From the sequence record OR887633: a DNA stretch of 64,000 nucleotides. One strand, written 5' to 3'. How positions within the stretch are numbered: the stretch's first letter is position 1; the number at the start of each line of letters is the position of its first letter. Source of the stretch: Shigella phage vb_GEC_SH_GT. This document shows, in pieces, positions 1 through 64,000 of the stretch. The translations under genes and the position numbers were made by a program. Below the pieces are notes generated by a model. The model was not told where the DNA came from and did not search any database. It saw only the letters and a program-made list of their open reading frames with translations.

Positions 1-58
1 TCAATCAGTTTAGCTACCGGATTTGGTGTATATTCAGGATTATAATTAAATTTCATAA

Positions 59-598
59 TTATCTCATTTCAATAAAATCTACGAGTTCAGCATGGGATTT
101 ACGGAACATTACTTGGTGCCCGCCAATGATAACTTCATCTTCAGGAACTTCGTATACAGCGAGATAAAATCCTTTAGAAGATAATTCTTCCCGCTCTTCT
201 CGTGTGAACCATCTCATCATATCATATTCACTAGCGAAAGCAAAATGATAAAGAGCTATAAACCATCCTGGAATATGATATTCTACTCCAACATAATCTT
301 TCTTGAACTTAGTATTAATTACTATATTAGCGTTTTTAACTAATAGTTTATCTTCGTGTGGTAAAGGAATTCTTTTATTATTATCGCTATGATGCATAAA
401 ATTAGGTCTGTCATAACCTACGTGTAATAGCCACTCTTCGCTCCATGAATCTATTATACTCCTGTACGGTGTTATTTGAACACAAAGATTTCGACGTATT
501 GTTATAGCATCTTCATAATCAAGAATACTAAACGATGATTCAACACGATAAATTTTCATTTTATTATCCTCAGTAGCTATGGTGTTATAATACCACAA
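59..598 (-). CDS. hypothetical protein (179 aa) downstream of dexA
   Basis: Long ORF in the minus-strand operon immediately after dexA; no motif recognised. Confidence 0.5.
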   Translation of the reverse strand: MWYYNTIATEDNKMKIYRVESSFSILDYEDAITIRRNLCVQITPYRSIIDSWSEEWLLHVGYDRPNFMHHSDNNKRIPLPHEDKLLVKNANIVINTKFKKDYVGVEYHIPGWFIALYHFAFASEYDMMRWFTREEREELSSKGFYLAVYEVPEDEVIIGGHQVMFRKSHAELVDFIEMR

Positions 599-622
599 CT
601 AACCGAGGAAGTAAACAACTTT

Positions 623-1306
623 TTATCGTTTTGTTGGAAGAGATAGAGGATCGCACTCTTCTTCTGACGGAGCATCTTCAAGACCCATAGCATATCGCAA
701 AGCATACTTCATCATCAGGATGTCTTTCGCACAGTCATGAATAGAATCATGCGCAACGAATCCATCTAAAGTTCCCTTTGGAAGAGGACACGTGGTCATA
801 TCACGAACAAGGAGAAGTGCTTCAATTCTGGTACGAATATCACGCTGATTCCAGAATTTACATGGTTCTAACTTAAATGTGTCAAGTTCATTCTCAGAAA
901 CGCCATTAAGACGTTGAATATCGCGAATGAGATCGACTAAAATTGGAAAATCAAACGACATTCCACGGCACCAGCCTTGAGATTTCCAAGGATCGATATT
1001 ATGTGCATTGATGTAATCATTAAATTTTACAATACCATCGATGGTGCTTACATCTTCATCTGATGGTGCAATATTTTTTCGAGCTTCAGGAGACTGATTT
1101 TTCCACCATTCGATAGTGCTTTTAGTAAAAAGACGATGTCCTTTTTGGCTTTTTAAATCAAATTTGATTTTAATGCCACGTGAAACTAATTCATCGAACG
1201 TTTCAACCACTTCTGGATTAGGGTCAAAGGCAATAACAGCCAAATCAATAACAGCTGCCTTTTCACCGCTTCCCATTGTTTCAAAATCTATAATAAAATC
1301 AAACAT
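623..1306 (-). CDS. dexA: exonuclease A (3'-5' DNA exonuclease)
   Basis: 227 aa; N-terminus MFDFIIDFETMG with acidic DEDD-type residues; same length and position next to dda as T4 DexA. Confidence 0.85.
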   Translation of the reverse strand: MFDFIIDFETMGSGEKAAVIDLAVIAFDPNPEVVETFDELVSRGIKIKFDLKSQKGHRLFTKSTIEWWKNQSPEARKNIAPSDEDVSTIDGIVKFNDYINAHNIDPWKSQGWCRGMSFDFPILVDLIRDIQRLNGVSENELDTFKLEPCKFWNQRDIRTRIEALLLVRDMTTCPLPKGTLDGFVAHDSIHDCAKDILMMKYALRYAMGLEDAPSEEECDPLSLPTKR

Positions 1307-1548
1307 TAAATTTTCCTCGCTAAATCGCGAATTTGACCTACAGTATAATCTTGGATATAAACTTTATTAATGGGCTCATCAATAAATTTTTCCATAGATT
1401 CAATATCTTTTTGTATCTCTTCAAGACTGTATACTATCTTTGAAGCTTTTTCGCGAATAGTAACATTATCAGGTCCTGGATTTTCCTCAATGACAGCTTT
1501 AACATTTGTCATAAGAGATTTAAACTGATGCAAACTTAATTCAATCAT
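1306..1548 (-). CDS. small hypothetical protein, paralog of next ORF
   Basis: Track ORF 1306..1581 trimmed to internal Met; C-terminal LEEIQKDI...DYTVGQI mirrors LEEIERDL...DYVLGEI of the next ORF. Confidence 0.45.
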   Translation of the reverse strand: MIELSLHQFKSLMTNVKAVIEENPGPDNVTIREKASKIVYSLEEIQKDIESMEKFIDEPINKVYIQDYTVGQIRDLARKI

Positions 1549-1801
1549 TAATAATCGCCTTATAAAGATGACTAATTTCACCTAAAACATAATCACTGAT
1601 TGTAACAGTTTTCACTTCACCACAAAAGAATTCTAACGCAATCAAATCTCGTTCAATTTCTTCTAGTTGAAGCATTAACTTGCCTGATTTAATTTTTACA
1701 TTTGTACAATTTTTACTATAAGCTATTTCATAAATTTCACTCACTTTATCTTGAAGCAGATAAAACTGGTCTTTAGTTATTTCCACAAATAGCTTCCTCA
1801 A
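1541..1801 (-). CDS. small hypothetical protein (86 aa), paralog of previous
   Basis: ORF in operon between dexA and dda; shared C-terminal motif with 1306..1548. Confidence 0.45.
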   Translation of the reverse strand: MRKLFVEITKDQFYLLQDKVSEIYEIAYSKNCTNVKIKSGKLMLQLEEIERDLIALEFFCGEVKTVTISDYVLGEISHLYKAIIND

Positions 1802-2033
1802 ATTTAATCAGCAGCTTACAGACACTTTCATCTAGCGTAATTACCGTATCTGTATTACTGTGATATGATTGTTTTTCAATTCGTTTAATTGCTAGTATAG
1901 TATCACTTATAAGATTAAGCTTATAAAGGAGCTCAGCTCCTGTTACCATAACACTGAGGTTATCTTGCTTATCAGTATGCTTCTTTATACCATCTATTAG
2001 ACGATTTAAATATTTTGAATTGATGTTAATCAT
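1773..2033 (-). CDS. small hypothetical protein (86 aa)
   Basis: ORF packed directly downstream of dda; start uncertain. Confidence 0.4.
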   Translation of the reverse strand: MININSKYLNRLIDGIKKHTDKQDNLSVMVTGAELLYKLNLISDTILAIKRIEKQSYHSNTDTVITLDESVCKLLIKFEEAICGNN

Positions 2034-2039
2034 ATATCC

Positions 2040-3359
2040 TCACACATAAAACACATCATAACGACCACGAGTGACACCAACATAAAGAAGCTGCTGAGCT
2101 AGTTCAGCATCTGCATAATGAATACAAGGCGTATAAATGAAAGCACGGTCTACAGACATGCCCTGCGCTTTATGGAATGTTGATGCAGGAAGTGCTTTCA
2201 CTTTACTAAACTGTGATTTAGCATCCCAAAAATCACTCCATGGAGCTTTTCCGCCTTTATTCCAATTTTTGTAAGTTTCTGCAGTTTTACCTAAAAATAG
2301 GTTAAACTTATATAGCTCTTCATCAGATGAAATTATTTTAATCTTTTCACGATAATATTCATCATCGCCGTAAGTTTCTACTGTTAAATCCCAATGACGA
2401 ATTAGATATTCTCCAGAAACACCACGAGCTTTAACAAATGTTGATGTATACTCTGCTTCTATAATACGAACTAATTGTCCGTTATTAAAAATAATTTCTG
2501 ACACAGGCTTTCCATCAATTTTATATGTTTTAATTAATGGTTCCTGCATTACAATAATTTCACCAACGATAAAATCTTTATCAGTTTCAAAAATCTTTTT
2601 ACGAATAATGCTATTTAACTTATCAACAGATTTATTCGTAAATGCCATTACGCGATTTTCAAACAAATCATCTAGTGATTTTACGATTGAAAAATAATTT
2701 ACCATAAAATCGCGTAAAGCGGTATCACCAGTAAATCCACGTACTCCATGTCCGTCAACAACTTTATCATAAATCCACTTACCGTTACGAACATCAGTAG
2801 CTACATCAATAATAGGAGCATTACTGCGTTTAACTTCAGTGAGTTCACACTGATAAAAATCTTTGTGCGTAAAGAATGGACTGATATAAGCAGTGTTTTC
2901 TCCTGGGTCAACAGGTCTAATTTGCTTATTATCGCCTATTCCAATTATAGTACACCATGGCGGGATAGTTGAAAGCAGAATTTTAAATAGCTTTCTATCA
3001 TACATTGACACTTCGTCGCAGATTAATACTCTGCATTTAGCCAAATCTGGTACTTCTTTTTGTTCAAAAAGAACGTTTTCTTCGTATGTTACCGGGTTAA
3101 TTTTAAGAATACTGTGAATAGTACTCGCTTCTTTCCCTGATAGTTTTGAAAGAATCTTTTTAGCTGCATGTGTAGGAGCTGCTAAAATAATTCCAGTTTC
3201 GCCTGTAGATATTAAGGCTTCAATGATGAACTTAGTAAGAGTAGTCTTACCAGTACCAGCAGGTCCATTAATAGTTACATGATGTTTCTTTTCTTTGATA
3301 GCCCTCATAACAATGTTAAAGGCATTTTTCTGGCCTTCGGTCAAATCATCAAATGTCAT
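2040..3359 (-). CDS. dda: Dda DNA helicase (SF1B)
   Basis: 439 aa; Walker A GPAGTGKTT, helicase motifs; length and N-terminus MTFDDLTEGQKNAF as T4 Dda. Confidence 0.95.
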   Translation of the reverse strand: MTFDDLTEGQKNAFNIVMRAIKEKKHHVTINGPAGTGKTTLTKFIIEALISTGETGIILAAPTHAAKKILSKLSGKEASTIHSILKINPVTYEENVLFEQKEVPDLAKCRVLICDEVSMYDRKLFKILLSTIPPWCTIIGIGDNKQIRPVDPGENTAYISPFFTHKDFYQCELTEVKRSNAPIIDVATDVRNGKWIYDKVVDGHGVRGFTGDTALRDFMVNYFSIVKSLDDLFENRVMAFTNKSVDKLNSIIRKKIFETDKDFIVGEIIVMQEPLIKTYKIDGKPVSEIIFNNGQLVRIIEAEYTSTFVKARGVSGEYLIRHWDLTVETYGDDEYYREKIKIISSDEELYKFNLFLGKTAETYKNWNKGGKAPWSDFWDAKSQFSKVKALPASTFHKAQGMSVDRAFIYTPCIHYADAELAQQLLYVGVTRGRYDVFYV

Positions 3360-3667
3360 CGTAAATTCCCTGCAATTGGTATACTAACAATACGCCCAGT
3401 ATCTAAAATTCGCCGATATAATCTTTGTGTGTCTACATCAGGCTTAACATGTTTAACTTCTATTTTATTAAACCAAAACTTGCGTGGAGTCTCAACTAAT
3501 CTCGGAATTCCCATACCTAAAGCTAGTTGATACTGCTCTTTAAGAGTAGTAAATACTTTATCAGCAATCTCCCTTTCAAAAAATACAGCAGGACGATGTT
3601 CATCAAGAGGAACAGGCACCGCAAATCCATCTTTATCTCTATACACTATCGCATATACATAAAACAT
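3356..3667 (-). CDS. hypothetical protein (dda.1 position)
   Basis: 103 aa ORF overlapping dda start by 4 nt (translational coupling). Confidence 0.5.
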   Translation of the reverse strand: MFYVYAIVYRDKDGFAVPVPLDEHRPAVFFEREIADKVFTTLKEQYQLALGMGIPRLVETPRKFWFNKIEVKHVKPDVDTQRLYRRILDTGRIVSIPIAGNLR

Positions 3668-3668
3668 A

Positions 3669-4415
3669 TTATCCTCGGATAAGTTTAAAAATTGAACAAT
3701 TTAGCGGGTATCCTCTTTTCAGTTTAAGTTTATCAATAAAAGACAAGTTTTGATACCGCTCTACACCTTGAATAATTTTATCACACATATCATATTGCAT
3801 TTCTGCTTCTGACAACTTTTTCACGGTTTTCCAATCTGAGCCTTTAAGAAGAACATTCAATTTAACAACTTCAGCGCCTTCTGCTATACGAGAACCATCA
3901 ATACGAGCTTTAAGTGCTATAATCGTTAGCTTAACGTCAGAGGTTTGTTTTGATTTAGAAAGCTGAGAAATGTGCTCAATTCGGTTTTCGCGTTTTTTCT
4001 GTATAGCTTTAATTTGATTATAAGTCTTTTTGATTTTAGCCCATTTCTTTTCATCTAAATTTAGTTTATGAACTTTTTTCGCAGATGAACGACCAATTCG
4101 CAAAGCAAATAAATCACGCTTTTCAATCAACTCTTCTAAAGTATAATCAGAACGAAATGTATTATACTTTTTCTTTACAGCAATAACATTCCCTTTAATG
4201 TATCCAACGTTATTATCAAAACGTTCTAATGATAATTTCTCTCCTTCAATACGATTATCAAAAGGTTCTCCCGAGTAAGCACAAACTTTCTGATCTAAAA
4301 TGTTCTTAATGTAATTGAAGTCTAAGTTAAAATCTTTAGAACGTCTTTTAGCAGATGCCTGAGTATGCTCTAGACGACGTGTAATTTTACGAATTTGATT
4401 TTTAGACAGTTTCAT
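3669..4415 (-). CDS. Srd-like protein (putative sigma-related early protein)
   Basis: 248 aa basic protein at the T4 srd position between dda.1 and modA; assignment by synteny and size only. Confidence 0.5.
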   Translation of the reverse strand: MKLSKNQIRKITRRLEHTQASAKRRSKDFNLDFNYIKNILDQKVCAYSGEPFDNRIEGEKLSLERFDNNVGYIKGNVIAVKKKYNTFRSDYTLEELIEKRDLFALRIGRSSAKKVHKLNLDEKKWAKIKKTYNQIKAIQKKRENRIEHISQLSKSKQTSDVKLTIIALKARIDGSRIAEGAEVVKLNVLLKGSDWKTVKKLSEAEMQYDMCDKIIQGVERYQNLSFIDKLKLKRGYPLNCSIFKLIRG

Positions 4416-4445
4416 ATTTTTCTCACGGACGGTTAACTACTTATA

Positions 4446-4476
4446 CTATATCATTTTTACTTCAGCTTGTAAACAA
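4446..4476 (-). promoter_or_regulatory. T4-type early promoter (upstream of srd-like gene)
   Basis: Minus strand -35 GTTTAC and -10 TATAGT-like with ~17 bp spacer. Confidence 0.5.
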
Positions 4477-4530
4477 CTTTATGAAAAATGCTTTAAAACT
4501 TTCATGGTATAATGAATCTAAGTCCTTCCA

Positions 4531-5133
4531 TTATAGATTAAATCCTTCAAAGTCAAGAGTATAGATAGTGTATGTTGAATACTTTTTATACTCGTATCTA
4601 TCCGCAATTCTAAATACACTTCCAGCTGGTATCATTACTTCTTGTTCATCTGAAACTAATTCCATATTACGATAGCGATGGCTATCTGGAAACTTAAAAC
4701 TTGGACTATATTCTTTACAACGTAGAGCTTTTATAGCATACTCCTGAAAATTAAATACCATAGGAGCTTTGAATTCAAAAATAACTTGTGTATTGTATTC
4801 TAATCCAGAAGCAAAATGCAGAGCTATATTTTTATCATATGAAGCTGATACTACTTTATCGAATGTAATAATATCAATTCCTTGATTTAACGCCTGCTTA
4901 GTCTCAACTGGAACACCTCTCCAAAGAGGTTTATCGTTTGGAACCAAACGAGATTTGATTATTTCATTTAACCAAGAATGATCGTCTGGCTTATTAGTAA
5001 TACAATGAATTAAAAGTTCAATTTCAGATAAATTAAATCCTTCAGAAAGTAATTCTTCGCGAATAGAAGCACGCACCGATGCATCCATTGATTTGATTTT
5101 AAAATCTTTTAATTGCATTGCTGAATATTTCAT
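4531..5133 (-). CDS. modA: mono-ADP-ribosyltransferase ModA
   Basis: 200 aa; R-S-E ART triad context (LWRGV, SAS, QEVMIP); position between srd and modB. Confidence 0.8.
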   Translation of the reverse strand: MKYSAMQLKDFKIKSMDASVRASIREELLSEGFNLSEIELLIHCITNKPDDHSWLNEIIKSRLVPNDKPLWRGVPVETKQALNQGIDIITFDKVVSASYDKNIALHFASGLEYNTQVIFEFKAPMVFNFQEYAIKALRCKEYSPSFKFPDSHRYRNMELVSDEQEVMIPAGSVFRIADRYEYKKYSTYTIYTLDFEGFNL

Positions 5134-5765
5134 TCAACTACCTCAATATCATACACTTTAAATGTTCCAAATGAATCGTGTAATTTTTCTTTTGAAATAG
5201 AAGTTATTTTATACTTTCCAATTGGAATCATCCATTCTTGTTCATGTACAATCATCATTAAGTTATCAGTACGTTCTGAATCTAATCCATCGGTATCTTC
5301 ATATGTATACTTAAACTCAGTATTAGGAGAAGAAAGTATAATATCGCTGATATGGTCAGAGTAATTAAAAGCTTTATCAGTTTTTAAGCGAAATATTATT
5401 TCAGTGAAATATTCAGCATAAGAAAAAGAACACGCTGTATGCAAACTAGTAGTAAATGAATCTACTCTGTTCGTTGAAAACACTTCTCCAACTTGTAAAT
5501 CTTTAATGAGTTCTTTTGTCGATTTTGATATACCACGATATAACTGATAAGGTGATTCAGTTAAATGCTTTTTAATGATTTTATTCAACTGCCGATGAAG
5601 AGCTTCATTCTTTTTGGCTTCCATACATTGCCAAAGAACTGACTGTTCAAAGTCAGTAAATTTTTCACAGACCTTTTTATACATATCATATTGAAAATCG
5701 ACACTTTCAGCTTTTATAGATAACTGTTCAACATCTGCAGGATTAATAATCATGATAGCCTCCAT
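5130..5765 (-). CDS. modB: mono-ADP-ribosyltransferase ModB
   Basis: 211 aa paralog of ModA (YRGIS, FSTNR, EQEWMIP); overlaps modA by 4 nt. Confidence 0.75.
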   Translation of the reverse strand: MEAIMIINPADVEQLSIKAESVDFQYDMYKKVCEKFTDFEQSVLWQCMEAKKNEALHRQLNKIIKKHLTESPYQLYRGISKSTKELIKDLQVGEVFSTNRVDSFTTSLHTACSFSYAEYFTEIIFRLKTDKAFNYSDHISDIILSSPNTEFKYTYEDTDGLDSERTDNLMMIVHEQEWMIPIGKYKITSISKEKLHDSFGTFKVYDIEVVE

Positions 5766-5820
5766 ATACTTCAGAAGCTATCATATCATCGTTAGAAAGG
5801 AAAGTAAACAACTTTTTGAA

Positions 5821-6003
5821 TTATTTTGCCCAGGGAGCCCAGGGCGGAGGGTCAAGATGGTATGAAGCTAGTTCTTCTAGAAGAGCATCTGGGGCTTCAA
5901 TTCCATAATTCTGTAATACTATACGGTACTCTTTCTTATAATCACTAGAATCATTCTGGATATTCGTAGAATGATTATCTTCTAACATCTCAAATAAATC
6001 CAT
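5821..6003 (-). CDS. hypothetical protein (60 aa)
   Basis: Small ORF in the modB-soc interval; no motif. Confidence 0.4.
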   Translation of the reverse strand: MDLFEMLEDNHSTNIQNDSSDYKKEYRIVLQNYGIEAPDALLEELASYHLDPPPWAPWAK

Positions 6004-6011
6004 ATTAATTC

Positions 6012-6494
6012 CTAGCGATAAAAACCAAATTGACGATTAGCTTCAATAATCTTTCTTTCTTCTTCGGACATTCTCCAGCGTAGTCCAACATCAAAATGAG
6101 CCCAGACCATCTTAATGAATGCATTTATATCTTTAATATCTTCAATAATGAATGTTTTACTTTTAGAAGGTTGACCTGCTAAATTAAGTGCTAATTTAAC
6201 TTTATCGTCTTCAAACAGGTCAAAAAGACCATATTCATGAGCTCTTTTATAGCCTTTAATAGTTAAAGCTTCAGAAGAAGAAAATGGTGAATCAGTATTC
6301 TGCAAAATATCTTCAGTATGCTTTATAATTAGAATAACATTTTCTGGATATTTTCTTTCTTTTATATCTTTAATTAAAAGATTCGGATTTTCTGCTAAAG
6401 GAATAATTAATGAGCACTTTTTGTCAAGCGTATTTACTGATTTACCTTCTTTAGACATAAATTCTATTGAATATAGTTTTGCTACTTCAATCAT
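6012..6494 (-). CDS. hypothetical protein (160 aa)
   Basis: ORF with SD GGAAA before ATG; modB-soc interval (mrh/srh region of T4). Confidence 0.5.
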
Positions 6495-6647
6495 ATGATT
6501 TCCTCTTGCCTACTAATGGACCGTCAGGAATTTTGTTTTCCTGGATATATTTCTCATTTTCTTCCATCATTTTACTGCCAATTTTAAGAAGCAAATCCAA
6601 TGCTTCATTTGCTTTAGCCTTGGCCTCTTCTAACGTCATATCTTTAT

Positions 6648-6851
6648 TCATGATTTATCCCCATAGATGTCTCTCATCAATTTAAGCGCTGAGCGTTCTA
6701 ATTTCTTTTCTTTCTCAACGCTAATCATTGATTTCATCCATTCTTCTGATTCGTTCTGCATTTCTTTATTTGCTTGTTCAACCCAACCATCATCAATGTA
6801 CATTGAGTTTGGTCTACTGAACCATTCAAACATTTTCTTCAGAACTTTCAT
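6648..6851 (-). CDS. hypothetical protein (67 aa)
   Basis: Small ORF in operon. Confidence 0.4.
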
Positions 6852-7323
6852 TTATTTTACCTAAAACAACAGTAGGAGCATCGTCAAATTTATGAATTTT
6901 GAGTAAATTTGGATTTAAATTATTCCATAAAGAGGTAATAAAATATGATAGCGCATTTTCTTCCGTAATTATAAATTTATTTCCCTTATCTATTTTCCAG
7001 TCATATATTGAATCATATGAATATAATGGCAGCGGTTTATTGTTATAATATGCTTCAGCAACATCAATATAGTTAGATTTAGTAAATGCTTGAATTGACA
7101 TAAATGGAGAATTTCGTACAGTTTCAATAATTCCGATCTTTTTAAGTTTTATTTCAACATCTTCTGGAACTGGCATTGAAATAAAATCTTCTACTAGATA
7201 CATGCTATTATCATATCTTTTATCAATCATTACTGCTACTGTAATTGGAACGTCTTTAGCAAACGACATACTATTACTGCTAATATACATTTCAAACAAA
7301 ATCGCTTCCATAATTTTCCTCAA
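6826..7323 (-). CDS. hypothetical protein (165 aa)
   Basis: ORF in operon; no motif. Confidence 0.5.
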
Positions 7324-7661
7324 TCACAAGATGTAGATGAACAATTAGAATCACAAGAACTTCCACATGAATCGCCCGTCCATACATGAACAGGAACATT
7401 AGTGTCATATGAATCAGAACTAGACTGTGTATTCTGTGTATTAGATGATGTAGTAGGTGTTGACCAGCGCCAAGGATTTTTATAATATTCCTGGGCTTCT
7501 TCATAAGTCATAGTAACTGCTTCTACTGTTCCATCTCCCATATAAACGTATTCAACTACAGTTAAAGGAAGGTAGTCATTTGAAATAGGAACTACACCTT
7601 CTCCGGGAGTTGTAGAGAAAAAATCCGTAAAGAAACTTTTAAACCAATTAAAGATAAACAT
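7320..7661 (-). CDS. hypothetical protein with Ser/Thr-rich linker and Cys-rich C-terminal tail
   Basis: 113 aa; C-terminus [18 protein letters not shown] preceded by a [15 protein letters not shown] low-complexity stretch. Confidence 0.5.
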
Positions 7662-7867
7662 TACAAAAAGCCTCTCTTGAATTCGACTTGCTTCTCGCCA
7701 TAATCATATCGAATCTCTGCATTAAATTCGACAGAACCATCTGCGTACATCATAAATGAATGCACAACAACTTCTGTAGACCATGGCTGCAGTTCATATT
7801 TCTTCATTACATGCCGTGAAATGATAATATCTAAATCTTCGTTTGGTTTAATCCAGCGATTTAACAT
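7661..7867 (-). CDS. hypothetical protein (68 aa)
   Basis: First ORF after an early promoter at 7894..7923. Confidence 0.45.
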   Translation of the reverse strand: MLNRWIKPNEDLDIIISRHVMKKYELQPWSTEVVVHSFMMYADGSVEFNAEIRYDYGEKQVEFKRGFL

Positions 7868-7893
7868 AGTGCTCTCCTCTATAAGATAATTCT

Positions 7894-7923
7894 ATTATAC
7901 CATACTCATTTTAGAAAGTAAAC
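7894..7923 (-). promoter_or_regulatory. T4-type early promoter
   Basis: Minus strand GTTTAC...TGGTATAAT; next to the soc terminator. Confidence 0.6.
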
Positions 7924-7932
7924 CGGTAAAAT

Positions 7933-7957
7933 GAAAAAAGGACTCCCGAAGGAGTCC
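7933..7957 (-). terminator. intrinsic terminator with UUCG tetraloop (after soc)
   Basis: Minus strand GGACUCC-UUCG-GGAGUCC followed by UUUUUU. Confidence 0.7.
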
Positions 7958-7965
7958 TTGAATTA

Positions 7966-8202
7966 TTAACCACCTATTTGTGTAGGCGTAAACATTGCAG
8001 CATTCTTAGTTTTCCAGTCAGCTGCATCAGAAACTACAGTAGAATATGCCGCCTTTTCAGAAGGAAAGGTCTGATAATGAGAATCTGCAATACGGTGTTC
8101 ATTTGAATATACATCAAATGCTACAGAAACTTCCATACCTTTAACTTCTTTGCCTTCACCCGCTGGATGAGTAAAGGTCTTGATGTTAACGAAACCACCC
8201 AT
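7966..8202 (-). CDS. soc: small outer capsid protein Soc
   Basis: 78 aa; YVNIKTF...HYQTFPSEKAAYSTV matches Soc (closer to RB69-type than T4 as I recall); late promoter TATAAATA upstream. Confidence 0.9.
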   Translation of the reverse strand: MGGFVNIKTFTHPAGEGKEVKGMEVSVAFDVYSNEHRIADSHYQTFPSEKAAYSTVVSDAADWKTKNAAMFTPTQIGG

Positions 8203-8233
8203 AATAAACTCCTTTATTGTTTAATTACAAGTG

Positions 8234-8241
8234 TATTTATA
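8234..8241 (-). promoter_or_regulatory. T4-type late promoter TATAAATA for soc
   Basis: Minus-strand TATAAATA about 30 nt upstream of the soc start codon. Confidence 0.6.
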
Positions 8242-9088
8242 AACCATTTTCAAACCTCTTTATCATATTTATATAGTTTTCATCGGGATAACCTAGACTA
8301 ACTGCTAACTTTCTAAAATTGACATATTTAGGTTTGTTGTTATTAATCCATAATTCTCTAAGCTCTTTTTCATAATTCCATTTAAGTTGATTTCTGCGTG
8401 CAGTTTTGCTTAAAGTTTTTCCTTTAGCTTTTAAAGCTTTTTCGGATGATTGTTTTAATTTTTGAATATTTAAAACTTCTTCTATAGATAAATTATTTTC
8501 CTTTGAATACCTTATGCAAAAATCTTTTACTACGGCTATTAGGCAATTTTTGTGAGTACCTAAAATTTCTGGATTATTTTCTTCAACTAAAATTCCCCAA
8601 TATCTTCTGTAGCGAGGCATATCCCTTGAAATCCAGTCATTATACCAAAAATCAAAGTTGGAATACATGAAAGATTTTCTTTTGCGAAGAGTATCTTGGT
8701 TTATCCATTGCTCACGTTTATCAGCCCATAACTTAATAGTAAAGTCTTTCTCTAAGTCAGAAAGCTTCTTAAATTGCGAGCTATTTACTGAGGTCATTCT
8801 CTGGAATGCATTTAGCAATCCAAATCTTCCAGTTGAACATAAGAGATAGTGAACATATATGTGTTGATATATTGGGAGATATACTCTATTCCAAGGATAT
8901 ATTTTAAAATCACTATACTCAGGAAATGCGCATTTAGGAAGTATATGATGGGCTTCTGTTTTAGATTTAATGTGAGTGTTTAACTTATACTTATCTATAA
9001 TTTTTAAGTACTCATCTAAAAGTTCCCATTGCGGGAACTTTTCTTTAAGAGCAGATTTGAAATTAATATCCATTATCTTGACGTTCAA
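8237..9088 (-). CDS. free-standing HNH homing endonuclease (Mob-like)
   Basis: 283 aa; EAHHILPKC...N...H...H spacing matches the HNH motifs of ORFs 25678..26394 and 47340..48119; sits where T4 has segF. Confidence 0.7.
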   Translation of the reverse strand: MNVKIMDINFKSALKEKFPQWELLDEYLKIIDKYKLNTHIKSKTEAHHILPKCAFPEYSDFKIYPWNRVYLPIYQHIYVHYLLCSTGRFGLLNAFQRMTSVNSSQFKKLSDLEKDFTIKLWADKREQWINQDTLRKRKSFMYSNFDFWYNDWISRDMPRYRRYWGILVEENNPEILGTHKNCLIAVVKDFCIRYSKENNLSIEEVLNIQKLKQSSEKALKAKGKTLSKTARRNQLKWNYEKELRELWINNNKPKYVNFRKLAVSLGYPDENYINMIKRFENGL

Positions 9089-9581
9089 AATTATGTTTGT
9101 TCTTCAGGTAATAAAGTTTAAAGATTTCTTCAGCTGTAAGACCAAGACCCTGGAACATATTCAGAACGAAATGAAGAATATCAATCATTTCAAATTTAAT
9201 TTCTAACTGGTCTTGCGGAGACAAATCAGTAATTAGAGTTTCACGGCGTTCACCATGTTGAGCTTTCCAAGGCTTCCATACAGCAGATGCATCTTTTTCG
9301 CCATTGCTCATACCGCCAAGAGAAGTTAGAAGTTCGCGGAATTCATCATCAATATAATCTTTCTGATTGCGCAGCCAATCAACAACTTCACCTGCGGTAG
9401 CCAAATCATCAGGATGACGGTTATATTCAGGTTTATCTTTAGCTAAACGAACCTGTAGAGATTTCTGCATATCAAGCATAACCTGCAGCGGGTCTTTTTC
9501 ATCACCAAGAATATCCCAGTATTCATTTTGAGCTTTATCAACACCTTCGATCAAATGAGCGCATTCATTAAAATATGCCAT
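9063..9581 (-). CDS. 56: dCTP/dCDP pyrophosphatase gp56
   Basis: Start trimmed to MAYFNECAHLIEG; MazG-like all-alpha NTP pyrophosphatase; position soc-56-dam. Confidence 0.85.
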   Translation of the reverse strand: MAYFNECAHLIEGVDKAQNEYWDILGDEKDPLQVMLDMQKSLQVRLAKDKPEYNRHPDDLATAGEVVDWLRNQKDYIDDEFRELLTSLGGMSNGEKDASAVWKPWKAQHGERRETLITDLSPQDQLEIKFEMIDILHFVLNMFQGLGLTAEEIFKLYYLKNKHNFERQDNGY

Positions 9582-9641
9582 TATTTTTCCTTTCAATTCA
9601 TCAATAAGTTAAATAATTATATCATTTGAATATGTAAGCAA

Positions 9642-10430
<789 letters not shown>

Positions 10431-10532
10431 TCATTTATTGCAGCAAAAAACGAATTATATAATTCTTCATCATATGTATTTGATAGTAATACTAACACGT
10501 TTTGCGATAAATATTAATTTAAAGGAGGACAT

Positions 10533-10733
10533 ATGGTACAAAAATTAATGGCACTTGTTAATGCCATCAAAGGTAATAAGAAACGTATAGCTTTTACTAT
10601 TTCTGCTATGATAGGAATTTTACTTTGGAATTTTGTTTTATCGCCAGTTGCTATTGCTCATGGCGTTAGTATTCCAGTAGTTACTCTTGATACATTCGTA
10701 GATTTAGCATTTGCTTTAGTTGGGTTAATTTAA
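10533..10733 (+). CDS. small hydrophobic membrane protein (66 aa), plus strand
   Basis: Strong SD AAAGGAGGA 7 nt before ATG; two predicted TM segments; lies in the dam-61 intergenic gap, opposite to flanking genes. Confidence 0.4.
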   Translation: MVQKLMALVNAIKGNKKRIAFTISAMIGILLWNFVLSPVAIAHGVSIPVVTLDTFVDLAFALVGLI

Positions 10734-11758
10734 ATCTTAGCATATTTAGATAGCCGCATTTTAGCCATTAACCCCTGGGCAATATTATTTTTCATATATT
10801 CCATAATTTGTTCAGGGGTTGCACCTTCCTTTCTAATCATATCATTAACATCTTTTGATTTCCAGGGAGATTTATCCCAAAACATAACCCTTTCTCCTGC
10901 ATCAACTAATTTAGTCATTCGTTTAATAGTGTCAGGGTGACGAGGTTCATTATCTAAAACCCACACTCGTCTATCTTTAAATGGAACAACTTCTAGGTCT
11001 AATTGACCACCCGTAATAGCTATACCATTTTCAATAAAAAGTGAATCTATAGGTCCTTCTAGAACATATACATCACCATCTTTAACTCGTTCGACTCCAT
11101 AGATTTTTGTTGCTTCAGGATAAGCTTTGATGGTGATATATTTTTGAGGAGCATCTTTCTTTAATGCGCGTCCTTGAAAAGACTCAGCTTTTCCATTAGC
11201 ATTATAAATTGGAATAACAAGACGAGGCTCGGGTATTTCCTTTTTATATGTTCCTGGTGCTATACTATTAACTAATTTAGGCCATTCAGTTGTAAACCAA
11301 AGATATTTCCATTTATCCTTTGGAATACAACGAGCTTTTACGTATTTTATAATTGGATGGTCTTCCGCCAGTTTATCCAATCTAATGCATGACGGAAGAG
11401 ATTTAATTATTTTCTTCTCGGGTTGTTTAGGAAGTTCTTTAGGTTTTTCTACTGGACGACTTTTACCTTTTTCTTTTCTTATTTCAAAGATATACTCACG
11501 ATATAAATCAGGTTCAAACTCCTTTAAATATATTCCGATTGGTGCATGATAGTTACAGTTATAACAATGAATATTTCCTTCATTATTATCACCATAATAC
11601 CATCCACGGGCTTTATTTTGGTCGGTTTTTGAATCTCCACAAACAGGGCATCTAAACCGTAATTTAAAAGTTGAACTATTATTTACTTGTGTGAATTTAG
11701 GTAAATGAGCTAATGCACGATATGCAAACTCATTATCAATCCAAGGTATTGATGACAT
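10730..11758 (-). CDS. 61: DNA primase gp61
   Basis: 342 aa; N-terminal Zn ribbon CPVCGDS...CYNC; T4 gp61 length and position. Confidence 0.9.
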   Translation of the reverse strand: MSSIPWIDNEFAYRALAHLPKFTQVNNSSTFKLRFRCPVCGDSKTDQNKARGWYYGDNNEGNIHCYNCNYHAPIGIYLKEFEPDLYREYIFEIRKEKGKSRPVEKPKELPKQPEKKIIKSLPSCIRLDKLAEDHPIIKYVKARCIPKDKWKYLWFTTEWPKLVNSIAPGTYKKEIPEPRLVIPIYNANGKAESFQGRALKKDAPQKYITIKAYPEATKIYGVERVKDGDVYVLEGPIDSLFIENGIAITGGQLDLEVVPFKDRRVWVLDNEPRHPDTIKRMTKLVDAGERVMFWDKSPWKSKDVNDMIRKEGATPEQIMEYMKNNIAQGLMAKMRLSKYAKI

Positions 11759-11761
11759 TTT

Positions 11762-11926
11762 TACTCTTCTTTTTCTTTAGATTCCTCTTTTTTCTTTTTA
11801 GGAATCTGTTCAGGACCTTTATTTACTACAGCGCCTGACGTTGTTCCAGTAGAGATATTTTCAGGATTACCACCTGAATCTCCAGCGACCATATCTTCTT
11901 TAATAAATTCTTTATATGTTTTCATA
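11762..11926 (-). CDS. small hypothetical protein (54 aa, 61.1 position)
   Basis: Hand-translated ORF MKTYKEFIKEDMVAGDSGG...KKKEESKEKEE filling the gap after gene 61; below ORF-track size cutoff. Confidence 0.35.
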
Positions 11927-12283
11927 TTAACCTCTATTCATAAAAGCATTAAAAATTTGGTCATCAATTGATGGAACAGCAACCTTTTCTACATCATTTA
12001 ACAAATCATTAATTTCATCAGATAGCATAACGCATGTACCTTTATTTCCTGTAATTGTTACTGCGCAATTACGAACGTTTTCTTTATCAAATTTTAGGTT
12101 AATATTTTCGTAGTGAAAATCCTTTAATGCCGAATATATTTTTAAAATGAAATTGTCTTTTACTACAATAAACCCAACCTCACTATTAAAACGAGGTTCA
12201 TGGAAGCTGTAATAAACCTTTTCATCTATAAAATCGTATGAAATTTTTTCCATTTTTAAATATGAAAATTCAGAACTATACAT
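11927..12283 (-). CDS. hypothetical protein (118 aa, 61.2 position)
   Basis: ORF between 61.1 and sp; no motif. Confidence 0.5.
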   Translation of the reverse strand: MYSSEFSYLKMEKISYDFIDEKVYYSFHEPRFNSEVGFIVVKDNFILKIYSALKDFHYENINLKFDKENVRNCAVTITGNKGTCVMLSDEINDLLNDVEKVAVPSIDDQIFNAFMNRG

Positions 12284-12295
12284 ATTAACCTCTAA

Positions 12296-12589
12296 TTACT
12301 CACCTACCACTTCAGCGATGATATTTTTATTATTAAAGTTTTTATCGCAATACAAAACGTAATTATACTGCATTACACCACCAGACTTAAGCTGTTTTTG
12401 CACTTCAGCTTTCATTTCAGGACGATCACGCTCAACGATATTCATAATATCTGCTTCAATTTGAGTTTCAACTTCAGTCTGATCTGCAGTCATAGACCAT
12501 TCACACAAGTCTTTATCATAACCCGCCATAGCAGGCTGAGCAGCGCAAGAAGATAAAGCAAAAATTGCAGCAAAGATAAATTTTTTCAT
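12296..12589 (-). CDS. sp: Spackle-like periplasmic protein (superinfection exclusion, lysozyme inhibitor)
   Basis: 97 aa; cleavable signal peptide MKKFIFAAIFALSSCAAQPAMA; size and position as T4 sp (61.3). Confidence 0.75.
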   Translation of the reverse strand: MKKFIFAAIFALSSCAAQPAMAGYDKDLCEWSMTADQTEVETQIEADIMNIVERDRPEMKAEVQKQLKSGGVMQYNYVLYCDKNFNNKNIIAEVVGE

Positions 12590-12694
12590 GATAATCTCCT
12601 CAGTAGTTTATGTTTATATAGTATCTCAATTTTCAACAAAAGTAAACACTAGTAGAAGCAAACAGACAAATTGCAATAATTGGTGATTTCAGTT

Positions 12695-12877
12695 TCATTC
12701 TTCTCCTCCTTCATGTTGATGAACATATTCTTTTTCAAGTCTAGAGCACAAGTTTTCATATTCAACTAATAAGAGTGAATCAAGTGCGTTATTTCTATGC
12801 TGACACCGTTCTTGTAAAGAATCCATCTCTGAACGTTGTTCTTGTGTTAATAATTGATAACCTGATACTTTAGACAT
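12695..12877 (-). CDS. hypothetical protein (60 aa)
   Basis: Track ORF begins at TTG (MENKM artefact); trimmed to ATG after SD; own early promoter 12911..12942. Confidence 0.45.
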   Translation of the reverse strand: MSKVSGYQLLTQEQRSEMDSLQERCQHRNNALDSLLLVEYENLCSRLEKEYVHQHEGGEE

Positions 12878-12910
12878 TTTGTTCTCCATTTACTCGTTTG
12901 TTTTGATAGG

Positions 12911-12942
12911 TCTATAATAACATGTTTAAAACAAAAGTAAAC
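12911..12942 (-). promoter_or_regulatory. T4-type early promoter
   Basis: Minus strand GTTTAC, spacer, TATTATAG. Confidence 0.5.
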
Positions 12943-13196
12943 TATTTTATTTCCTCAAGTTCGTTAATCAATAAAAGTTCTCTGACACTAAAAACAAAGA
13001 AAAATGTGTTCCCATCAACCAGAGCATGACCGCTAATAGAACACCCTCTGCGGAATTTAGAAACTTCACAATCTAGAACTGTAAAGGGTTTTAATCCTAT
13101 GACTTTAGCTGTGCGTCTATTCAGTTCACAACCACTTGCGAATTTTTCCAAATCTTCTTCTGATTTAAACTGATATTCTCTATTAACTAGCATCAT
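12942..13196 (-). CDS. hypothetical protein (84 aa)
   Basis: Own early promoter 13227..13258; no motif. Confidence 0.45.
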   Translation of the reverse strand: MMLVNREYQFKSEEDLEKFASGCELNRRTAKVIGLKPFTVLDCEVSKFRRGCSISGHALVDGNTFFFVFSVRELLLINELEEIK

Positions 13197-13226
13197 TTTC
13201 TTTTCTCCGCGATTAGCTGATAGAAT

Positions 13227-13258
13227 TACTATAACACAACTCTATCAGCTTGTAAACT
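13227..13258 (-). promoter_or_regulatory. T4-type early promoter
   Basis: Minus strand GTTTAC...GTTATAGTA. Confidence 0.5.
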
Positions 13259-13259
13259 A

Positions 13260-13544
13260 CTATTTTACTAGCACCAATAACTGTTTCTCTAACTTGACGA
13301 TTTTACGAAAGTATCTTTTGCATTGGCGAATCTGTCGCTTCGTAGGGCGCACAGCAAACTTAATAAATTCCACTCGACCAAATGGAGGACTTTCTTCTGC
13401 TGGAATATCTAACACCAATTCCCACGTATCTGCAACAAGTGCTTTGAATTGAGTATTTTTCCTGACATTATACGGAGTAGGTTTAAATAAAACAATGTGC
13501 ATATTATCCTCGGCAATCCACTTCGCATACTTTCTTGTCATCAA
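13260..13544 (-). CDS. hypothetical basic protein (94 aa)
   Basis: ORF downstream of dmd, overlapping it by 41 nt (start may be further in). Confidence 0.4.
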   Translation of the reverse strand: MMTRKYAKWIAEDNMHIVLFKPTPYNVRKNTQFKALVADTWELVLDIPAEESPPFGRVEFIKFAVRPTKRQIRQCKRYFRKIVKLEKQLLVLVK

Positions 13545-13686
13545 TGAAAGCTTTAACTAGTGCTTTATTAACTTCAGCATATTGAGTAGTAGCCCATTGA
13601 ACGTCATCTTTCATCATTGTGATTTCTTTAGTAAACATGCTTTCATTCTTAAACCACCCCATAAAAACTACCTTTACCAATTCCAT
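13504..13686 (-). CDS. dmd: Dmd (antitoxin against RnlA/LsoA RNases)
   Basis: 60 aa MELVKVVFMGWFKNESMF...; size and position immediately downstream of gene 41 as T4 dmd (61.5). Confidence 0.85.
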   Translation of the reverse strand: MELVKVVFMGWFKNESMFTKEITMMKDDVQWATTQYAEVNKALVKAFIDDKKVCEVDCRG

Positions 13687-13714
13687 AACAATCTCCCCAT
13701 TTAACCAACAAGAC

Positions 13715-13745
13715 TACTATACCATAGTCTTGTCAGCTTGTAAAC
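13715..13745 (-). promoter_or_regulatory. T4-type early promoter upstream of dmd
   Basis: Minus strand GTTTACAAGCTGACAAGACTATGGTATAGTAG. Confidence 0.6.
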
Positions 13746-15172
13746 TAAAATTTTAATTCATTTGCCAAAGCATCTAACTGAGCTCGAGCCGATTCATTTC
13801 TTTGATAGCGATTCTGCTCAGCTTGAATCTGCTGTGAACCTGCCACTTCGTTCACTTCAGTTGGAGTAGAATCTTGTTCAATTTCTACCCATTTCTGATT
13901 TCCTTTTTGAACACCCATCAAAAACTTATTCCATTTATTCTTATCACCATATCGTGATTTGATTTGCTTAATTAGTTGTTGTTCAGCAGCTGCTAACTCC
14001 TCGGTTTCAATGACCGCAAGCATAAAATCGGCTGTTGCTGGAAGACCGGCAGATTCTGCAATATCGCTCATGTTAACATCAGAAGAATCCCAAGCTTGCT
14101 TACCAACCTGTGCTGCAGTCCAAAGAACAGTTTCGGTTTCAACAGCCAGAGCACGCAATTCTTCTGCGATGGCTTTAACAGTTGTGTAACTATTTTCCGA
14201 ATAAACTCTGATGCGGCAAGATTTACAAATACCCAGATAGTCAACAATAATGATTGTTGGAACAAAATTCTTCTTGAGCTTCAATTCGTTTAAAAGAGAT
14301 CGAAATGTATTAGCGTCTGCTCCACCAGTAGGATACTGTTTAACGATTAAACGACCGAGAGTAGATTTCTCACGCCATTTTTCCATTTTTCCTTTATACT
14401 CAGCATAAGAAATATGCCCATCATCAATGTCATCAAGAGAAACATCAAGCATATTAGCATCAATACGCTTAGCACAAACTTCTTCTGCCATTTCCATGGA
14501 AATGTAAAGAACATTATGTCCGAGCTGCAAATAATCTGCTGCCAATGAACACAGACCTAATGACTTACCAACGTTAACACCAGCCATTAAAACGTTCAGT
14601 GTTCCAGTTTCAGCTCCGCCTTTAGTAATTTTATTTAGAATTTTGAGTTTAAATGGAACCTTACGAGCTTTATTCATATAAGATAGCCAACGTGCTTCGT
14701 AGTCATCCATCCAATCATGACCAACGTAGCTATCAAATGAAATTGATAATGCTTGGCGCATGATGTCAGGAATAGCACCTACATCTGGCATTTTCTTATT
14801 TCGTTTTTCCGGAGGAAGCTCAGCATTAGTTTGAATTTCAATTATTTTAGATGTGGCGTTAAACATCGCCCTTTGCTGAACATATTTTTCTGTTTCTTTT
14901 ACTAACCAGCTGTGGTCTTCCGGAGAATCGGTTAGTTTTGAAATAAGTGTTTTTACACCAGAATATTCTGTTTCAGTAAATGAACTATTTTCTAATGCAA
15001 CATTTAACGCATTAATAGATGGAACGCTATGATACTCGTTAACATGAGATTTAATTAATTTGAATGTATTTTTAGCTGGACCACTTTCAAAATATTCTGA
15101 ATCCATATATGGCCAAACTTTTGAAAAATAAGCTTGATCAAATATGAGATGAGAAAGAATAATTTCTACCAC
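13745..15172 (-). CDS. 41: replicative DNA helicase gp41 (DnaB family)
   Basis: 475 aa; Walker A GVNVGKS, DnaB-like C-terminal domain. Confidence 0.95.
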   Translation of the reverse strand: MVEIILSHLIFDQAYFSKVWPYMDSEYFESGPAKNTFKLIKSHVNEYHSVPSINALNVALENSSFTETEYSGVKTLISKLTDSPEDHSWLVKETEKYVQQRAMFNATSKIIEIQTNAELPPEKRNKKMPDVGAIPDIMRQALSISFDSYVGHDWMDDYEARWLSYMNKARKVPFKLKILNKITKGGAETGTLNVLMAGVNVGKSLGLCSLAADYLQLGHNVLYISMEMAEEVCAKRIDANMLDVSLDDIDDGHISYAEYKGKMEKWREKSTLGRLIVKQYPTGGADANTFRSLLNELKLKKNFVPTIIIVDYLGICKSCRIRVYSENSYTTVKAIAEELRALAVETETVLWTAAQVGKQAWDSSDVNMSDIAESAGLPATADFMLAVIETEELAAAEQQLIKQIKSRYGDKNKWNKFLMGVQKGNQKWVEIEQDSTPTEVNEVAGSQQIQAEQNRYQRNESARAQLDALANELKF

Positions 15173-15181
15173 ACTTACTCC

Positions 15182-15544
15182 TTAAAAGAATTTAAATTTT
15201 TTCTTTGACCTTTTATTAAATGCATCTTGTAGTTGCATTGTAATACATTTTTCTACATGAGGAGCTAACTCAGCTTTTCTTTCTTGGTCAAGAACAGCAA
15301 AGTCCATTACGACTTTTCCATCAACCCAATCTAATTTTGTCACATACACAATGTGTGTAGAACCGTCTTCTAGTTTAATGACAATCTCCTGGATAACATT
15401 TTCCATGGCAGATTTAATTATCTTAAGAGATTCATTAAAAAGACGTTCTTTTCTTTCTTCTTCCCCCTCCGAAGAGGGGGATTCGTCGATAATTTCTAGA
15501 TCTAAATCTAAATCATCTTTATTCATTAAATTCTTCCATATCAC
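15182..15544 (-). CDS. 40: gp40-like protein (head vertex assembly chaperone position)
   Basis: 120 aa acidic protein between uvsX and 41; assigned by synteny. Confidence 0.6.
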   Translation of the reverse strand: MIWKNLMNKDDLDLDLEIIDESPSSEGEEERKERLFNESLKIIKSAMENVIQEIVIKLEDGSTHIVYVTKLDWVDGKVVMDFAVLDQERKAELAPHVEKCITMQLQDAFNKRSKKKFKFF

Positions 15545-16700
15545 TTAACTGATCTAGGTCAGTTTCTAAATCAGCCGCTGATTTACTTTTACTTTCTGGA
15601 GATTTAAATTTTTCAACCTTTGAGTTAATCAATTCATCAACTTCAGCTTCAACAATTTCATTACTATCAATAGCACCTAACTGATAAGCACGTTTAATAG
15701 CATCTCGGAATGGCTGATGCTTAAATAAAGGACCCCAGAATGTAGTGCAATTGGTATCTTTTGCACGCCAAGATTTTTCTTCGCGAATCATCTCACCGGT
15801 TTCTTCATCAAGAAATTCACGAGCATACCAACCATTTTTAGGTTTTACCACAAATCCTAATTCAAGAGCCATATCTAACAATCCAGAATAAGGATCGATA
15901 CCACCGTCAAATTTAACATCAATAAAGAATTTACTTTTTTCTTTGACGGTACGAGATTTTTCTACATTTAGAACAAATTGATACCCCTGAAGATCAGAAC
16001 CATCTTTAATCTGGCGCTTACCGATAATGAATACAGTATCAGCCGAATACATTACGCCTGTACCACCTGTCATCACGGTTTTACTAAACATTTCAATTGT
16101 TTCAATTGTATGGTTAACCGCAACACATGGAATGTTTTTAATACTAAAATAAGGAGTAACAATACGGAATAATGACTTCAGCGATTTAGCACGAGTCATA
16201 TCTGCCACAGATTTTTCATTCAAGGCATCTTCCGTTTCTTTCTTAGAAGCCATATTACCGATTGAGTCGATGAATACAATAACCTTTTCACCACGCTCAA
16301 TAGCTTCAAGCTGATTCACCATATCAATTTTCAGCTGTTCAACTGACTGGATTGGTGTATGAATTACTCGTTCCGGGTCAACTCCCATAGATCGCAAATA
16401 AGCTGGAGTAATACCAAATTCGCTATCATAGAATAAACAAACCGCATCAGGATATTTGTTCAAATACGCCGCAACCATAGTCAAAGACATATTTGATTTA
16501 AAGTGTTTAGAAGGACCTGCAAAAATGGTTAAACCAGACTGCATACCACCGTCAATCGCGCCGGAAATAGCGATATTGAGCATTGGAATTTTTGTACGAA
16601 TTACATCCTTTTCGTTAAAGAATTTAGATGTAGTCAGTTCAGCAGTCATTTTAGAAGTGGAAGCTTTAATCAAACGGGATTTTAAATCTGCAATAGACAT
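15519..16700 (-). CDS. uvsX: UvsX recombinase (RecA/Rad51 family)
   Basis: 393 aa; Walker A GPSKHFKS, RecA core, acidic C-terminus. Confidence 0.95.
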   Translation of the reverse strand: MSIADLKSRLIKASTSKMTAELTTSKFFNEKDVIRTKIPMLNIAISGAIDGGMQSGLTIFAGPSKHFKSNMSLTMVAAYLNKYPDAVCLFYDSEFGITPAYLRSMGVDPERVIHTPIQSVEQLKIDMVNQLEAIERGEKVIVFIDSIGNMASKKETEDALNEKSVADMTRAKSLKSLFRIVTPYFSIKNIPCVAVNHTIETIEMFSKTVMTGGTGVMYSADTVFIIGKRQIKDGSDLQGYQFVLNVEKSRTVKEKSKFFIDVKFDGGIDPYSGLLDMALELGFVVKPKNGWYAREFLDEETGEMIREEKSWRAKDTNCTTFWGPLFKHQPFRDAIKRAYQLGAIDSNEIVEAEVDELINSKVEKFKSPESKSKSAADLETDLDQLSDMEEFNE

Positions 16701-16777
16701 TCATTTTTTCCATAGGCATCATTATATTTTCCTCACTGGTTAAAGATAGAGTAATTATAACACAATAAATTTAGGCA

Positions 16778-17626
16778 TTAATCAACTGCTATTGGATGAA
16801 TAGCATTAAACTTATGAAACGCTTCTGATTTTTCTTTGCGCGAAACACACATGCGAAGAACCTTTAATGGCTCGTCTTCTTCACCTAATGATTTTCGTTT
16901 TTCAATATTAGAAGTTTTCCAACGAGCTTGCTCTGGAAATTCTCTATTGATTTGCTCAAGAGCTCTATTATGTTTTGAATTACTACGAATTGAACTACAT
17001 CCACCCGGAGCCTGCGCTTTTCCAGACACAACCAGATATTTGAACAAGGCCAAATGCGGATAACCTTGATTAATTAAATTGAGAAATGCATACATATCTT
17101 CGCATAAATCAATTTTTCCATACCCAATTTGTTCTGTTGTAAGTTTTCCAAGGTCATACCATGTATTCGTGAATCCATATGAATTTTCACGATAATTACC
17201 CCAAGATGAAGTAATTTTAAAAATTGGTAAACGAGCATGACCATGATAATACCCGCAATCCATGGCATCTTCAACGTATTGAATCAATTCATAGAACTGT
17301 TCACCAGTTAACTGATTAATTTTATCTACGCAGCGACGATCATCTTTCTTTCGCATTGAACTCATACGAATAGTAGTATCATCATCAATCATCCAAATTC
17401 GCTGACCTGCATACATATCAGTAATCGCTTTACGAGTACCAGCAATTCCATTGACATCATCAGGAATAGTTATAATTTTAGCTCTAGACCCATAAGCATC
17501 ATAATAAGCTTTTTCTTCGTGTTCACGTACTACAATATGTGGTTCATAATCAGATGGAAACATATCAAGGGCAGAAACTGCCCCTACGCGTTGATAGCTT
17601 GGAATTACAAATTGAATCATTTCCAC
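16778..17626 (-). CDS. putative glycosyltransferase (GT-A/GT2-like) at the beta-gt locus
   Basis: 282 aa; N-terminal VIPSYQR and hydrophobic-DDD motif (WMIDDDTT); unlike T4 beta-gt; between uvsX and 42. Confidence 0.55.
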   Translation of the reverse strand: MEMIQFVIPSYQRVGAVSALDMFPSDYEPHIVVREHEEKAYYDAYGSRAKIITIPDDVNGIAGTRKAITDMYAGQRIWMIDDDTTIRMSSMRKKDDRRCVDKINQLTGEQFYELIQYVEDAMDCGYYHGHARLPIFKITSSWGNYRENSYGFTNTWYDLGKLTTEQIGYGKIDLCEDMYAFLNLINQGYPHLALFKYLVVSGKAQAPGGCSSIRSNSKHNRALEQINREFPEQARWKTSNIEKRKSLGEEDEPLKVLRMCVSRKEKSEAFHKFNAIHPIAVD

Positions 17627-18357
17627 TCACCGTTATAATCTTTTTTCGCAATATGAGTTTCGCCAGTTTTCCACCAATGGTCAACCAAATAAAAATGACG
17701 AGAATACACATGAAGGCTTCCGACATTCCATATAATGGAACCTGCTTTATACTGACGAGTTGAATCACCTGCATTCAAATCAGATACTAATTTATCTAGT
17801 ACGTATTTTTGCCATGCATAATCATTACGGAATCCGAAGACCACGTCATTTGAACGCATGTTTACTACTGCATTGACTTTCTTGTCACGAATCAGGTACT
17901 GTACTGTATTCGTACACATGAAATCTGACATACCATCTTTGTTGTAGTCAAACTGCATGGATGGACGAGTATAAATCATGATACCACGTCGAGAATCAGG
18001 ATTTTGACCAAGTTCAGCTAAACACATATCATACTGAGCATAGTTATCTTCTGACCAGATGGCCCAACCATAATTTGAGTTAATTTCGCCTTTAGAAGAT
18101 GCTACCTGCTGCCAAATCTTGGGTGTTTCACCTGGAATATCTTTAACAAACAGACTTTGAGACTTATACCATTCAAGTTCACGCTGAATGTATTCATCAT
18201 TAAGAGCGCCAAAAATAAAATGTTCATCTGCTACAAATGATGCACCAATAATTTCAATAGTTTTAACACCGGTTTTATCAATTACGAAATCTTTTTCCTT
18301 TAATGCAAGACCCAAATCAAGACGGATTTCTTCAACTGTCATATAATCGTTAATCAT
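17617..18357 (-). CDS. 42: dCMP hydroxymethylase gp42
   Basis: 246 aa; thymidylate-synthase-like fold signature; T4 gp42 length. Confidence 0.9.
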   Translation of the reverse strand: MINDYMTVEEIRLDLGLALKEKDFVIDKTGVKTIEIIGASFVADEHFIFGALNDEYIQRELEWYKSQSLFVKDIPGETPKIWQQVASSKGEINSNYGWAIWSEDNYAQYDMCLAELGQNPDSRRGIMIYTRPSMQFDYNKDGMSDFMCTNTVQYLIRDKKVNAVVNMRSNDVVFGFRNDYAWQKYVLDKLVSDLNAGDSTRQYKAGSIIWNVGSLHVYSRHFYLVDHWWKTGETHIAKKDYNGEWK

Positions 18358-18364
18358 TTAAACC

Positions 18365-18514
18365 TCAATTGATGCATTCATATTTAATTTGTAACAGTAA
18401 TAAACTCCAACCTATAATAAGTGGCGGAATCATAAGAGGAACTGTTACGCTATAGTATATACTTATTATAATCATCAAGATTAAAAGCAATACTGCTAAA
18501 ATTTTGCTTTTCAT
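18365..18514 (-). CDS. small hydrophobic membrane peptide (49 aa)
   Basis: Hand-translated MKSKILAVLLLILMIIISIYYSVTVPLMIPPLIIGWSLLLLQIKYECIN; ATG overlaps imm stop (ATGA); SD GAGAAGGA. Confidence 0.4.
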   Translation of the reverse strand: MKSKILAVLLLILMIIISIYYSVTVPLMIPPLIIGWSLLLLQIKYECIN

Positions 18515-18762
18515 TCCTTCTCTCTGATGATAATTACTTGATTTTGCTGTACAGATTTTTTAGTTTCACCCGCAATTGACCAAATAAATGTAATAAACCA
18601 ACCAATGATTGACCAGTTAAACAGTAAAGATGTGAAAAAGATTCCTACTGTCGATTTTGACCCACGCATCAAGGCGATGAACCATGGAAGCATGTATATA
18701 ATAATAGCCAACACGCCTGAAACTAAAACCATAAAAATTGAACCTGCTACTAAAGTTTCCAT
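18511..18762 (-). CDS. imm: Imm (immunity to superinfection) membrane protein
   Basis: 83 aa, two TM helices; size and position next to 42. Confidence 0.85.
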   Translation of the reverse strand: METLVAGSIFMVLVSGVLAIIIYMLPWFIALMRGSKSTVGIFFTSLLFNWSIIGWFITFIWSIAGETKKSVQQNQVIIIREKE

Positions 18763-18769
18763 GTTTTCC

Positions 18770-19150
18770 TCACTTAGTCAAATTTTTTACACATGAATTA
18801 TAAGAATTCACTACATACTCCATCGGAGCATTTTTACCAGTACGCCATTGGTAATTATTAGCCCAATTTGCCCAAAGTTCAGCGCAGTAGCTTTCAATTT
18901 TTTCTTCGCGTGTAATTACATCTGAATTACGATATGCTTGGGCAGATTCATCTGGACGAATAGCTTCGTCAAAATTCGCCTGCATTTGTTCTACTGTCTG
19001 TTTTGGAGCCTCTTTATAGCACTTGACGTTAGGATTATAAAATTTGCTTGAACAGTTTACAATTTTTCCTACATCAGACTGATTTACTACCGGTCCTTGA
19101 GCTACACACCCAGTAAGACCCAATGCAATAACCAAAATAGCGATTTTCAT
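18770..19150 (-). CDS. putative lipoprotein (126 aa)
   Basis: Signal peptide with lipobox LGLTGC; several Cys in mature part. Confidence 0.6.
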   Translation of the reverse strand: MKIAILVIALGLTGCVAQGPVVNQSDVGKIVNCSSKFYNPNVKCYKEAPKQTVEQMQANFDEAIRPDESAQAYRNSDVITREEKIESYCAELWANWANNYQWRTGKNAPMEYVVNSYNSCVKNLTK

Positions 19151-19160
19151 AACAATTTCC

Positions 19161-19391
19161 TCAAATACAAGTAGTAATTACTCCAGTAGTGCTTACACAG
19201 GTATTACCTAATTGAACACCCAACGTTCCATTAGTATTCATATGAAGATTATCATCAATTTTTGTTGATACTTTACCATTCATGTGAATAACAGTATTAG
19301 ATTCAATCACATTCTGAGTGCCATTTTCAATAAATGGAACAGTTGCTAATGCAACTAAACACACTGCTAAACATCCATAAACAATTTTCAT
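19161..19391 (-). CDS. small secreted protein (76 aa)
   Basis: Start trimmed from TTG artefact to MKIVYGCLAVCLVALATVPF signal peptide; early promoter 19424..19455. Confidence 0.5.
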   Translation of the reverse strand: MKIVYGCLAVCLVALATVPFIENGTQNVIESNTVIHMNGKVSTKIDDNLHMNTNGTLGVQLGNTCVSTTGVITTCI

Positions 19392-19423
19392 TTTATTCTC
19401 CAAATCCGTATCAGTTGATAGTT

Positions 19424-19455
19424 ATATAGTACCACGGAAGAACAGGGATGTAAAC
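19424..19455 (-). promoter_or_regulatory. T4-type early promoter (repeated cassette copy)
   Basis: Minus strand GTTTACATCCCTGTTCTTCCGTGGTACTATATAAC followed by conserved leader. Confidence 0.6.
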
Positions 19456-19536
19456 AGTTTTGTGAAAAAATTTTTAATGAATTCCAGAGGTCCAGAATCA
19501 TCTATTTTTCCTAAGTATAGATTTATATTACTTGTA

Positions 19537-19559
19537 TGAAAAAGGGACCCGGAGGTCCC
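19537..19559 (-). terminator. intrinsic terminator (after gene 43)
   Basis: Minus strand GGGACCUCCGGGUCCC then CUUUUUC. Confidence 0.65.
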
Positions 19560-19572
19560 TAGATTTATTCTA

Positions 19573-22269
19573 TCAGCCAAACAGGAAGTCTAACGAAGCT
19601 TTTTCTTCATAGTCCATACCCGCCGATTCACACATACCCGCAAGCGGTTTAACAAACGATTTTTGGAACAAAGTTGAGTAGTCAATCCAAGATAGTACGT
19701 CAGAGCGAATTTCTTTTGGAAGCTCCGTCCCCGATGGCCAAGCAATGCACTTGTCACCAAATGGATTTCCCTCACGTAACGGAAGAACCATTACCTTATT
19801 TCCATCCAAAATTGGAGCTACACCTAAACCGCTAACAGCTCGACGATAAGTTAGTACACCACGAATATGGAACGGGCATTTAAACCCTGGCCAACCTTTA
19901 TCATCATATTTCGCTATATCGTTCGCGGTTTTTACTTCAGCAATAACTTTATAATCAAGTTGACGATATTCTTTCTCAAAGTTCTTATAGTATTCTTGGA
20001 CAGACTCTTCGCCTTCCTGAAGAATACGACGAATACTTTCTTCGAGAGCTTCTTGTACTGCTTTTGGTGTTGAACTCTGCTGAGTTTCCATACCCATGAT
20101 TTTTAGATGTGGTTCAGCAAATCGCTTATCTTCCATATCATAAACGTTCAGAGCATAACGTTTTTTCGCTTTCCAAAATCCACCAACACCCTTTGAACCA
20201 AGCGGAGGACAAGAAATAGCTTCACGGTCCATATGCATCAGATGCTCGCGGTTATTCATATAATCACATAACTCACGATATGCAACATCAATCATAGGTT
20301 CCATCTTTTTCTTACCAAACTGATTCATGAATTCAACTAAATCATTTTGTTCTTTAAAGCGGTCAAGACCTACTTTTTCAATTACTTTATCTACACAAAC
20401 ATATACCGAATCAGTATCACCCGCGGCGATGAAATCTTCACCATCAGTTCCACATACTTTATTCAGATATTCATTAATTTTACGAGCAATCCACTGAATA
20501 CCAACTTGACCGAAAATTGTGATAGCAGTAGCATTTCGCAAATCATAGTAACGGAAATGAATATTACCAAGAGCACCATAAAGACTGTTGATAAGAATTT
20601 TACGGTTTAGCTGATTTGTGTTAGCAAGTGTAGCTGCTTTTTCACATTCTTCGATCAGACTATTAAGAACAGATTCAGTGTAATTCGATAATTCATTTAA
20701 GAAATCATCATTGAACTTAACATATCGTTCAACTTCTGGTTTAGTTGAACAAGACCCTGCGCCTTTCATAATAATCTTTTTAATAGCTTCGGCATTCATT
20801 TCTTCGGCGAACATTTTCTTTTTCCAATCTTTACGCTGGAAAAATACTTTAGCGATTTCCTTTGGAATGATACCTTCTTGGTGCTTATCATACATCCATC
20901 CATTCGGAGAACAAGAATATTCATCACTTGGTTTAGGAGCTGTTCCTGCGATGTATTCATGAATTGGATGAACTTTGAACTGTCCGCGAATAGTCTCAGG
21001 ACTAATGTTAACCTGACGAATAATGCTAGGATACAGAGACGTCAGGTCAAAACTCATAATGTATCGACGGGCAATCGCTTTAGGTTCAAACACAAATGCA
21101 CCTGGAAAACTTTGTTTAACGTGCGAACCTTGTTGAGGAATAACCTTATGTTCACCTTTCAGTGAGTTAAAAATAATAGCGTCCCAAGTTTTAATAGGAC
21201 TCATTACACCAGAAAAAGGCATTTTAGCGTAATAAGACATACTTAAAACTAGATCAATAAACCCACGAATTTTATCAATTGCTTGAACTGATTCTACGTC
21301 AATGATGTTATAACTAATGTATCGTTGATGATTATTCTCACGAAGTTTATTAATAGGACCATCGTACGGCAATTTACCTTTTTTGGTTTCGTGCTGAGCA
21401 ACTGATTCCAAAGAGAACGATGGCAAATTAGTAAATGCGAATTTCTTGTACAAATCTAAATAATCAAGAATAGATACGCCATCAATAGAATAAATTTCTT
21501 TGCTACCGTACATATTTTGAATTAGTTTAGATTTTACTCGACCGATTGGAGAGAAGCGTTTCATACTACGTTCGCCGAGAACCATTTTAATACGATTCAT
21601 GATATACGGAACGTCAAATCCCTCAATATTCCAACCGGTAAAAATAGCAGGTCGTTTCTGTTCCCAGAGATTAATATATTCCATGAGCATATCACGCTCA
21701 TTATCGAATGGCATATAAATTACTCGGTCAAGAATTTCTTGAGGAACTTCATCACCACCTTCACAGTCAAGTTTAGCAGCTAACTTTGCATCCCATTTTG
21801 ATACTGAACCGTACATTGAATTCAACAAATCAAAGACGTAAAAACGGTCGTCAATTGAATCATAATGAGTGATAGCATCAATTTCATATTCTGCTTTCAT
21901 TGGGTCAGGAAATTTATCACCAGTAACCTCAATGTCGCAGTTAGCTACACGAACAAATTTTCGGTCATAAACAATTTCTGAACCATATGTATCACTGATA
22001 TAAGCGAGTTTAAAATCGTTCATACCGAGAGCTTCGAGACCGATGTCTTCCATTCGTTTCATCCAATCTCGTGCATCTTTCATTGATGGAAATTTTTGAG
22101 GAGCACAGTTTTTACCATAAATGTCTTTGTATTTTGACTCTTCCTTACAGTGCCTAAACATAGTCGGAAGATATTCTACTTCACGAGTACGTTCCTTTCC
22201 GTTTTCATCAATATAACGCTCAACAATATTATTTCCGACTGTTTCGATAGAGATATAAAATTCTTTCAT
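19573..22269 (-). CDS. 43: DNA polymerase gp43 (family B)
   Basis: 898 aa; exo motifs (FDIE), pol motifs DxxSLYPS, KxxxNSxYG, DTDS; uninterrupted. Confidence 0.97.
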   Translation of the reverse strand: MKEFYISIETVGNNIVERYIDENGKERTREVEYLPTMFRHCKEESKYKDIYGKNCAPQKFPSMKDARDWMKRMEDIGLEALGMNDFKLAYISDTYGSEIVYDRKFVRVANCDIEVTGDKFPDPMKAEYEIDAITHYDSIDDRFYVFDLLNSMYGSVSKWDAKLAAKLDCEGGDEVPQEILDRVIYMPFDNERDMLMEYINLWEQKRPAIFTGWNIEGFDVPYIMNRIKMVLGERSMKRFSPIGRVKSKLIQNMYGSKEIYSIDGVSILDYLDLYKKFAFTNLPSFSLESVAQHETKKGKLPYDGPINKLRENNHQRYISYNIIDVESVQAIDKIRGFIDLVLSMSYYAKMPFSGVMSPIKTWDAIIFNSLKGEHKVIPQQGSHVKQSFPGAFVFEPKAIARRYIMSFDLTSLYPSIIRQVNISPETIRGQFKVHPIHEYIAGTAPKPSDEYSCSPNGWMYDKHQEGIIPKEIAKVFFQRKDWKKKMFAEEMNAEAIKKIIMKGAGSCSTKPEVERYVKFNDDFLNELSNYTESVLNSLIEECEKAATLANTNQLNRKILINSLYGALGNIHFRYYDLRNATAITIFGQVGIQWIARKINEYLNKVCGTDGEDFIAAGDTDSVYVCVDKVIEKVGLDRFKEQNDLVEFMNQFGKKKMEPMIDVAYRELCDYMNNREHLMHMDREAISCPPLGSKGVGGFWKAKKRYALNVYDMEDKRFAEPHLKIMGMETQQSSTPKAVQEALEESIRRILQEGEESVQEYYKNFEKEYRQLDYKVIAEVKTANDIAKYDDKGWPGFKCPFHIRGVLTYRRAVSGLGVAPILDGNKVMVLPLREGNPFGDKCIAWPSGTELPKEIRSDVLSWIDYSTLFQKSFVKPLAGMCESAGMDYEEKASLDFLFG

Positions 22270-22306
22270 AGATATTCCTTAGTTTATAGCCCGAGTTATT
22301 AGGCTC
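22270..22306 (-). promoter_or_regulatory. gene 43 translational operator hairpin (autoregulatory gp43 binding site)
   Basis: mRNA reads GAGCCUAAUAACUCGGGCU-AUAAACUAAGGAAUAUCUAUG: stem-loop directly 5' of the SD and start of gene 43. Confidence 0.7.
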
Positions 22307-22329
22307 TTGATATATTATACTCCAAATAA

Positions 22330-22343
22330 GGGGCCGAAGCCCC
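22330..22343 (-). terminator. UUCG-loop hairpin (terminator/RNA stabiliser) between regA and 43
   Basis: GGGGC-UUCG-GCCCC; weak U tract. Confidence 0.45.
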
Positions 22344-22347
22344 TTGC

Positions 22348-22716
22348 TTAATTGCCAATCGTATATTTAGGAACGAGTTTCCATTCATGTTTTTGTTTAA
22401 AAGAAATAACTCGGAAGTTATTGGTTAAATCTTTCATAAAAGTTCTTTGACCAGGAACGATTTCAATCAGTCCCCAATCTTCTAACAGCCATGCAATCGA
22501 ATCACGACGAACTTCATCTTCTTCTGTCATTTCAACCTGGCGACCATCCATACGAAGCATTTCTTTAAAATGAACGATATAGTATAGTCCTTTTTTCTGA
22601 AGAATATGACAGGACTGATACAGAACTTTATCTTTATTATTAGCAATTCCCATACGAGTCAAAGTTTCTTTTACTTTCAGAAAATCTTCAGGTTTTTTAA
22701 GAGTAATTTCAATCAT
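22348..22716 (-). CDS. regA: translational repressor RegA
   Basis: 122 aa; size and position between 62 and 43. Confidence 0.9.
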   Translation of the reverse strand: MIEITLKKPEDFLKVKETLTRMGIANNKDKVLYQSCHILQKKGLYYIVHFKEMLRMDGRQVEMTEEDEVRRDSIAWLLEDWGLIEIVPGQRTFMKDLTNNFRVISFKQKHEWKLVPKYTIGN

Positions 22717-22717
22717 T

Positions 22718-23281
22718 TTACCATTCCAATGCTAGTTTTTTGAGTTGTTTCTGTTCTTTTACATTCTTAGTCACTTCTTTCAAAAAATCATCCGTGACTA
22801 AACCTTTTAGTTCTTTTAATACTAAAGGAAGTTTTCCATTTTTAGTAAGAATTGATTTATAGTTAATTGCATCATTTGTATTAACTTGATACCGCTTAGC
22901 AAGTAACTTAATAATCAATACTTCGGTAGAATCTTCGACCAGTTTTGCCCATTTACCATATCTTTTACCCCGAGGAACAGCAGCCATCAGATAATTAAAA
23001 TGGGCTTCATCGCTTAAACCTGATCCAATTAAATTCATAGCATATACAGCTGGCATGCACTCCGGAAATTGTGATAATGCATTCTCAACCATGTATTTTG
23101 AATAATCTTTTTGAGCAATAGAGCATTTAGTTTTATTATTGATAGCTCCAATTATTTCAAAAAATTCATTTTCAGCTTTTTCTTTAAAAGAATCAGCAGC
23201 GGATTGGACCGCTGTCCAATCTTTTGAATACCAAGCAACTTGATGCTCGTTTAATTGAATATCATCTTCAAATAAGCTCAT
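22718..23281 (-). CDS. 62: clamp loader small subunit gp62
   Basis: 187 aa; coupled to gp44 stop. Confidence 0.85.
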
Positions 23282-23282
23282 A

Positions 23283-24242
23283 TCACTTCCACTGCATTTC
23301 GCATGCTAATTGAATGAAAAGATATGCTAAATGTAATTCCGTATTAGCCGCAATTCCATGATACTGGTTATTTTCACCAACAATTTCATACATACGAATA
23401 ATACTTTGTGGAGTTACGCGTGTATAGATTTCTTCGGCAAGTTTACCAACGAACCACGAATAATCAGCCGCATATTTTGGTGCTAAAGCTCTGAGTTGTT
23501 TAACATCTTTATTTTTGAGAGACTCAAGAACATCATCAATAGCACCACGATCGTTAGTAACCAGTGATAAAATACCAGCATCCAAAACACCTTTAGACGA
23601 ATAACTATCGAGCTCGCCAATAGTTTTACGAAAATCAGGAAAATTCTTTTTAACCAAAGCTGCTACAACTTTCATATCAGCTATAGCAATTCCTTCATGC
23701 TTACAGATTTCAGTCAATCGACGAATCATCTGCTTCATCATTTCAATTTTATCTTCATCGGTTGGTTGACCGAATGTAATAACTCGACAGCGTGACTGAA
23801 GCGGTTTAATAATACCATCAATATTGTTAGCAGTAATAATAATACTACAGTTTGAACTATAAGCTTCCATAAAGGAACGAAGATGTCGCTGAGACTCTGC
23901 TAACCCTGAACGGTCAAATTCATCAATAACGATTACTTTTTGACGACCATCAAATGAAGCTGCACTAGCAAAATTAGTCAAAGGACCACGAACGAAATCG
24001 ATTTTACAATCTGACCCATTTACAAACATCATATCAGCATTTACATCATGACACAATGCTTTTGCTACAGTTGTTTTACCTGTTCCCGGAGAAGGAGAAT
24101 GAAGAATAATATGTGGAATTTTACCTTTACTTGTAATAGATTTAAAGGTTTCTTTATCAAAGGCGGGAAGAATACATTCATCGATAGTAGATGGACGATA
24201 TTTCTGTTCAAGAATGTGTTCTTTTTCATTTACAGTAATCAT
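23283..24242 (-). CDS. 44: clamp loader ATPase gp44 (AAA+)
   Basis: Start trimmed to MITVNEKEH; Walker A GTGKTT, SRC motif. Confidence 0.9.
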
Positions 24243-24276
24243 AATTTCCTCATTCAAGTTTTAGTGTAAATTATAA

Positions 24277-24290
24277 AGGGCCGAAGCCCT
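24277..24290 (-). terminator. UUCG-loop hairpin between 45 and 44
   Basis: AGGGC-UUCG-GCCCU followed by UUAUAAUUUA. Confidence 0.5.
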
Positions 24291-24293
24291 TTA

Positions 24294-24980
24294 TTAAAAA
24301 TCGTGGGTAGAATCAGCTTCAAGAGCTACTACATAATTCGCGTGTTCACCTTCAAATTTAGCAGCACCTTGTTTACCTTTTGCCCAGAGCAGAAGTTTAT
24401 AATTTCCTGGTTGCATTTTCATATTTGCCATATTGATAATGAAATTAAATGTATTTTCACCATCATAATCACCAAGAGTCAAAGAATATTTAACACGAGT
24501 CAAAGCAGAATCTTCTACTTTATTAAAACCGTTAATTACGATTTTACCTTCTTTTACTGTGATAGCAATTGTATCAATCTGCAGACCACGAGATACACGC
24601 AACAGCTGTTGAAGGTCTTCAGCTTTAATTTCAGTAACAACAGATGCTACCGGGAATGGAATTGGTTTATTAGGAGCAACTACTGTACTCGGATCGGCTG
24701 CTGGCCAAAAAATTGTTGAACGGGCATCAGCAATTTTAATATTACCATCTTCTGACTGGGAAATTTCTGCATCATCATTAACGAGAGACAGAATACCAAG
24801 AAAACCGTTCAAATCGTAAATCGCTACATCAAAATCAATAGTGTCAGAAATATTTGCTTCTGCATAAGTTGTACCATTAACCGCGCGAGTCATAATAAAT
24901 TGACCGGATTTAAGCATAATACCAGAGTTAATAGTAGCGAAATTTTTGAGCAGAGCAGTAGTATCTTTAGACAGTTTCAT
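24294..24980 (-). CDS. 45: sliding clamp gp45
   Basis: 228 aa; T4 gp45 length and position. Confidence 0.9.
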   Translation of the reverse strand: MKLSKDTTALLKNFATINSGIMLKSGQFIMTRAVNGTTYAEANISDTIDFDVAIYDLNGFLGILSLVNDDAEISQSEDGNIKIADARSTIFWPAADPSTVVAPNKPIPFPVASVVTEIKAEDLQQLLRVSRGLQIDTIAITVKEGKIVINGFNKVEDSALTRVKYSLTLGDYDGENTFNFIINMANMKMQPGNYKLLLWAKGKQGAAKFEGEHANYVVALEADSTHDF

Positions 24981-25035
24981 GTAATTTCCTTCAATTCAAA
25001 TGAGATTTAATTTTATAACTAATTTAATAAAGCAA

Positions 25036-25425
25036 TTAACGATTAAAATCAGCAGCAATTGTTTCCGCAACAATTTGAGCAGCAACAATTAGACGTTCAT
25101 CTGCATTACCGCAATAATCATCTTCAAGGCGTTCACCGCATGAAGTCATAATAAATTTAGCACCAGCATTTAGAGATTCTGCCGTATGTTTGCGCATCAG
25201 TTCGATCCATTTATCACTCACTTCACGATCGATAGCTTCATAATACGCATGACGAGCAGGTGCAGATTTAATTTTGCTTTGAATAACTTCCATTGCGTTA
25301 TTAGAAAGAGACAAAACCCATGCTCGACGAATTTTATTTTGGTTTTGTGGATTTGAATCAGAACGCACGTGTTTTGGCTGAATATCTTTTACGTCAACAG
25401 TATAATTCACAGTAATTTTAGTCAT
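25036..25425 (-). CDS. rpbA: RNA polymerase binding protein RpbA
   Basis: 129 aa; assigned by size and position downstream of 45. Confidence 0.7.
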
Positions 25426-25434
25426 AATACACCT

Positions 25435-25626
25435 TTAGTCATAGTAATCAGTAACAGTCCAAGCTTCATTTCTGTTGGACATTATTTTCGTATATTCTGC
25501 TTTAAATGCATTCTTAAGCATAGATTCAGTAACTATATGCTCTTCATTAGAAAAATTATTTCTCAGAATATATCGTTTTATTTCAGGAATAGTTAATAGA
25601 TGCTGTCCAGTTGAATATTCTGCCAC
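25435..25626 (-). CDS. hypothetical protein (45.2 position)
   Basis: 63 aa ORF. Confidence 0.5.
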   Translation of the reverse strand: MAEYSTGQHLLTIPEIKRYILRNNFSNEEHIVTESMLKNAFKAEYTKIMSNRNEAWTVTDYYD

Positions 25627-25636
25627 AGTTCCTCCG

Positions 25637-25644
25637 TATAAATA
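25637..25644 (+). promoter_or_regulatory. T4-type late promoter (TATAAATA) on plus strand
   Basis: Exact TATAAATA about 34 nt upstream of the plus-strand HNH ORF start, followed by SD AAGGA. Confidence 0.55.
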
Positions 25645-25677
25645 TATTTATCACTCGCTGTATCAAAAGGATATGTT

Positions 25678-26394
25678 ATGAATTATAAACTAATTTATGA
25701 AAAGTTAATCTCTAATGCTAAATCTCGAAAACTTGATTGCTATACTGAATCTCATCACATTATACCACGCTGTTTAAATGGCAGCGATGATGCTTCAAAC
25801 TTAGTAGATTTAACACCAGAAGAGCACTATGTAGCTCATCAACTTTTAGTAAAAATTTATCCTTCTGAACCAAAATTAGTCTATGCTGCTAACATGATGA
25901 CAGTTTCCACGAAATACGCTAAACGCAACAATAAAACTTTCGGTTGGATTCGTCGTAAACTCTGGGAAATAGAAAAGAATAAAGAATTCTCCCAGGAGAC
26001 ACGAAAGAAAATGTCTAATGCAGTAGCTAATAAAGCAAGACTAACTTGTCCTCATTGCGGTAAATCTGGATTAAGCGGGAATATGAATCGATGGCATTTT
26101 GATAACTGCCCTAATCACCCTAATCCTAAAGTTAGACCACCGATGTCTAAAGAACACAGAAATAATATCTCAAACGGACTTAAAGCAATCGTTCTTGAAG
26201 AAACATCCTGCGAATTCTGCGGAATGATAGGCAAGAAATGCGTTATCGCAGCGCATAGAAATTTCTGCAAGAAAAATCCAAATGGACGCAAGAAAACTGA
26301 AAAGACTGGTACTTGCGTCCATTGTGGTAAAGTTACCACTTTCGGAAATTTATCAAGGTGGCATAATGATAACTGTAAATATAAACCTAGCTAA
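25678..26394 (+). CDS. free-standing HNH homing endonuclease with triple Zn-finger-like repeats (plus strand)
   Basis: 238 aa; HNH core ESHHIIPRC...N...H; three repeats of C-x2-C...RWH-x-DNC; opposite strand to neighbours; inserted between 45.2 and 46. Confidence 0.8.
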   Translation: MNYKLIYEKLISNAKSRKLDCYTESHHIIPRCLNGSDDASNLVDLTPEEHYVAHQLLVKIYPSEPKLVYAANMMTVSTKYAKRNNKTFGWIRRKLWEIEKNKEFSQETRKKMSNAVANKARLTCPHCGKSGLSGNMNRWHFDNCPNHPNPKVRPPMSKEHRNNISNGLKAIVLEETSCEFCGMIGKKCVIAAHRNFCKKNPNGRKKTEKTGTCVHCGKVTTFGNLSRWHNDNCKYKPS

Positions 26395-28075
26395 TCTTAG
26401 CTAAACTAAATCTACCAACTTTTTCCATCTGAATATGCTGACCATATTCTTGTGGGTCATGGTCTTTATGCGAAATTATGAAGAAGTTGGTATCCTTCAA
26501 ACCATCTAAAATTTTAGCTACATTTTTAATACCTTCAGCATCAAATGCGCCGTCATACACTTCATCAAGAAATAAACAACTTATTTTAACACCTGAAACT
26601 TTTTCAGCAATATCACGCCAAGTAAATAAAAGAGCAATATCAATTCGTGCTTTTTCACCTTGACTAAATGAAGCATAACTAAAATCTTCACGACCACGGG
26701 ATTTAATTGTCTCATTAAATTCTTCATCTAATGTAAACACATAATCCGCTTCCATTATTTTAAGATAATGGTTAATCTGCTTATTAAATAATGGAATGTA
26801 CTTTTTAATAATAGCACCTTTAATACCAGAATCTTTGAGCATATCAGTCAAAATTCCTCTGTGGTATTTTTCCATTACTAAATTAGTTTTTGTCTTAACA
26901 ATTTTATCAAGTTCTTCTTGAAGCAGTGCTATTTCATCGGCATGGTCAATAAACTCAGATGATGCTTTTTCTATAGCCGCTTTAACTTTTTTAGCTTTAT
27001 CTACCGTCGTGATTAAGGATTGCTTTTTATTGCGAATATCATTTGCCAATGACTGTTGGGTTTTAATATTATCTCGGTATTCATCAACAAGAACTTTTAA
27101 ATTATCACGATGTGTTGAAAGCTGTTCAAACGAATGCGTGCATTCAGAAACTTTATCTTTAATTTTAGAAACAACTTTATCACCGGAACTTAATTGTGAC
27201 AAACAGGTTGGACATAATCCACCTTCGTGATACATATTAATGACTTTATTATACGAGTCAATTTTTGATTTAATCAAAACTGCTTCTTGACCGATTTTAT
27301 TAAATGCATCAGTCGGATCTTCATCTAAAACAATATTAACTAATCTTTCATTAGCTTCTTCTATTTCCGATTTTAGCGTTCTAGCTTCCTTTGCCAAATC
27401 ATCATACATATTCTGCAGACGAGTAAGATTGTCACCAGATAATTTTTTCTGACGTTCAACATTATCATTATATATTTTAATTTGTTGGATAATACTATCT
27501 TTTTTAACATCAAGCACTTGGTTTTGTGAATTTAATTCACGTATTAGTGCTTTATTAAGCTTATCCATTTCAGCTAATGTTCCTACTTCGAGCAGGTCTT
27601 CGACAAGCTTTCTTCTTGCAGGAGTGGATAGGCCCATGAAAGGGGTATATCCAGCCGTGCCGAGTACGACGATCTGTTTGAAACTGGCGTATGACATTCC
27701 GATAAGCTGTTCAAATTCTGCTTGGAAATCTTTACTGCTGGCAGATTCATTAAGACGTGTACCGTTAACGGTGATTTCGAAAACATTTGGTTTTTGTCCT
27801 CTTTTGATATAGTACTTTTTCTCATCATATTCCATCCACAGTTCAACTAAAAGCTCTTTCTTATTTGTACTGTTTATTAATTGACCTTTCTTTACATCAC
27901 GAAATGGCTTGCCAAAAAGCCCAAATGTGATGGCTTCTAACATAGTAGACTTACCGCCGCCATTTCGCCCAGTAATAAGAGTTTTTTGAACCTTATCTAG
28001 TTGAATGTCAATAGGATTTCCACCTACTGACATTATATTTTGATACCTAACTCGGTTTAGTTTAAAATTCTTCAC
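26387..28075 (-). CDS. 46: recombination nuclease subunit gp46 (Rad50/SbcC-like ATPase)
   Basis: 562 aa; Walker A GRNGGGKST, long coiled coil with CxxC hook, signature and Walker B at C-terminus. Confidence 0.9.
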   Translation of the reverse strand: MKNFKLNRVRYQNIMSVGGNPIDIQLDKVQKTLITGRNGGGKSTMLEAITFGLFGKPFRDVKKGQLINSTNKKELLVELWMEYDEKKYYIKRGQKPNVFEITVNGTRLNESASSKDFQAEFEQLIGMSYASFKQIVVLGTAGYTPFMGLSTPARRKLVEDLLEVGTLAEMDKLNKALIRELNSQNQVLDVKKDSIIQQIKIYNDNVERQKKLSGDNLTRLQNMYDDLAKEARTLKSEIEEANERLVNIVLDEDPTDAFNKIGQEAVLIKSKIDSYNKVINMYHEGGLCPTCLSQLSSGDKVVSKIKDKVSECTHSFEQLSTHRDNLKVLVDEYRDNIKTQQSLANDIRNKKQSLITTVDKAKKVKAAIEKASSEFIDHADEIALLQEELDKIVKTKTNLVMEKYHRGILTDMLKDSGIKGAIIKKYIPLFNKQINHYLKIMEADYVFTLDEEFNETIKSRGREDFSYASFSQGEKARIDIALLFTWRDIAEKVSGVKISCLFLDEVYDGAFDAEGIKNVAKILDGLKDTNFFIISHKDHDPQEYGQHIQMEKVGRFSLAKIS

Positions 28076-28335
28076 AAAAGATTCCTTTTAATGTATCTTT
28101 TAGACCATTCTATCATATCATCATAATCTAAAAAGTATTCATCAAATTCAGCCATGCAAACAACGCCTTGTGCTGCTTTTGATGTGATATAAATTATTCC
28201 AACATATCTAGAATCTTCTTCGGTATAATCAATATTTGCTATGAATTCATCGTTAATGTCAAATGTCGAAAACTTCACAATATGCATCCTTAATACAAGA
28301 TACAGCCATATCTTGTAATGATTTAGGTGTGTCAT
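28072..28335 (-). CDS. hypothetical protein (46.1 position)
   Basis: 87 aa ORF. Confidence 0.45.
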   Translation of the reverse strand: MTHLNHYKIWLYLVLRMHIVKFSTFDINDEFIANIDYTEEDSRYVGIIYITSKAAQGVVCMAEFDEYFLDYDDMIEWSKRYIKRNLL

Positions 28336-28522
28336 TATCTAAAATGTTGAAGTTAAAAGATACAGCCCAGTCAGTGCAGACCGTAACCTTTTTAATGCAA
28401 TTATCTTCAACCTCTAACGGTTCAAACCAATATTCAATAATTTCTTTATGCCCAATATCATCTTTTACTTCGCATTCAAAATGCTGACTCATCATAACAT
28501 TTTTAAATTCATCAAAAGTCAT
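28259..28522 (-). CDS. hypothetical protein (46.2 position)
   Basis: 87 aa ORF overlapping neighbours. Confidence 0.45.
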   Translation of the reverse strand: MTFDEFKNVMMSQHFECEVKDDIGHKEIIEYWFEPLEVEDNCIKKVTVCTDWAVSFNFNILDNDTPKSLQDMAVSCIKDAYCEVFDI

Positions 28523-29538
28523 TGTGTTGCCTCTACATATAACTGATTTGCATATTGAATAAGTGCTTCACGATCAGAATCAGTGATGTCTGGAATTGCA
28601 TTAATGTATTCTTCCATCAACGTCTGAAGAGATTGAACTTCAACTTCTTCACTATCATCTGACTCGACAGAGTTATCAATCTTTGACACAACTCGTAATG
28701 AATGCACAACTTTTTCTAGTTCAGATTCGAACTTCGTCAGATTTTTGTCTACTTCAGTTACTATAACACGCACTGACAGATTTGTAAAATCTTTATAGTC
28801 AATTTTTCCCTTAAATGGATATTGAATTCGACGATGCCAGGTAGTGTTGTTTGGAATAAATTCCATTCGTTCTGTTTCTGTATCAAACATCCAGAACCCG
28901 CGAGGGTCATTCTCGTCACCTGCAGTTAATGTCCATGGTGTCCCAATATATTTGACATTAGCAGCCTCAGAGATAGTATGGAAGTGACCAGACCACACTT
29001 CTTTGTAAGTCTTAAGGAAATCAGGTTCAAGACCGTGAGATTTCATTCCTTTATAAAAATAAAATCCATTCAGTTCCCAGTGACCAACACAAAAAGAAGC
29101 AGATGAAGTTTTGATGTGTTCAAGAATTTCACCGGTATTTTCTTCGCACATCCAAGGAATTAAATCAATCAAACATCCGTCAAAATCTACTGTAGTAGGC
29201 TTATCATATACTTTAACATTAGGATATTTAGCCAAAAGCTCAGTAGAAGCATTTGGAGTTAAAGTATTTTTAAAGTGCATATCATGGTTTCCTACAACAG
29301 TATGTAGGGTAATACCAGCATCATCAAGCATTTGAACTATTTCACGGGCGAACTCCATAGTTTTATGCGTGATTGCTTTTCGCACATCAAAAATATCACC
29401 GTATTGAATCCATGTAGTAATTCTGTTTTTCTTAGAATATTCTATCGCTTGCTTAATTCCATCCAGCTGAATAGATTGAACCCACTCATCATCAGCTTTA
29501 ACGCCTAAATGCCAATCACCTAAATTTAAAATTTTCAT
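28519..29538 (-). CDS. 47: recombination nuclease subunit gp47 (Mre11/SbcD-like)
   Basis: 339 aa; calcineurin-like phosphoesterase motifs DWHLG, GDIFD, GNHD. Confidence 0.9.
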   Translation of the reverse strand: MKILNLGDWHLGVKADDEWVQSIQLDGIKQAIEYSKKNRITTWIQYGDIFDVRKAITHKTMEFAREIVQMLDDAGITLHTVVGNHDMHFKNTLTPNASTELLAKYPNVKVYDKPTTVDFDGCLIDLIPWMCEENTGEILEHIKTSSASFCVGHWELNGFYFYKGMKSHGLEPDFLKTYKEVWSGHFHTISEAANVKYIGTPWTLTAGDENDPRGFWMFDTETERMEFIPNNTTWHRRIQYPFKGKIDYKDFTNLSVRVIVTEVDKNLTKFESELEKVVHSLRVVSKIDNSVESDDSEEVEVQSLQTLMEEYINAIPDITDSDREALIQYANQLYVEATQ

Positions 29539-29676
29539 ATATCAAGAACCGTCATTGAAATGCAAAATAAAATTATTGAAATAAATCCATCTGGAGTACT
29601 AAAGAACCCAATCCAACACGCTCTGGTGAACAAATAAAACGCTAGAAAAAGTATCACATATCCAAGAAATATCATT
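29536..29676 (-). CDS. small hydrophobic peptide (46 aa, 47.1 position)
   Basis: Hand-translated MIFLGYVILFLAFYLFTRACWIGFF...; stop overlaps gene 47 start. Confidence 0.3.
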
Positions 29677-29700
29677 ATATCAAACTCCGTATAAAGCTAA

Positions 29701-29714
29701 AGGGCCGAAGCCCT
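29701..29714 (-). terminator. UUCG-loop hairpin after agt
   Basis: AGGGC-UUCG-GCCCU immediately after agt stop. Confidence 0.45.
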
Positions 29715-30917
29715 TTATTTTGTAATAATGTCAAACTGTTCTTTAAAGCAGAAGCTTGAATCTTGGTGCTGATACAAAAATTCATAAGCTTTTTCACGTT
29801 CACGGTCATAAAGAGCTCGGTCAGATGACAGTTCTTTAATACGTTCAAATGTTGATTCCATGTCATTTTCATCAAACCAAACGATACCGCTATCATGAGA
29901 AATTAACGGAGTGTTATCAACACGGAATTTTAAATTTTCACCAGTAGATTTCCAAAATACTGGAATTGTTCCACATGCGCCAAGCTCGAGATGAGTATAT
30001 TCTAAAGAACGCTGCAGATATTTTTTGTCCAACTTGCTCAGCTGATAACCAAATCCGGATTTACTCATGCGTTCAAGCATTTCGCTATTTACATAACGGT
30101 CGAGAATTTGCGTTGGCAAATTAGGAGCAATTTTAATTTGGTCTACCTGATGAAGACGATAATACTCATATGGAATTCCTTTTTCTTTAATAGGAATGAA
30201 CGCTGGAGAACGTTCCAGACCTTCCATAATAGTACTTAGTCCTGCAGGTTTAAGATGTTTTTCGTGAAAATCAAACATCTGATAAAATCCTTTCCATGTA
30301 GTAGTACGACCAATCCAACGGTTGATATTCATGTTAATTTCAGAAACATCTTTCCAGTAGGTTGATCGAACCTTCGCAATATCCATAGGAGGCTGAAAGT
30401 TATATACGGTCGGTGCTTCTTCAATATCATCAAACAAAGAAACAGTTTCCGGATACCATTCTTTCATTAAAACTTTATTAAAATCACCATTATCAGAATG
30501 GCTAAAAATAACATCAGCCCGACGAACAGTTTCTTCTAATCCCAAATTTCGACGCAAAGAAAGAGAAGAATGGTCATGTTGATAAACTACAACACGAACC
30601 GAAGGTTTAATGTTATCAATAATTTTTTTATAGTTATTAATAGTGTCTTCTTCGACTGAAGTAGCAGGAACTGAATTGATAACTAGAATATCACAATCAT
30701 TTACCAGCTTAAGTGTTTTATCGTATTCTTTTGCCAATAAAACCGGAATTGAAAATGACTTATAATCATGCGCGCAATTACGGGTAAATGATTTATCTTT
30801 AGCATAAACCAAAGTTACTTCATGACCATTTTTAATAAACCAATCACGCTGCTCAAGAGAAAATTTAGTTACACCGCAACCTTCAAGACCTCGAGCCATA
30901 AAAATGCATACTTTCAT
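29715..30917 (-). CDS. agt: DNA alpha-glucosyltransferase
   Basis: 400 aa; N-terminus CIFMARGLEGCGVTKFSLEQRDWF and C-terminus as T4 alpha-gt. Confidence 0.95.
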   Translation of the reverse strand: MKVCIFMARGLEGCGVTKFSLEQRDWFIKNGHEVTLVYAKDKSFTRNCAHDYKSFSIPVLLAKEYDKTLKLVNDCDILVINSVPATSVEEDTINNYKKIIDNIKPSVRVVVYQHDHSSLSLRRNLGLEETVRRADVIFSHSDNGDFNKVLMKEWYPETVSLFDDIEEAPTVYNFQPPMDIAKVRSTYWKDVSEINMNINRWIGRTTTWKGFYQMFDFHEKHLKPAGLSTIMEGLERSPAFIPIKEKGIPYEYYRLHQVDQIKIAPNLPTQILDRYVNSEMLERMSKSGFGYQLSKLDKKYLQRSLEYTHLELGACGTIPVFWKSTGENLKFRVDNTPLISHDSGIVWFDENDMESTFERIKELSSDRALYDREREKAYEFLYQHQDSSFCFKEQFDIITK

Positions 30918-30970
30918 TTAATATCCTCATTGTTTTGGTTTATTTTACCAAAAATTTATAAAGCAATATA

Positions 30971-30984
30971 GGAGCCGAAGCTCC
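30971..30984 (-). terminator. UUCG-loop hairpin upstream of agt
   Basis: GGAGC-UUCG-GCUCC. Confidence 0.4.
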
Positions 30985-31160
30985 TATCCACATAATACAC
31001 CATACAGAGGCTCATTAGAGCTTCTAAATTTTATGCGCTTATATGTTATAGTTCCTTCTGCTTTAGCTTTATCATGAGACTCTTTAAAGCGTCTCATCAT
31101 TTCTACTTTAGAGGAACGAATTTTATTATAATCTATTTCAGAAGTCTGGGTGTTCATCTT

Positions 31161-31367
31161 TCACAGTTGCCACCATTTTTTGACTTGGTAAGAATCAACC
31201 CACACTTTCATATTAGGGTCTGCTCTTACAATAGGAGGATTAACTTCTTTAATTGAACTATCATGGTATTCTTTTTCAGAAATTTTCACACAAAGATGAC
31301 CGTTCAAAGATTCAGTAAATCCTGCATTAATTTTAAGACGCTTGAATTTTACGTGTGTAAGCATCAA
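31161..31367 (-). CDS. hypothetical protein (68 aa)
   Basis: Small ORF between agt and 55. Confidence 0.35.
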   Translation of the reverse strand: MMLTHVKFKRLKINAGFTESLNGHLCVKISEKEYHDSSIKEVNPPIVRADPNMKVWVDSYQVKKWWQL

Positions 31368-31650
31368 TCATATCCTCAATCTGTGATCTAGTAGTCTTCC
31401 AAAGAATACTAATGAGTTCATCGTTATATGGCTGTTTTAGAATATCCCGACTTTTCTTGATAGCATATTCGTATTGAGCAAAATTATTGTTTTCAGCTGC
31501 AATCTGAGCGTGTTTATAAAGACGGTTCAGTTCGCGTTTGTTTTTAGACAATAACTTATTTGCTTTTCTTTCTGCTTCAAGACGGTTCTTTTCTTCAATA
31601 GAAGAAATAAGCTTTTCCACTTCATCATTAATTTCGGGTTTATCAGTCAT
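31333..31650 (-). CDS. hypothetical protein (105 aa)
   Basis: Helical, basic ORF. Confidence 0.45.
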   Translation of the reverse strand: MTDKPEINDEVEKLISSIEEKNRLEAERKANKLLSKNKRELNRLYKHAQIAAENNNFAQYEYAIKKSRDILKQPYNDELISILWKTTRSQIEDMIDAYTRKIQAS

Positions 31651-31651
31651 A

Positions 31652-31870
31652 TTATTTCTCTAATATAAAATAAAAATCATCATCTGTTAAATGATACCGA
31701 TAGTTTAATTCTACACCATTAGATTTAAAAGCGGTATCATACGGATTTTCTGGATCAATATCAATGTCAAGAGCTAAAACTTCCCTGAGATACATTTTAA
31801 GTAAATAGGGAATAGCTTCAACTTCAGGTATTTCTTCCAAGAATCCGGAGAGGTTAATCGTTAGCCTCAT
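31652..31870 (-). CDS. hypothetical protein (72 aa)
   Basis: ORF coupled to gene 55. Confidence 0.45.
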
Positions 31871-32411
31871 ATAAAAAATCCAAACTAGGAGAATCGTCTA
31901 CAACACTTTTCTTTTCAGCCCCCGGTGTTCTATAGGTTGATTCTTCGTAATGCGTCATTTTATCGTAGATGTCTTGAATAAAAGTTTCATCTACTAACGC
32001 AACCATATCGTCGTCACGACTGTCATAGACATTGTGAACGAAGTAACTGTATTTCTTTGCAACTTCCTTACGTTCTTTTTTAATACGTTGGACGAATGCA
32101 TTAAAACAAGCTTGAGTTATATATGCATGTGGGTTTTTATATTTCGTTTCATCAAAATTATGAAGTCCCTTAATAGAAGCTTCTATACCATCTGCAATCA
32201 TTTCTTGTTTCCAAGACTGGGTGTATCCTGAAAAGTTGAAACGTTTAGATAAGCCTTCTGCAATAAGCATAATGGCTAATCCGATAGTATCATTCTGACG
32301 AACTACTTTATTTGGGTCTTTATTATTTGCTAATTCTGTTTTCCAATCAATAATAGCTTGTAAAAGCTCTTTATTGTTTACGTAATTATATTTAGGCTTA
32401 GTTTCTGACAT
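31854..32411 (-). CDS. 55: late-transcription sigma factor gp55
   Basis: Start trimmed to [17 protein letters not shown]; 185 aa sigma-like. Confidence 0.9.
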
Positions 32412-32489
32412 TTTCACCTCTTAGCTCAATTCATAGATCTATTATATCATAATATTTGAAGATCTATCTTAAAGCATAGAGGATATCAG

Positions 32490-32759
32490 TTATCTAAGTA
32501 AACAGTATGCTTGGAACACTTTCTCCATCATCTTTTTAAATTCATGAATATCTATGTAATGACTAGTTAAATCAGCATGATATAAAAAGTCTAAAAACTT
32601 TTCATGTGTGCTAACATATTCGCTTTCATTTAATTCAGAAACATGGCTTTCCCAATATCCAACACCAGTCTTATTTGGGAAAAATGAAATTTTCATGTAT
32701 TGGTCAACATAGAAAATTCCATAATTTTCAATAGTAATAGAAATATTAATAAATTTCAT
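32490..32759 (-). CDS. hypothetical protein (89 aa)
   Basis: ORF in 55-nrdH interval. Confidence 0.45.
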   Translation of the reverse strand: MKFINISITIENYGIFYVDQYMKISFFPNKTGVGYWESHVSELNESEYVSTHEKFLDFLYHADLTSHYIDIHEFKKMMEKVFQAYCLLR

Positions 32760-32971
32760 ACATTCATCAACTTAGCCGCTTCAAGAGCTGCATCTAGTGA
32801 ATCAAACTGGTCAACATATTCAATCAGTTTACCGTAATTGGCATATAACCACCATTGGCTAAATTCATACTCAAGGATGAATCCGTTTCCTTCAATTTGA
32901 GTTAAACCAATGCCGTTTGTATTTACTTCATATCCGGCAAGACGTAAATCGTTAATAAGAGCTTCGTTCAT
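32756..32971 (-). CDS. hypothetical protein (71 aa)
   Basis: ORF, 4-nt overlap with neighbour. Confidence 0.45.
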   Translation of the reverse strand: MNEALINDLRLAGYEVNTNGIGLTQIEGNGFILEYEFSQWWLYANYGKLIEYVDQFDSLDAALEAAKLMNV

Positions 32972-32973
32972 AA

Positions 32974-33300
32974 TTATGCCTTAGTAATTTTCAGGTCAGC
33001 AAATTTTTTCTTGCGTTGATTTTTCATACGACGAATAGTTTTATCAGAAATTTCATGCTTTTGATAAGCTTTAGATTCTACACCAAAAGCTTTAACATCA
33101 AATTCTGACAGGATATATTGAACCAACAATTCACGGACAGTATTGCGTCCAATTTTCTGATCATTCTGTTTCATCGTCTGATGAAGCTCTTTTTCCCATT
33201 TATCCAAAATTTGAGGAGTTACAATATCGCCTTTTTCTAGCAAAGAAACTACTTTATCATATGCGTAAGAATTGATGGCGTTTTTAATTTGAATAGTCAT
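32974..33300 (-). CDS. hypothetical protein (108 aa)
   Basis: ORF; basic C-terminus. Confidence 0.5.
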   Translation of the reverse strand: MTIQIKNAINSYAYDKVVSLLEKGDIVTPQILDKWEKELHQTMKQNDQKIGRNTVRELLVQYILSEFDVKAFGVESKAYQKHEISDKTIRRMKNQRKKKFADLKITKA

Positions 33301-33334
33301 ACATTATCCTCAATTACATTAAAATTTTATTATC

Positions 33335-33352
33335 CAAAAAGGGCCGAAGCCC
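33335..33352 (-). terminator. intrinsic terminator with UUCG tetraloop
   Basis: GGGC-UUCG-GCCC followed by UUUUUGG. Confidence 0.55.
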
Positions 33353-33553
33353 TTAGCTAAACTTTTTGGCACCCTTCCAGCCTTCGTACATCATTGCGGC
33401 TGATATTAATATTGCTCCTGAGCAACTTGAATATTTGTGATTCCAAAACCAGTTTAGAAAAACTTCGTCATCAATACCCTGGGCTATCATATTTTCAAAG
33501 AACTGACGACGAGCTTCAGCAATTCGTTGCGATAATTTAGATTCAGGATTCAT
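33353..33553 (-). CDS. hypothetical protein (66 aa)
   Basis: ORF after terminator-like hairpin 33341..33352. Confidence 0.45.
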   Translation of the reverse strand: MNPESKLSQRIAEARRQFFENMIAQGIDDEVFLNWFWNHKYSSCSGAILISAAMMYEGWKGAKKFS

Positions 33554-33769
33554 TTAAATTTTCCAGTTACCGTTTTCATCAATGAATTTAATCCAGTCAT
33601 TTACTGACCACTTGGTCGTATCGCCTTTTGGAGCAACATTTAAAGTGTATAATCCTTGTTTAAAAAGCATTCGTTTGATATTCATATTTTCCTCAGCTGT
33701 AACGATAGCACTCGTTTGATTTACGCTTAGCAACTCGTTGAGAAGTATTGTAATCAAAATCATCGTCAA
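33554..33769 (-). CDS. hypothetical protein (71 aa)
   Basis: ORF. Confidence 0.45.
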   Translation of the reverse strand: MTMILITILLNELLSVNQTSAIVTAEENMNIKRMLFKQGLYTLNVAPKGDTTKWSVNDWIKFIDENGNWKI

Positions 33770-33986
33770 TGTAAACTGATTTTTTCAACTTTCTTACTTC
33801 ACCACGTAATTGACGATTTAACTCATCTTTAACTTCTGAATCAATGCCTTTCATTCTACGCCATTTATCTGAGCGAAAAATGTTTTCAACCATATCTTTA
33901 TGACTTACACCATCAGGAGCTTTACGCTTTCCGAAATAGTCATAATCACGCACTTTTAAATCTTTACGACGATACGTTTTACCCAT
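33693..33986 (-). CDS. hypothetical basic protein
   Basis: Track ORF 33693..34025 trimmed to internal Met MGKTYRRKD. Confidence 0.4.
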   Translation of the reverse strand: MGKTYRRKDLKVRDYDYFGKRKAPDGVSHKDMVENIFRSDKWRRMKGIDSEVKDELNRQLRGEVRKLKKSVYIDDDFDYNTSQRVAKRKSNECYRYS

Positions 33987-34161
33987 GGAGTTTAATTTCC
34001 TTAGCAACTGAACTAAATACAGCACGGTCGCAAATCATCTGTTTATGTAACTTGAGTATAAGATAATAAACTTCAAAACCGTTTACATAAGTAACACGAA
34101 CAACATTACCATTAATAAAATAATATTGTCCCTTTTTAATTTCTTTATCAACCACAACCAT
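33979..34161 (-). CDS. hypothetical protein (60 aa)
   Basis: Early promoter 34191..34221 upstream. Confidence 0.4.
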   Translation of the reverse strand: MVVVDKEIKKGQYYFINGNVVRVTYVNGFEVYYLILKLHKQMICDRAVFSSVAKEIKLHG

Positions 34162-34190
34162 ATCAAATCCTCAAAGGCAATTTATATGTT

Positions 34191-34221
34191 AATAATACCA
34201 CAGTTTAAACTTCTTGTAAAC
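34191..34221 (-). promoter_or_regulatory. T4-type early promoter
   Basis: Minus strand GTTTAC...TGTGGTATTATTAAC. Confidence 0.5.
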
Positions 34222-34295
34222 AACTTTGTGAAAATTATTTTAGGGAATGATAAGAAGGGAACGATAGCTTAGAATGGTAATATACAGAATGTGAG

Positions 34296-34316
34296 AAAGA
34301 AAGGCCCAGAGGGCCC
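34296..34316 (-). terminator. intrinsic terminator hairpin
   Basis: GGGCCC-UCUG-GGCCU followed by UUCUUUC. Confidence 0.5.
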
Positions 34317-34319
34317 ATC

Positions 34320-34628
34320 TTAATCTTCTATGATATCTCTATCATATCCAAGTGAAATGAGAGTTTCTTTGAAGTGTTTAATGTTCTTTTGTCTAGAATC
34401 ATTGATGAAAATGACTGGATAACGAATGTTAAGAGATGTGAATCCAGCTCGTTTAGCAAGAGATACAATCAGTGGACGATCATACTCAATCTTACCATTA
34501 TTTGTAAGAACTTTATAGAAAGTAAAAGGAGCATTGAGCTCCTTTAGAAGTTTTGTAACTGATTGACATCCAGGACAACGACCTACTTCATCTGGAATTC
34601 CATAGACTTCAATCTTGTTTTGTTTCAC
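34320..34628 (-). CDS. nrdH: glutaredoxin-like protein NrdH
   Basis: 102 aa; redox motif CPGC near N-terminus. Confidence 0.75.
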   Translation of the reverse strand: MKQNKIEVYGIPDEVGRCPGCQSVTKLLKELNAPFTFYKVLTNNGKIEYDRPLIVSLAKRAGFTSLNIRYPVIFINDSRQKNIKHFKETLISLGYDRDIIED

Positions 34629-34630
34629 AA

Positions 34631-34867
34631 CTATTCCTTACTAAGAGCAGCATTAAGCTTGTTAGTAATTTTATCCAGACGCTCATTGAATTCGCTAGAA
34701 GATAGTCCTTTTTCTGGAGAAATTAAGCTAATCACGAAAAATATAGCAATAAAAGGAATAAGGAAAATAGCTCCAACTGCCATAAACAAAAAGAATGTTA
34801 CGGTTGTAAGAAAATCAGCTAAACCTTTACGAAATTTATACATATTTACCCTTAATTGATTAACCAA
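34631..34867 (-). CDS. small membrane protein (78 aa)
   Basis: Central TM segment FFLFMAVGAIFLIPFIAIFFVISLI. Confidence 0.5.
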   Translation of the reverse strand: MVNQLRVNMYKFRKGLADFLTTVTFFLFMAVGAIFLIPFIAIFFVISLISPEKGLSSSEFNERLDKITNKLNAALSKE

Positions 34868-34957
34868 GCATTGATAAGCACTAAACTGTATTGCGAATAA
34901 AATTCTGGACCAAAATGAAAAATCATATCATTTATAGTGTCCATAATATAATTCAAT

Positions 34958-35428
34958 TTAATCATGTTTCCACACCCCATCGGTATTTGACCAAAGTCGC
35001 TGATTATCTGAACCTCGCCACAGCTTTTTGGTCGGAAGATTTTTCTCATACTTCCCATCAATAATAACATCAACATATTTAAGCATTTCTAGTTTTTTAA
35101 TATCTTCAAACTTGTACCCTGTCCACAACCAAATGCTTTTATTCGGATAAAGATTTTTTACTGTTTGAACAATGCAATGAACAGCATCTCGGTTATCAGG
35201 ATAAAGAGGGTCTCCTCCAGTTATAGTTAATCCTTCTATATAATCATTATTCAAACATTCAATTAATTGTTCTAGTGTTTCACCAGTGAATGGAACGCCA
35301 TTTCTAGCATTCCATGTTGATTTATTATAACACCCTTCGCATTTATGCAAACAACCTGTAACGAAAAGAACGACCCTGCATCCAGGGCCATTCACAAAAT
35401 CGCAGGGATAAAATCTATCGTAATTCAT
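34958..35428 (-). CDS. nrdG: anaerobic ribonucleotide reductase activase NrdG (radical SAM)
   Basis: 156 aa; CxxxCxxC cluster (CLHKCEGC). Confidence 0.9.
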   Translation of the reverse strand: MNYDRFYPCDFVNGPGCRVVLFVTGCLHKCEGCYNKSTWNARNGVPFTGETLEQLIECLNNDYIEGLTITGGDPLYPDNRDAVHCIVQTVKNLYPNKSIWLWTGYKFEDIKKLEMLKYVDVIIDGKYEKNLPTKKLWRGSDNQRLWSNTDGVWKHD

Positions 35429-37242
35429 TGGTGTTTAACCCTATGCATGATTTCTTTATTTTTGCCAAGATTAAATCCGCGCTCGTTCGGATTTCCTAAA
35501 TAGCCGCATGTTCTTCTTATGGTGTTCATCTTTTTAGGATCATTTTCTCCACAAATAGAACAAACAAATCCGTTTTCAGTAGGAGTCATTTCATGGGTAC
35601 TTCCACACGTAAAACATTTATCTACTGGCATATTAACACCAAAATAATCTAAATGTTGTGCAGCATAATCCCATACAGCCTCAAGACCTTTTAGGTTATT
35701 TTTCATATCAGGAAGTTCAACATAAGAAATGTGACCACCTGTCGCAATGAAATGATACGGAGCTTCGCGAGAAATCTTTTCAAACGGAGTAATATTTTCT
35801 TCTACTGAAACGTGGAAACTGTTAGTGTACCAGCCTTTATCGGTAACATCTTTTACACTTCCATATTTTTCGGTATCAAGTTTACAGAAGCGATAGCACA
35901 GGTTTTCAGCAGGAGTAGAATACAAACTAAAAGCAAAACCGGTTCTTTCAGTCCACTGCTTAAGACGAGCATTCATTTTAGTCAAAATTTCCTGTCCAAT
36001 ATCACGACCGACAAGAATATTCAATTCGTGAATACCAATGTATCCTAGGGATACTGAACTTCTACCGTTTTTAAATAACTCAATTATATCGTCATCAGGT
36101 TTAAGACGGACCCCGAATGCACCTTCTTGGTAAAGAATAGGAGCAACAGTAGCTTTAACTCCTTTTAAGGAACTAATTCTACACATCAAAGCTTCAAAAC
36201 ATAAATCCATTCGTTCATTGAACAATTCGGCAAATTTCTGTTCATTGAACTGTGTTCCAATATAAGAATCTAATGCAATACGAGGAAGATTCAGTGTTAC
36301 AACACCAAGATTATTACGTCCATCAAGAATTTCATTACCAGTCGAATCTTTCCATACGCCCAAGAAACTACGGCAACCCATTGGAGAAACAGGAATAGAT
36401 GAACCAGTGATAGCTTTATTGTTCTTAGCCGAAATGATGTCAGGATACATTCTTTTGCTTGCACACTCTAGAGCAAGCTGCTTAATATCATAGTTCGGAT
36501 CGTCTTTATAAAGATTAACACCTTCTTCAACGAACATAACAAGTTTAGGGAAAATAGGAGTTATCCCGTCACGACCAAGACCTTTAATACGATTTTTCAG
36601 AATTGCTTTCTGAATCATTCGTTCAGTCCAGTCAGTTCCCGTACCAAATGTAATTGTTACAAAAGGCGTTTGTCCGTTTGAACTAAAGAGAGTATTTACT
36701 TCATATTCATAAGCTTGGAACGCATCGTATACGTCTTTTTCTGTTTTAGACTGGGCGTAATTCAACGCATCAGCGATTTGCCATTTTTCTGCATCCTCAA
36801 TATGTTTTGCATAGGTGCGTTTAACATAAGGAGAAAGTACTTTGTCTACATTCGCAAAAGTCGTTCCACCGTATTGATGGGAAGCAACCTGTGCAGTAAT
36901 TTGTGCCATAATTGCAGTAGCAACGCCAATTGATTTAGGGGTTTCAATCTGTGCATTACCAAGCTTAAACCCGTTCTCAAGCATTCCTTTTAAATCTACT
37001 AAACAGCAATTAGTAAATGGAAGAGCAGGGGAATAATCAATATCATGGAAATGAATAATTCCGCTTTCATGCGCTTTCATAATAAAAGACGGGACCATAT
37101 TTTTGGCAATGTGTTTAGACACAATACCAGCCATAAGGTCCCGTTGAGTTGGAAAAACACGAGAATCTTTATTAGCATTCTCGTTTAAAAGGTCTTTATT
37201 AGTTTTATGAATCAATCCTTCAATTTCTTTTTCAATTGTCAT
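35425..37242 (-). CDS. nrdD: anaerobic ribonucleoside-triphosphate reductase NrdD
   Basis: 605 aa; C-terminal Zn site CFTCGS...CSIC and glycyl radical motif RTCGYLG; uninterrupted (no intron). Confidence 0.95.
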   Translation of the reverse strand: MTIEKEIEGLIHKTNKDLLNENANKDSRVFPTQRDLMAGIVSKHIAKNMVPSFIMKAHESGIIHFHDIDYSPALPFTNCCLVDLKGMLENGFKLGNAQIETPKSIGVATAIMAQITAQVASHQYGGTTFANVDKVLSPYVKRTYAKHIEDAEKWQIADALNYAQSKTEKDVYDAFQAYEYEVNTLFSSNGQTPFVTITFGTGTDWTERMIQKAILKNRIKGLGRDGITPIFPKLVMFVEEGVNLYKDDPNYDIKQLALECASKRMYPDIISAKNNKAITGSSIPVSPMGCRSFLGVWKDSTGNEILDGRNNLGVVTLNLPRIALDSYIGTQFNEQKFAELFNERMDLCFEALMCRISSLKGVKATVAPILYQEGAFGVRLKPDDDIIELFKNGRSSVSLGYIGIHELNILVGRDIGQEILTKMNARLKQWTERTGFAFSLYSTPAENLCYRFCKLDTEKYGSVKDVTDKGWYTNSFHVSVEENITPFEKISREAPYHFIATGGHISYVELPDMKNNLKGLEAVWDYAAQHLDYFGVNMPVDKCFTCGSTHEMTPTENGFVCSICGENDPKKMNTIRRTCGYLGNPNERGFNLGKNKEIMHRVKHQ

Positions 37243-37712
37243 TTTAAACTCTTTCTAAGCTGCTTCTTAAATGAAGCTATTAATTGTGTTTTAGTGTCAG
37301 ATTCATTATATTCAAATCCTCTTTGAAGCATCTCAGCCATCATTTCATCTTTTCCTAAACGAGAAAATTCCTTTGATTTATCTCCAACAAAGTTAGGGTG
37401 AATATTATTTTGGGTGTAATCGGATTTTAAATAAGTAAGTAAATTTTCTAACCATTCAAGATAATCAACGCCTTGTCCTTTTAAGCCAGAACGATTAAAT
37501 TTATGTTTCATTTGACCTTCTGCAGCATTGCAGAGATTACAGAGCAATCCACGTACCTTTCCAGCTTTCGGTCCATTTAATTCATGGTCATGGTCAAGAT
37601 GATTAGCTTGAACATCAGGATTTAATTCTCGTTGGCAAATTAAGCATTTACCGTTTTGTGCATTATAAAATTTTTGTTTTTCTTCTTTGTATAATTTGCC
37701 AGTCAATAACAT
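37239..37712 (-). CDS. 49: endonuclease VII (Holliday junction resolvase) gp49
   Basis: 157 aa; Zn-binding CLIC...CNLCN and HNH-like core. Confidence 0.9.
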   Translation of the reverse strand: MLLTGKLYKEEKQKFYNAQNGKCLICQRELNPDVQANHLDHDHELNGPKAGKVRGLLCNLCNAAEGQMKHKFNRSGLKGQGVDYLEWLENLLTYLKSDYTQNNIHPNFVGDKSKEFSRLGKDEMMAEMLQRGFEYNESDTKTQLIASFKKQLRKSLK

Positions 37713-37761
37713 AATAAAACCCTTACCTTAAATAGATAAGGGTATTTATTATTTTCAAGTA

Positions 37762-38226
37762 TTAAAACGCTCGGTCAGAAAAAGAAATTTGAGTTTCAAG
37801 CCATTCAATATATTCTGCCGCGGCTTGCATCAAATTTCCTTCATAACCATCGTTATTTTCTTGTGCAGCTAATTTAGCTAATGCATATGAAATGCGTTCA
37901 CCTTGAAAAGCGGCTTTAGGTTTATGAATAGCTTGATCAACTCGTTCTACGACTTCTTCAATTTCGCCATTTTCTACTGATTCAGTATTCCACAAGCACC
38001 AATACGCAATTGGCTTATCGTAGATGTTAATAATCTTTCCATCAGAAAGTTCAATTTCAATAATTCCAGTATCAGGTTCTATATCATCTTCACATTCTTT
38101 TGCAAGTTCACGAACTTTAAAGACAGTACCTGCACTAAGTTCCGGCCAGTAATTACACAGCCCTATATCAGCACGATTAATTCTAAACCACTTATCTACT
38201 GTAATCATGTCCCATCTCCATATCAA
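37762..38226 (-). CDS. hypothetical protein (154 aa; 49.x/pin region)
   Basis: ORF; acidic; no motif. Confidence 0.45.
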   Translation of the reverse strand: MIWRWDMITVDKWFRINRADIGLCNYWPELSAGTVFKVRELAKECEDDIEPDTGIIEIELSDGKIINIYDKPIAYWCLWNTESVENGEIEEVVERVDQAIHKPKAAFQGERISYALAKLAAQENNDGYEGNLMQAAAEYIEWLETQISFSDRAF

Positions 38227-38331
38227 TTAAGTCATTTATCGTAGGTTCATTATATACTGTTTCTTCATCAGTGTAAACCGGTTCTTCCGGCTCTGGCTCT
38301 ACAGTTTCCCATCTAGCCGCCCACCAGGGTT

Positions 38332-38652
38332 TTATAGCGTAATCCATTCTCGTATTGTCTGGGTTACTACACGTTCACGGGGCTCGACTAATTCAACAGT
38401 CGGAACTGCATAATACCAGTCAGAATGGTAAGAACCTGAACGGCATTCATTTACGGAAACATGTACATTATGTTTTGGGCTAAAATAAACACACTGCCGA
38501 TATTGGCATTTGCCATCTTGTACCCAGTCTTCTATTTCGATAGGTTTAAGATAATCCGAAAAATCGAAATCATAATTTTCTGAAAATGCATCATGGTCTT
38601 CAATGATTTCACTAAGAACTGCATCAACATCTAATTTATTTTCAATATTCAT
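38332..38652 (-). CDS. hypothetical protein (106 aa)
   Basis: ORF; acidic N-terminus. Confidence 0.45.
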   Translation of the reverse strand: MNIENKLDVDAVLSEIIEDHDAFSENYDFDFSDYLKPIEIEDWVQDGKCQYRQCVYFSPKHNVHVSVNECRSGSYHSDWYYAVPTVELVEPRERVVTQTIREWITL

Positions 38653-38662
38653 TTTTCACCAC

Positions 38663-38872
38663 TTAATTTCGCAATTTATTAAGTTCTTCATAATCAATCC
38701 AGGATTCTAGTCCTGATGGCAAATCAGATTCAATTTCCCAAAGAAGCTCTTCAATTTTCTGAAGACGATCTAATTCTTCGGCTGGAATAGTAACCATTGA
38801 CGGAGTTCTTGATACACTAATATCGTAAATCATATTTACCCCAGTTTGACCATGCAATCGCCATATTTCCAT
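38663..38872 (-). CDS. hypothetical protein (69 aa)
   Basis: ORF. Confidence 0.45.
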   Translation of the reverse strand: MEIWRLHGQTGVNMIYDISVSRTPSMVTIPAEELDRLQKIEELLWEIESDLPSGLESWIDYEELNKLRN

Positions 38873-39051
38873 TTAGAAATAGACTTTTCACCGTTAGAAT
38901 AATAAACTTCGAGTTTAGCACGATTATTTTTAATTTGAATAACCTTTGCTGTCATCAAAGTTCCATACCCATAATAAACTGCAACCTCATCACCCACATA
39001 TACCGCGCTTCCGCGGTAGTCATGGATATAATCAGTTCCTTCGAGCATCAT
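38836..39051 (-). CDS. hypothetical protein (71 aa)
   Basis: ORF coupled to nrdC. Confidence 0.45.
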   Translation of the reverse strand: MMLEGTDYIHDYRGSAVYVGDEVAVYYGYGTLMTAKVIQIKNNRAKLEVYYSNGEKSISKWKYGDCMVKLG

Positions 39052-39311
39052 TTAAAGTATTCCCGCAATTGGTCAAATCCACCAATATGACTTCCATCAG
39101 GAGCAAATACTTGTGGCATCGTCAGTCCAATTTGAGTATCACGACCTAGTTTCGTCAGAAGCTCAGCGATTTTCTCATCATCAAAAACACCTTTTTCCGG
39201 CATAATGTTGATAAATTCAAACGGCTGTTTCTTTACAGTCAAAAGACGTTTTGCATTATCGCAATACACACATTTATGGATGCTGCTATCATAACCATAT
39301 ACTTTAAACAT
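39048..39311 (-). CDS. nrdC: thioredoxin/glutaredoxin NrdC
   Basis: 87 aa; active site CVYC; T4 NrdC length. Confidence 0.85.
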   Translation of the reverse strand: MFKVYGYDSSIHKCVYCDNAKRLLTVKKQPFEFINIMPEKGVFDDEKIAELLTKLGRDTQIGLTMPQVFAPDGSHIGGFDQLREYFK

Positions 39312-39312
39312 A

Positions 39313-39555
39313 TTATTCCTTAATTCCTAGTACTTGTTTAAAAGTCTCGTCGTAATCAAGACTTTGACCTGTTTGTTCTTTATGTTTGTATATAATATCA
39401 CTTACTTCTGATAGCATATTTTTATATGAACGAGTTAAAGCAGATTTAAGCACGCTGTATCTATCAGGAAATTTACCATGTTCATTATAATAAGCTATTG
39501 CTAATTCACGGACTGCCTTTTCAGCAGTCTCCATATATTCTTTACGCTTTGTCAT
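39313..39555 (-). CDS. hypothetical protein (80 aa)
   Basis: ORF. Confidence 0.45.
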
Positions 39556-39838
39556 TTTCTTCTCGGTTAAATCGGTGTTTGCAATGACGGCATTTATAAC
39601 GAAGATTACTAGTCTGCCAATGGACTAATTGAACCTGTTCAGTACCGCATTCAGGACAATTAGGAACGTTTTTAGAAGCCCTTTCGCGACGTTCAACCAT
39701 AGCCATAATGGCATCCCAAGCCGGAGGTTTAAAATCTAAATCGTCAGTAACTAGCAGTCCTTTATCAAACCCAGCGCATGGAGTCCATTCAGGAAAATCT
39801 GAAGCTTCAGCAATATCTTCTAATAAACGCTTTTTCAT
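39542..39838 (-). CDS. hypothetical protein with C-terminal Zn ribbon
   Basis: 98 aa; CPECG...CRHCKH. Confidence 0.5.
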
Positions 39839-40761
39839 TTTAGTACCTCAATAGCATTACGTAAACCATTTGCTTTGGCGGTTAAAGTCTTAATAACTTT
39901 AGTATGCTCTTCAATCTGTTTTTCAACTTCAATCAAACGGGCACTGAGATATTCGCGTTCTTCTTTCATAGTATCATTCCCATGATTGTGCTTTGGTGTA
40001 GGTTTAAATTTACTAGGGTCCTTTAACTTAATAACAACTTTAGTTTCAAACAGTGAAAGACCATAATTCGTATTATCATCAAAGGATTCAACTACGTCCA
40101 TTTTAGACAATAACGTACGAAGATTATAAGTCAAAGAACGAATCGTTTTATTATGTTTATTAGCTTCACATGGTTTCATATATGGAAGATTTTTATATAT
40201 TTCATGTGGAGCACAAACAATAATTGACAATTCAAATGGTCCATTCTGTGATGATGGAATGAATTTAGCCGTAACCCAATCTTTTACATTTACATTAATA
40301 GTACGGTCATCGCCATGACAAAACAGTCTACGAGAATGCTTAAAAAGCATATTCACATTATTATTGAATTCATGTGAAAACTCACTAGCAAATTTTTCTT
40401 TACTATTTTTAGAAAACCATTCTTCTAAATAAGTTCTTTTCACGTCATTAATAATATTAAATGTAACAACACTAGCATTTGATACATTAGTCTCAATGTA
40501 GTTTGGATACATAAATTTTTTAACATTATTGACAGCTATCACAGAAGATAGTAATCGGGAACGTTTGAACCACTCTAGCAAAGAACCAAGAGAATGTGAA
40601 TACGCATTTTGTGTATCTTTACAAATATGGTTTTCCCATCCAATATAGTCTAAAAAATCACGAAGAATATTATTGATTACTGCTCTATGTCCTATCTGAT
40701 AATTACGATGTTTAGTAATAAGACTGTCAAAATAATCAATATAATGTTTACGAGTTTTCAT
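39835..40761 (-). CDS. coiled-coil-tailed array protein A (308 aa)
   Basis: ~260 aa globular part plus ~45 aa C-terminal heptad-like helix; first of four similar-architecture ORFs. Confidence 0.55.
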   Translation of the reverse strand: MKTRKHYIDYFDSLITKHRNYQIGHRAVINNILRDFLDYIGWENHICKDTQNAYSHSLGSLLEWFKRSRLLSSVIAVNNVKKFMYPNYIETNVSNASVVTFNIINDVKRTYLEEWFSKNSKEKFASEFSHEFNNNVNMLFKHSRRLFCHGDDRTINVNVKDWVTAKFIPSSQNGPFELSIIVCAPHEIYKNLPYMKPCEANKHNKTIRSLTYNLRTLLSKMDVVESFDDNTNYGLSLFETKVVIKLKDPSKFKPTPKHNHGNDTMKEEREYLSARLIEVEKQIEEHTKVIKTLTAKANGLRNAIEVLK

Positions 40762-40813
40762 GTTCTTCTCACTTGGTTAATGATTTATACTCCGAGCCAT
40801 CCTTGGCTTTAAA

Positions 40814-41815
40814 TTACTTAATTAGCTGTAAAGCTTGTTCAAGACGATCCAGACGATTAACAGATTCTTCCCAAATCCTTTTAGCCTTCTCATATTCTTT
40901 CTGCGCTTTATTAGAAATTTCTAGAACTTCTTTATAAGCTTTTTCTAGTGCAATAACTTCTGGACGAATTTCTATCGGTTCAGGCGAATCGTCAAGACAT
41001 TCCATTAGTTCTTCAAGGGTAGTTTCTTCTTTAGGAGTATTCACAATTTCATCACATTTTTGTTGGTAAATTTCTTTATCAGTCGGTGAGTACGTACGTT
41101 TCACTTCACGGAGGCTAATTATAATTTTATATCCTTCCCAACCACACATATTTTTGAAAGGATATGTATGAATACTTTTTACGGTTTCCATACAGCCCAA
41201 AGCCGCCTCTAATTGATAAGTTATAGTGCTAGCAATTGAGAAAAATTTATTAATATTCTTTTGGTTAGCGTTTGGTGTAAAAAATCCATAATTCACAAAA
41301 ATAGCTACTTTATTTTTATCAAGCTCATATTCTTTTACGATAATCATATCAGAAGCCAAAGGATGAATTTGACGATAATTGCCATAACATAATTTAGAAG
41401 CTGATTTTAGAATTTGTCCTTTGAAAAGTCTGAAATTACTAATCCAACGACGAGTAAAAATATTCTCAGGGTCTTCTTTATTATTAAGATGATAAGAATT
41501 AACATCACCGAACCAATTATATCCTACTACATCTTTAGTTCGTTTAATTTCTTTCCCAAATTTACCAAGAATATCTCTGTTGACTAAGTATGAAAGAAGA
41601 CGAGACCCTTTAAAGGTTTTCTTAATGTCATCTTTATCTGTACGACTAGAAATTTCACGAACTTCGTGAATAAATCTGCTGGAAGAAACAATGCTTACAT
41701 CAATATTATTGAGCCATTGATTGATAATAGAAAGAACACTATTCTGACTAGACTTAGGTTTAACTTTATCATCAATAACACTGTTGAATGATTTGATATA
41801 TTCGTTACGAGTCAT
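40814..41815 (-). CDS. coiled-coil-tailed array protein B
   Basis: Start trimmed to MTRNEY (track start lies inside early promoter 41844..41873); SD GAGGAG; C-terminal coiled coil. Confidence 0.55.
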   Translation of the reverse strand: MTRNEYIKSFNSVIDDKVKPKSSQNSVLSIINQWLNNIDVSIVSSSRFIHEVREISSRTDKDDIKKTFKGSRLLSYLVNRDILGKFGKEIKRTKDVVGYNWFGDVNSYHLNNKEDPENIFTRRWISNFRLFKGQILKSASKLCYGNYRQIHPLASDMIIVKEYELDKNKVAIFVNYGFFTPNANQKNINKFFSIASTITYQLEAALGCMETVKSIHTYPFKNMCGWEGYKIIISLREVKRTYSPTDKEIYQQKCDEIVNTPKEETTLEELMECLDDSPEPIEIRPEVIALEKAYKEVLEISNKAQKEYEKAKRIWEESVNRLDRLEQALQLIK

Positions 41816-41843
41816 ATTAATCTCCTCAGTAGAAAGTAAGAAC

Positions 41844-41873
41844 ATTATACCACATCCTTGTGGTAAAGTAAAC
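41844..41873 (-). promoter_or_regulatory. T4-type early promoter inside the coiled-coil array
   Basis: Minus strand GTTTAC...TGTGGTATAATG. Confidence 0.55.
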
Positions 41874-42901
41874 TAGTTCAGTGCATTTAGTGCATTGTTC
41901 AGTTTAGAACGTTGCTTCGTGAGATTTTTGACTTTTTCTTGAGCTTTTTCTAGCATCTTTTCAGCTTCTAGCACTTCATTAGTTGCTTTAACGAGTTCAT
42001 CATCTACTGCCTTGATAGACTTCTCAATCGCATCGGCATGCCATTTTTCAACAGGTTTAAGACTCGGATTTTCAACAGGAAGAAAATTCACTTTATTGAA
42101 TTTCCATGCATCCTTATTACCTGAACTATACATCCAAAATTTAGGATCGTTTGATGAGTAATTGGATAAATTTAAATTTAAGTTATCTTGCACTTCTTGC
42201 TTTTTCTCTTGTGTAACTTCGTCCTTTCTCAAAAAATCGTATTTAAATGAAACGATCATATCAAGTTCATATGTTGTTGTGTCTAATTTAAATCGTTCAA
42301 AACGAGGTAAAATCTTAGACTGAACAGCGGCAACAACATCCATATACTTAAATGCTTCTGTCAACTGCGATTTAAGGCATTCGCAAATTGAAAGAGAATT
42401 TTTTGTATTAGGTTTAAAGCTAATTCGTGCAGTTCTATTATTTTCTTTTAATGGTCTTACTTCCATCTGAAGAGTATAACCATCAAATTTCAGATTCTTT
42501 AAGTTAATATCAGAACCTTTTAATCGACTCGCAGTTGATAAAATTTGCTTTAATTGTCTACGGAACAGAGCAATAAATCTCCATTCAATACGATAATGAT
42601 TTGGATTGAAGAATCCAGATGATAAATCGACCTTACTTTGACCAACGCCTTGAACAAATAGAGGATTTTTATAATCAATAGTTTTACAGAAATCGGTGAG
42701 CTGCTCACGGGCCGTCATTTGTGTAATATACCCTGCTTTACTAAAATTACGCACCCATTCACTGCTATTCGTATACTTAAAGTGATGAATAACACGATTA
42801 ACTTTATCAGGGTCTAAATTATTTTCACACAAAAATGTCATAACATCACGAGTATAGCTGGCATTACGAACCATATCTTCAATTTGAGAACGAGTTTTCA
42901 T
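41873..42901 (-). CDS. coiled-coil-tailed array protein C (342 aa)
   Basis: N-terminus MKTR like protein A; C-terminal coiled coil. Confidence 0.55.
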   Translation of the reverse strand: MKTRSQIEDMVRNASYTRDVMTFLCENNLDPDKVNRVIHHFKYTNSSEWVRNFSKAGYITQMTAREQLTDFCKTIDYKNPLFVQGVGQSKVDLSSGFFNPNHYRIEWRFIALFRRQLKQILSTASRLKGSDINLKNLKFDGYTLQMEVRPLKENNRTARISFKPNTKNSLSICECLKSQLTEAFKYMDVVAAVQSKILPRFERFKLDTTTYELDMIVSFKYDFLRKDEVTQEKKQEVQDNLNLNLSNYSSNDPKFWMYSSGNKDAWKFNKVNFLPVENPSLKPVEKWHADAIEKSIKAVDDELVKATNEVLEAEKMLEKAQEKVKNLTKQRSKLNNALNALN

Positions 42902-42909
42902 GGTATTCC

Positions 42910-43800
42910 TTAAGATTTAAGTAAATCAACGATTTTAATTAACTTTTCACGCTCAGATTTAGCTTTACTACTCAATCCAGATAGTCTGAAAATTTCATCG
43001 TCATATTGTTGAATAGAAATATTCAGCTCTTCAATTTGCTTATTAAAATAATCAATTTGTTCAGAATGTTTTTCGTTACTACGAACTGGTACAGGTTTTG
43101 TAGGCAATTTAGTTGAACTGGATTCATCCGGGCGATAAATTAAAATACAACTTGAACCAATAGGGCATTTTGCACCAGATGAATATTCTAATGTTCCAGC
43201 TTCTTTTAAAACTTCAAAAGCCAAACAGAGATGATGCCCCATATTAACATAATCTGTAGAGTGAGCTCTGATGTAATAATCATCTCCGCGAATACTGAAT
43301 TTAAAGCATTTAAGGTCTTCTGTATTATTGGTCTTAAAAATCATTTGTTTATCTAGACCTTTAGCTAATCGAGCGCCTAATGCTAATAATCGTCGTTGAT
43401 TTTCCCACAAATCCGTTATCATTTGATCGAATGATAATTTTGGCATTAGTCGACCATAAAGGTCATATCCTTTATTATAATTACGAAGAATTTCACTCGC
43501 ATTAATACGAGACAACGCTCCAATTTTATTAAGGGCTTTCATAATGCGATTAGATAAACTCATTCCAGACCCGGTTGTTCGCTGCAAATGTTTTTCTAAT
43601 CCAAATCCAATATCAACTTTAAACTTATCTAAAATTTCTGCATGAACATCTTTGTCGATAACATTCAAATCCAAAGTTGGGTTAAATCTATGAAAAAATT
43701 TATCTGGCTCTCCACGGCGAAGTACAGTCCATTCATTCATCATTTTTTTATTAACTAATGATTTAATTACTGCATTGACATTATTAATTACTACTGACAT
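42910..43800 (-). CDS. coiled-coil-tailed array protein D
   Basis: Start trimmed to MSVVINN after SD GAGG; C-terminal coiled coil. Confidence 0.55.
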   Translation of the reverse strand: MSVVINNVNAVIKSLVNKKMMNEWTVLRRGEPDKFFHRFNPTLDLNVIDKDVHAEILDKFKVDIGFGLEKHLQRTTGSGMSLSNRIMKALNKIGALSRINASEILRNYNKGYDLYGRLMPKLSFDQMITDLWENQRRLLALGARLAKGLDKQMIFKTNNTEDLKCFKFSIRGDDYYIRAHSTDYVNMGHHLCLAFEVLKEAGTLEYSSGAKCPIGSSCILIYRPDESSSTKLPTKPVPVRSNEKHSEQIDYFNKQIEELNISIQQYDDEIFRLSGLSSKAKSEREKLIKIVDLLKS

Positions 43801-43807
43801 ATTTTCC

Positions 43808-44215
43808 TCACTCAATTTCAATTTTACTAAATACACAGAATATGATTGAACAGACTACATAAGCGCCACACACGGATTGAACTAATACCATCCCAAAGAA
43901 CCAAACAATATTATCAAACAGTGTCTGTTTTACGTCGAAAGGACGTAAACTTACAGTAATATTATCACCCTTTTCTATTGAAGAATACATCTCTGGGGAA
44001 ATATATTCACTAAATCTATAACCGTCTTTGAGTTCATATACGGCAATAAACGATAAACTAGACCCTTTTCCTTGTGTTCCTGTAATGGTATTAACTACAG
44101 TAACATCATAATCTTTATAATGCATATAATCATTAATTGCGTAATAACCGTATGCAACTACTACACATAAACAACATATCAATAAATTCAATCTTTTAAT
44201 TATCAACTGTTTCAT
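43808..44215 (-). CDS. membrane protein (135 aa)
   Basis: N-terminal and C-terminal hydrophobic helices. Confidence 0.5.
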   Translation of the reverse strand: MKQLIIKRLNLLICCLCVVVAYGYYAINDYMHYKDYDVTVVNTITGTQGKGSSLSFIAVYELKDGYRFSEYISPEMYSSIEKGDNITVSLRPFDVKQTLFDNIVWFFGMVLVQSVCGAYVVCSIIFCVFSKIEIE

Positions 44216-44270
44216 AATAATCTCAATTAAAAGGGCTTAGAACCATTATACCATCCTTGGTATAAAGCGG

Positions 44271-44798
44271 TTATGCGAGTACCGTCTTTAACCGTTCTTC
44301 AAACTTCCGAAGAGTATTTTGGCGTTCAGCTCTTTGCTTTTTGTAAGTTTCAATACGCTCTGAAATGAGAGTGTATCGTTCATTTACTGATTCTTTCATA
44401 AAATCAGGAATTTCACGAGAAGCTTTAATCTCATCAAATTTATCAATAACAGCTTGCTCTTCAGCAATTAAGTTATCATACATTAAAATATCTTTCTTGA
44501 TGAACTCAATATCTTCTTGAGTTACACGAGACATTTTAGATGCTTTATCCTTTTTGTACTGTTCGTTAGTATCACGAGACCAATGTAATGTACGATTTTT
44601 ATTCGTATTCTTGTAAATTTCTACAATACCAATCTCATCAATAATAACGATCCAATTCCAACGGGATTTGTAAATTTGTCCTCCATCAACAGTGATTTCA
44701 CCTCCGATTGAGATGTCATTAAAGAACTTGCTTTGTGCTTCAGATTTAAATTTACCATCGTTGTAATTTACCAAGTTAAAAATATCTTTAGCGTTCAT
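44271..44798 (-). CDS. hypothetical protein (175 aa)
   Basis: Own early promoter 44814..44846; helical C-terminus. Confidence 0.5.
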   Translation of the reverse strand: MNAKDIFNLVNYNDGKFKSEAQSKFFNDISIGGEITVDGGQIYKSRWNWIVIIDEIGIVEIYKNTNKNRTLHWSRDTNEQYKKDKASKMSRVTQEDIEFIKKDILMYDNLIAEEQAVIDKFDEIKASREIPDFMKESVNERYTLISERIETYKKQRAERQNTLRKFEERLKTVLA

Positions 44799-44813
44799 TT
44801 TCTGTTCCTCCGT

Positions 44814-44846
44814 AGTTGATAGTTGTATAGTACCACAGAGGAACAG
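44814..44846 (-). promoter_or_regulatory. T4-type early promoter (cassette)
   Basis: Minus strand GTTTAC...TGGTACTATACAAC. Confidence 0.55.
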
Positions 44847-44858
44847 TCTTGTAAACCA

Positions 44859-45173
44859 CTAAAAGAAACTTCTTTCACAATTTTTTCCACTGAACCATGC
44901 GCTCACTGCTTTCTTAGTCTCAGGAGCAGTGTTATCCATAAACCATTCAAAGGCAGCCTTTTTATGATTCTGGAGGGCTTCTCGGGCTTTAATCTGCTCA
45001 CGGTCTATTAACACTAACATATGAGCCTTTCTTGTCACCATGGGCTTCTTATGATTTTTTGAATATTCCCAATCATTTGTCCATCGCATCGTTGTTGCGA
45101 ATTGAAGTACAGCTTCTTTAATTTTAGTTTCGTAAATTTCACGAGCCTTTGAGTATAACATCACTACCTCCAT
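44859..45173 (-). CDS. hypothetical protein (104 aa)
   Basis: ORF. Confidence 0.45.
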   Translation of the reverse strand: MEVVMLYSKAREIYETKIKEAVLQFATTMRWTNDWEYSKNHKKPMVTRKAHMLVLIDREQIKAREALQNHKKAAFEWFMDNTAPETKKAVSAWFSGKNCERSFF

Positions 45174-45262
45174 TTACCAGTTTAATTCTAGTCATCTTTT
45201 TAATGGCAGTCCATATAATCTATTTCTGAACTGCCTTTTTGTCATAGAAGTCCTCTTATGAA

Positions 45263-46231
45263 TTATTTCAGAAGAGTAACCTCAGCGATTTCTTCCCAAC
45301 CGTTTTTGTCGGTCATAATAAAGTCAGCAAGATAAAGTGCAGTACGCAGTGAAACATTACGTAAACGGTTAACATTGACTTTCATCCATGATAATGCTTT
45401 GTAAGTTTCTTCATCAGAAAGACCGCGTTTTTGCATCATGTCGGTTGAAAGAATAACATCTTCAACCCTGACCATAATTTCTTCATTAGTGTGAACACCC
45501 AAATCTAAATAAACTGAGCGGGACACTAATGCTTGTAAATGTGGAGCAAGTTTAGTACCACGGTCTAATTCGCGGTCAATGTCAACGTTTGTGATAAAAA
45601 CAATCGTTCCTTTAAATTCAAACTCACGCTCAATGCCTTTTTCTTCTAAGTAAGAAGATGCAGTGCTCCAGCAGACTTTACGGGTCTCTCCAGTGTCCAG
45701 AGCAGCTTTCAGAAGATTAAGAATGTCCATATCAGAGAAAACATCCACATCATCAATCAAAAGGACAGAATTCTCTTCACGATTATTCCAAAGCTGTTCA
45801 TAAAGACCGATACCGGAGATTTTACCGTTAATGCTTTTATATTCAATGTATCCATTGTCATTTGCTTTATTTAAAGCTTTATCTAAAGAATACGTTTTAC
45901 CAATACCCGCCGCACCAGAGATAATTAATGAACGAATGTTTCCGTTAATAATACCATTCGTCATCATTCCCATAACATTAAATCTTTTATTAATGCGGGT
46001 TTTCATATCTTCATATGATTCTTTAACTTCTTCAACTTTTACACCATCATATGAAATGTCTGATTTGTAAACCCAAACACCACGACGTTTACCGTCAATT
46101 TCAACAAAAACTTTACCATCTCCTTGTGCATCTACCGGAGCATTATCCGGGAACCATTCGCCTAAGAGCTCAAAAGTTCCAGAGATTTCTTTACCGAAGT
46201 AGATACCCTTATTGATAGTTACAGTTTTCAT
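45263..46231 (-). CDS. P-loop NTPase (AAA-like)
   Basis: Start trimmed from TTG artefact; Walker A GAAGIGKT and Walker B VLLIDDVD; early promoter 46264..46295. Confidence 0.6.
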   Translation of the reverse strand: MKTVTINKGIYFGKEISGTFELLGEWFPDNAPVDAQGDGKVFVEIDGKRRGVWVYKSDISYDGVKVEEVKESYEDMKTRINKRFNVMGMMTNGIINGNIRSLIISGAAGIGKTYSLDKALNKANDNGYIEYKSINGKISGIGLYEQLWNNREENSVLLIDDVDVFSDMDILNLLKAALDTGETRKVCWSTASSYLEEKGIEREFEFKGTIVFITNVDIDRELDRGTKLAPHLQALVSRSVYLDLGVHTNEEIMVRVEDVILSTDMMQKRGLSDEETYKALSWMKVNVNRLRNVSLRTALYLADFIMTDKNGWEEIAEVTLLK

Positions 46232-46263
46232 TTTATTCTCCAAATCCGTATCAGTTGATAGAT

Positions 46264-46295
46264 GTATAGTACCATAAAGCTTTATGCTTGTAAAC
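46264..46295 (-). promoter_or_regulatory. T4-type early promoter (repeated cassette copy)
   Basis: Minus strand GTTTAC...TACTATACAT; leader identical over 37 nt to the copy at 19381..19420. Confidence 0.6.
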
Positions 46296-46320
46296 AGTTT
46301 TGTGAAAAATTTTTGAAATA

Positions 46321-46343
46321 AAAAAGGGAGCCCGAAGGCTCCC
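46321..46343 (-). terminator. intrinsic terminator with UUCG tetraloop
   Basis: GGGAGCC-UUCG-GGCUCCC followed by UUUUU. Confidence 0.7.
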
Positions 46344-46345
46344 TA

Positions 46346-47392
46346 TCATTTATAATAACTTCGGTGGTTTTCAAGATAGACCTTCTCAAGGAAGTCATCC
46401 CAGAAACTCATGTCTACTTTTTGCTGCATACCGTTCTTAGAAGCTTCAGTAGATGCTGCTTCTACTTGATCGACCACATCTTCCAAAAACTCTTGAACCG
46501 TTTTAAATGGATGTTTACCCAACTTCACGTCGAGAATAAATGGAGCATCTTTGAGTGGATAAACCAAGTCACCAGTTTTGTAAATTTCCAATAGTTGAAG
46601 TCCACCACGACAAGCATGGCTCAAAGCTTTCCAGTCAATACCTTCGTTGGCTTCGGCCTTACGAGCACGTTCACCGTATTCAGCATCTAATTTGTTCAGT
46701 GACTGCTTAAGTTCAATAAGAGAAAGCGTTGTCTGATATTTACGACCCAACACAGTGTAGAACGTTTGTGGGCCTGTTTTCTCATGATTATGGAACACCC
46801 ATTCACAGAATTCGTTTTCTGGAAGACGATGCTTAATATCTTCAACTTTAGTACGACGCTGCTTAATAGAACCATCTTCTTGGTAATCAATCCATTGCTC
46901 AGGGATTTGATTAACTACTTTCAATACATCACGTAATGCAGCCAAACGAGAACCCTTGACGCCATATTTAGAAGCTTGCTTACGGACATATCCTAAATAG
47001 GATTTCATGTTAGTCGTATAAAAACGAGAACGGTTGTCTTGAATAAACTTCCACACATCAGGCAAATCAGATTTAACCACTAGTTCAGGTGGAGTGTGAA
47101 GCATATCCAATGCTACGGTTTCACCATCTGCTGCTAATTTAAAGAAATATTTAAGACTGTATAGTTCATGGTCAATATCATCTTTAGTGTTTTTAGATGA
47201 TGTGTTGTTAGTGTTTTTGCTCATATGCTCTTTGACATTTCCGATAAGAATATCGCGAGCAGGAGGAACAAAGATTTCTTTAAAATCTACATCAGATTCT
47301 GGGGTAGAAGTTCCATAAAGATGACTACCAAAATAAGACTTAACTACAGTTTTCATTATTAGACCTTTCATAATCTTCATTAAATTGTACAA
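46346..47392 (-). CDS. Pol-beta superfamily nucleotidyltransferase-like protein
   Basis: 348 aa; N-terminal GS-x10-DVD motif (GSHLYGTSTPESDVDF); start may be an internal Met. Confidence 0.6.
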   Translation of the reverse strand: MYNLMKIMKGLIMKTVVKSYFGSHLYGTSTPESDVDFKEIFVPPARDILIGNVKEHMSKNTNNTSSKNTKDDIDHELYSLKYFFKLAADGETVALDMLHTPPELVVKSDLPDVWKFIQDNRSRFYTTNMKSYLGYVRKQASKYGVKGSRLAALRDVLKVVNQIPEQWIDYQEDGSIKQRRTKVEDIKHRLPENEFCEWVFHNHEKTGPQTFYTVLGRKYQTTLSLIELKQSLNKLDAEYGERARKAEANEGIDWKALSHACRGGLQLLEIYKTGDLVYPLKDAPFILDVKLGKHPFKTVQEFLEDVVDQVEAASTEASKNGMQQKVDMSFWDDFLEKVYLENHRSYYK

Positions 47393-48119
47393 TCAATCGA
47401 TGATAATTAGATTTTGGATATCCTAATTTACTTATATAAGTTCCGAATGACCCACGTTTAGGTCTATTTAATTTAATCCATAACTTATAAAGTAAGTCAT
47501 AGTCTTGCCAATGTTTACCAGTTCTTTGTCTAATTTTAGATGAATTTGATTGTTTCTTTTTAGTTTCAAAATTATTCAAAGATTTTTTGACTGCAGCAGA
47601 GTGTTTTTCTTTAACTCCCGGCCGTTTAAAAGCAGCTTTCACCCCTTTAGATATTTTTTCTTTAACTTCCGGTTTGTTTTGTGCTTCTAACTGGGATTCT
47701 GAAATTTTAGCCCTTATTTCAGGAAGACTTAATGTTATCGAACGTTTTTCTCTGTATTCATTAGACTTCCACATTTCTTTCATTGTATTAGAATGTATTT
47801 TTGAAAATTTTTCTCTAACTAACTGATATCCTCTTGAAGTTAATTTGAGATTTCTTCCTAAAGAATCTTCTCCAAAATTATAAAATGACCACCATGCATA
47901 AATTAATCCAGGCGAATTATAATGAATTTTAGCTAAAAGCCAATGGGCTATAAAATGCTCTCTAGCTGTTAATAAAACTAGATTATCAGAATCATCATTA
48001 CCACCAATACAAGATGGAATAATATGATGCTTTTCCGTATAAAAATTTAATTTAGATTTATCTAATTTTCTGAGTTTTCCTTTCTTAATTAAATTATTAT
48101 ATACTTTAGTATAATTCAT
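47340..48119 (-). CDS. free-standing HNH homing endonuclease (MobD-like)
   Basis: 259 aa; EKHHIIPSC...NLVLLTAREHFIAH; N-terminus paralogous to ORF 25678..26394. Confidence 0.75.
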   Translation of the reverse strand: MNYTKVYNNLIKKGKLRKLDKSKLNFYTEKHHIIPSCIGGNDDSDNLVLLTAREHFIAHWLLAKIHYNSPGLIYAWWSFYNFGEDSLGRNLKLTSRGYQLVREKFSKIHSNTMKEMWKSNEYREKRSITLSLPEIRAKISESQLEAQNKPEVKEKISKGVKAAFKRPGVKEKHSAAVKKSLNNFETKKKQSNSSKIRQRTGKHWQDYDLLYKLWIKLNRPKRGSFGTYISKLGYPKSNYHRLIVQFNEDYERSNNENCS

Positions 48120-48193
48120 TGGTTCTTCGTCTCATTTAATTTTGCTTTGCATTTATAACACATGTCTGTTCCACTTGAAATAAACATATTTCC

Positions 48194-48727
48194 TCACTTT
48201 GAAATCATAGTTGGAATAACAGAATCAAGATAAGTCTTTAGTGCAATAGCTTCGTCTTTGGTAAATGTGACAATATGTGCTCGAAAATCATCAATTTGAC
48301 GAATAGTTAAGACATCTCCATCTTCATAACATTTTGATACGTTTAAAACAGTTTCATCATTCTGATTACAGGAGTTAGTAATAATAGCATTACATTTTTT
48401 AAACCATTTTAAATTATGTTTTCTTTTAGTAGAATCATAAAAATATTTAATGTTAGTTATAAAATTATCCCAATTATTAATTGATAAGCACATTGACTCG
48501 CTTTTAATATTAAATCCTGGGCATGAAGAATAAAAATGAATTTTATGCTCATCATTAATGCTTACAATTTTATCAGTGTAAGGTTTTTCAATTTGGGTTA
48601 AATGAATAATTTCGCTAGGCGTAAAATATAGCATATCGTCTTCTTGCGTCAAACGATACATATTATTTACTTTTTCTATAGCCAATTCACCAAAAAGTGA
48701 ACTAACTTCTAATACTAATCGTTTCAT
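48194..48727 (-). CDS. hypothetical protein (177 aa)
   Basis: ORF. Confidence 0.5.
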   Translation of the reverse strand: MKRLVLEVSSLFGELAIEKVNNMYRLTQEDDMLYFTPSEIIHLTQIEKPYTDKIVSINDEHKIHFYSSCPGFNIKSESMCLSINNWDNFITNIKYFYDSTKRKHNLKWFKKCNAIITNSCNQNDETVLNVSKCYEDGDVLTIRQIDDFRAHIVTFTKDEAIALKTYLDSVIPTMISK

Positions 48728-48728
48728 A

Positions 48729-49007
48729 TTAATCCTTTTTATTTGCGCTGATTTGTTCTAAAATTTTAGAGTATTCCTTTGTATCAGATTTACGTACAAT
48801 TGATACACTATAAGGCATACTATCGGTGTCTTTTATAAAGCGTTCCAAATGACACTCTAACAAAATTTCTGGATTATAAATCGTGTACATCAAATTACCT
48901 GTTGCTCCACGATATTGGCAGATTTCTACTGATTGAACACCATTCCATAATTTTGTTAAAACTAAGTCACCTACTTCTAATTTAGGAAAACTCATATTAT
49001 TCACCAA
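48729..49007 (-). CDS. hypothetical protein (92 aa)
   Basis: ORF. Confidence 0.45.
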   Translation of the reverse strand: MVNNMSFPKLEVGDLVLTKLWNGVQSVEICQYRGATGNLMYTIYNPEILLECHLERFIKDTDSMPYSVSIVRKSDTKEYSKILEQISANKKD

Positions 49008-49179
49008 TTAAAGTTTCAACAAAATTCACTAAATCGTTCTGACGAGCGTCAACCTGTTTTTCATAGAAATCAGCAGCGCCATCATTTACTGCGTGATAAG
49101 CCACATCATTTAAATCGGTATCGGCTTCACGTAAGTCATGAATAAGGTCCATCAACTTATTGGCTTGTTCACGGGTCAT
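48997..49179 (-). CDS. small acidic helical protein, TREQ family member
   Basis: 60 aa MTREQANKLMDLIHDL...; early promoter 49314..49341. Confidence 0.45.
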   Translation of the reverse strand: MTREQANKLMDLIHDLREADTDLNDVAYHAVNDGAADFYEKQVDARQNDLVNFVETLIGE

Positions 49180-49313
49180 TACATACTCCTTTGAATCATA
49201 TCAATAATATTGTTCACCAGATTATAGGTAAACAAAGGATAATTATATTGAATCATCACATACACAACAAACAAAATTTTCATTCTCTTCTCCCCAGCAG
49301 TTGACAAGATTAT

Positions 49314-49341
49314 GGTATAGTAATCTTGTCAACTTGTAAAC
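49314..49341 (-). promoter_or_regulatory. T4-type early promoter
   Basis: Minus strand GTTTACAAGTTGACAAGATTACTATACCA. Confidence 0.55.
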
Positions 49342-49506
49342 CATTAAATGACGTTTTCAATAAAATTTTGAAGCTTTGTGTGAGCATCAACCATGATTTT
49401 CATTTCTTCTTTGGCGAAAGCTGTACCTCTTTCCCGAGCAGAATACTCATAGTCAGAAACTGCATTAGCATATTCTTCAATTAGCTTCATTAAAAACATC
49501 TGCTTT

Positions 49507-49701
49507 TCAGTTTTCATTATTCCACCTAATCATTTCAAGATATTGAACTAACTTAGCTTTAGATTTATCCAAATCCTTTTTAGCTGCTTCTATACCGTCG
49601 TATGAATATCCTTCACAATGCTCAACTGCTAATTGATATGAATCTATTTCAATATCACGTGCTAATTTAATGATTTTTTCAAACTGTTCACGTGTTAGCA
49701 T
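49507..49701 (-). CDS. small acidic helical protein, TREQ family member
   Basis: 64 aa MLTREQFEKIIKLARDI... Confidence 0.45.
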   Translation of the reverse strand: MLTREQFEKIIKLARDIEIDSYQLAVEHCEGYSYDGIEAAKKDLDKSKAKLVQYLEMIRWNNEN

Positions 49702-49703
49702 AA

Positions 49704-49943
49704 TTAAACTCTCGTATTATGATCGATAATTTCATCAAGAAACATATCTAACGCTTCTAAAGCATTATCAACTTTAGCTTCAAGTTCATCAATGCCTTTA
49801 TTTGCAATGCCTGACGAAAACCAAGCAAAGTCACTAAGTTCCTCGTCTGCTTTACGAATTAAAGCTACCAATTCCTTAATTTTATCCGCTTGTTCGATAC
49901 TAATCATTATTCCACCACATATGAAAGAGAGAATATTGCACAC
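49704..49943 (-). CDS. small acidic helical protein, TREQ family member
   Basis: 79 aa; ...[19 protein letters not shown]... Confidence 0.45.
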
Positions 49944-50140
49944 GCCATGTGAGTTGCAACTTCATCACACATATTATAACGTTTCTTAAGAAGTTCTACA
50001 AGTTCTTCACTAGTAACTTCATCCATGTCGACGAAAAAATCACCATTAATGATGACGTAGATATTTCCTTCTTGATTGAGTGCTTCAATTTTCATGATGT
50101 TCTCCTCTTTATCCGATGGTTGTATAGTATCACAGCTCAA
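49907..50140 (-). CDS. hypothetical protein (77 aa)
   Basis: Early promoter 50121..50153. Confidence 0.45.
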
Positions 50141-50153
50141 ATGGAAAGTAAAC
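50121..50153 (-). promoter_or_regulatory. T4-type early promoter (terminator-promoter cassette)
   Basis: Minus strand GTTTAC...TACTATACAACC; preceded by UUCG-loop terminator. Confidence 0.55.
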
Positions 50154-50163
50154 CGGTAAAATG

Positions 50164-50185
50164 AAAAAAGTCTCCCGAAGGAGAC
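50164..50185 (-). terminator. intrinsic terminator with UUCG tetraloop
   Basis: GUCUCC-UUCG-GGAGAC followed by UUUUUUC; same cassette as 7933..7957. Confidence 0.7.
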
Positions 50186-50190
50186 TAACG

Positions 50191-50577
50191 TTATTCGAGG
50201 GAAAGAAGATACTTACTCTGGTAAAACATTCCAGTAATATCATCTATCGTGCTTTGGATGGCTGGAGGCATTTCTTTATAAATGCTGTTAGATTGGTCTA
50301 GTATGCGATCAATCATTTTAATTGTGTCGGTAGGAAGTTTACTGGCATCTGGAATTGAAGGTGTGTATTTTCTACCAGAATACCCCAAATATTGCTCACC
50401 AAATTTATCAATCAAATCTGGCAACTCGGAGAAAATAAAATCGTATGCTTTGTGTCTAGCATAACTTTTAGTTTCAAAATGTGCAGAATGAAAATAAGCT
50501 TGTGCAGCCATTAATAAACCTAAGTATTCATCTGCCTTTGAAGGTTTTCCACTTTGTGAAAAGTCGCTGAATTTCAT
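50191..50577 (-). CDS. hypothetical protein (128 aa; rI.-1 position)
   Basis: ORF coupled to rI. Confidence 0.5.
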
Positions 50578-50867
50578 TCAGTCTCCAATTTAATGTTCAT
50601 AATTCTAGCGTATGATTGTGCCATCTCCGCGCCTCGCTCTATACATTCAAAATCAGAAGAGCACGGGTCATTTTTATAGGTCGTTCTCATAAAACTATAG
50701 AATTGTTCAGACGATTCTACGCTTTTATTTTCAAAAAGCATATAAACGTGCCTAATACCAGATTCCATAAATTTATCAAAATGAGGATCGACATTCGCTT
50801 CAATCGGTGGAGATAAAGCAAACGCTAATCCTAGCATGGCAAATAGTGCCGTTGCTTTTAAGGCCAT
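50574..50867 (-). CDS. rI: lysis inhibition regulator RI
   Basis: 97 aa; N-terminal signal-anchor MALKATALFAMLGLAFALS; as T4 RI. Confidence 0.9.
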   Translation of the reverse strand: MALKATALFAMLGLAFALSPPIEANVDPHFDKFMESGIRHVYMLFENKSVESSEQFYSFMRTTYKNDPCSSDFECIERGAEMAQSYARIMNIKLETE

Positions 50868-50879
50868 AAAGGCCTCCTA

Positions 50880-51092
50880 TCATTTTTGTCCTGTATTTAC
50901 TTTATGCCGATGCACGGCCTTAACTTTATCAAGGTATTTTTCAAAATTTCGCAATCTAGTATAGTCTGCCGGAGATTGGTTGAGTGATACTTCTCGACGC
51001 AAAGCTGAAATGATATTTCCAACTTCCCTACGAATTTCATCTAATTGAAGAACGGTAAGATTGCGAAGTTGCTTTTCAGTTAATTGTAGCAT
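50880..51092 (-). CDS. hypothetical protein (70 aa; rI.1 position)
   Basis: ORF. Confidence 0.5.
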
Positions 51093-51134
51093 ATATACCC
51101 CTTTAGTTAGATAAACCTATTTATAACTTTTGCA

Positions 51135-51716
51135 CTAACCGAGCTTTTTAGTTAATTCATTCCAATGTTTTCTACACAAAGAAACATAAATTTCATCACC
51201 AATACAGATTTGATTACCTTCTTTAACTGGTGTTCCATCTTCCATTAATCGAGCTGTCATAATAGCTTTTTTACCACAATGACAAACTGCCTTTAGTTCA
51301 ATAAGTTTATCTGCAATCGCTAAAAGTTCTTTAGAACCTTCAAACAATTTTCCAGCGAAATCAGTCCTTAAGCCATAAGCCATAACAGGAACATTATATG
51401 TATCAACAATTCGACTTAATTGATGCACTTGTTCAGTTTTTAAAAACTGAGCTTCATCTACAAATACACAATGAATATCTTTTTGTGCTTCAGCCCATTT
51501 ATAGAACTCGAAAATATCCATATCATCTGTAATAATATTCGCTTCCTGCTTAATTCCAATGCGAGAAACGACTTCGCAGACAGAATCGCGAGTATCAATA
51601 GCAGGCTTAAGAACTAATACACTCATTCCACGTTCTTTATAATTATGTGCAGCAGTCAAAAGAGAAGCAGATTTTCCAGCATTCATTGCTGCATAAGTAA
51701 AAATTAAACTCGCCAT
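51135..51716 (-). CDS. tk: thymidine kinase
   Basis: 193 aa; Walker A AAMNAGKS, C-terminal Zn ribbon CHCGKK...CRKH. Confidence 0.95.
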   Translation of the reverse strand: MASLIFTYAAMNAGKSASLLTAAHNYKERGMSVLVLKPAIDTRDSVCEVVSRIGIKQEANIITDDMDIFEFYKWAEAQKDIHCVFVDEAQFLKTEQVHQLSRIVDTYNVPVMAYGLRTDFAGKLFEGSKELLAIADKLIELKAVCHCGKKAIMTARLMEDGTPVKEGNQICIGDEIYVSLCRKHWNELTKKLG

Positions 51717-51717
51717 T

Positions 51718-51906
51718 TTAGTCCTTAGTTAAATTTTCTAAATATGTTTTTAAATCATTTTCAGCTTTATCGATAGATTTTACTAATTCGTAATATGTTT
51801 CGGCATCTCCATATTCAGAAGATATTTCAAAAGACAAATCCTTTTCTAAACTAATAATTTCACCAACTAAAAATAATATTTCGTTCTTTTGTTCGCGAGT
51901 AATCAT
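51718..51906 (-). CDS. small acidic helical protein, TREQ family member
   Basis: 62 aa MITREQKNEILFLVGEI... Confidence 0.45.
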   Translation of the reverse strand: MITREQKNEILFLVGEIISLEKDLSFEISSEYGDAETYYELVKSIDKAENDLKTYLENLTKD

Positions 51907-52094
51907 AAGGAATTTATATAATTAATGAGTTCTTGTTCTTTATTATCAAATTCTTTGGAAAGTTCTTCATATTCATTTGCGCTAAAAGGACCGCATTCAT
52001 CACAAACTTTTTCTAATTCACTATTTTTATCCATAATTTCGTGGATAAGAGAAAAGAGTTTGTCTTTTTGTTCTTTGCTTAAACTCATAACCAT
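51903..52094 (-). CDS. small acidic helical protein, TREQ family member
   Basis: 63 aa; ...SKEQKDKLFSLIHEI... Confidence 0.45.
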   Translation of the reverse strand: MVMSLSKEQKDKLFSLIHEIMDKNSELEKVCDECGPFSANEYEELSKEFDNKEQELINYINSL

Positions 52095-52312
52095 GTCACC
52101 TTTAAGCAGTATTCTTCTACATGCTGTTTACGACCTTTCTTATCAATAAAGGTATATTCAACGAATGTTCCAATGTAGTCTTTATCTACATCATGTGGAC
52201 TATTAATTGGACATTTAGTACGGCAAATGCGTTCCCATTGACGAATAATTACTGCCTTATTCTTTGGGTCATATGGATGTGGATAATGTATATTCATAAT
52301 AATGGTTCCCAA
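52085..52312 (-). CDS. hypothetical protein (75 aa)
   Basis: ORF. Confidence 0.45.
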   Translation of the reverse strand: MGTIIMNIHYPHPYDPKNKAVIIRQWERICRTKCPINSPHDVDKDYIGTFVEYTFIDKKGRKQHVEEYCLKVTWL

Positions 52313-52761
52313 TCAACAATCACAATTTCTAATTTAGAGGAATACGTATCTAAAATATCTTCAATAATATCCCAGTTCCCTTTACCTATGCCTGCACCAA
52401 TCCTAGGCATATAGATTGTAGGTTTAATCAGTTTATTTTCACCAAACTCATTTAATTCTAACATACAATTCATTAAAGCGGAATACTCAAAATTTGGCCC
52501 TGGTTGAAATTGAGTATAAAGGTTGAAGCAATACGCTTTATGAGTCCTAAAGTATTTTTCATAGACTGAGTAAGAACCGAGTTTAGTTACATCACCCCAT
52601 TCAGTCTGTAATTTATCAGCTTCCAAAATTTTAGGGAAAGCTTTGGTTAATTGACCTGCTACGCCTGAACCCATAGTATGAAAACAATTGCATCCATGCG
52701 CAATATTTTTACCTTCAGCGAAAAGGGCGACAATATCGCCCTTGATATATTTTACAATCAT
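52294..52761 (-). CDS. macro-domain-like protein
   Basis: 155 aa; GDIVAL...NIAHGCNC...MGSGVAG and later GAGIGKG resemble macro-domain ADP-ribose-binding loops. Confidence 0.55.
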   Translation of the reverse strand: MIVKYIKGDIVALFAEGKNIAHGCNCFHTMGSGVAGQLTKAFPKILEADKLQTEWGDVTKLGSYSVYEKYFRTHKAYCFNLYTQFQPGPNFEYSALMNCMLELNEFGENKLIKPTIYMPRIGAGIGKGNWDIIEDILDTYSSKLEIVIVDWEPLL

Positions 52762-53105
52762 CTAGTACTCAATCCTCGATTATAAGAATCTACCAAACGG
52801 TCAACCATTGAATGACAAGCGGCTTTATCTTTCTCCTCCGCAACTGAACATTCTAAGGTATTCCACTTTTTAGCATATCGTTTTAATAATGTATCGTTTT
52901 TGTATCTGCTTGATTTATCTCTTTCTCCGTCTTTATATGCATATATTAATTTCTGTGCAAATTCAGCTTGGCATGCTTTATTTTTCCCACAATAATCTGC
53001 CGCAGTGCGGTTTACATATTCTCTAATTTCAGTATATGATGTATCTGCTGACGCAGAAGCAGAAAATGAAATTAATCCTATACATAAAACCAAAATTTTA
53101 GTCAT
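52758..53105 (-). CDS. secreted Cys-containing protein (vs position)
   Basis: 115 aa; signal peptide MTKILVLCIGLISFSASASA; 4 Cys. Confidence 0.5.
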   Translation of the reverse strand: MTKILVLCIGLISFSASASADTSYTEIREYVNRTAADYCGKNKACQAEFAQKLIYAYKDGERDKSSRYKNDTLLKRYAKKWNTLECSVAEEKDKAACHSMVDRLVDSYNRGLSTR

Positions 53106-53643
53106 TTACTATTTCCAAAAGTTTATTATTTTTAAGGTAATTAGCCTTTTCTAGGACTTCAGAAGCATATTTAGAACCAGCTTTAACATTCCATCCCGAA
53201 TTATAAGAGGATATTGCTTTTCTTATATCGCCCTTATGTATATTTAACCAATAAGAAAGTTCAATGTACGCCCAGGAAGCTGAATTGGACCGTTTATTCA
53301 ACATTCTTTTTATTTCAGCATCGGTCATATTATAACCAAGTTCCTTAACTCTTGCTCGCATAGTAGGCAAATAATTTTGGAACATTCCGTAGGCGTGATG
53401 CTTTGGTTTAGATTTTAAATTAACTCCGCCAGAGCTTTCTTGCCATAAAATAGCAGCCATTATATGACCTAATCCGCTCTTGTGGATATTTTTGTGTGTT
53501 TTATATTTTCCATCCTTAGAAAATTGTTCCCCGAATTGATACGCGTAACGCATGTTATCGAGTTGGACATTACTGAAAGTATGCTCGGAGCTATGTGCCA
53601 TCATTGAAATGGCCAATAGACCAGCGAGTAGTGCTTTTCTCAT
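53098..53643 (-). CDS. secreted lytic transglycosylase-like protein (SLT domain)
   Basis: 181 aa; signal peptide; LWQESSGG...YGMFQ catalytic Glu-Ser-Ser motif. Confidence 0.7.
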   Translation of the reverse strand: MRKALLAGLLAISMMAHSSEHTFSNVQLDNMRYAYQFGEQFSKDGKYKTHKNIHKSGLGHIMAAILWQESSGGVNLKSKPKHHAYGMFQNYLPTMRARVKELGYNMTDAEIKRMLNKRSNSASWAYIELSYWLNIHKGDIRKAISSYNSGWNVKAGSKYASEVLEKANYLKNNKLLEIVND

Positions 53644-53650
53644 GCTTACC

Positions 53651-54112
53651 TCATTGAGTTTTAATTACTGCTTTAGAAGCCTTTCCTGGTAAACGACGAC
53701 TGTTAATAATTGCCATCCTACATTGAAGTGACGGGTCTTTGAACTTCTCATTAGGTTTACAAACTGTAAATCCAAGCCAAAGATTTCCATCTGTGATTTC
53801 TAAACGTCCAGGACGATATTCAATTCCATCAATAAAATCCTCGTCAATGTCAGGACGCGGAGGCATACTCAGGAATTCATTAACTTCTAAAACATGGTCT
53901 TTTATTTTATGGAATAATTCAAAAACATATGTCTCATCAATCTCCCGTTGAATTGCACGATCAAGAAGATGCTGAGAATATTTTAGATGAAACGATGAGA
54001 CTCCTGCTGCTTTTGATGCCTCACGAATCTCATTGTTAATTTGACGAAACTCCGACTCAAAGTGACGACGAAGCTTATTTCGACGGATAAAAACTTCTGT
54101 ATTGATAGTCAT
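53651..54112 (-). CDS. regB: endoribonuclease RegB
   Basis: 153 aa; N-terminus MTINTEVFIRRNKL as T4 RegB; early promoter 54140..54169. Confidence 0.9.
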   Translation of the reverse strand: MTINTEVFIRRNKLRRHFESEFRQINNEIREASKAAGVSSFHLKYSQHLLDRAIQREIDETYVFELFHKIKDHVLEVNEFLSMPPRPDIDEDFIDGIEYRPGRLEITDGNLWLGFTVCKPNEKFKDPSLQCRMAIINSRRLPGKASKAVIKTQ

Positions 54113-54139
54113 GTTGTTCTCCTCTTAACTGATAGAAAA

Positions 54140-54169
54140 ATTATACCACAGTCAAGAGGAAAAGTAAAC
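54140..54169 (-). promoter_or_regulatory. T4-type early promoter upstream of regB
   Basis: Minus strand GTTTAC...TGTGGTATAAT. Confidence 0.6.
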
Positions 54170-54171
54170 AG

Positions 54172-54492
54172 TTATTCTTTAAATCTAATCAATTTATTCA
54201 TAGACTTTGAAACTTCCGCACGAATCTCATGTAGATTTTTGAGCTGTTCAAGACGCTGCGTATAGTAAGCAATTTCATCTTCTTCGAGACAGTCCTGCGA
54301 ATCTTCTTTAAGATAACGTGCATAGTCCTGGAAAGCTTTACGGACTACTTCCTGGAAGTCATCAAGACTTTGAATTTTCTTAGGAGCAACAGATACACGA
54401 CGAGGGGCAGTATAATACTCATAACCAAACCCTGCGCTTAATTGAGCCATTAGTATTTTTCCTCTGGTTGGAACACAGCACGGCAAGCCCAC
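54172..54492 (-). CDS. hypothetical protein (106 aa; vs.3 position)
   Basis: ORF. Confidence 0.45.
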
Positions 54493-54752
54493 ATACTTGC
54501 TTCTTTGAGTTTCGTTTTAGCAATAGTTAACTGATCGAGGCTTTCGGCGTAATTCTTCGCGAGTTCATCATCTTCACAGCTATCAAATGCTTCCCAAAAT
54601 TCATCGTATAAAGCATCAAAGATAAGTCCTAAACGAACTTCAGCATCTTTAATAGCATTTACTTTACCGATTTTTTCGTCGGTATGTGGCTTATAACCTT
54701 TAATATCTTCAATCATATTTGACTTCCTCACCAGTACATAAATCGTATTCAA
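54450..54752 (-). CDS. hypothetical protein (vs.4 position)
   Basis: ~90-100 aa ORF; occupies the slot I recall as vs.4 in T4; no motif recognised. Confidence 0.45.
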
Positions 54753-54930
54753 CTAAACGAATAGGTTCATGAATGCCATATCCCTGAACAGAAATTTCTG
54801 TCGTAGGATAAATTCCACTAATATCACCCATGTTCCATGCTTCGTTAAATTGCTGTTCGCCTGAATTACTAAACCATTCGGCGAAAGCATTTAGCGCATC
54901 TTCAGAACCTTCAATAATTATCTTTGCCAT
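54709..54930 (-). CDS. hypothetical protein (73 aa)
   Basis: ORF. Confidence 0.4.
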   Translation of the reverse strand: MAKIIIEGSEDALNAFAEWFSNSGEQQFNEAWNMGDISGIYPTTEISVQGYGIHEPIRLVEYDLCTGEEVKYD

Positions 54931-55292
54931 TACAAACTCTCGGTAAAGGTACGAGCGATAACATCGCGCTGCTGTTCCGGAGTCAGAGAGTTAAAGCGAA
55001 CTGCATAACCGGATACACGGATGGTCAGCTGCGGATATTTTTCCGGATGCTTAACTGCATCTTCCAGAGTTTCACGACGCAGAACGTTAACGTTCAGGTG
55101 TTGACCACCTTCAATTTTAACTGTAGGCTGTGGCTCAATTTCAATTTCACGGGCATGCAAACCATAGAAAATTTCTGGGTCTACAAAAGAGTCCTCTTTA
55201 AAGGTTTTAGAGACAATAATTCGTGCTTGAATACCATCTTCAAAATAAATAGTACCTTTATGTGTGCCTTCAAGAATTTGATATGCTTTCAT
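54930..55292 (-). CDS. autonomous glycyl-radical cofactor (GrcA/YfiD-like)
   Basis: 120 aa; C-terminal ...[42 protein letters not shown]... with glycyl radical motif RVSGYAV. Confidence 0.85.
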
Positions 55293-55299
55293 ATAAACC

Positions 55300-55629
55300 T
55301 CAATTAGAAAATAAATTTATCCAAGATTGTTCTTTAATTAAAAATGGCTCAGAATCATATGCCATTAAACTCTGTGTGATTAGTCCTTTAAAAGGCCCAT
55401 CAATAAATTCCATGGTAAAATATGGAATTTTATTCATTAGCCGTGCATTAGGAGCAGTACACAAAACTCTGCATCCTTTGAATACGCCTTTTTGTAATTT
55501 GTATTGCTTAGGATAAAATTCGCTCAAGACGTTGTTATTTGCCAAAATTTCAAAATGATTCACCAATTTATTTTTAATAGTTTTTGGCGAAAAATAAAGA
55601 TATTCGAAAAGCTGTGTGTCTGTCATCAT
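55300..55629 (-). CDS. hypothetical protein
   Basis: Track ORF trimmed to ATG overlapping upstream stop (ATGA). Confidence 0.45.
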
Positions 55630-56165
55630 TGCATTCCGATTACGAAAAACTGCGGACGAGTAATACCACCAATGCAACATTTAATATTACAGCAGTAGTG
55701 TACAGTGTCAATATGGACGCTATAAATCTTATCCATATCAGGAGATTTAACAGGCTCATCAATTATATACAAAATCCGCGAAAGCGATAAACCTCTGAAC
55801 TTGCTTCCTTTATTACCGATAAAACTACGGACAGAATCGGTAAATAAGCGGAATCGAATATCATCGCTAGAATAACGAGAAAATTCCTTTTTAATGTTAT
55901 TTGCAGAAATTTTAGCGTAAGCTGAAGTATTAGAAAGAACAATAACTGTTCCGCCATCATACAACCAATTAGCAGCAAAGTTAGTCACAGCAATTGATTT
56001 ACCAGATTGACGTCCACCATCTAGTCGAAGTGTGCAGTACTGTTTAAGTAATTCTTCAAATGGCGGGATATAATCGTTTTTACAAATTTCTTCTACTCTA
56101 GCATCAGAATGGTGTGTAAAAGCATTCATCAGGGATAGATAAGGACCAGTTAAAAATGTTCTCAT
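55626..56165 (-). CDS. hypothetical protein with P-loop-like motif
   Basis: Start trimmed to MRTFLTGPY after SD GAGAGAA; GGRQSGKS. Confidence 0.5.
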   Translation of the reverse strand: MRTFLTGPYLSLMNAFTHHSDARVEEICKNDYIPPFEELLKQYCTLRLDGGRQSGKSIAVTNFAANWLYDGGTVIVLSNTSAYAKISANNIKKEFSRYSSDDIRFRLFTDSVRSFIGNKGSKFRGLSLSRILYIIDEPVKSPDMDKIYSVHIDTVHYCCNIKCCIGGITRPQFFVIGMQ

Positions 56166-56318
56166 TTTATTCTCTCTAAATTTGGGCCATTCCATGGCGC
56201 ATGAATTGTCCATTTCTGTATTTACCCATTACCGCACTTGGGCTCGACCTTATTACAGGTTGGCGGGAATCCCTCATAGAATCATGAGGTCCAGCTTGTT
56301 CCCATATTTCTTATTTGC

Positions 56319-56792
56319 TTATTTGAATGATTTGACGTACTGAATAGAACCTTTACTATTCACGAAAGCGATTTTACCATTTTTATTATACATGGTAGCA
56401 GTACGCTGATAGCCATAAGTTTGTTTACCAGATTGATAACCAACTAATGCGAAATTATCTTCACCCATTTTATTCTGTTTAGAGCGAATACGTTCATGAC
56501 CGTGTGCCATAAGAACCTTAGCATCACCAGTTGAAATTGATCTACGAGTTTTTTCATCTTCAACTGTATTAACAAAGTCGTCAAATGAATCAAATTTAGC
56601 ATGGGATTTATTATACAGTTTTCCATCTACTGCATAATTATATCCCTGTACATCCATCTCAACTTCTGTACCATCATCCAATACAGCAGTAATTTTTTGA
56701 CCTTTTTTAAATTTCAAAAGATCAGTAAAAGATTCAGCAATAATTTGAGAATTAATAGCTGCTTCAGTGATAAATTCTTGATATGTTTTCAT
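56319..56792 (-). CDS. internal head protein (IP-like) with capsid targeting sequence
   Basis: N-terminus MKTYQEFITEAAINSQIIAE is a T4-type CTS cut by the prohead protease after the L-x-E motif. Confidence 0.6.
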   Translation of the reverse strand: MKTYQEFITEAAINSQIIAESFTDLLKFKKGQKITAVLDDGTEVEMDVQGYNYAVDGKLYNKSHAKFDSFDDFVNTVEDEKTRRSISTGDAKVLMAHGHERIRSKQNKMGEDNFALVGYQSGKQTYGYQRTATMYNKNGKIAFVNSKGSIQYVKSFK

Positions 56793-56801
56793 ATGTTTCC
56801 T

Positions 56802-57218
56802 TTAAATGTAAATATTTTTGCCGTAATACTTGTACCAGTGTGGCTTCATTAAAATTTTTTCATCGAGTCGTTGTTGACTCAATTTAATAGCTGATTTGCA
56901 TGGATTATAATCATTTTTCCATTCTGCTGGAATATCGCTGATGTCAGGAACTTCAGTATCTTTTATACTAAACCCACGTTTTAAGCATTCCGTTATAATG
57001 TCTGATTGACGCTTTCGCAAAAATTCTAACTTATCGTAAAAGAACGTAACATGACCAGAGCCTAAAATAAACTCGGAAGATATTTTAAAATCTTTAACCC
57101 GCTTACCATTTGCCACATGTTTACGAACTATACCAAAAACACGCGGCAATTCACGATACTCAGCCATAAGATGTTGGTCGGTCAGTTCAGAAACAAGTGT
57201 TAAATTGATACGAGTCAT
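56802..57218 (-). CDS. denV: endonuclease V (pyrimidine dimer DNA glycosylase) DenV
   Basis: Start trimmed to [12 protein letters not shown]...; 138 aa as T4 DenV; early promoter 57243..57275. Confidence 0.95.
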
Positions 57219-57242
57219 AATTTCCTCCAAGTAGTTGATGAA

Positions 57243-57275
57243 TGTATAGTATCAAAACCCTTGGAGGAAGTAAAC
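57243..57275 (-). promoter_or_regulatory. T4-type early promoter upstream of denV
   Basis: Minus strand GTTTAC...TACTATACAT. Confidence 0.55.
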
Positions 57276-57277
57276 AA

Positions 57278-58518
<1,241 letters not shown>

Positions 58519-58522
<4 letters not shown>

Positions 58523-59007
58523 TTTAATTTCCTGCATTCAGTGATAAAGCTATTTAAATTTTGAGCATATTTCTTTTCATCATAAATCTTTTGCTGTCTG
58601 CGTAAACGCCATGGCATTTCAATGAACACGCACCATATTCCTGATAGTACTGCTGCTGTAAAAATATTAACAAGTATAATTAAAAGAATCCAATCTTCCG
58701 TTCTGCCTACTGGACTTTCTCCAAAGAAGCAAAATACAAATGATGTCACAGGAAAACTAATAATATACCACAGAATAACCTTCTTATCTGTGAACCAATC
58801 AGCGTTCGTTAACTTAGCACGACCATTTTGAATACACACGAATTTATCATCTGTTACAGTAGATGGCTTAACTGCTTGATATCCCATTCTAAACTCCCTA
58901 ATCAGCAAATTTTTCATATCTTCGGAACAGCCATTCCAGTCAACTCTATCAACTGAAATGCCATCATCCCCATCATCTAAATCATACCAGCGAGTTTTTA
59001 AAATCAT
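58519..59007 (-). CDS. 2-TM membrane protein, ECR-tail family member 1
   Basis: 162 aa; two TM helices then cytoplasmic tail ending NSFITECRKLK. Confidence 0.5.
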
Positions 59008-59378
59008 TTGATTTTCCTACAATCATTCACGAATTCTTTCATTGATTCATTTTCAATATAAGACATGTAGTTATTATATTCTTTTAATTGTATTTTGTAA
59101 TCCTTTTTTCTTTGCCAATTTATTTTAAAATTATCATAATGAAAATATAAAATAATACCAAAGAATGAAAATAATGAAATCGCTATAGTATAATGAAGTT
59201 CACTCCAAACTTCTATTATATCTACTATACCGCTGACATTACTGCGGATGTTTAAAATAATACAGTCAATCATTAATCCAATAAGACTACCCGCAAGAGC
59301 TGCAGCCAACGCCACAGCAAAAATTAAAAATGACTCAGAAAACGAATATTTGACTTTATTTAGTTTTGGCTTTTGCAT
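59004..59378 (-). CDS. 2-TM membrane protein, ECR-tail family member 2
   Basis: 124 aa; two TM helices; tail ending KEFVNDCRKIK. Confidence 0.5.
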   Translation of the reverse strand: MQKPKLNKVKYSFSESFLIFAVALAAALAGSLIGLMIDCIILNIRSNVSGIVDIIEVWSELHYTIAISLFSFFGIILYFHYDNFKINWQRKKDYKIQLKEYNNYMSYIENESMKEFVNDCRKIK

Positions 59379-59773
59379 CGTGATTCCTTAACAAATTTCA
59401 TAATTTCATCAAATTCATACGCGGCAAGTTTAAGCTGATGTTCCTTTTTAATCTTTTTACACTGTGCTTTCCAATCACGTACACGTTTACGATAATGTCT
59501 TCCTTGATACCAATATCCTATCCAATTTACAGGTACTAATAAAAGTGGAACTATTAATGGAAGAATTAGCATTAACACAAGTATTTCGCCAGAATCAATA
59601 TCAGTCATAACATCTAAAACACCTCCAATAATCAATAGAATTACAAATGATATGAGTATAACAGGACCTATTAACACATCAGTAGAAATTATCTGGCGCT
59701 TTAATTCATACTTTAAGGGTTTACTTGGAAGATACATTGATGGCTTTGACATATTCTCTACATTCCTTAACAA
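59360..59773 (-). CDS. 2-TM membrane protein, ECR-tail family member 3
   Basis: 137 aa; two TM helices; tail ending MKFVKESRCKSQN. Confidence 0.5.
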   Translation of the reverse strand: MLRNVENMSKPSMYLPSKPLKYELKRQIISTDVLIGPVILISFVILLIIGGVLDVMTDIDSGEILVLMLILPLIVPLLLVPVNWIGYWYQGRHYRKRVRDWKAQCKKIKKEHQLKLAAYEFDEIMKFVKESRCKSQN

Positions 59774-60329
59774 ATTTTTCTAGTAATAAATCGCTTTCAA
59801 AACTAGGATTTTCCACGAATTTATCAAAAAGATCATCAACAATAGTTAAGACATTCTTTTTACTAAGAATACGTTTATTTTCATGCTTCGTTTCAGAATC
59901 AACTATAAGAGTAAAGAAATATTTCTTTCCCTGAAATTTTACTGTAGTATCAATATAGAATAAATTTGACTTTTGTAAGTTACGTTTAAACCATGCGTCA
60001 CTTAAACTATAAACACCGAGATAATCAAAATCGTCGTTTAAATAACAAACTGTCCATTCAGGAGAAATGAAATCAGTAAATTCAACATCAAAATCGCATG
60101 TCAATGAATAAATTGATTCAATACTGTTAATAAGTATTCCAGGACGTATTAAAGACTTTTTACCTCTGGAAAATCTTCCAGAAAGACTTTCATCAGTTTC
60201 ATATGAAGAACCCCAATAATAATTACGTCCTTCTGCCAGGCGTTTAAGAGCATTTAGTAATTGGTCTGGAACATCAACCTGTCTTTGGAACTCTTCAAAC
60301 ATTGAATTGAAATCACTTTGCATTTTCAT
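59721..60329 (-). CDS. soluble protein, ECR-tail family member 4
   Basis: 202 aa, no TM; C-terminus LEKFVKECREYVKAI shares the tail motif. Confidence 0.5.
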   Translation of the reverse strand: MKMQSDFNSMFEEFQRQVDVPDQLLNALKRLAEGRNYYWGSSYETDESLSGRFSRGKKSLIRPGILINSIESIYSLTCDFDVEFTDFISPEWTVCYLNDDFDYLGVYSLSDAWFKRNLQKSNLFYIDTTVKFQGKKYFFTLIVDSETKHENKRILSKKNVLTIVDDLFDKFVENPSFESDLLLEKFVKECREYVKAINVSSK

Positions 60330-60350
60330 TCCTATTTACTCCAAGTAATA

Positions 60351-60364
60351 GGGGCCGAAGCCCC
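60351..60364 (-). terminator. UUCG-loop hairpin
   Basis: GGGGC-UUCG-GCCCC. Confidence 0.4.
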
Positions 60365-60370
60365 TTATCA

Positions 60371-60964
60371 TTATTTCAGAGAATTAATATATTCCTGAAC
60401 ATCGGCAGAGGTAGTTTCAACCCCAGAAATATTACCATTAAAGGTTTCAACTCGAGCAAGAGTATCTTCAATATCAACCTTAGTCAGCGCTGCAATTTCA
60501 ACTACATCATCAGCAGTACTAATTCCAAGTGCATTCGCTGCACGAGTTTCACGGATATATTCCAATTTAACTGCAAGTTCTTGGCGAGCATCATCTAACT
60601 CAACTACTTTCTTGGCGATTTCAATTCGCATTTCAGCATAACCATCAGCTTTAGTAGTCAGCTGTTCAGCTGTTCGACGATATAGCAAACCGAGTTTAGC
60701 ATGCATTGTTACATCTTGACCTTCGGAAAGAAGCTTGCGAATTTCACGCTCTTTTGATTCAGCCTGTTTATTCTTTTCAACGATAAGTTCACGAATACGT
60801 TTTTCTTCATTAATAGATTTAACAGAAGCAGTTTTTAGATCTTTAATTTTATCAAGCAGTTTTGCTGCTGCGGCAGTATACTGTTCTTCAACAGATAGAT
60901 TTTTAGCCATAGCAGAACCAAGTTTAGTGCGAATAAACTCAACAATTTTCTTCAGTGTGTTCAT
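60371..60964 (-). CDS. coiled-coil protein (possible PspA/ESCRT-III-like)
   Basis: 197 aa almost entirely helical with heptad patterning and amphipathic N-terminus; family call is tentative. Confidence 0.45.
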
Positions 60965-61009
60965 AGTATTTCCTTAGGTTAATTAAGATTTAAAATCCAT
61001 GAGAGTATT

Positions 61010-61183
61010 ATACTCCGGATAGTTTGTAAACTATTTCAACATCGCCTTTTGCTGCTTTATAACCTTCAGCCCAAGATACAACCGAGTTTTTATCTGAAGA
61101 TTCAAATTCTGGCATTGGGCTTTCGCCAATGTTCACGCAGTATGTTTCTTCATTTTCGTCGAACCAAATAATTAAAGTAGTCA
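61010..61183 (-). CDS. small hypothetical protein (57 aa)
   Basis: Hand-translated MTTLIIWFDENEETYCVNIGESP...; below track cutoff. Confidence 0.3.
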
Positions 61184-61252
61184 TTTATTTCTCCGTTTCT
61201 GTATTTGTTTTGATAAGTCTATAATAACACCGTCCTTGGTGTTTGTACACAA

Positions 61253-61516
61253 TTATTTCATATTATTGAAATATTCTTCTGCGATTTCGTCGTTATCATG
61301 GTAAACTTTAGAAGACAGTTTAACATAACCTTCTGCCGTGAACATGTTAATCACAACCTTTACGGTATACCACTGACCGTCTTCATTACCCATTACTGCA
61401 TAGGTTTCAAACATCGGATGGTCAGGACCGATAACTTTAATATCATTCACTGTACGACCAAAATCTTCTGAAACACATTTCATAAAGAAGTTGAACAGTT
61501 CACCGTAATTATCCAT
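61253..61516 (-). CDS. hypothetical protein (87 aa)
   Basis: Start trimmed from TTG artefact; early promoter 61557..61589. Confidence 0.5.
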   Translation of the reverse strand: MDNYGELFNFFMKCVSEDFGRTVNDIKVIGPDHPMFETYAVMGNEDGQWYTVKVVINMFTAEGYVKLSSKVYHDNDEIAEEYFNNMK

Positions 61517-61556
61517 TTTATTCTCCAAGTTGTTTTCTGTATCAGTAGTTGATAGT

Positions 61557-61589
61557 TGTATAGTACCATGGAAGAACAGGGATGTAAAC
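61557..61589 (-). promoter_or_regulatory. T4-type early promoter (cassette copy)
   Basis: Minus strand GTTTACATCCCTGTTCTTCCATGGTACTATACAAC. Confidence 0.55.
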
Positions 61590-61689
61590 AGTTTAATGAA
61601 AAAATTTTAAAAAAGTTTTAGGGAATTTTAGGGCGAGGAGGGGTAATTAAAAGATAGGATAATATATTATAAAGGGTAGAAACTAAATG

Positions 61690-62060
61690 ATGCCTAGAGA
61701 GGCCCGGAAAGGCCTAGATACCAAAAAGCCCCAACCTTTCGGTCAGGGCTAAGCCTTGCGGCAACCTTGTCGGGGTTCCACCTGCTAAGGCAAGTGTTTG
61801 TACGAAACGCCGGGATTTGAACCCGGTTATTAAGTAGTTGACGCTACTCAATATTTTTAAAAGGCCATATCTCGACCATATCCGAACGTTCCGTCAAAAA
61901 CGCTACTCGGCTTATGGCAAAGATATTTCCTCGAATCGATAATTCGGTGCGCCGTTTCTGCTGTGATATAAGGGGGCATTAACAAAACATAAAGATTTAT
62001 TAATGCCAGTCCTTAAACAGGGAACATCAGTCCGACGACTTGCCGGTAGCGACCCGGCTT
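61690..62060 (-). ncRNA. putative structured small RNA(s) downstream of tRNA-Arg (T4 RNA C/D-like region)
   Basis: No ORF; GC-rich stems; a tRNA-like acceptor/T-arm fragment (ccggg-atttgaa-cccgg at 61810..61826) without a canonical anticodon arm. Confidence 0.3.
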
Positions 62061-62065
62061 CTTGT

Positions 62066-62142
62066 CTGGTCGAGGCAGTAGGGATCGAACCTACGACCCA
62101 GGACTTAGAAGGTCCTTGCTCTTCCTTCTGAGCTATGCCTCG
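62066..62142 (-). tRNA. tRNA-Arg (anticodon UCU)
   Basis: Hand-folded cloverleaf; T-arm GGUUCGAUCC; anticodon loop CUUCUAA; CCA encoded. Confidence 0.85.
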
Positions 62143-62146
62143 TATT

Positions 62147-62221
62147 TGGCGGACGTGATAGGATTCGAACCTATAACCAATCGCTTAACAGGCGATCGCT
62201 CTGCCATTGAGCTACACATCC
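62147..62221 (-). tRNA. tRNA-Asn (anticodon GUU)
   Basis: Hand-folded; acceptor GGAUGUG/CACGUCC; anticodon loop CUGUUAA; CCA encoded. Confidence 0.75.
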
Positions 62222-62225
62222 AAAT

Positions 62226-62312
62226 TGGTGGGGAGTGATGGAGTCGAACCACCCGAGTCGCAATGACAATGGATTTACAGTCCACACCGCTACCTCTACG
62301 GGATAACTCCCC
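62226..62312 (-). tRNA. tRNA-Tyr (anticodon GUA), long variable arm
   Basis: Hand-folded; anticodon loop CUGUAAA; 14-nt variable arm; CCA encoded. Confidence 0.7.
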
Positions 62313-62321
62313 AAATTAATT

Positions 62322-62396
62322 TGGTGGCCCTGGGTGGAATTGAACCACCATCTGGCGATTATGAGTCGCTTGCTTGAACCTTCCAGCTACAGGGCC
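62322..62396 (-). tRNA. tRNA with CAU anticodon (Met or lysidine-modified Ile)
   Basis: Hand-folded; anticodon loop CUCAUAA; CCA encoded; corresponds positionally to T4 tRNA-Ile. Confidence 0.75.
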
Positions 62397-62397
62397 T

Positions 62398-62473
62398 TGG
62401 TGCTGATTGACGGAATCGAACCGCCGACGTCCTCATTACAAGTGAGGTGCTCTACCTACTGAGCTAAATCAGC
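62398..62473 (-). tRNA. tRNA-Thr (anticodon UGU)
   Basis: Hand-folded; anticodon loop CUUGUAA; CCA encoded. Confidence 0.85.
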
Positions 62474-62478
62474 AAAAC

Positions 62479-62568
62479 TGGCGGAGGCGATAGGATTTGA
62501 ACCTATGAGTCGCCGGAGCGACTGCCGATTTTCAAGACCGGTGCATTAAACCACTCTGCCACGCCTCC
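62479..62568 (-). tRNA. tRNA-Ser (anticodon UGA), long variable arm
   Basis: Hand-folded; anticodon loop CUUGAAA; 18-nt variable arm; CCA encoded. Confidence 0.8.
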
Positions 62569-62570
62569 AG

Positions 62571-62644
62571 TCTCCGCGGCAGGATTTGAACCTGCGACAT
62601 TCTGCTCCCAAAGCAGACGCTCTACCAAACTGAGCTACACGGAG
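62571..62644 (-). tRNA. tRNA-Pro (anticodon UGG), CCA not encoded
   Basis: Hand-folded; anticodon loop UUUGGGA; ends at discriminator. Confidence 0.8.
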
Positions 62645-62654
62645 TAAATTAAAT

Positions 62655-62728
<74 letters not shown>

Positions 62729-62733
62729 AAATT

Positions 62734-62820
62734 TGGTGCGAGAAGTGGGACTCGAACCCACAAGGAAATCATTCCGCAGCATTTTAAGTGCTGTGCCTTT
62801 ACCAATTTGACCATTCTCGC
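62734..62820 (-). tRNA. tRNA-Leu (anticodon UAA), long variable arm
   Basis: Hand-folded; anticodon loop CUUAAAA; CCA encoded. Confidence 0.8.
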
Positions 62821-62826
62821 GCTATA

Positions 62827-63435
62827 TTATTTATTACGTGAAAAAGACTGTTCTATCAATTCTGGACACTTTCGTTCTATCCATTTTCTAGCTTTTTGTG
62901 GGCTTATACCTATTATTTTAGCAGCTTTACTAACCCATCCAAATTTAGAATAATCGATTTTAACTAATTCTTCGTAAATTTCATCAGTTAAAATCTTTTC
63001 ATTAATATTTACCAGTAAATGATATAATTTATTATCATTAGCAATTTTAATGAATCTTTTATAGTTTCCGCCTTTACTTAAACCTAATGAAGTAATTGCA
63101 GATGATATAGTAGCTGAATTTAATAGTGCGTTTAAAATTTCTTCATCACTAACATTATAACGCTTTTTATTATTTTTAATATTTTTACCAGCAAAAGTAT
63201 CAGTTTGCGAATGGCAATTTGGACATAATAATCTTAAATTTGATTTAAGATGATTTTTATTATTTCCATCAATGTGGTCTAATTGCAGAACAATATGCTT
63301 ATTTTGCCATTTTGAAATTTTACAAATTGCACACTCATATGGAAAAATATTTTCTTTTATTATTTTGTCTTTCAGCTTTCCTGTACTAAAATTTGGATGT
63401 TTTCCTTCAAAAATTTCAGCTAATTTAGTATCCAT
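62827..63435 (-). CDS. free-standing HNH homing endonuclease abutting the tRNA array
   Basis: Start trimmed to MDTKLAEI; HNH-Zn motif CAICK...LQLDHIDGNNKNH...LLCPNCH; stop 6 nt from tRNA-Leu. Confidence 0.75.
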   Translation of the reverse strand: MDTKLAEIFEGKHPNFSTGKLKDKIIKENIFPYECAICKISKWQNKHIVLQLDHIDGNNKNHLKSNLRLLCPNCHSQTDTFAGKNIKNNKKRYNVSDEEILNALLNSATISSAITSLGLSKGGNYKRFIKIANDNKLYHLLVNINEKILTDEIYEELVKIDYSKFGWVSKAAKIIGISPQKARKWIERKCPELIEQSFSRNK

Positions 63436-63499
63436 AATATAATTCCCAATTATTAACAAAGGCTCTCAAACAAGAACCCTTGATGATAGAGGGTATTAA

Positions 63500-63535
63500 T
63501 CAGTGCGGTATGAGTTAATAATAACAAATAATTCT
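63500..63535 (-). promoter_or_regulatory. putative MotA-dependent middle promoter for the HNH gene
   Basis: Minus strand reads ATGCTTTAA (MotA box TGCTTtA), 12-nt spacer, TATTAT -10-like. Confidence 0.4.
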
Positions 63536-63545
63536 TAAAGCATAT

Positions 63546-63833
63546 TTACCATTTATGATGATACGTATTTACGATACATTCAAGACCCAAAGGATTCTTG
63601 AAAATATCATATTCAAGAGGACCTTTTTCTGTTTCAATAAAGAAATCAAAATTTACTGTATTAAATTTACGGTCTTCCTTCACTAATTTAACCTGAGAAG
63701 ATGAACGGTCAATGTAAACCTTTTCAACTTCAAAACATGTTAAAATGCCATAATCATCAATCAAGGCTTTAGCTGCTTCTTGATCATATTTATATCCATT
63801 TTCAATGGATGATACTTTAGCATAAAGAATCAT
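63546..63833 (-). CDS. hypothetical protein (95 aa)
   Basis: ORF. Confidence 0.5.
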   Translation of the reverse strand: MILYAKVSSIENGYKYDQEAAKALIDDYGILTCFEVEKVYIDRSSSQVKLVKEDRKFNTVNFDFFIETEKGPLEYDIFKNPLGLECIVNTYHHKW

Positions 63834-63835
63834 TA

Positions 63836-64000
63836 TCAGCCTCTATCAACAATAGCATGAGTATGGGCATTTACGATTTGCCACCAGTCGAAACGATTGG
63901 AACCATAATCTGGTTTATTTTCATTTTCTTTAATGATATCACGCAGTTTATCTTCTGTTTCAGCATACGCAATTAAATCATCATATCCACCACAAGGATA
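63836..64000 (-). CDS. hypothetical protein, 5'-truncated by window edge
   Basis: Open frame running to the window end; C-terminus ...DWWQIVNAHTHAIVDRG. Confidence 0.4.
   Translation of the reverse strand, partial: YPCGGYDDLIAYAETEDKLRDIIKENENKPDYGSNRFDWWQIVNAHTHAIVDRG

Follow-up and report, generated by a model that had tools for sequence, protein, structure and literature searches.

A predicted Mob-type HNH endonuclease gene between gene 56 and soc of a T4-like Shigella phage

The window, a stretch of 64,000 nucleotides of the Shigella phage vb_GEC_SH_GT (OR887633), derives from a T4-like Tequatrovirus that is ~96% identical to several public phages in the collection searched, in which no identical phage was found. 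On the minus strand of the window, the genes are ordered dam (9642-10421), gene 56 (9063-9581), an endonuclease ORF, and soc (7966-8202), followed by a soc terminator hairpin (7938-7959) at the 3' side of soc. Gene 56 encodes the dCTPase/dUTPase (phrog_173, E = 1.5e-46) and is the upstream host gene of the ORF, and soc, which encodes the small outer capsid protein (Pfam Soc, E = 8.6e-21), is the downstream host gene.

The first-pass annotation had placed a 283-aa ORF between soc and gene 56. The existence of this ORF and its two flanks stand, whereas its length probably does not. The maximal ORF in the ORF listing (8237..9088, minus strand, 283 aa) starts with a TTG. Translation probably begins at the ATG at 9073 rather than at the TTG at 9088: the ATG is conserved across genera and is used by all of the public annotations, giving a product of 278 aa that begins with MDINFKS..., whereas the TTG is not conserved and is replaced by TCG in phage KM16. 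The coding sequence is thus taken here as 8237..9073 (minus strand, 278 aa plus the stop).

The identical protein is present in GenBank and UniProt under the automated names 'HNH endonuclease' or 'homing endonuclease' (e.g., AYJ74546.1 of Yersinia phage fPS-2), and the gene is annotated as an HNH/homing endonuclease in ~30 public phage genomes, while the record of ACG-C40 mislabels it as SegA-like. No description or test of an HNH gene at 56/soc was found in the literature covered, which took in only a minority of the subscription journals. The gene is an ordinary example of such a putative homing element.

To define the boundaries of the inserted segment (the cassette), the 56-soc interval was aligned for the window, ACG-C40, T4, T2, JEP6, SfPhi01, PD112, and IME537. 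The homology is lost directly behind the stop of gene 56 (9063) and is regained at the late promoter TATAAATA (8234-8241). At the gene 56 end of the cassette, the final codons of gene 56 (..D N G Y stop) contain the endonuclease start, so that the two genes overlap by 11 nt, ATGGATATTAA (9063..9073, minus strand). Gene 56 ends with ..GAT AAT GGA TAT TAA, the +1 frame of which reads ATG GAT ATT AA., and segF homologues in other genera exhibit the same ATG arrangement, with ATGGCTATTAA. In contrast, the endonuclease-free phages have ..GAC CGA GGT TAT TAA at the same place, with no ATG. No Shine-Dalgarno sequence was found at the endonuclease ATG (9073), which therefore points to translational coupling or re-initiation. 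The overlap of segF with gene 56 is also 11 bp, and coupling or re-initiation has been proposed for segF too (PMC2988022).

On the soc side, the T4-type soc late promoter TATAAATA (8234..8241, minus strand) forms the right boundary of the cassette. It covers the endonuclease stop (8237-8239), which lies within TTTATAAATA; the overlap between the soc late promoter and the ORF's 3' end had been stated correctly in the first-pass annotation. The stop of segF likewise overlaps the promoter. The octamer is not over-represented in the whole window (7 copies, as compared to 10.9 expected), so the promoter call is based on its positional conservation upstream of soc, where T4, T2, and other phages have the soc late promoter at the aligned position. 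Within the 3' part of the endonuclease ORF, 25 nt ahead of the soc late promoter, TATAAATA occurs a second time in exact form (8266-8273, minus strand). This copy is probably non-functional, because it is replaced by TATAAACA in the Klebsiella, Moonvirus, and Gaprivervirus copies of the gene.

No promoter belonging to the endonuclease gene itself was found at the locus. Upstream of gene 56 (~9616-9640), the window and T4 have in common the sequence TGCTTA-13 nt-TATAAT, which, judging from the MotA-box consensus and the annotation of oriA in T4, looks like the T4 middle promoter for gene 56 and segF.

The 5' end of the ORF contains a perfect 10-bp hairpin, AAAAGUUCCC-GCAAU-GGGAACUUUU (9018..9042, minus strand; z about -3), beginning 21 nt after the gene 56 stop. 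The hairpin is unchanged in five genera, while dS elsewhere in the gene reaches 0.88, and in T4 segF a GC-rich hairpin, with UUUU behind it, lies at a similar place. We infer that the hairpin attenuates expression of the endonuclease gene or ends the gene 56 message. In ACG-C40, the 5-nt loop is reverse-complemented, reading ATTGC as compared to GCAAT in the window (9028-9032), with the stem intact. This is a classic hairpin-loop inversion, which changes the protein from FPQWELL in the window to FPLRELL in ACG-C40.

The ORF contains the motif EAHHILPKC...N...H...H, the codons of which were read directly in the sequence (H42/H43 at 8945-8950, N62 at 8888-8890, and H71 at 8861-8863). From the alignments, the AlphaFold2 (AF2) model, and the codons, the HNH catalytic core was assigned to residues 39-79 (TEAHHILPKC...WNRVYLPIYQHIYVHYLL; 8837..8959, minus strand), with H42/H43, N62, H71, and H75 as its key residues. 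Among the PHROGs, the ORF matched phrog_655 'homing endonuclease' with E = 9e-34 and phrog_12434 'HNH endonuclease' with E = 5.5e-10. It matched T4 MobD over the full length in BLASTP (E = 4e-10), and tblastn retrieved relatives with 25-42% identity at other loci of T4-like phages, annotated as mobC, mobE, or Mob-like.

A word-indexed protein search yielded only three proteins, and the family emerged from an exhaustive HMMER search, which returned 713 homologues at E <= 1e-3. In the alignment with T4 MobB, MobC, MobD, and MobE, residues E40, H42, H43, I44, P46, N62, V64, L66, H71, and H75 were invariant. In an alignment of 80 distant homologues, H71 was invariant, and H42, H43, I44, P46, N62, L66, and H75 were conserved in at least 90% of the sequences. 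In the HNH (beta-beta-alpha-metal) superfamily, the general base is a histidine that closes the first strand, mostly as part of an HH pair, an asparagine lies between the strands, and a histidine of the helix behind them is a metal ligand; these positions correspond to H42/H43, N62, and H71 and H75 of the ORF. The profile of these 80 homologues was compared by hhalign with a Mob-family profile built from T4 MobB-E and the two other Mob-like genes of the window, resulting in a probability of 99.6% and E = 1e-24.

Conversely, the HNH models of Pfam and NCBIfam (PF01844 and its relatives) did not match the ORF even at E <= 1. T4 MobB, MobC, and MobE themselves pass PF01844 only marginally. The loop connecting the HH pair to the asparagine is FPEYSDFKIYPW in the ORF, as compared to GGxDD in canonical Mob proteins, and it is because of this difference that the ORF escapes the Pfam HNH model. 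With no Pfam or NCBIfam match, the HNH assignment is based on the homology to the Mob proteins. This homology makes the ORF a member of the T4 Mob family, whose HNH endonucleases are free-standing. The first-pass annotation had noted an HNH spacing like that of the other Mob-like genes, and the phrog_655 match and the profile comparison with MobB-E bear it out; the profile search that it called for, as a check on whether the product is a nuclease, found the Mob/HNH homing-endonuclease family.

The window contains two further Mob-like genes. One of them (25678-26394, plus strand, 238 aa) is an HNH gene located between an rpbA-like ORF and gene 46, on the strand opposite to that of its neighbours; its C-terminus carries three Cys-rich CxxC...W(H/N)xDNC repeats, and TATAAATA is present just upstream (25637-25644). 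The other (47343-48131, minus strand), a 263-aa stop-to-stop ORF that is MobD-like, matches the T4 Mob profile better than anything else in the window, and also gives a weak Pfam HNH match.

An AF2 model from the single sequence was unusable (pLDDT 41), and was replaced by a model from the 80-sequence alignment, with an overall pLDDT of 85.8. In the latter model, residues 1-130 have pLDDT values >90, and the region of the HNH core >95. Strands 39-43 and 63-67 and helix 68-79 are predicted around H43, N62, and H71, in a beta-beta-alpha topology. Residues 140-230 form long helices of low confidence, and residues 230-277 form a three-helix bundle with pLDDT >92. A Foldseek search of the PDB with the model returned no match, and a profile search of the PDB sequences returned only an insignificant match to PARP1. 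Among the predicted viral structures (BFVD), orthologues aside, the best matches were a MobD-like homing endonuclease (1.8e-10), MobE, and other HNH, Mob, and NUMOD endonucleases.

The C-terminal three-helix module (residues ~228-278, ELWINNNKPKYVNFRKLAVSLGYPDENYINMIKRF; 8240..8392, minus strand) is common to MobD and, weakly, to SegF, and is presumed to be a DNA-binding domain that is helix-turn-helix-like. Residues ~139-189 exhibited a possible similarity to residues 231-276 (E = 0.004-0.02), which is only suggestive; a degenerate second copy of the module may be present in the low-confidence middle region.

In T4 (NC_000866), the 56/soc slot is filled by segF, a gene of 224 aa annotated as GIY-YIG, as the first-pass annotation had stated; the junction comparison with T4 accordingly yielded a different gene from that of the window. 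The ORF and SegF were compared by BLASTP (E = 0.069) and by hhalign, which aligned 38 C-terminal columns with E = 5.5e-5 and a probability of 66%. Outside this short C-terminal motif, no similarity of the ORF to SegF, and none to its N-terminal GIY-YIG domain, was detected. The idea of a different endonuclease family at the same hotspot is thus upheld, since SegF has no similarity to the ORF in the nuclease domain. The C-terminal half of MobD was matched more clearly, both by SegF (6e-6) and by the ORF (4e-10) in BLASTP. The MobD-like C-terminal halves of the two proteins agree with the description of SegF as a 'hybrid' in a review (PMC2988022). An in-place domain swap, for which a C-terminal module specially close to that of SegF would speak, was considered; the module is closer to that of MobD, and the idea is unsupported beyond the weak homology.

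The full cassette is present at 56/soc in ~27 of the 756 matching phage records, and 30 records contained the endonuclease at >=80% identity in tblastn. The hosts of the carriers are Escherichia, Shigella, Yersinia, Citrobacter, Klebsiella, and Salmonella. The carriers represent five Tevenvirinae genera, namely Tequatrovirus, Moonvirus (KM16), Gaprivervirus (DK-13), Dhakavirus (005), and that of a Klebsiella phage with no genus in its record. Across the carriers, the cassette is 85-99% identical and the flanks are 70-83% identical. The nucleotide identities to the window of the endonuclease gene, gene 56, and soc were 97.1, 77.9, and 72.4% for the Klebsiella phage SmallBear_ER8, 92.2, 80.7, and 69.7% for KM16, and 85.4, 77.1, and 79.9% for DK-13, respectively. 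Between the window and SmallBear, dS was 0.12 for the endonuclease gene and 1.12 for gene 56. The dS of the cassette is therefore about ten times lower than that of gene 56 between genera, indicating recent horizontal spread.

The dN/dS of the endonuclease gene was about 0.08, ranging from 0.07 to 0.11 in all pairs; the gene is under strong purifying selection. Conversely, the copy in phage 005 is a frameshifted, decayed pseudogene. Taken together, a patchy distribution, recent horizontal spread, purifying selection, and the decay of an occasional copy form the signature that is usual for an active homing endonuclease gene.

The slot is also occupied by other genes, or by none. SegF-like genes are present in ~61 records. 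In 43 gene 56 loci from IMG/VR, most carry small ORFs (soc.1/soc.2-like or a 46-aa ORF), two carry segF homologues, one, which is phage 005 itself, carries the HNH gene, and several are truly empty, the stop being followed by 0-3 nt and then by TATAAATA. The junctions of the IMG/VR loci L019, L027, and L020-L023 are empty and read TAA + GT + TATAAATA.

Several rearrangements were observed around the slot. In the IMG/VR copy of Escherichia phage vB_EcoM_005 (L040 1562-2405; also L011), gene 56 is partly duplicated: in a fusion ORF, the first 19 codons of the HNH gene (MDINFKSVLKEKFPQWELL), which end exactly at the hairpin, continue in frame with gene 56 from ~codon 54, and the frameshifted HNH copy follows. 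This fusion looks like a footprint left at the hairpin by a template switch or by a repair that failed. In IME537 (L005 1541-2191), L029 (1340-1996), and L040 (746-1396), another Mob-type HNH gene, of ~217 aa, is located directly upstream of gene 56; it is absent from the window, and has NUMOD3-like repeats and the same C-terminal module. Some relatives thus have an endonuclease slot on either side of gene 56.

The Soc of the window (7966-8202) is a different allele from the Soc of T4 and T2 (T4 L002 1832-2074). In the loci matching both, the two Soc types are ~45-50% identical, whereas the downstream terminator is almost identical, so that soc has at least two divergent allelic types, which are independent of the slot occupant. 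In SmallBear_ER8 (L008 430-664), soc is annotated as two overlapping short CDSs, which points to a frameshift or a sequencing error beside the HNH cassette.

The last 45 nt of gene 56 (9063..9107, minus strand), which travel with the cassette, are a candidate co-conversion tract or immunity polymorphism. As compared to JEP6, which is endonuclease-free and otherwise close, gene 56 of the window exhibited 6.1% differences in the first 474 nt and 35.6% differences (16/45) in the last 45 nt, whereas the window and T4 exhibited no differences (0/45) in the latter. Between the window and the Klebsiella phage, a tract of high identity extends from ~40 nt before the gene 56 stop to the last endonuclease codons. 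Overall, the cassette takes along ~45 nt or more from the end of gene 56, and nothing from the soc side. Such a one-sided transfer is expected if the break or nick occurs at the junction itself or towards gene 56.

The gene 56 tail of the endonuclease-free phages (..AAAAATGCTGAAAACTTCGCTCGTCAAGACCGAGGTTATTAA) is strikingly uniform across genera, and would therefore make a good target. A DNA pattern scan of IMG/VR for the cassette-linked tail returned phage 005 alone. However, the tail linked to the cassette is at the same time the native tail of the T4 type, and one that resembles it is present at the empty junctions L019 and L027. The tail is thus only a candidate immunity polymorphism, and the target can be placed only tentatively: its most likely position is the 3' end of gene 56 or the vicinity of this end, or else the empty 56/soc junction, a placement that we hold with less than even confidence and that is the least certain step. 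At L019 and L027, an empty junction follows the ..NFERQDNGY tail that characterises the carriers, except that AATGG is replaced by AACGG; to obtain the endonuclease ATG there, one synonymous change from AAC to AAT would be enough.

From these observations, we consider it quite probable that the ORF 8237-9073 (minus strand) is a functional free-standing Mob (HNH, beta-beta-alpha-metal) homing endonuclease gene in an optional 56/soc slot. The endonuclease gene would have no promoter of its own and would be co-transcribed with gene 56, as is segF in T4, and would be translated at a low level by coupling or re-initiation at the ATG located 11 nt inside gene 56, while the conserved 5' hairpin may further dampen its expression. 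With the stop in the soc late promoter and the ATG in gene 56, expression of both host genes would be left intact. In a co-infection with an endonuclease-free relative, the helix-turn-helix-like C-terminal module would bind a specific site, and the HNH domain would nick or cut the bound site on the endonuclease-free genome. T4 recombination-dependent repair, with the carrier genome as the template, would then transfer the cassette to the recipient along with no less than the final ~45 nt of gene 56, and the recipient markers near the cassette would be excluded.

Other readings of the locus were weighed against homing. The ORF could be a domesticated or catalytically dead Mob relic that no longer homes and serves, for example, to regulate through DNA binding or to space gene 56 and soc so that their expression stays intact. 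Purifying selection would also fit such a host-beneficial, non-nuclease role, the canonical HNH HMMs miss the ORF, a divergent loop replaces GGxDD, and T4 itself keeps Mob genes of unknown activity (PMC2988022, Table 1). However, all of the HNH positions are retained across the 80 distant homologues, the tenfold difference in dS between the cassette and gene 56 across genera signifies recent horizontal spread, and the patchy distribution with one decayed copy fits the life cycle of a selfish element, so that a relic appears improbable. The more extreme reading, in which the ORF is not a nuclease gene and its HNH-like spacing arose by chance in an AT-rich ORF, draws on the missing Pfam and NCBIfam matches, but is hardly credible: judging from the homology (E = 1e-24 for the Mob family and 9e-34 for PHROG 655), the conservation of the motif in a family of 713 homologues, and the dN/dS of about 0.08, it is already effectively refuted.

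The spread of the cassette could also be attributed mainly to ordinary recombination at the gene 56 tail and TATAAATA, with the endonuclease contributing little. Between genera, the tract has sharp ends, one of them ~40 nt inside gene 56 and the other precisely at the late promoter, and the same two boundaries enclose unrelated occupants (segF, soc.1/soc.2, the 46-aa ORF, or nothing), as this reading would predict. It leaves unexplained, however, the strong conservation of the protein including its catalytic residues, and experiments have shown that both SegF, the T4 occupant of the slot, and MobE move by means of their nuclease activity (PMC2988022). We regard ordinary recombination as the main cause as distinctly improbable, although it is compatible with homing, and the two mechanisms are not exclusive. 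A further reading concerns the slot as a whole: GIY-YIG and HNH domains may have been swapped onto one scaffold, consisting of the start inside gene 56, the 5' hairpin, the stop in the soc late promoter, and a related C-terminal module; the 3' end of gene 56 would then contain overlapping targets of both elements, which would compete with, or immunise against, each other. We consider this rather unlikely; if true, the slot would be a natural test system for homing-endonuclease competition and nuclease-domain replacement.

A functional homing endonuclease gene at this position would be a second, mechanistically different selfish nuclease at a classic homing hotspot, as 56/soc is where "intronless homing" was first defined, with SegF. 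The shared start codon, boundaries, and gene 56 tail mean that crosses between segF, HNH, and empty phages could test endonuclease competition directly. Such crosses would also address the origin of immunity alleles in an essential gene, and nick- as compared to double-strand-break-driven gene conversion. In practical terms, the protein is a candidate site-specific nickase, and gene 56 and soc are marked as a recombination-prone region in therapeutic T4-like phages. No concept is changed by this element.

The closest system by position is T4 SegF (gp69), reportedly described by Belle, Landthaler and Shub in 2002 as a GIY-YIG homing endonuclease at 56/soc. The HNH gene occupies the same slot with the same left and right boundaries, and shares with segF the identical ATG, the 11-nt overlap with gene 56, the first three codons (M-D-I), a hairpin early in the ORF, a stop that overlaps the soc late promoter, the identical last 45 nt of gene 56 in T4 and the window, and a weakly similar C-terminal motif, HW..ELW...KP. 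In contrast, the GIY-YIG nuclease domain of SegF is unrelated to the HNH domain observed here. SegF makes double-strand breaks, whereas the characterised Mob-type HNH enzymes nick one strand (PMC2988022). SegF cuts gene 56 of T2 and drives marker exclusion, and Mob enzymes nick DNA and are over-inherited (PMC2988022, PMC2330249).

The closest system by descent is the T4 Mob family (MobA-E). As in these proteins, above all MobD, the N-terminal HNH domain of the ORF exhibits the motif TExHHI(I/L)P...N.V.L....H..AH, and the gene is likewise free-standing and intergenic, with no promoter of its own and a start overlapping the upstream gene. MobD also has in common with it the C-terminal module ELWI..N.PK...F......LGYP..NY..I..F. 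The ORF differs from the T4 Mob proteins in its low overall identity (only 15-25%), in the longer HH-N loop (FPEYSDFKIYPW rather than GGxDD), in lacking NUMOD1 and NUMOD3 repeats, in its low-confidence helical middle region, and in its location at 56/soc, whereas the T4 genes are located at nrdC.11/mobD.1, nrdA/nrdB, and other Mob sites. The nickases characterised to date include MobA, MobE, and I-HmuI (PMC2988022). Like MobE of T4 and I-HmuI of the Bacillus phage SPO1, the ORF has an HNH motif joined to a separate, presumably DNA-binding region, and, by this likeness, would be expected to make a site-specific nick that stimulates recombination-dependent gene conversion (PMC2988022).

Follow-up and report, generated by a model that had tools for sequence, protein, structure and literature searches.

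The interval between sp and dmd in the analysed window, the whole 64,000-nucleotide stretch of Shigella phage vb_GEC_SH_GT (OR887633), forms part of the hyperplastic early region that T4-like phages have between genes 41 and 61, and it carries two small genes, called ORF-A and ORF-B here, whose cassettes assort independently among related phages. Sequence comparison clearly indicates that both are real genes under purifying selection, and an anti-defence role is plausible for them through guilt by association. Taken as a whole, the locus is best explained, although with slightly less than even confidence, as a set of swappable early cassettes in an anti-TA island which would encode host-specific counter-defence or anti-toxin accessory factors.

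Gene order, promoters and the dmd-tifA operon

On the minus strand, and directly downstream of gene 41 (13745-15172), the islet consists of dmd (61.5; 13504-13686), an ORF of 94 aa at its maximal extent, an 84-aa ORF, a 60-aa ORF and sp (spackle, 61.3; 12296-12589; Pfam T4_Spackle, 2.8e-45). A preliminary description of this DNA had placed three small ORFs of 60, 84 and 94 aa between sp and dmd; all three are present on the minus strand and the two smaller sizes are correct, whereas the largest ORF is tifA (61.4), which encodes 80 aa. T4 was thought to carry fewer ORFs here and does so, and since in T4 (NC_000866) dmd and sp are separated by 61.4 alone, ORF-A (12695-12877; 60 aa) and ORF-B (12942-13196; 84 aa) are the extras relative to T4. 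All three ORFs had been regarded as additional anti-defence candidates, which holds for ORF-A and ORF-B but not for the 94-aa ORF. The latter was rejected as a novel gene, as it is tifA and is also found in T4.

The maximal ORF of tifA (13260-13544) begins at a TTG within dmd, whereas annotated homologues start at an ATG at 13502, one base past the dmd stop and with the ribosome-binding site GAGGA ahead of it, and the gene (13260-13502, minus strand) was therefore taken as 80 aa long. Its product matches Pfam DUF7279 (E 5.4e-20; 71.5 bits versus a gathering cut-off of 24.5) and is 95% identical to T4 gp61.4. Alignment to T4 gp61.4 shows that R52-P53-T54-K55-R56-R59 are kept and that the stretch VRPTKRQIRQCKRYFRK is the same as in T4. 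The Pro-Thr helix cap and the basic residues K55, R56 and R59 are required for RNA binding and ToxN neutralisation (PMC10853763), and TifA has been shown experimentally to be an inhibitor of ToxN (PMC9391042, PMC10853763). Dmd, the antitoxin against RnlA/LsoA whose gene leads the operon, has 60 aa and the same sequence as T4 Dmd (100% identity), and it matches Pfam Dmd over its full length (1.6e-46). In the motif scan tifA had no early promoter of its own, and according to Srikant et al. (2022; PMC9391042) its promoter sits upstream of dmd. tifA is co-transcribed with dmd, and both products of this operon inhibit host endoribonuclease toxins.

In the 64-kb window the minus strand has 24 copies of the early promoter motif GTTTAC-N16-18-TAnnnT and the plus strand has one, and because of this 24:1 strand bias chance was rejected as the origin of the matches. 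Four copies lie in the islet, with starts at 13745 (dmd), 13257 (ORF-B), 12942 (ORF-A) and 12647 (sp), in agreement with the earlier statement that two of the small ORFs have a T4-type early promoter of their own and dmd another. All on the minus strand, these are the T4-type promoters of dmd-tifA (13716-13745; GTTTAC-N18-TATAGT, with TG before the -10), of ORF-B (13228-13257; GTTTAC-N18-TATAGT) and of ORF-A (12914-12942; GTTTAC-N17-TATTAT), and the sp early promoter (12618-12647; GTTTAC-N18-TACTAT). The last of these is the repeat at the distal boundary of the ORF-A cassette, and the -35 block GTTTACTTTTGTT of the ORF-A promoter recurs in it as direct repeat D3. All four promoters fit TTTACW-N16-17-TA.... 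behind AAAATA. The ribosome-binding site of ORF-B (13203-13208, minus strand) is GGAGAA, a microhomology for crossover, and that of ORF-A (12882-12887, minus strand) has the same six letters. Although the maximal ORF of ORF-A (12695-12889) would encode 64 aa, a second ATG at 12877 gives 60 aa, and this length was adopted because GGAG lies 6 nt upstream of it.

Two of the promoters are overlaid by hairpins that cover the spacer and the -10 element, one of 15 bp at dmd (13703-13738, minus strand; MFE -21.2 kcal/mol, z -4.4) and one of 14 bp at ORF-B (13215-13250, minus strand; MFE -21.0 kcal/mol, z -3.8; inverted repeat I11). The dmd promoter hairpin is a copy of the 64-nt direct repeat D1, which shares 70% identity with the promoter module of ORF-B, and between the two hairpins the stem letters differ while pairing is preserved. 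No significant hairpin was detected at the ORF-A promoter (z -0.2) or at the sp promoter.

The 118-aa ORF in the 61.2 position (11927-12283, minus strand) matches Pfam AdfA (1.9e-8) above the cut-off, but only in the C-terminal half of the model (positions 113-211 of 211). It is 35% identical to residues 109-208 of T4 AdfA and has a Cys aligned with the critical His of the T4 protein, which is required to neutralise DarT1; at the RB69 R164H position, a histidine enables DarT1 binding (PMC11825919). As the full-length match and the key His are both missing, this ORF was rejected as a bona fide AdfA. The short 61.2 form is a common variant, found in 292 phage records (identity of 90% or higher), T2 included, and one locus (L019) has the long and the short form in tandem.

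Assortment and shuffling of the cassettes

The interval between genes 41 and 61 varies widely across the 15 loci compared. Comparison of the locus across related phages, which had been proposed earlier as a check, recovered phages with neither cassette (T4), with ORF-B only (SH7 and L017), with ORF-A only (IsaacDaniel and Ec_MI-02) and with both (the window and ime09). Among about 514 related records, 20 have ORF-A and 70 have ORF-B, and the closest copies of each are almost identical. SH7 is without exactly those 295 bp that lie between the two GTTTACTTTTGTT repeats, which gives the bounds of the ORF-A indel. Ec_MI-02 and IsaacDaniel have lost ORF-B, and its promoter is joined at GGAGAA to the start of ORF-A. 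A further breakpoint, the junction of the ORF-B cassette, lies in the 3' end of tifA, and since the cassette joins inside this end, the last residues of TifA differ from those of T4. No arrangement, not even the re-wired form with ORF-A only, has a damaged promoter or ribosome-binding site. The breakpoints lie within promoter and ribosome-binding elements and represent modular shuffling of the PeSL type.

In two metagenomic T4-like phages (L026 and L027), a homologue of ORF-B with an early promoter upstream lies ahead of tifA in the position of dmd and is translationally coupled to tifA (TAAATG); dmd is absent between gene 41 and sp in both. In the window and in SP18, dmd and ORF-B coexist and hence they are not simple alleles.

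Relatives and possible functions of ORF-A and ORF-B

ORF-B was found in 83 phage records, with full-length homologues at 55-81% identity, and ORF-A in only 20. Against diverged homologues pS was saturated for both genes (0.75-0.80), whereas pN was 0.13-0.30 for ORF-B and 0.27-0.38 for ORF-A, and the pN/pS of ORF-B was about 0.17 against the homologues in L026 and L027. For ORF-A, 9 remote relatives were detected among 1.84 billion representatives, and its relatives have in common a conserved motif of 55 residues. It is on pN far below saturated pS, on the full-length ORF-B homologues and on the ORF-A motif that the assignment as real genes rests. Start, stop, length and motifs are kept in distant homologues. 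These data bear on the possibility that the cassettes are near-neutral passengers, re-inserted by promoter-mediated shuffling and of no important function in this phage. The patchy distribution and the near identity of the closest copies would fit such passengers, and ORFans can be moved by PeSL shuffling in the absence of selection (PMC2839356), but with purifying selection clear over saturated synonymous divergence, with the distant homologues conserved as just described and with expression signals intact in all arrangements, this explanation appears very improbable.

No sequence match was obtained for ORF-A or ORF-B in Pfam, NCBIfam or PDB, whether to known anti-defence proteins or to any other curated family. 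In a literature search with protein accessions and island keywords, no study of either was found, and no database annotation ties either of them to a defence system. ORF-A is acidic (pI 4.9, net charge -6), matches phrog_37915 (1.7e-44) and is predicted to be all-helical, with a helix from residue 12 to 56 in the AF2 model (pLDDT 87.8). As this is a model from a single sequence and the relatives have 4 extra residues in the middle, the fold of ORF-A is uncertain. Two scans of genomes of 185,579 species gave no relatives of ORF-A, a tblastn search of plasmids gave one unannotated copy in an uninformative context on a 103-kb linear plasmid of Vibrio fluvialis, and a scan of IMG/VR added one locus. 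Members of this small, unnamed family also occur on phage-like and on conjugative/plasmid-like contigs, and most genomic contexts in the family are uninformative. On one contig (L011) the relative adjoins a TraG-type coupling protein and on another (L013) it lies in a ParA/ParB_N/Toprim/ArdA cluster, about 4.4 kb from the ArdA anti-restriction gene. Neighbours of the relatives in L006, L007, L011 and L013 mostly had no matches in Pfam.

The occurrence of ORF-A relatives on both types of contigs suggests a general use by mobile elements and, together with the adjoining superinfection-exclusion gene sp, could mean that the cassettes have a role in host physiology or in the competition of phages with one another or with plasmids, and not in escape from bacterial immunity. 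They might, for example, exclude superinfecting phages or interfere with mobile elements residing in the same cell. Unlike Sp, however, ORF-A and ORF-B have no signal peptide or membrane segment, and we consider such a role decidedly unlikely.

ORF-B matches phrog_2980 (3.2e-20) and resembles T4 GoF in hhalign (96.9% probability over 43 columns) and in BLASTP (37% over 41 residues, E 2e-8), and the N-terminal motif VN..YQFK....PF.(I/V)LD is common to both proteins. An N-terminal homology thus links ORF-B to the GoF/MotB.1/Frd.2 family of the Tevenvirinae. GoF has 141 aa and a variable C-terminal domain, whereas the 84-aa ORF-B ends at residue 84 in a short acidic tail and has no linker-joined variable C-terminal domain; it is a stand-alone copy of the GoF N-terminal domain. 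The genes also differ in location, ORF-B in the 41-61 islet and members of the GoF family near gene 39 or motB. For the N-terminal domain of the family an LSm- or SH3-like fold has been predicted (Kim et al., 2025; PMC12152347), and the AF2 model of ORF-B is a small beta-barrel (pLDDT 75.5). When this model was used in Foldseek, T4 MotB.1 was retrieved weakly (E 0.01), with no significant sequence similarity between the two, and the fold search otherwise gave generic small barrels associated with RNA or translation (EF-P domain I, KOW, FeoA). A likeness of ORF-B to Dmd was rejected, as Foldseek against PDB returned nothing below E 0.19.

The preliminary description had raised orthology to characterised non-defence genes. 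In this respect ORF-B belongs to a family whose sole known phenotype is mRNA stability (PMC12152347), and ORF-A has no curated match. ORF-B might therefore be a GoF-type RNA-binding modulator of the stability or translation of the phage's own early mRNA from neighbouring genes, for instance around gene 41, and so an accessory of gene expression instead of counter-defence, with ORF-A perhaps a host-takeover regulator, a reading that we regard as possible but somewhat unlikely. The shared N-terminal motif, the LSm-like fold predicted for the family and the RNA- and translation-associated barrels among the fold matches speak for it, as do the higher stability of gene 41 mRNA caused by GoF(D25Y) (PMC12152347) and the location of the islet next to that gene. 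On the other hand, wild-type GoF and MotB.1 left the reporter unaffected and the effect of D25Y is interpreted as a gain of function (PMC12152347), D25 of GoF is not kept in ORF-B, where the matching position is Gly, and the exchange of ORF-B with dmd in L026 and L027 also counts against such a modulator. Furthermore, ORF-B is missing from most Tequatroviruses, including T4, which would be odd for a regulator of conserved early genes.

The cassettes are two independent immediate-early units behind dmd-tifA, in each of which a single small ORF follows an early promoter and a GGAG ribosome-binding site. They are gained, lost and re-wired when homologous recombination takes place at repeated regulatory elements, namely the -35 block, the ribosome-binding site and the upstream AT-rich stretch. 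In the preferred explanation, ORF-A and ORF-B, which are too small for enzymes, most likely work as binding proteins during the first minutes after infection. ORF-B, as a probable SH3/LSm-like barrel of the GoF family, would most likely have RNA or a host protein that cleaves RNA as its ligand and, like the neighbouring Dmd and TifA, protect phage transcripts made early, whereas ORF-A would most likely bind and block a host protein, probably a nucleic-acid-binding one. Both would be dispensable in hosts without the target. A more specific proposal is that ORF-B can functionally stand in for Dmd, as a new SH3/LSm-like antitoxin mimic acting alone or with TifA against a different endoribonuclease toxin, and that ORF-A founds an anti-defence family common to lytic phages and conjugative plasmids. 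Such a role of ORF-B would account for those T4-like phages in which it has taken the place of dmd as the first gene of the tifA operon, but we consider the proposal unlikely.

The guilt-by-association argument for the extra genes of the islet was already published by Srikant et al. (2022; PMC9391042), who described the region as a possible 'anti-TA island' and its other genes as attractive anti-toxin candidates. Position in the island is weak evidence, because the islet also contains sp, whose function is superinfection exclusion and not anti-defence. Circumstantial support is offered by the independent assortment, by the ORF-B homologue at the dmd site and by the ORF-A relatives near plasmid genes. 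So far, Dmd, TifA and AdfA, all three of them inhibitors of toxin-antitoxin defence, have come from the early genes that T-even phages carry in the 41-61 region, and the window adds that the same islet takes in further single-gene cassettes with exact crossover points visible. T4 is a natural knock-out of ORF-A and ORF-B, which makes them simple to test. If either were to block defence, it would define a new inhibitor family and possibly point to the targeted host system, and in the case of ORF-B this would be the first function for the GoF-type domain, of which the Tevenvirinae have several copies.

Comparison with known inhibitors and mobile cassettes

Among the known inhibitors of the region, TifA of T4 (gp61.4) and TifA of the window have in common DUF7279, the Pro-Thr cap, the basic helix residues and the place right after dmd in one operon, and differ in length (85 and 80 aa, respectively); ORF-A and ORF-B are unrelated to TifA in sequence. 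Dmd (T4 gp61.5), the antitoxin mimic against RnlA/LsoA, and ORF-B are both small, early and promoter-proximal, but resemble each other neither in sequence nor in fold. The tail DDQIFNAFMNRG of AdfA (T4 gp61.2, anti-DarT factor A) also ends the 118-aa ORF, which lacks about 100 N-terminal residues of AdfA. T2, a carrier of this short form, is described as lacking adfA.

An enrichment of anti-defence genes is reported for plasmid leading regions (Samuel et al., 2024; PMC11541004), and the anti-defence islands of leading regions resemble the islet in being unidirectional runs of small, early-expressed accessory genes. The two contigs with ORF-A relatives near plasmid genes (L011 and L013) are presumed leading regions, and neither an oriT nor a relaxase was identified on them.

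With regard to PeSL cassettes (Arbiol et al., 2010, PMC2839356; Comeau et al., 2014, PMC4122927), the PeSL stem-loop, a terminator or attenuator, is located just upstream of the promoter, whereas the hairpins of the islet overlap the spacer and the -10, are significant at 2 of 4 promoters (dmd and ORF-B) and lack a U-tract terminator. In composition the PeSL cassettes and the islet agree, with a TTTACW-N17-TAYWAT promoter that is preceded by an AT-rich stretch and followed by a ribosome-binding site and an ORFan. Indel breakpoints of the islet include positions that separate the -10 from the ribosome-binding site, a location also known from published PeSL mini-circles.

Gene content of the sp-dmd islet

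The region analyzed belongs to a Tequatrovirus (T4-like phage), and its sp-dmd stretch, matched by 514 phage records, is 98.8% identical to that of phage IME339 and 98.5% to that of ime09. All islet genes are encoded on the minus strand and, in transcription order, gene 41 helicase (13745–15172) is followed by dmd (13504–13686), a maximal ORF of 94 aa (13260–13544), an ORF of 84 aa (ORF-B, 12942–13196), an ORF of 64 or 60 aa (ORF-A, 12695–12889 or 12695–12877), sp (12296–12589), an ORF of 118 aa at the 61.2 position (11927–12283), 61.1 (11761–11925), and primase gene 61 (10730–11758). Pfam matches confirmed Dmd (1.6e-46; identical to T4 Dmd) and Sp (2.8e-45). The preliminary description had reported three small ORFs between sp and dmd and fewer in T4, and this was correct: only gene 61.4 lies there in T4, two ORFs in SH7, and the same three in ime09.

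The 94-aa ORF matches Pfam DUF7279 (5.4e-20). Translation from the ATG at position 13502, which lies one base past the dmd stop, yields 80 aa with 95% identity to T4 gp61.4, which identifies the ORF by sequence as tifA (61.4). Srikant et al. (PMC9391042) renamed 61.4 as tifA, an inhibitor of the ToxN toxin that is transcribed from the promoter preceding dmd. They proposed the region with tifA, dmd, and adfA (61.2) as an 'anti-TA island'. The suggestion that the additional ORFs are candidate anti-defence factors by association is reasonable and had largely been anticipated, but it was wrong for one of the three, because tifA was already known and, being present in T4 too, is rejected as an additional gene. 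The Pro-Thr cap and basic residues required in TifA (R52-P53-T54-K55-R56-R59; PMC10853763) are all present in the window protein, and the difference from T4 TifA is confined to the C-terminal tail (13260–13275; ...EKQLLVLVK, 80 aa vs 85 aa in T4), because the junction of the ORF-B cassette falls inside the tifA 3' end.

The 118-aa protein matches the AdfA model at positions 113–211 only and shows 35% identity to residues 109–208 of T4 AdfA, with a Cys aligned to the histidine that permits DarT1 binding in T4 AdfA (PMC11825919). With only the C-terminal half and a Cys for the key His, it was rejected as AdfA. This short form is the commoner variant in Tequatroviruses (292 records at ≥90% identity, including T2, described as lacking adfA; PMC11825919). 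In one IMG/VR locus (L019, 4298–5291) a short form of 119 aa stands in tandem with a long AdfA of 210 aa, which makes the two paralogues, not alleles. In Hafnia phage IsaacDaniel (L028, 2780–2960) the 61.2 position is empty and sp is followed directly by 61.1.

The gene families present in the 41-61 interval vary among 15 loci and comprise dmd, tifA, ORF-B, ORF-A, and sp, the long AdfA and its 118-aa short counterpart, a second protein of 73 aa that groups with tifA solely in an all-against-all BLAST clustering, and at least 5 more small ORF clusters. The 73-aa ORF lies near 61.1 (L005, 4877–5098; L021–L025, near 4850–5480) in Gaprivervirus-type (SP18) and related unclassified loci.

Early promoters and hairpins

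Of the matches to the early-promoter motif GTTTAC-N16-18-TAnnnT in the window, 24 fall on the coding strand and a single one on the opposite strand, and therefore they are not due to chance. Four lie in the islet, ahead of dmd, ORF-B, ORF-A, and sp, so that the motif was found at each of the promoters previously assigned to the two small ORFs and to dmd. All four islet ribosome-binding sites contain GGAG, a motif that the T4 RegB nuclease likewise targets in early mRNAs.

The promoter modules of dmd and ORF-B form a 64-nt repeat with 70% identity, and in both a hairpin of 14–15 bp spans the spacer and the -10 (z -4.4 and -3.8, respectively), the stems differing in sequence with pairing kept. 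In the window, strong hairpins (z below -2.5) were observed at 8 of the 24 motifs (minus-strand motif starts 57275, 54169, 49341, 44856, 41873, 13745, 13257, and 616), compared with 3% of random controls. In these hairpins the spacer of the promoter is paired to the 5' untranslated region, and several take in the GGAG ribosome-binding site. As both arms are present only in read-through transcripts from upstream, the hairpins could serve to attenuate transcription or, in the read-through RNA, to mask translation.

Relatives and possible roles of ORF-B and ORF-A

Both extra ORFs are coding, and neither is mentioned in the literature searched. For ORF-B, non-synonymous divergence is 0.13–0.30 and synonymous divergence is saturated. 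It was found in 83 phage records, 70 from Tequatroviruses (≥95% identity) and 13 of Gaprivervirus type (about 57%), and metagenomic homologues with 77–81% identity are full-length and retain the FRRGCSISGHA motif. ORF-B falls into the PHROGs class 'goF mRNA metabolism modulator' (phrog_2980, 3.2e-20), and its likeness to T4 GoF is limited to the first ~43 residues (37% identity, hhalign probability 96.9%), which marks it, as judged from the alignment, as a stand-alone N-terminal domain of the GoF family. As the main alternative to a role against host immunity, ORF-B would modulate phage mRNA in the manner of GoF; this agrees with the family link, and gene 41 mRNA was stabilised only by the GoF(D25Y) mutant (Kim et al., PMC12152347).

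The surroundings of ORF-B vary. In SP18 its homologue lies directly 3' of gene 41, followed by two other small genes and dmd. In two metagenomic T4-like loci (L026 and L027) the order is gene 41, a 253-aa ORF, an early promoter, the ORF-B homologue joined to tifA by TAAATG, an early promoter, and sp, and dmd was not found between gene 41 and sp; thus ORF-B can occupy the place of dmd heading the tifA operon. The 253-aa ORF (3179–3940 in both loci) has its own early promoter and hairpin; no Pfam domain is recorded for it, and it matches no PHROG.

ORF-A encodes an acidic protein (pI 4.9, net charge -6) predicted from its single sequence to form one long helix. Among cultured phages it occurs in only 20 records, all Tequatrovirus (96.7–100% identity), and it forms a single cluster in an index of 5.8 billion proteins. 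Searching 1.84 billion representatives exhaustively with HMMER gave nine relatives (E 1.6e-11 to 4e-4) with the common motif GYxLLTxEQRxEMDxLxERxTH..TMxF..LDA..LxEYExLCxRLExEY; the family had no match in Pfam or PDB, and relatives were absent from a scan of 185,579 species (one genome each). In two of the nine the motif forms the C-terminal part of a longer protein, suggesting a portable binding module; in these proteins, P0010 (169 aa; L007, 6001–6510) and P0012 (115 aa), the N-terminal region is unrelated. Relatives lie on phage-like contigs (L006, L007, L014), among numerous consecutive small ORFs on one strand (L009), and on two conjugative or plasmid-like contigs (L011, L013). In L011 a TraG-type coupling protein and a DtrJ-like gene adjoin the relative. 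In L013 (positions 106–1385 of a 27-kb metagenomic contig) it lies directly 3' of a DUF3560 gene and is clustered on one strand with Toprim_2, ParA, ParB_N, and ArdA; this looks like a plasmid leading region, where anti-defence genes are known to be concentrated (PMC11541004).

ORF-A and ORF-B may be counter-defence or anti-toxin factors that act through binding. The support is contextual: the published island, the small size of both genes with their early expression signals and patchy distribution, the exchange of ORF-B for dmd, and the mobile-element contexts of ORF-A relatives.

Gain and loss of the cassettes

All four cassette combinations were found: neither in T4, only ORF-B in SH7 and the locus L017, only ORF-A in IsaacDaniel and Ec_MI-02, and both in the window and ime09. 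The ORF-A indel corresponds exactly to the 295 bp bounded by two copies of the -35 block GTTTACTTTTGTT, one belonging to the ORF-A promoter and one to the sp promoter. The ORF-A-only phages lack ORF-B and the ORF-A promoter, and the ORF-B promoter drives ORF-A, with the joint at the GGAGAA common to both ribosome-binding sites. IsaacDaniel retains the T4-type TifA tail ahead of this same promoter. For the T4-type arrangement, the junction lies inside the tifA 3' end, beside an AAAATA stretch. The two cassettes are thus gained and lost independently, in an element-mediated manner. T4 is a natural double knock-out of ORF-A and ORF-B.

Both extra genes are uncharacterised accessory early cassettes of an anti-TA islet already known as hyperplastic, and one encodes a GoF-family domain. 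The islet rearranges according to the picture of the promoter-early stem-loop (PeSL) cassettes of T4-like phages, in which recombination of cassettes made up of a promoter and a stem-loop inserts, deletes, and exchanges ORFans, and crossovers were observed between the ribosome-binding site and the -10 (Arbiol 2010, PMC2839356; Comeau 2014, PMC4122927). The islet differs from PeSL in that the ORF-A and sp promoters showed no significant hairpin by folding z-score, and in that its hairpins overlap the promoter whereas PeSL stem-loops precede it.

Follow-up and report, generated by a model that had tools for sequence, protein, structure and literature searches.

The closest described counterparts of the gene analysed here are the ba-gt genes of phages T2 and T6, which were reportedly cloned and sequenced by Winkler and Ruger in 1993 (NAR 21:1500); the enzyme is EC 2.4.1.28, glucosyl-DNA beta-glucosyltransferase. 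Both phages lack beta-gt, and their own enzyme attaches a second glucose in beta linkage to alpha-glucosyl-5-hydroxymethylcytosine (alpha-glucosyl-hmC); the product is gentiobiosyl-hmC, to which about 5% of hmC is converted in T2 compared with about 72% in T6, and about 25% is bare (PMC6024577; PMC13216743; bioRxiv 10.64898/2026.02.25.707755). T6 delta-g-gt DNA carries about 75% alpha-glucosyl-hmC (bioRxiv 10.64898/2026.02.25.707755). Pairing of a TAGT enzyme with an alpha-GT or a beta-GT is the common combination among phages, and that of alpha-GT with beta-GT, found in T4, occurs in only 6 of 753 GT-encoding phage genomes (PMC13216743). The TAGT gene is syntenic with T4 beta-GT, and LC-MS of ten T6-like Tequatroviruses revealed alpha-5-gentiobiosylmethyl-dC and no beta-glucosyl species (PMC13390438). 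T4 beta-gt (PF09198) and ba-gt occupy the same slot between uvsX and gene 42, use UDP-glucose as donor and form a beta-linked product, but their sequences are unrelated, and the GT-B fold of the former contrasts with the GT-A fold of the latter. Their acceptors also differ: ba-gt acts on alpha-glucosyl-hmC and T4 beta-gt on bare hmC, and T4 DNA is therefore only monoglucosylated.

In the window, a 64,000-nt stretch of Shigella phage vb_GEC_SH_GT (OR887633), this slot holds a minus-strand gene at 16778..17620 (280 aa plus stop codon) that we identify with high confidence as a T2/T6-type beta-glucosyl-HMC-alpha-glucosyltransferase of the Pfam family TAGT (ba-gt, also g-gt or ggt). The protein matched PHROG 842, "beta-glucosyl-HMC-alpha-glucosyltransferase", over residues 2-277 (E 4.4e-89). 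Residues 5-209 matched positions 2-205 of the 205-position profile PF20691 (TET-associated glycosyltransferase, TAGT) at 37.8 bits, above the gathering threshold of 27.5 bits, and PF20691 is precomputed on 9 of 11 database homologues. The Pfam search returned neither a GT2 nor a PF09198 match for this protein. Amino acid identity is 98% to both the T2 and the T6 protein, without internal gaps relative to T2, and the six substitutions relative to each amount to no difference of kind; length, position between uvsX and gene 42, overlap with gene 42 and the partner alpha-gt are all the same. The substitutions lie outside the columns invariant in a 10-sequence family alignment. They affect R/H11, S/T23, K/R92, I/V101, G/R/H106 and P/S251, plus Y/N40 and D/G55 relative to T6. 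The allele combines residues typical of T2 and of T6 with private ones: it has D55, Y40 and an intact DDD like T2, and R11 and P251 like T6 (280-aa numbering).

Such genes are widespread. A tblastn search of 50,697 phage records matched ba-gt in 689, 471 of them at 95% identity or more, and about 200 matches at 60-80% identity came from T4-like phages of Klebsiella, Enterobacter, Salmonella and Citrobacter. The feature annotated beside the match is usually a dCMP hydroxymethylase, under this name or as thymidylate synthase, and many of the matching records already carry the name beta-glucosyl-HMC-alpha-glucosyltransferase. T4-like coliphages usually carry ba-gt at this site; gene, fold family, position and product are already known from publications, and hundreds of sequenced phages carry it. 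The interpretation put forward in the earlier note, namely that a GT-A-type glycosyltransferase replaces T4 beta-gt, is supported in every element, and the finding is correct but ordinary.

The flanking genes define the slot. Downstream lies the uvsX recombinase gene (15519..16700, minus strand; PF21134, PF00154), which bounds the variable interval on that side, and upstream gene 42, encoding dCMP hydroxymethylase (17617..18357, minus strand; PF00303, 59 bits), whose DNA is 95% identical to that of T4 gene 42 and which is annotated alike in neighbouring phages. The Pfam matches of these flanks bear out the proposed location between uvsX and 42. DNA homology to T4 (93-95%) ends at 16688, just inside the uvsX start, and is found again from 17635, just within the 3' end of gene 42; the variable interval thus corresponds to 16689-17634 of the window and to 4557-6497 of the fetched T4 region. 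Between uvsX and 42, T4 has 1.9 kb comprising the homing endonuclease gene segA and beta-gt, versus 0.95 kb here. By contrast, the window aligns collinearly and without a break to both T2 and T6 across 13279-19150, at 95.8% DNA identity. Over a 12-kb stretch, its gene order also matches that of Tequatrovirus phages such as Shigella phage SH-1, PP01 and ime09, at 96-98% identity. When the whole 64-kb window was searched by tblastn, T4 beta-gt gave no match even at E<=10, in agreement with the claim that an unrelated protein fills the beta-gt locus. A T4-like alpha-gt had also been proposed, and the minus-strand gene at 29715..30917 indeed encodes a DNA alpha-glucosyltransferase of GT-B fold (PF11440 AGT, 782.7 bits, E 5.2e-236, full-length profile match). 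segA, which in T4 lies between uvsX and beta-gt, is absent from the interval; the sole segA-like signal is a weak 49-aa tblastn match at 8252-8398 (E 3e-6).

The earlier note had described an open reading frame at 16778-17626 encoding 282 aa. The uninterrupted minus-strand frame is real and yields 282 aa if begun at GTG, but translation almost certainly begins at the ATG at 17620 (17620-17618), which shortens the protein by two codons to 280 aa beginning MIQFVIPSYQR. Read directly, the letters around the start are GGT GAG TGG AAA TGA TTC AA, in which the ba-gt start codon and the gene 42 stop codon TGA (17619-17617) form an ATGA overlap on the minus strand (17617..17620). We prefer this start because of the overlap and because the T2 and T6 records annotate it in the same way; in T2 the annotated 4-nt overlap is identical (CDS 4283-5125 and 5122-5862 of the fetched AP018813 region). 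The arrangement suggests that translation of ba-gt may be coupled to that of gene 42.

Codon changes relative to T2 comprise 43 synonymous and 6 non-synonymous, and relative to T6, 49 and 6; codon position 3 holds 44-48 of about 51-57 nucleotide differences. This synonymous excess and the concentration of differences at position 3 indicate, at the level of sequence, purifying selection on the ba-gt frame, which is more than a chance reading frame. Overlapping open reading frames (e.g. 16836-17063 on the plus strand and 17074-17274 on the minus strand) were rejected as mechanical by-products, as the substitution pattern by codon position fits the ba-gt frame only.

The motifs that had been noted, VIPSYQR near the N-terminus and a hydrophobic stretch followed by DDD (WMIDDDTT), proved to be genuine family signatures in both alignment and model. 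The alignment comprised 10 sequences with members down to 31% identity, taken from one large protein search that returned 12 clusters. D79, D80 and D81, encoded by GAT GAT GAT (17378..17386, minus strand), are invariant across this entire range, as are P7, S8, Y9 and R11. In a confident AlphaFold2 model (mean pLDDT 80.7, pTM 0.82; one disordered loop, residues 131-149), W-M-I-D79-D80-D81 directly follows the hydrophobic beta-strand 74-77, the canonical position of a DxD motif, and general knowledge of GT-A enzymes suggests that D79-D81 participate in binding of the metal and the nucleotide sugar. E174-D175 ('CEDMY'; 17096..17101, minus strand) is a candidate catalytic-base motif of an inverting GT2-like enzyme, by conservation (D175 invariant, E174 at least 90% conserved) and by analogy to the ED/TED motif of GT2 enzymes.

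The model predicts a single Rossmann-like alpha/beta/alpha domain resembling solved GT-A structures, consistent with the GT-A assignment proposed earlier. A Foldseek search of viral models retrieved the ba-gt of Klebsiella phage PKO111 (TM 0.90) and, after it, several TAGT-domain phage proteins. The T6 enzyme, modelled with AlphaFold3, likewise has a GT-A fold and groups as sister to GT2 (PMC13216743). Sequence searches of the PDB with the single protein and with the 10-sequence profile found no relative with an experimental structure; matches to TLR4 and lethal factor were at chance level (E of at least 0.1). GT2-family GT-A enzymes such as TarP (6h1j), BcsA (4p00) and SpsA (1h7l) share 7-16% sequence identity with ba-gt and use a polysaccharide, lipid or teichoic acid as acceptor, whereas that of ba-gt is a sugar on DNA; unlike this group, ba-gt has no membrane domain. 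The full-length profile match places it with the PF20691 TAGT enzymes of phages and bacteria, and it has its fold in common with the TAGT-domain proteins of many phages. Within this family the T-even subgroup is distinguished by its partner, a thymidylate-synthase-type dCMP hydroxymethylase (gene 42) rather than a TET/JBP dioxygenase, and by its substrate, an already glucosylated base. The protein would thus be a small single-domain GT-A enzyme in which the DxD and the E174-D175 pair fit a metal-dependent inverting mechanism. Nothing contradicts the ba-gt identification, for which the fold is a predicted one.

By analogy to T2 and T6, the product of gene 42 would make hm-dCMP and thereby give rise to phage DNA containing 5-hydroxymethylcytosine. 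The alpha-gt product (29715-30917) would then attach glucose from UDP-glucose to hmC through an alpha linkage, and ba-gt would add a second glucose from UDP-glucose to the first in beta-1,6 linkage, yielding gentiobiosyl-hmC. The latter reaction is probably metal-dependent via the DxD motif and probably inverting, as a beta linkage is formed from an alpha-linked UDP-glucose donor, with E174/D175 as the likely base. The present analysis provides evidence on gene identity, synteny, fold, motif conservation, purifying selection and beta-gt absence; activity and DNA product in this phage would follow from the literature on T2, T6 and T6-like phages. The 98% identity to the T2/T6 enzyme, the synteny, the presence of alpha-gt and the absence of beta-gt all argue for the predicted second sugar on alpha-glucosyl-hmC and for a pattern unlike that of T4.

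Two other readings of the gene are extremely improbable. The enzyme could differ in specificity from its T2/T6 counterparts, using another sugar donor or glycosylating hmC directly; TAGT homologues do occur with alpha-GT, with beta-GT or alone (288 of 753 GT-encoding phage genomes), and the family as a whole is probably functionally diverse (PMC13216743). However, the near-identity to T2/T6 with all six substitutions outside invariant columns, the same synteny and the presence of alpha-gt as substrate supplier speak against such a change. Equally remote is the idea that the gene is an inactive remnant. Public T6 records with ba-gt lesions imply that its loss is tolerated, at least in the laboratory, yet the copy in the window is full length, keeps every residue invariant in the family alignment and the ATGA overlap with gene 42, and shows a strong synonymous excess.

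Accepting the gene as a T2/T6-type ba-gt, the extent of diglucosylation is a separate matter. The T2 and T6 enzymes are separated by 5 codon differences and, in the T6 record used, a deletion of one codon, and yet their gentiobiosyl-hmC contents (5% vs 72%) are fourteen-fold apart. The same enzyme might therefore produce a low, T2-like level here, with a few percent gentiobiosyl-hmC, mostly alpha-monoglucosylated bases and about 25% bare hmC instead of a T6-like ~70%, and the window protein does have D55, Y40 and the full DDD of T2, next to the R11 and P251 of T6. We regard this outcome as rather unlikely: in all 10 of 10 Durham Tequatrovirus phages with alpha-GT and TAGT, gentiobiosyl-hmC lay between about 40% and about two thirds (PMC13390438), which suggests that substantial gentiobiosylation is the norm. 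The low level of T2 looks like an exception, and the determinant may lie outside ba-gt. More doubtful still is that the substitutions in this allele (R/H11 to P/S251) include a determinant of the diglucosylated hmC fraction. If they did, the phage could have an intermediate or distinct sugar pattern and a different sensitivity to Brig1-, BapA/Brig3- and GmrSD-type defences; this would change a known system in degree without making it a new one.

A functional ba-gt predicts virion DNA in which gentiobiosyl-hmC is accompanied by a certain amount of alpha-glucosyl-hmC and of bare hmC, and beta-glucosyl-hmC is absent. The sugar pattern governs which host defences act on this phage: Brig1 targets alpha-glucosyl-hmC, BapA cannot strip gentiobiose, and GmrSD and BrxU cut DNA with any of these glucosylated forms (PMC13216743; bioRxiv 10.64898/2026.02.25.707755; PMC13390438). 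The assignment is of use for annotation and for the choice of therapy phages and adds nothing to current knowledge.

The public records used for comparison have defects of their own. In T6 record MH550421, ba-gt (3138-3980 of the fetched region) contains a TAG amber codon at codon 10, and the CDS is therefore annotated from M20, without the first strand. In T6 record AP018814 (4135-4974 of the fetched region), a 3-nt deletion in the GAT GAT GAT run leaves DD, not the invariant DDD. The gene is intact in T2 and in the window. These lesions could be sequencing errors or mutations of laboratory stocks, and they matter since T6 is the reference phage for gentiobiosyl-hmC. The automated annotation of AP018813 (T2) and AP018814 (T6) is unreliable: ba-gt appears as 'hypothetical protein', gp41 helicase as 'major capsid protein', gp40 as 'baseplate hub subunit' and a small ORF as 'tail tape measure protein'.

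A scan of 16500-18600 returned 12 promoter-like sites (9.9 expected) and 2 terminator-like sites (1.0 expected). The 77 bp that separate the stop codon of ba-gt from the start of uvsX contain TATAAT on the minus strand (16754-16759), which may be the -10 element of a uvsX promoter; the sigma-70 consensus scan, in which a -35 element was required, did not report this site. Between imm.1 and the DNA polymerase gene 43, a 233-bp segment (19151-19383) is present in the window and absent from T4 and T6. Its minus-strand ORF (19161-19391) encodes 76 aa (PHROG 4189, function unknown), the N-terminus of which is hydrophobic and resembles a signal peptide, and T2 has an unrelated 83-aa ORF at this spot. 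Judged from these comparisons, 19151-19383 appears to be a second variable slot, small and near that of the glucosyltransferase.

Follow-up and report, generated by a model that had tools for sequence, protein, structure and literature searches.

In the 64,000-nt stretch of Shigella phage vb_GEC_SH_GT DNA that we analysed (record OR887633; hereafter the window), the superinfection immunity gene imm lies among three small genes whose products are predicted to be directed to the cell envelope, and only one of these, the lipoprotein gene imm.1, appears to travel with imm in evolution. As read from its sequence, the locus is the standard early operon that follows gene 43 (DNA polymerase) in a T2/T6-like Tequatrovirus and ends with gene 42. 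The region is matched by 535 phage records at identities of at least 90%, and all three flanking genes are already catalogued; the locus is known, ordinary and heavily sequenced. We propose that Imm.1 may be a partner of Imm. The complete reading, in which the standard early operon, the inferred envelope targeting, an Imm.1-Imm unit directed against secondary T-even phages and the roles given below to the 49-aa and 76-aa proteins are taken jointly, has in our judgement an even chance of being correct.

The features of the locus are collected in Table 1. A single T4-type sigma-70 early promoter, located behind the gene 43 terminator, heads five minus-strand cistrons in the order 76-aa ORF, imm.1, imm, 49-aa ORF and gene 42. 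From the promoter side, the intercistronic gaps are 10, 7, -4 and 7 nt, with every stop codon overlapping the following cistron's ribosome-binding site. The terminator has a folding energy of -13.9 kcal/mol, and the annotation of phage SA21RB places a terminator at the same site after gene 43. The promoter itself reads GTTTACA-N17-TGGTACTAT (about 19455-19426), with the -35 element GTTTACA at 19455-19449 and the extended -10 element TGGTACTAT at 19434-19426. A second copy with 2 mismatches is present at 61555-61589, against a chance expectation of none, and a 54-65-nt cassette, which extends through the 5'UTR and the Shine-Dalgarno site into the first codons, is also found at 46221-46317, 44782-44878, 34179-34243 and 61547-61611, giving five cassette copies in the window. 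In T4, the same cassette sits directly before imm.1. The putative MotA-type promoter of gene 42 consists of GCTT at 18488-18485, a 14-nt interval and TATAAT at 18470-18465, and SA21RB is annotated with a middle promoter at the same position before gene 42. This element would re-start transcription for gene 42 and, because it lies inside the 49-aa ORF, the full-length 49-aa peptide is expected from early transcripts only. No Rfam family was matched between 17000 and 20000.

Table 1. Features of the gene 43-gene 42 interval, in window coordinates
Feature	Coordinates	Strand	Description
Gene 42	17617..18357	-	dCMP hydroxymethylase; last packed cistron; Pfam Thymidylat_synt, PHROG 160, T4 gp42 orthologue
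49-aa ORF	18365..18514	-	Predicted two-helix membrane micro-protein; PHROG 3610, precomputed Pfam PF26865
Middle promoter	18465..18491	-	MotA-type, of gene 42, inside the 49-aa ORF; read from sequence
imm	18511..18762	-	83-aa inner-membrane superinfection immunity protein; 96% identical to T4 Imm
imm.1	18770..19150	-	Predicted 126-aa lipoprotein precursor, DUF5481; lipobox L-T-G-C, Cys15
76-aa ORF	19161..19391	-	Accessory gene; PHROG 4189, E 8e-25; Sec signal peptide predicted
Early promoter cassette	19392..19477	-	T4-type; includes 5'UTR with GGAG Shine-Dalgarno site
Intrinsic terminator	19543..19560	-	3' of gene 43; GGGACC-UCCG-GGUCCC then U5; terminator scan

The same gene order is found between genes 43 and 42 of T4 (NP_049661, P18057 Y02D_BPT4; NP_049660), with the early promoter, the terminator and the middle promoter shared and with identities of 98% for Imm.1, 96% for Imm and 88% for the 49-aa ORF. 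The window Imm.1 is one residue longer than that of T4 because of a 1-nt indel at its end. The loci differ in the 76-aa gene, which the window carries between the promoter and imm.1 and which T4 lacks, exactly 241 nt bounded by repeated ATGAAAAT being missing there. Comparisons with distant relatives mark each of the three ORFs as a genuine gene under purifying selection: pS lies well above pN, and indel lengths are divisible by three. Targeting calls combined rule-based checks with motif conservation among homologues. A preliminary description of this DNA had placed around imm a hydrophobic 49-aa peptide coupled to it, a lipoprotein with lipobox LGLTGC and a small signal-peptide protein, all predicted to act at the envelope, had noted a repeated early-promoter cassette ahead of the secreted-protein gene, and had suggested a comparison with T4 imm.1. 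Coordinates, rule-based motifs and substitution patterns bear this out: the peptide has a GRAVY of 1.59 and is coupled through an ATGA overlap, the lipoprotein passes the lipobox rules, matches DUF5481 and is T4 imm.1, the secreted protein has an n-h-c layout ending in A-L-A|T, the cassette is the five-copy element described above, and all three genes share an early operon with imm.

Imm.1 matches Pfam DUF5481 (PF17578) along the whole profile (1-103/103) with 237.1 bits (E 2.4e-71) against a gathering threshold of 27 bits; its Mosigvirus relative scores 38.3 bits. As a criterion for a lipoprotein we used a short positive n-region, a hydrophobic core and a lipobox of the form [LVI][ASTVI][GAS]C within the first ~35 residues. 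The N-terminus MK-IAILVIALG-LTGC, with L-T-G-C at residues 12-15, passes both this and the PROSITE-type lipoprotein rule. The lipobox Cys is kept in 6/7 DUF5481 sequences and in all five members of a remotely related lipoprotein family; in one relative (P0028), Phe takes its place. In none of the 11 lipobox-bearing sequences is the +2 residue Asp (it is V, G, A or Q), so Lol export of Imm.1 to the outer membrane is expected. We infer that Imm.1 is a predicted SPase II substrate sorted to the outer membrane. Its mature domain has cysteines at positions 33, 44, 89 and 120, of which C89 and C120 are invariant and C33/C44 are either both present or both absent. This disulfide-linked helical domain, some 110 aa long, would face the periplasm; the AF2 model (pLDDT 64) is confident only in the C-terminal helical hairpin 81-125. 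Compared with BFVD, the model matched only its own family and no fold that suggests a mechanism, and PADLOC, NCBIfam and PDB profile searches with Imm.1 returned nothing meaningful. The window Spackle also fits the lipobox pattern (L-S-S-C), yet its reported mature form is cut further downstream, which is a caution on rule-based targeting calls.

DUF5481 is a tiny family, with 6 clusters in a full HMMER search of 1.84 billion representative proteins and 3 in a word-indexed search. Word-indexed, HMMER, IMG/VR and metagenome scans found no member outside Tequatrovirus, Mosigvirus and three rare lineages. Imm.1 proteins at least 95% identical to that of the window occur in 501 records, those of T2, T4 and T6 among them. 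The NCBI product name "iduronate sulfatase" for Imm.1 found no support. T4 Imm.1 (P18057) has been quantified from 1 min post infection and falls in the early class by both RNA and protein (PMC9697503 Tables S2, S3). In CRISPRi-ART, knock-down of T4 imm.1 is scored 'Not Fit' (score -0.77, p 0.98), meaning that fitness in single-phage infection is unaffected; the result is compatible with an accessory role and carries no positive information on function. A main-text study of imm.1 or DUF5481 was not found in the literature, and an accessory-gene screen paper lists Imm, with Imm.1 absent.

In T4, Imm blocks DNA transfer at the inner membrane. The window protein matches Pfam Imm_superinfect (PF14373) at 58.1 bits (E 7.8e-16; gathering threshold 27.9 bits), and imm is the next gene downstream of imm.1 in 23 of 23 related loci, drawn from 5 lineages and 3 flanking contexts. 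In Mosigvirus (RB69-like), where the order is dmd-imm.1-imm-sp, the pair has relocated together beside spackle; the sp product there is 66% identical to the window Sp. Dhakavirus and Gaprivervirus have imm with no DUF5481 gene upstream. In the metagenomic lineage L010, identity to the window protein is 83% for Imm but only 43% for Imm.1, in which the lipobox Cys is also gone; this contrast speaks against a close physical co-evolution of Imm.1 with Imm. The expanded exclusion or envelope module first suggested for the whole trio is supported only in part: imm.1 and imm are linked in every lineage that has imm.1, also after relocation, whereas the other two genes lie apart from imm in some phages. 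A published exclusion test for Imm.1, the 49-aa protein or the 76-aa protein was not found in the literature, and gene neighbourhood is only indirect evidence for an exclusion role.

The 76-aa gene is, on its distribution, a promoter-cassette-borne accessory gene and no fixed part of the locus. It is present in 10/13 Tequatrovirus loci and lacking from 3/13 through the exact 241-nt indel, and in Dhakavirus it is found well away from imm, in the e/nudE/denV region. The ORF begins 6 nt after GGAG and, compared with Dhakavirus, has a pS of 0.68 and a pN of 0.24. Its predicted signal peptide consists of MK, IVYGCLAVCLVALA with the hydrophobic core, and A-L-A|T at residues 14-17, in agreement with the -3/-1 rule; across 15 homologue clusters the AxA site is kept, and 7-aa duplications are tolerated in the h-region. 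The protein would be Sec-exported and cut by signal peptidase I, with cleavage predicted after residue 16 to leave a mature form of ~60 aa that is beta-rich, N/T/G-rich and contains Cys65 and Cys75. The AF2 model is of low confidence (pLDDT 55). A resemblance to the gp5 needle beta-helix, considered as mimicry, was rejected as the product of beta-strand periodicity and post-hoc selection: tblastn hits to gp5 had E ~0.5 and came only from Klebsiella phages, one pairwise score lay above all 200 shuffles, the score against T4 gp5 (15.8 bits) was equalled by 31/100 shuffles, and gp5 was absent from a family-profile search of PDB.

Promoter-terminator cassettes of T4-type phages, termed PeSLs, are known to shuffle ORFs of this kind (PMC2839356, PMC4122927). 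As in a PeSL, a stem-loop terminator and a repeated early promoter border an ORF that varies between close relatives; here these are the terminator at 19560-19543, the promoter with its five cassette copies and the 76-aa ORF. The indel junction differs, being an 8-nt ATGAAAAT microhomology at two start codons and not the promoter itself, and the definition of PeSLs came from RB49/phi1 and further pairs (Arbiol et al. 2010; Comeau et al. 2014), not from this locus. Such shuffling favours the view that there is no module at all, only a hyperplastic slot of small early genes behind a strong promoter after gene 43, in which the adjacency of imm is inherited. So do the variability of the 76-aa gene among near-identical phages and its other location in Dhakavirus, the position of the 49-aa gene after an SIS isomerase gene in four genera, and the arrangement in Winklervirus, where an Imm.1-like lipoprotein gene and the 49-aa gene follow gene 43 with no imm in the first 50 kb and from which it follows that an adjacent imm is not needed by the wider lipoprotein family. 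We nonetheless regard this alternative as rather unlikely, since imm.1 and imm are adjacent throughout and moved jointly beside the exclusion gene sp, and since an Imm.1-like lipoprotein gene, imm and the 49-aa gene recur in one cluster of a few genes with their orders changed. If there were no module, each envelope protein would have a role of its own, for instance in lysis inhibition, in resistance to lysis from without or in adaptation to particular hosts.

That wider family comprises lipoproteins of 137-175 aa encoded after gene 43 in Dhakavirus, Gaprivervirus, Kanagawavirus, Winklervirus and Mosugukvirus. They align with Imm.1 in hhalign (probability 98.3%, E 2.5e-14; 89.7%, E 1.8e-6 with the signal peptide removed) and share with it the lipobox Cys, a mature N-terminus of the form Q-G-x-V-V-x-x-S-E-V-G-K, two Cys pairs and a place in the early cluster close to gene 43, with imm and/or the 49-aa gene as neighbours. 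Unlike Imm.1, they are longer, carry an inserted QCGxNC segment and fall below Pfam DUF5481 detection, and their gene orders differ, being either imm-49aa-lipoprotein or lipoprotein-SIS-49aa. A broader proposal would make an Imm.1-superfamily outer-membrane lipoprotein, the inner-membrane protein Imm and the 49-aa hairpin peptide a single envelope-spanning exclusion device, ancestral in enterobacterial Tevenvirinae and located after gene 43. If true, it would account for the repeated co-occurrence of the three genes in varying order and for the move of imm.1-imm to the side of spackle in RB69-like phages; we consider it improbable.

In Swiss-Prot, the 49-aa ORF of T4 is the "5.6 kDa protein in Gp42-imm intergenic region", a name borne by the exact T4 sequence, and the T4 RefSeq record is without an annotation for it. 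The window ORF matches PHROG 3610 with E 1.9e-24, and 9/9 homologue clusters are tagged PF26865.1. Its ATG overlaps the imm TGA at 18511-18514, and at the other end its stop codon runs into the Shine-Dalgarno site of gene 42. Two hydrophobic stretches (~5-21 and ~26-42) are separated by a Pro-rich turn, and the resulting hairpin peptide would insert into the inner membrane. The ORF is intact in 10 lineages (7 named genera plus two metagenomic lineages). In Tequatrovirus, Dhakavirus, Gaprivervirus and two metagenomic lineages the gene that it follows and is coupled to is imm; in Mosigvirus, Winklervirus, Kanagawavirus and Mosugukvirus it is an unrelated SIS sugar isomerase gene. These comparisons describe a conserved, predicted membrane micro-protein of the Tevenvirinae that is usually co-translated with Imm and would be kept independently of the position of imm.

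It could be argued that the 49-aa ORF does not encode a functional protein, its conservation stemming from the middle promoter and the translation-initiation region of gene 42, or that it is a mere translational relay from imm to gene 42. The MotA-type promoter within it and the overlap of its stop codon with the gene 42 Shine-Dalgarno site are consistent with this, as is a screening result: imm is classically non-essential and yet scores 'Fit' in CRISPRi-ART, which could, as a speculation, reflect a polar effect through coupling via the 49-aa ORF to gene 42. Several observations make such an explanation very unlikely. Between lineages, pS approaches saturation (0.45-0.98) while pN is 0.18-0.41, seven residues (P25, M27, I28, P29, W35, Q42 and C47) are invariant, and across the seven named genera every indel is a multiple of three and so preserves the frame. 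Moreover, the ORF is retained where the downstream gene is not gene 42, and conservation is strongest in its C-terminal half, beyond the promoter. On the codon substitution pattern, a non-coding regulatory region was rejected.

T4 Spackle (gp61.3) is a periplasmic inhibitor of the gp5 lysozyme. It is involved in exclusion and, like Imm.1, is small, early, exported, helical and disulfide-containing; it differs in that it is reported to be soluble and cut by signal peptidase I, whereas Imm.1 is predicted to be lipid-anchored, and no sequence similarity between Imm.1 and Spackle was detected. It is well established that T2, T4 and T6 use different receptors. The near-invariance of Imm.1 across phages with different receptors sets it apart from T5 Llp and lambdoid Cor, which block one receptor, FhuA. 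Both are early phage outer-membrane lipoproteins that shield the infected cell from further phage (PMC9586334, PMC12373910), and searches of Pfam, PHROG, PADLOC, NCBIfam and PDB found no homology of Imm.1 to them by which it could be placed in their class. That Imm.1 is a receptor-masking lipoprotein of the T5 Llp or phi80/HK022 Cor type, which would bind an outer-membrane receptor from the periplasmic side and so block adsorption or triggering, is very unlikely: it shares the design of a small, early, phage-encoded outer-membrane lipoprotein (Llp: PMC9586334), but lacks sequence or fold similarity to known families, and its identity of at least 95% across T2, T4, T6 and hundreds of relatives with different receptors argues against masking.

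The reading that we favour remains a partnership of Imm.1 with Imm. Imm would insert into the inner membrane and Imm.1 would act on the periplasmic or outer-membrane side, on a target conserved within a phage genus, for example the tip of the incoming tail, rather than on a receptor, and together they would form a two-gene unit against secondary T-even phages. For the annotation and screening of T4-type phages, two points follow: a conserved 49-aa membrane gene is missing from the T4 reference annotation, and knock-down screens may be misled by the translational coupling that links imm to gene 42 by way of the 49-aa ORF. How Imm blocks the entry of T-even DNA has been a question of mechanism since the 1970s-90s. 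If Imm.1 does partner Imm, its soluble periplasmic domain, which could be purified, would offer a bait with which to find its target, whether in the envelope or on the tail of the incoming phage.

The region analyzed here lies in the classical T-even interval between genes 43 and 42, annotated in T4 as 43, imm.1, imm, 42. Its imm locus is the already-known T-even imm region, and the 1.3-kb segment is at least 90% identical to 535 phage records, nearly all Tequatrovirus. The 76-aa protein and Imm.1 match their counterparts in Shigella phage vb_GEC_SH_GT at every residue. The three genes flanking imm have already been catalogued, as uncharacterised families (DUF5481, PF26865/PHROG 3610 and PHROG 4189). 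In the preliminary description, an envelope-targeted trio around imm was taken to suggest an expanded exclusion or envelope-remodelling module. Every element that it listed is present: a hydrophobic 49-aa peptide coupled to imm, a lipoprotein with a lipobox, a small signal-peptide protein and a repeated early-promoter cassette. All three ORFs are real genes. The glucosyltransferase gene starts with GTG and shares 10 nt with the 3' end of gene 42; the presence of this enzyme indicates that phage DNA glucosylation is of the T2/T6 type, not the T4 type.

Features of the imm region, cassette copies in the window and related loci in other phages
Feature	Source	Coordinates	Strand	Remark
DNA polymerase gp43	window	19573-22269	-	flank of imm region
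Terminator hairpin	window	19560-19543	-	upstream of 76-aa ORF
T4-type early promoter, GTTTACA-N17-TGGTACTAT	window	19454-19426	-	upstream of 76-aa ORF
76-aa ORF	window	19161-19391		signal-peptide protein
imm.1 (126 aa)	window	18770-19150		lipoprotein
imm	window	18511-18762	-	ATGA-coupled to 49-aa ORF (18365-18762)
49-aa ORF	window	18365-18514		ATG overlaps imm TGA
MotA-type middle promoter	window	GCTT 18488-18485, 14 nt, TATAAT 18470-18465	-	inside 49-aa ORF
dCMP hydroxymethylase gp42	window	17617-18357	-	flank of imm region
Beta-glucosyl-HMC-alpha-glucosyltransferase	window	16778-17626	-	T2/T6-type; Pfam TAGT, PHROG 842
uvsX	window		-	neighbour in imm region
sp (spackle)	window	12296-12589	-
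Early promoter, second copy	window	61555-61589
Longer cassette copy	window	46221-46317
322-aa protein	window	45263-46231	-	driven by 46-kb cassette copy
49-aa ORF	T4 NC_000866	26227-26376 (L001 5228-5377)		unannotated imm-42 gap
imm.1-imm-sp	L005 (Mosigvirus SA79RD)	2495-3530		also L025, L026, L032-L034
Sister lipoprotein genes (137-175 aa)	five other Tevenvirinae genera	L016 2102-2605, L015 2101-2601, L014 810-1337, L006 1414-1827, L017 804-1331

The 76-aa ORF, imm.1, imm, the 49-aa ORF and gene 42 follow one another at gaps of 10, 7, -4 and 7 nt, with each stop codon overlapping the following Shine-Dalgarno site; for the 49-aa ORF this is the ribosome-binding site of gene 42. A terminator scan from the 76-aa ORF to gene 42 gave no convincing terminator, and an Rfam search of the imm region matched no family. 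The early promoter has a near-exact second copy where chance would predict none, and a longer cassette, comprising promoter, 5'UTR, Shine-Dalgarno site and first codons, occurs at four further sites in the window. The copy at 46 kb, which drives an unrelated protein, is 94% identical through the 5'UTR, Shine-Dalgarno site and first codons (ATGAAAAC/TTGT), indicating that the cassette reaches into the coding start. The MotA-type site is annotated as a middle promoter in a close relative, and its position implies that full-length 49-aa peptide could be made from early transcripts only.

Good neighbourhood evidence suggests that imm.1 and imm form a two-gene unit. In 23 of 23 related loci examined (13 Tequatrovirus, 6 Mosigvirus and 4 from three rare lineages), imm is the next gene downstream of imm.1, and this holds with differing flanks: 43-imm.1-imm-49aa-42, 43-imm.1-imm-42, 43-frd3-like-imm.1-imm-49aa and, in Mosigvirus, dmd-imm.1-imm-sp. 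The Mosigvirus pair is displaced by ~10 kb and now lies directly beside spackle, the other exclusion gene, whose product is 66% identical to the window Sp. RB69-like phages have imm.1, imm and sp in a row from dmd to the gene 61 region, which places both known exclusion genes beside the Imm.1 homologue; T4 has two known exclusion proteins, Imm and Sp (PMC7677548, PMC6832632). Tight co-evolution of the pair is argued against by lineage L010, where Imm is 83% identical to the window protein and Imm.1, which lacks the lipobox Cys, 43%. Winklervirus CBH8 has an Imm.1-like lipoprotein together with the 49-aa gene and sp, yet imm is absent from its first 50 kb, which argues against strict dependency.

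Imm.1 matches Pfam DUF5481 with 237 bits and is 98% identical to its T4 counterpart (pN 0.01, pS 0.14), a protein quantified from 1 min post-infection and classed as early at both RNA and protein level (P18057; PMC9697503 Tables S2 and S3). Targeting calls for all three products combined rule-based tests with conservation in homologues. In Imm.1, L-T-G-C at residues 12-15 meets lipoprotein rules, and 6 of 7 DUF5481 members and 5 of 5 members of a sister family retain the Cys. The window Sp begins MKKFIFAAIFALSSC, and its L-S-S-C at residues 12-15 also fits the lipobox pattern, yet published work describes mature Sp as 75 aa long, with cleavage following AMA at residue 22. Either the Sp pattern is unused or Sp processing merits re-examination, and a lipobox match by itself is weak evidence. 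The residue at +2 after the lipobox Cys is Asp in no lipobox-bearing member of either lipoprotein family, so the outer membrane is expected under the established +2 sorting rule. C89 and C120 of Imm.1 are invariant and C33/C44 are both present or both absent, as would be compatible with two disulfides formed in the oxidising environment of the periplasm.

The AF2 model of Imm.1 is helical and confident only in a C-terminal hairpin. Fold and sequence searches linked the protein to nothing known, and comparison with Spackle gave no link. NCBI names the product "iduronate sulfatase" (NP_049661 and many RefSeq records); Pfam, NCBIfam, PDB and fold searches returned nothing in support of it. Receptor masking of the Llp or Cor kind is unlikely, since T2, T4 and T6 use different receptors and Imm.1 is at least 95% identical across ~500 Tequatrovirus records that include them. 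Between genera it diverges strongly (pN 0.40-0.47), and its target may accordingly be something that stays constant inside a genus, for example the incoming tail tip.

DUF5481 is a very small family, for which a search of 1.84 billion representative proteins gave 6 clusters, and a scan of IMG/VR and metagenomes found nothing new. Imm.1 is probably one branch of a broader, remotely homologous set of lipoproteins encoded in the gene 43-proximal cluster, judging from profile similarity and gene order. Dhakavirus and Gaprivervirus have the order 43-imm-49aa-lipoprotein (166-167 aa), and Kanagawavirus, Winklervirus and Mosugukvirus carry relatives of that lipoprotein immediately after gene 43. Profile-profile comparison of these sister lipoproteins with DUF5481 gave 98.3% probability (E 2.5e-14), and 89.7% (E 1.8e-6, 75 columns) without the signal peptide and lipobox Cys. 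Both families have the mature N-terminus Q-G-x-V-V-x-x-S-E-V-G-K and two cysteine pairs. Thus imm, the 49-aa gene and a lipoprotein resembling Imm.1 are found together repeatedly, in several orders, within one small cluster.

The 49-aa gene encodes a conserved, predicted membrane micro-protein of the Tevenvirinae, and its position is independent of imm. The ORF is intact in T4, yet the RefSeq record leaves a 153-nt gap without annotation; Swiss-Prot has an entry for it, naming a 5.6 kDa protein in the Gp42-imm intergenic region. Matches by tblastn occur in 769 phage records, and every cluster carries the precomputed Pfam tag PF26865.1. The ORF is conserved across seven named genera, with intact copies in Mosigvirus, Winklervirus, Kanagawavirus, Dhakavirus, Gaprivervirus, Mosugukvirus and two metagenomic lineages; one lineage lacks it wholly. 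Length differences are whole codons in every case, and between lineages pS is near saturation (0.45-0.98) against pN of 0.18-0.41. The very hydrophobic peptide (GRAVY 1.59) has a Pro-rich turn between two hydrophobic stretches, with P25, M27, I28, P29, W35, Q42 and C47 invariant; its positively charged termini and uncharged turn suggest a hairpin whose N and C termini both lie in the cytoplasm. Its start overlaps the imm stop in Tequatrovirus, Dhakavirus, Gaprivervirus and the two metagenomic lineages. In Mosigvirus, Winklervirus and Mosugukvirus it instead overlaps the stop of a SIS-domain arabinose-5-phosphate isomerase gene, and in Kanagawavirus an unannotated copy lies within a few bases downstream of the same gene; in these four genera a nucleotidyltransferase/kinase gene follows. 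The gene keeps a stable place after gene 43 but has no fixed link to imm.

The 76-aa ORF is an accessory gene carried on a cassette. It has a good Shine-Dalgarno site, and its product starts with an MK n-region and hydrophobic core, followed by the predicted cleavage motif A-L-A|T. It has 15 homologue clusters (pS 0.68, pN 0.24 against the Dhakavirus homologue). T4 lacks the gene, as do 3 of 13 Tequatrovirus loci; the indel measures exactly 241 nt and has at its borders ATGAAAAT, which starts both the 76-aa ORF and imm.1. The Dhakavirus homologue, preceded by a similar promoter and 5'UTR, is located in the e/nudE/denV region. Such presence/absence and relocation is the behaviour of PeSL promoter-terminator cassettes (PMC2839356, PMC4122927). 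In P0004, P0009 and SA21RB_049 (L003 2362-2709) the gene is called as 114-115 aa (window 19388-19501) from an ATG inside the early promoter, which looks like a mis-called start. In homologues P0006, P0011 and P0013 the hydrophobic core of the signal peptide has been lengthened by tandem duplications of 7 residues (CLVALAA); one variant gains an L-A-A-C lipobox, and UniRef names that cluster "Lipoprotein". A poor AF2 model (pLDDT 55) predicts a beta-rich protein with a C-terminal Cys pair, and a faint resemblance to the gp5 needle failed controls.

In T4, CRISPRi-ART knock-down of imm.1 had no fitness effect (-0.77, p 0.98), and imm and gene 42 score Fit (PMC11879866 supplement). An exclusion gene would be expected to carry no cost when a single phage infects, but the result is not positive evidence for one. 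One may speculate that the imm score is a polar effect on early gp42 synthesis. Classically, imm is non-essential.

Taken together, the observation of a trio around imm is confirmed and its reading as a module partly supported: imm.1 and imm hold together as a probable unit, whereas the 49-aa gene is not tied to imm and the 76-aa gene is cassette-borne. To the known T-even locus our analysis adds this putative imm.1-imm unit, the positional independence of the 49-aa gene, the 76-aa ORF as a cassette gene and a probable wider Imm.1 family.
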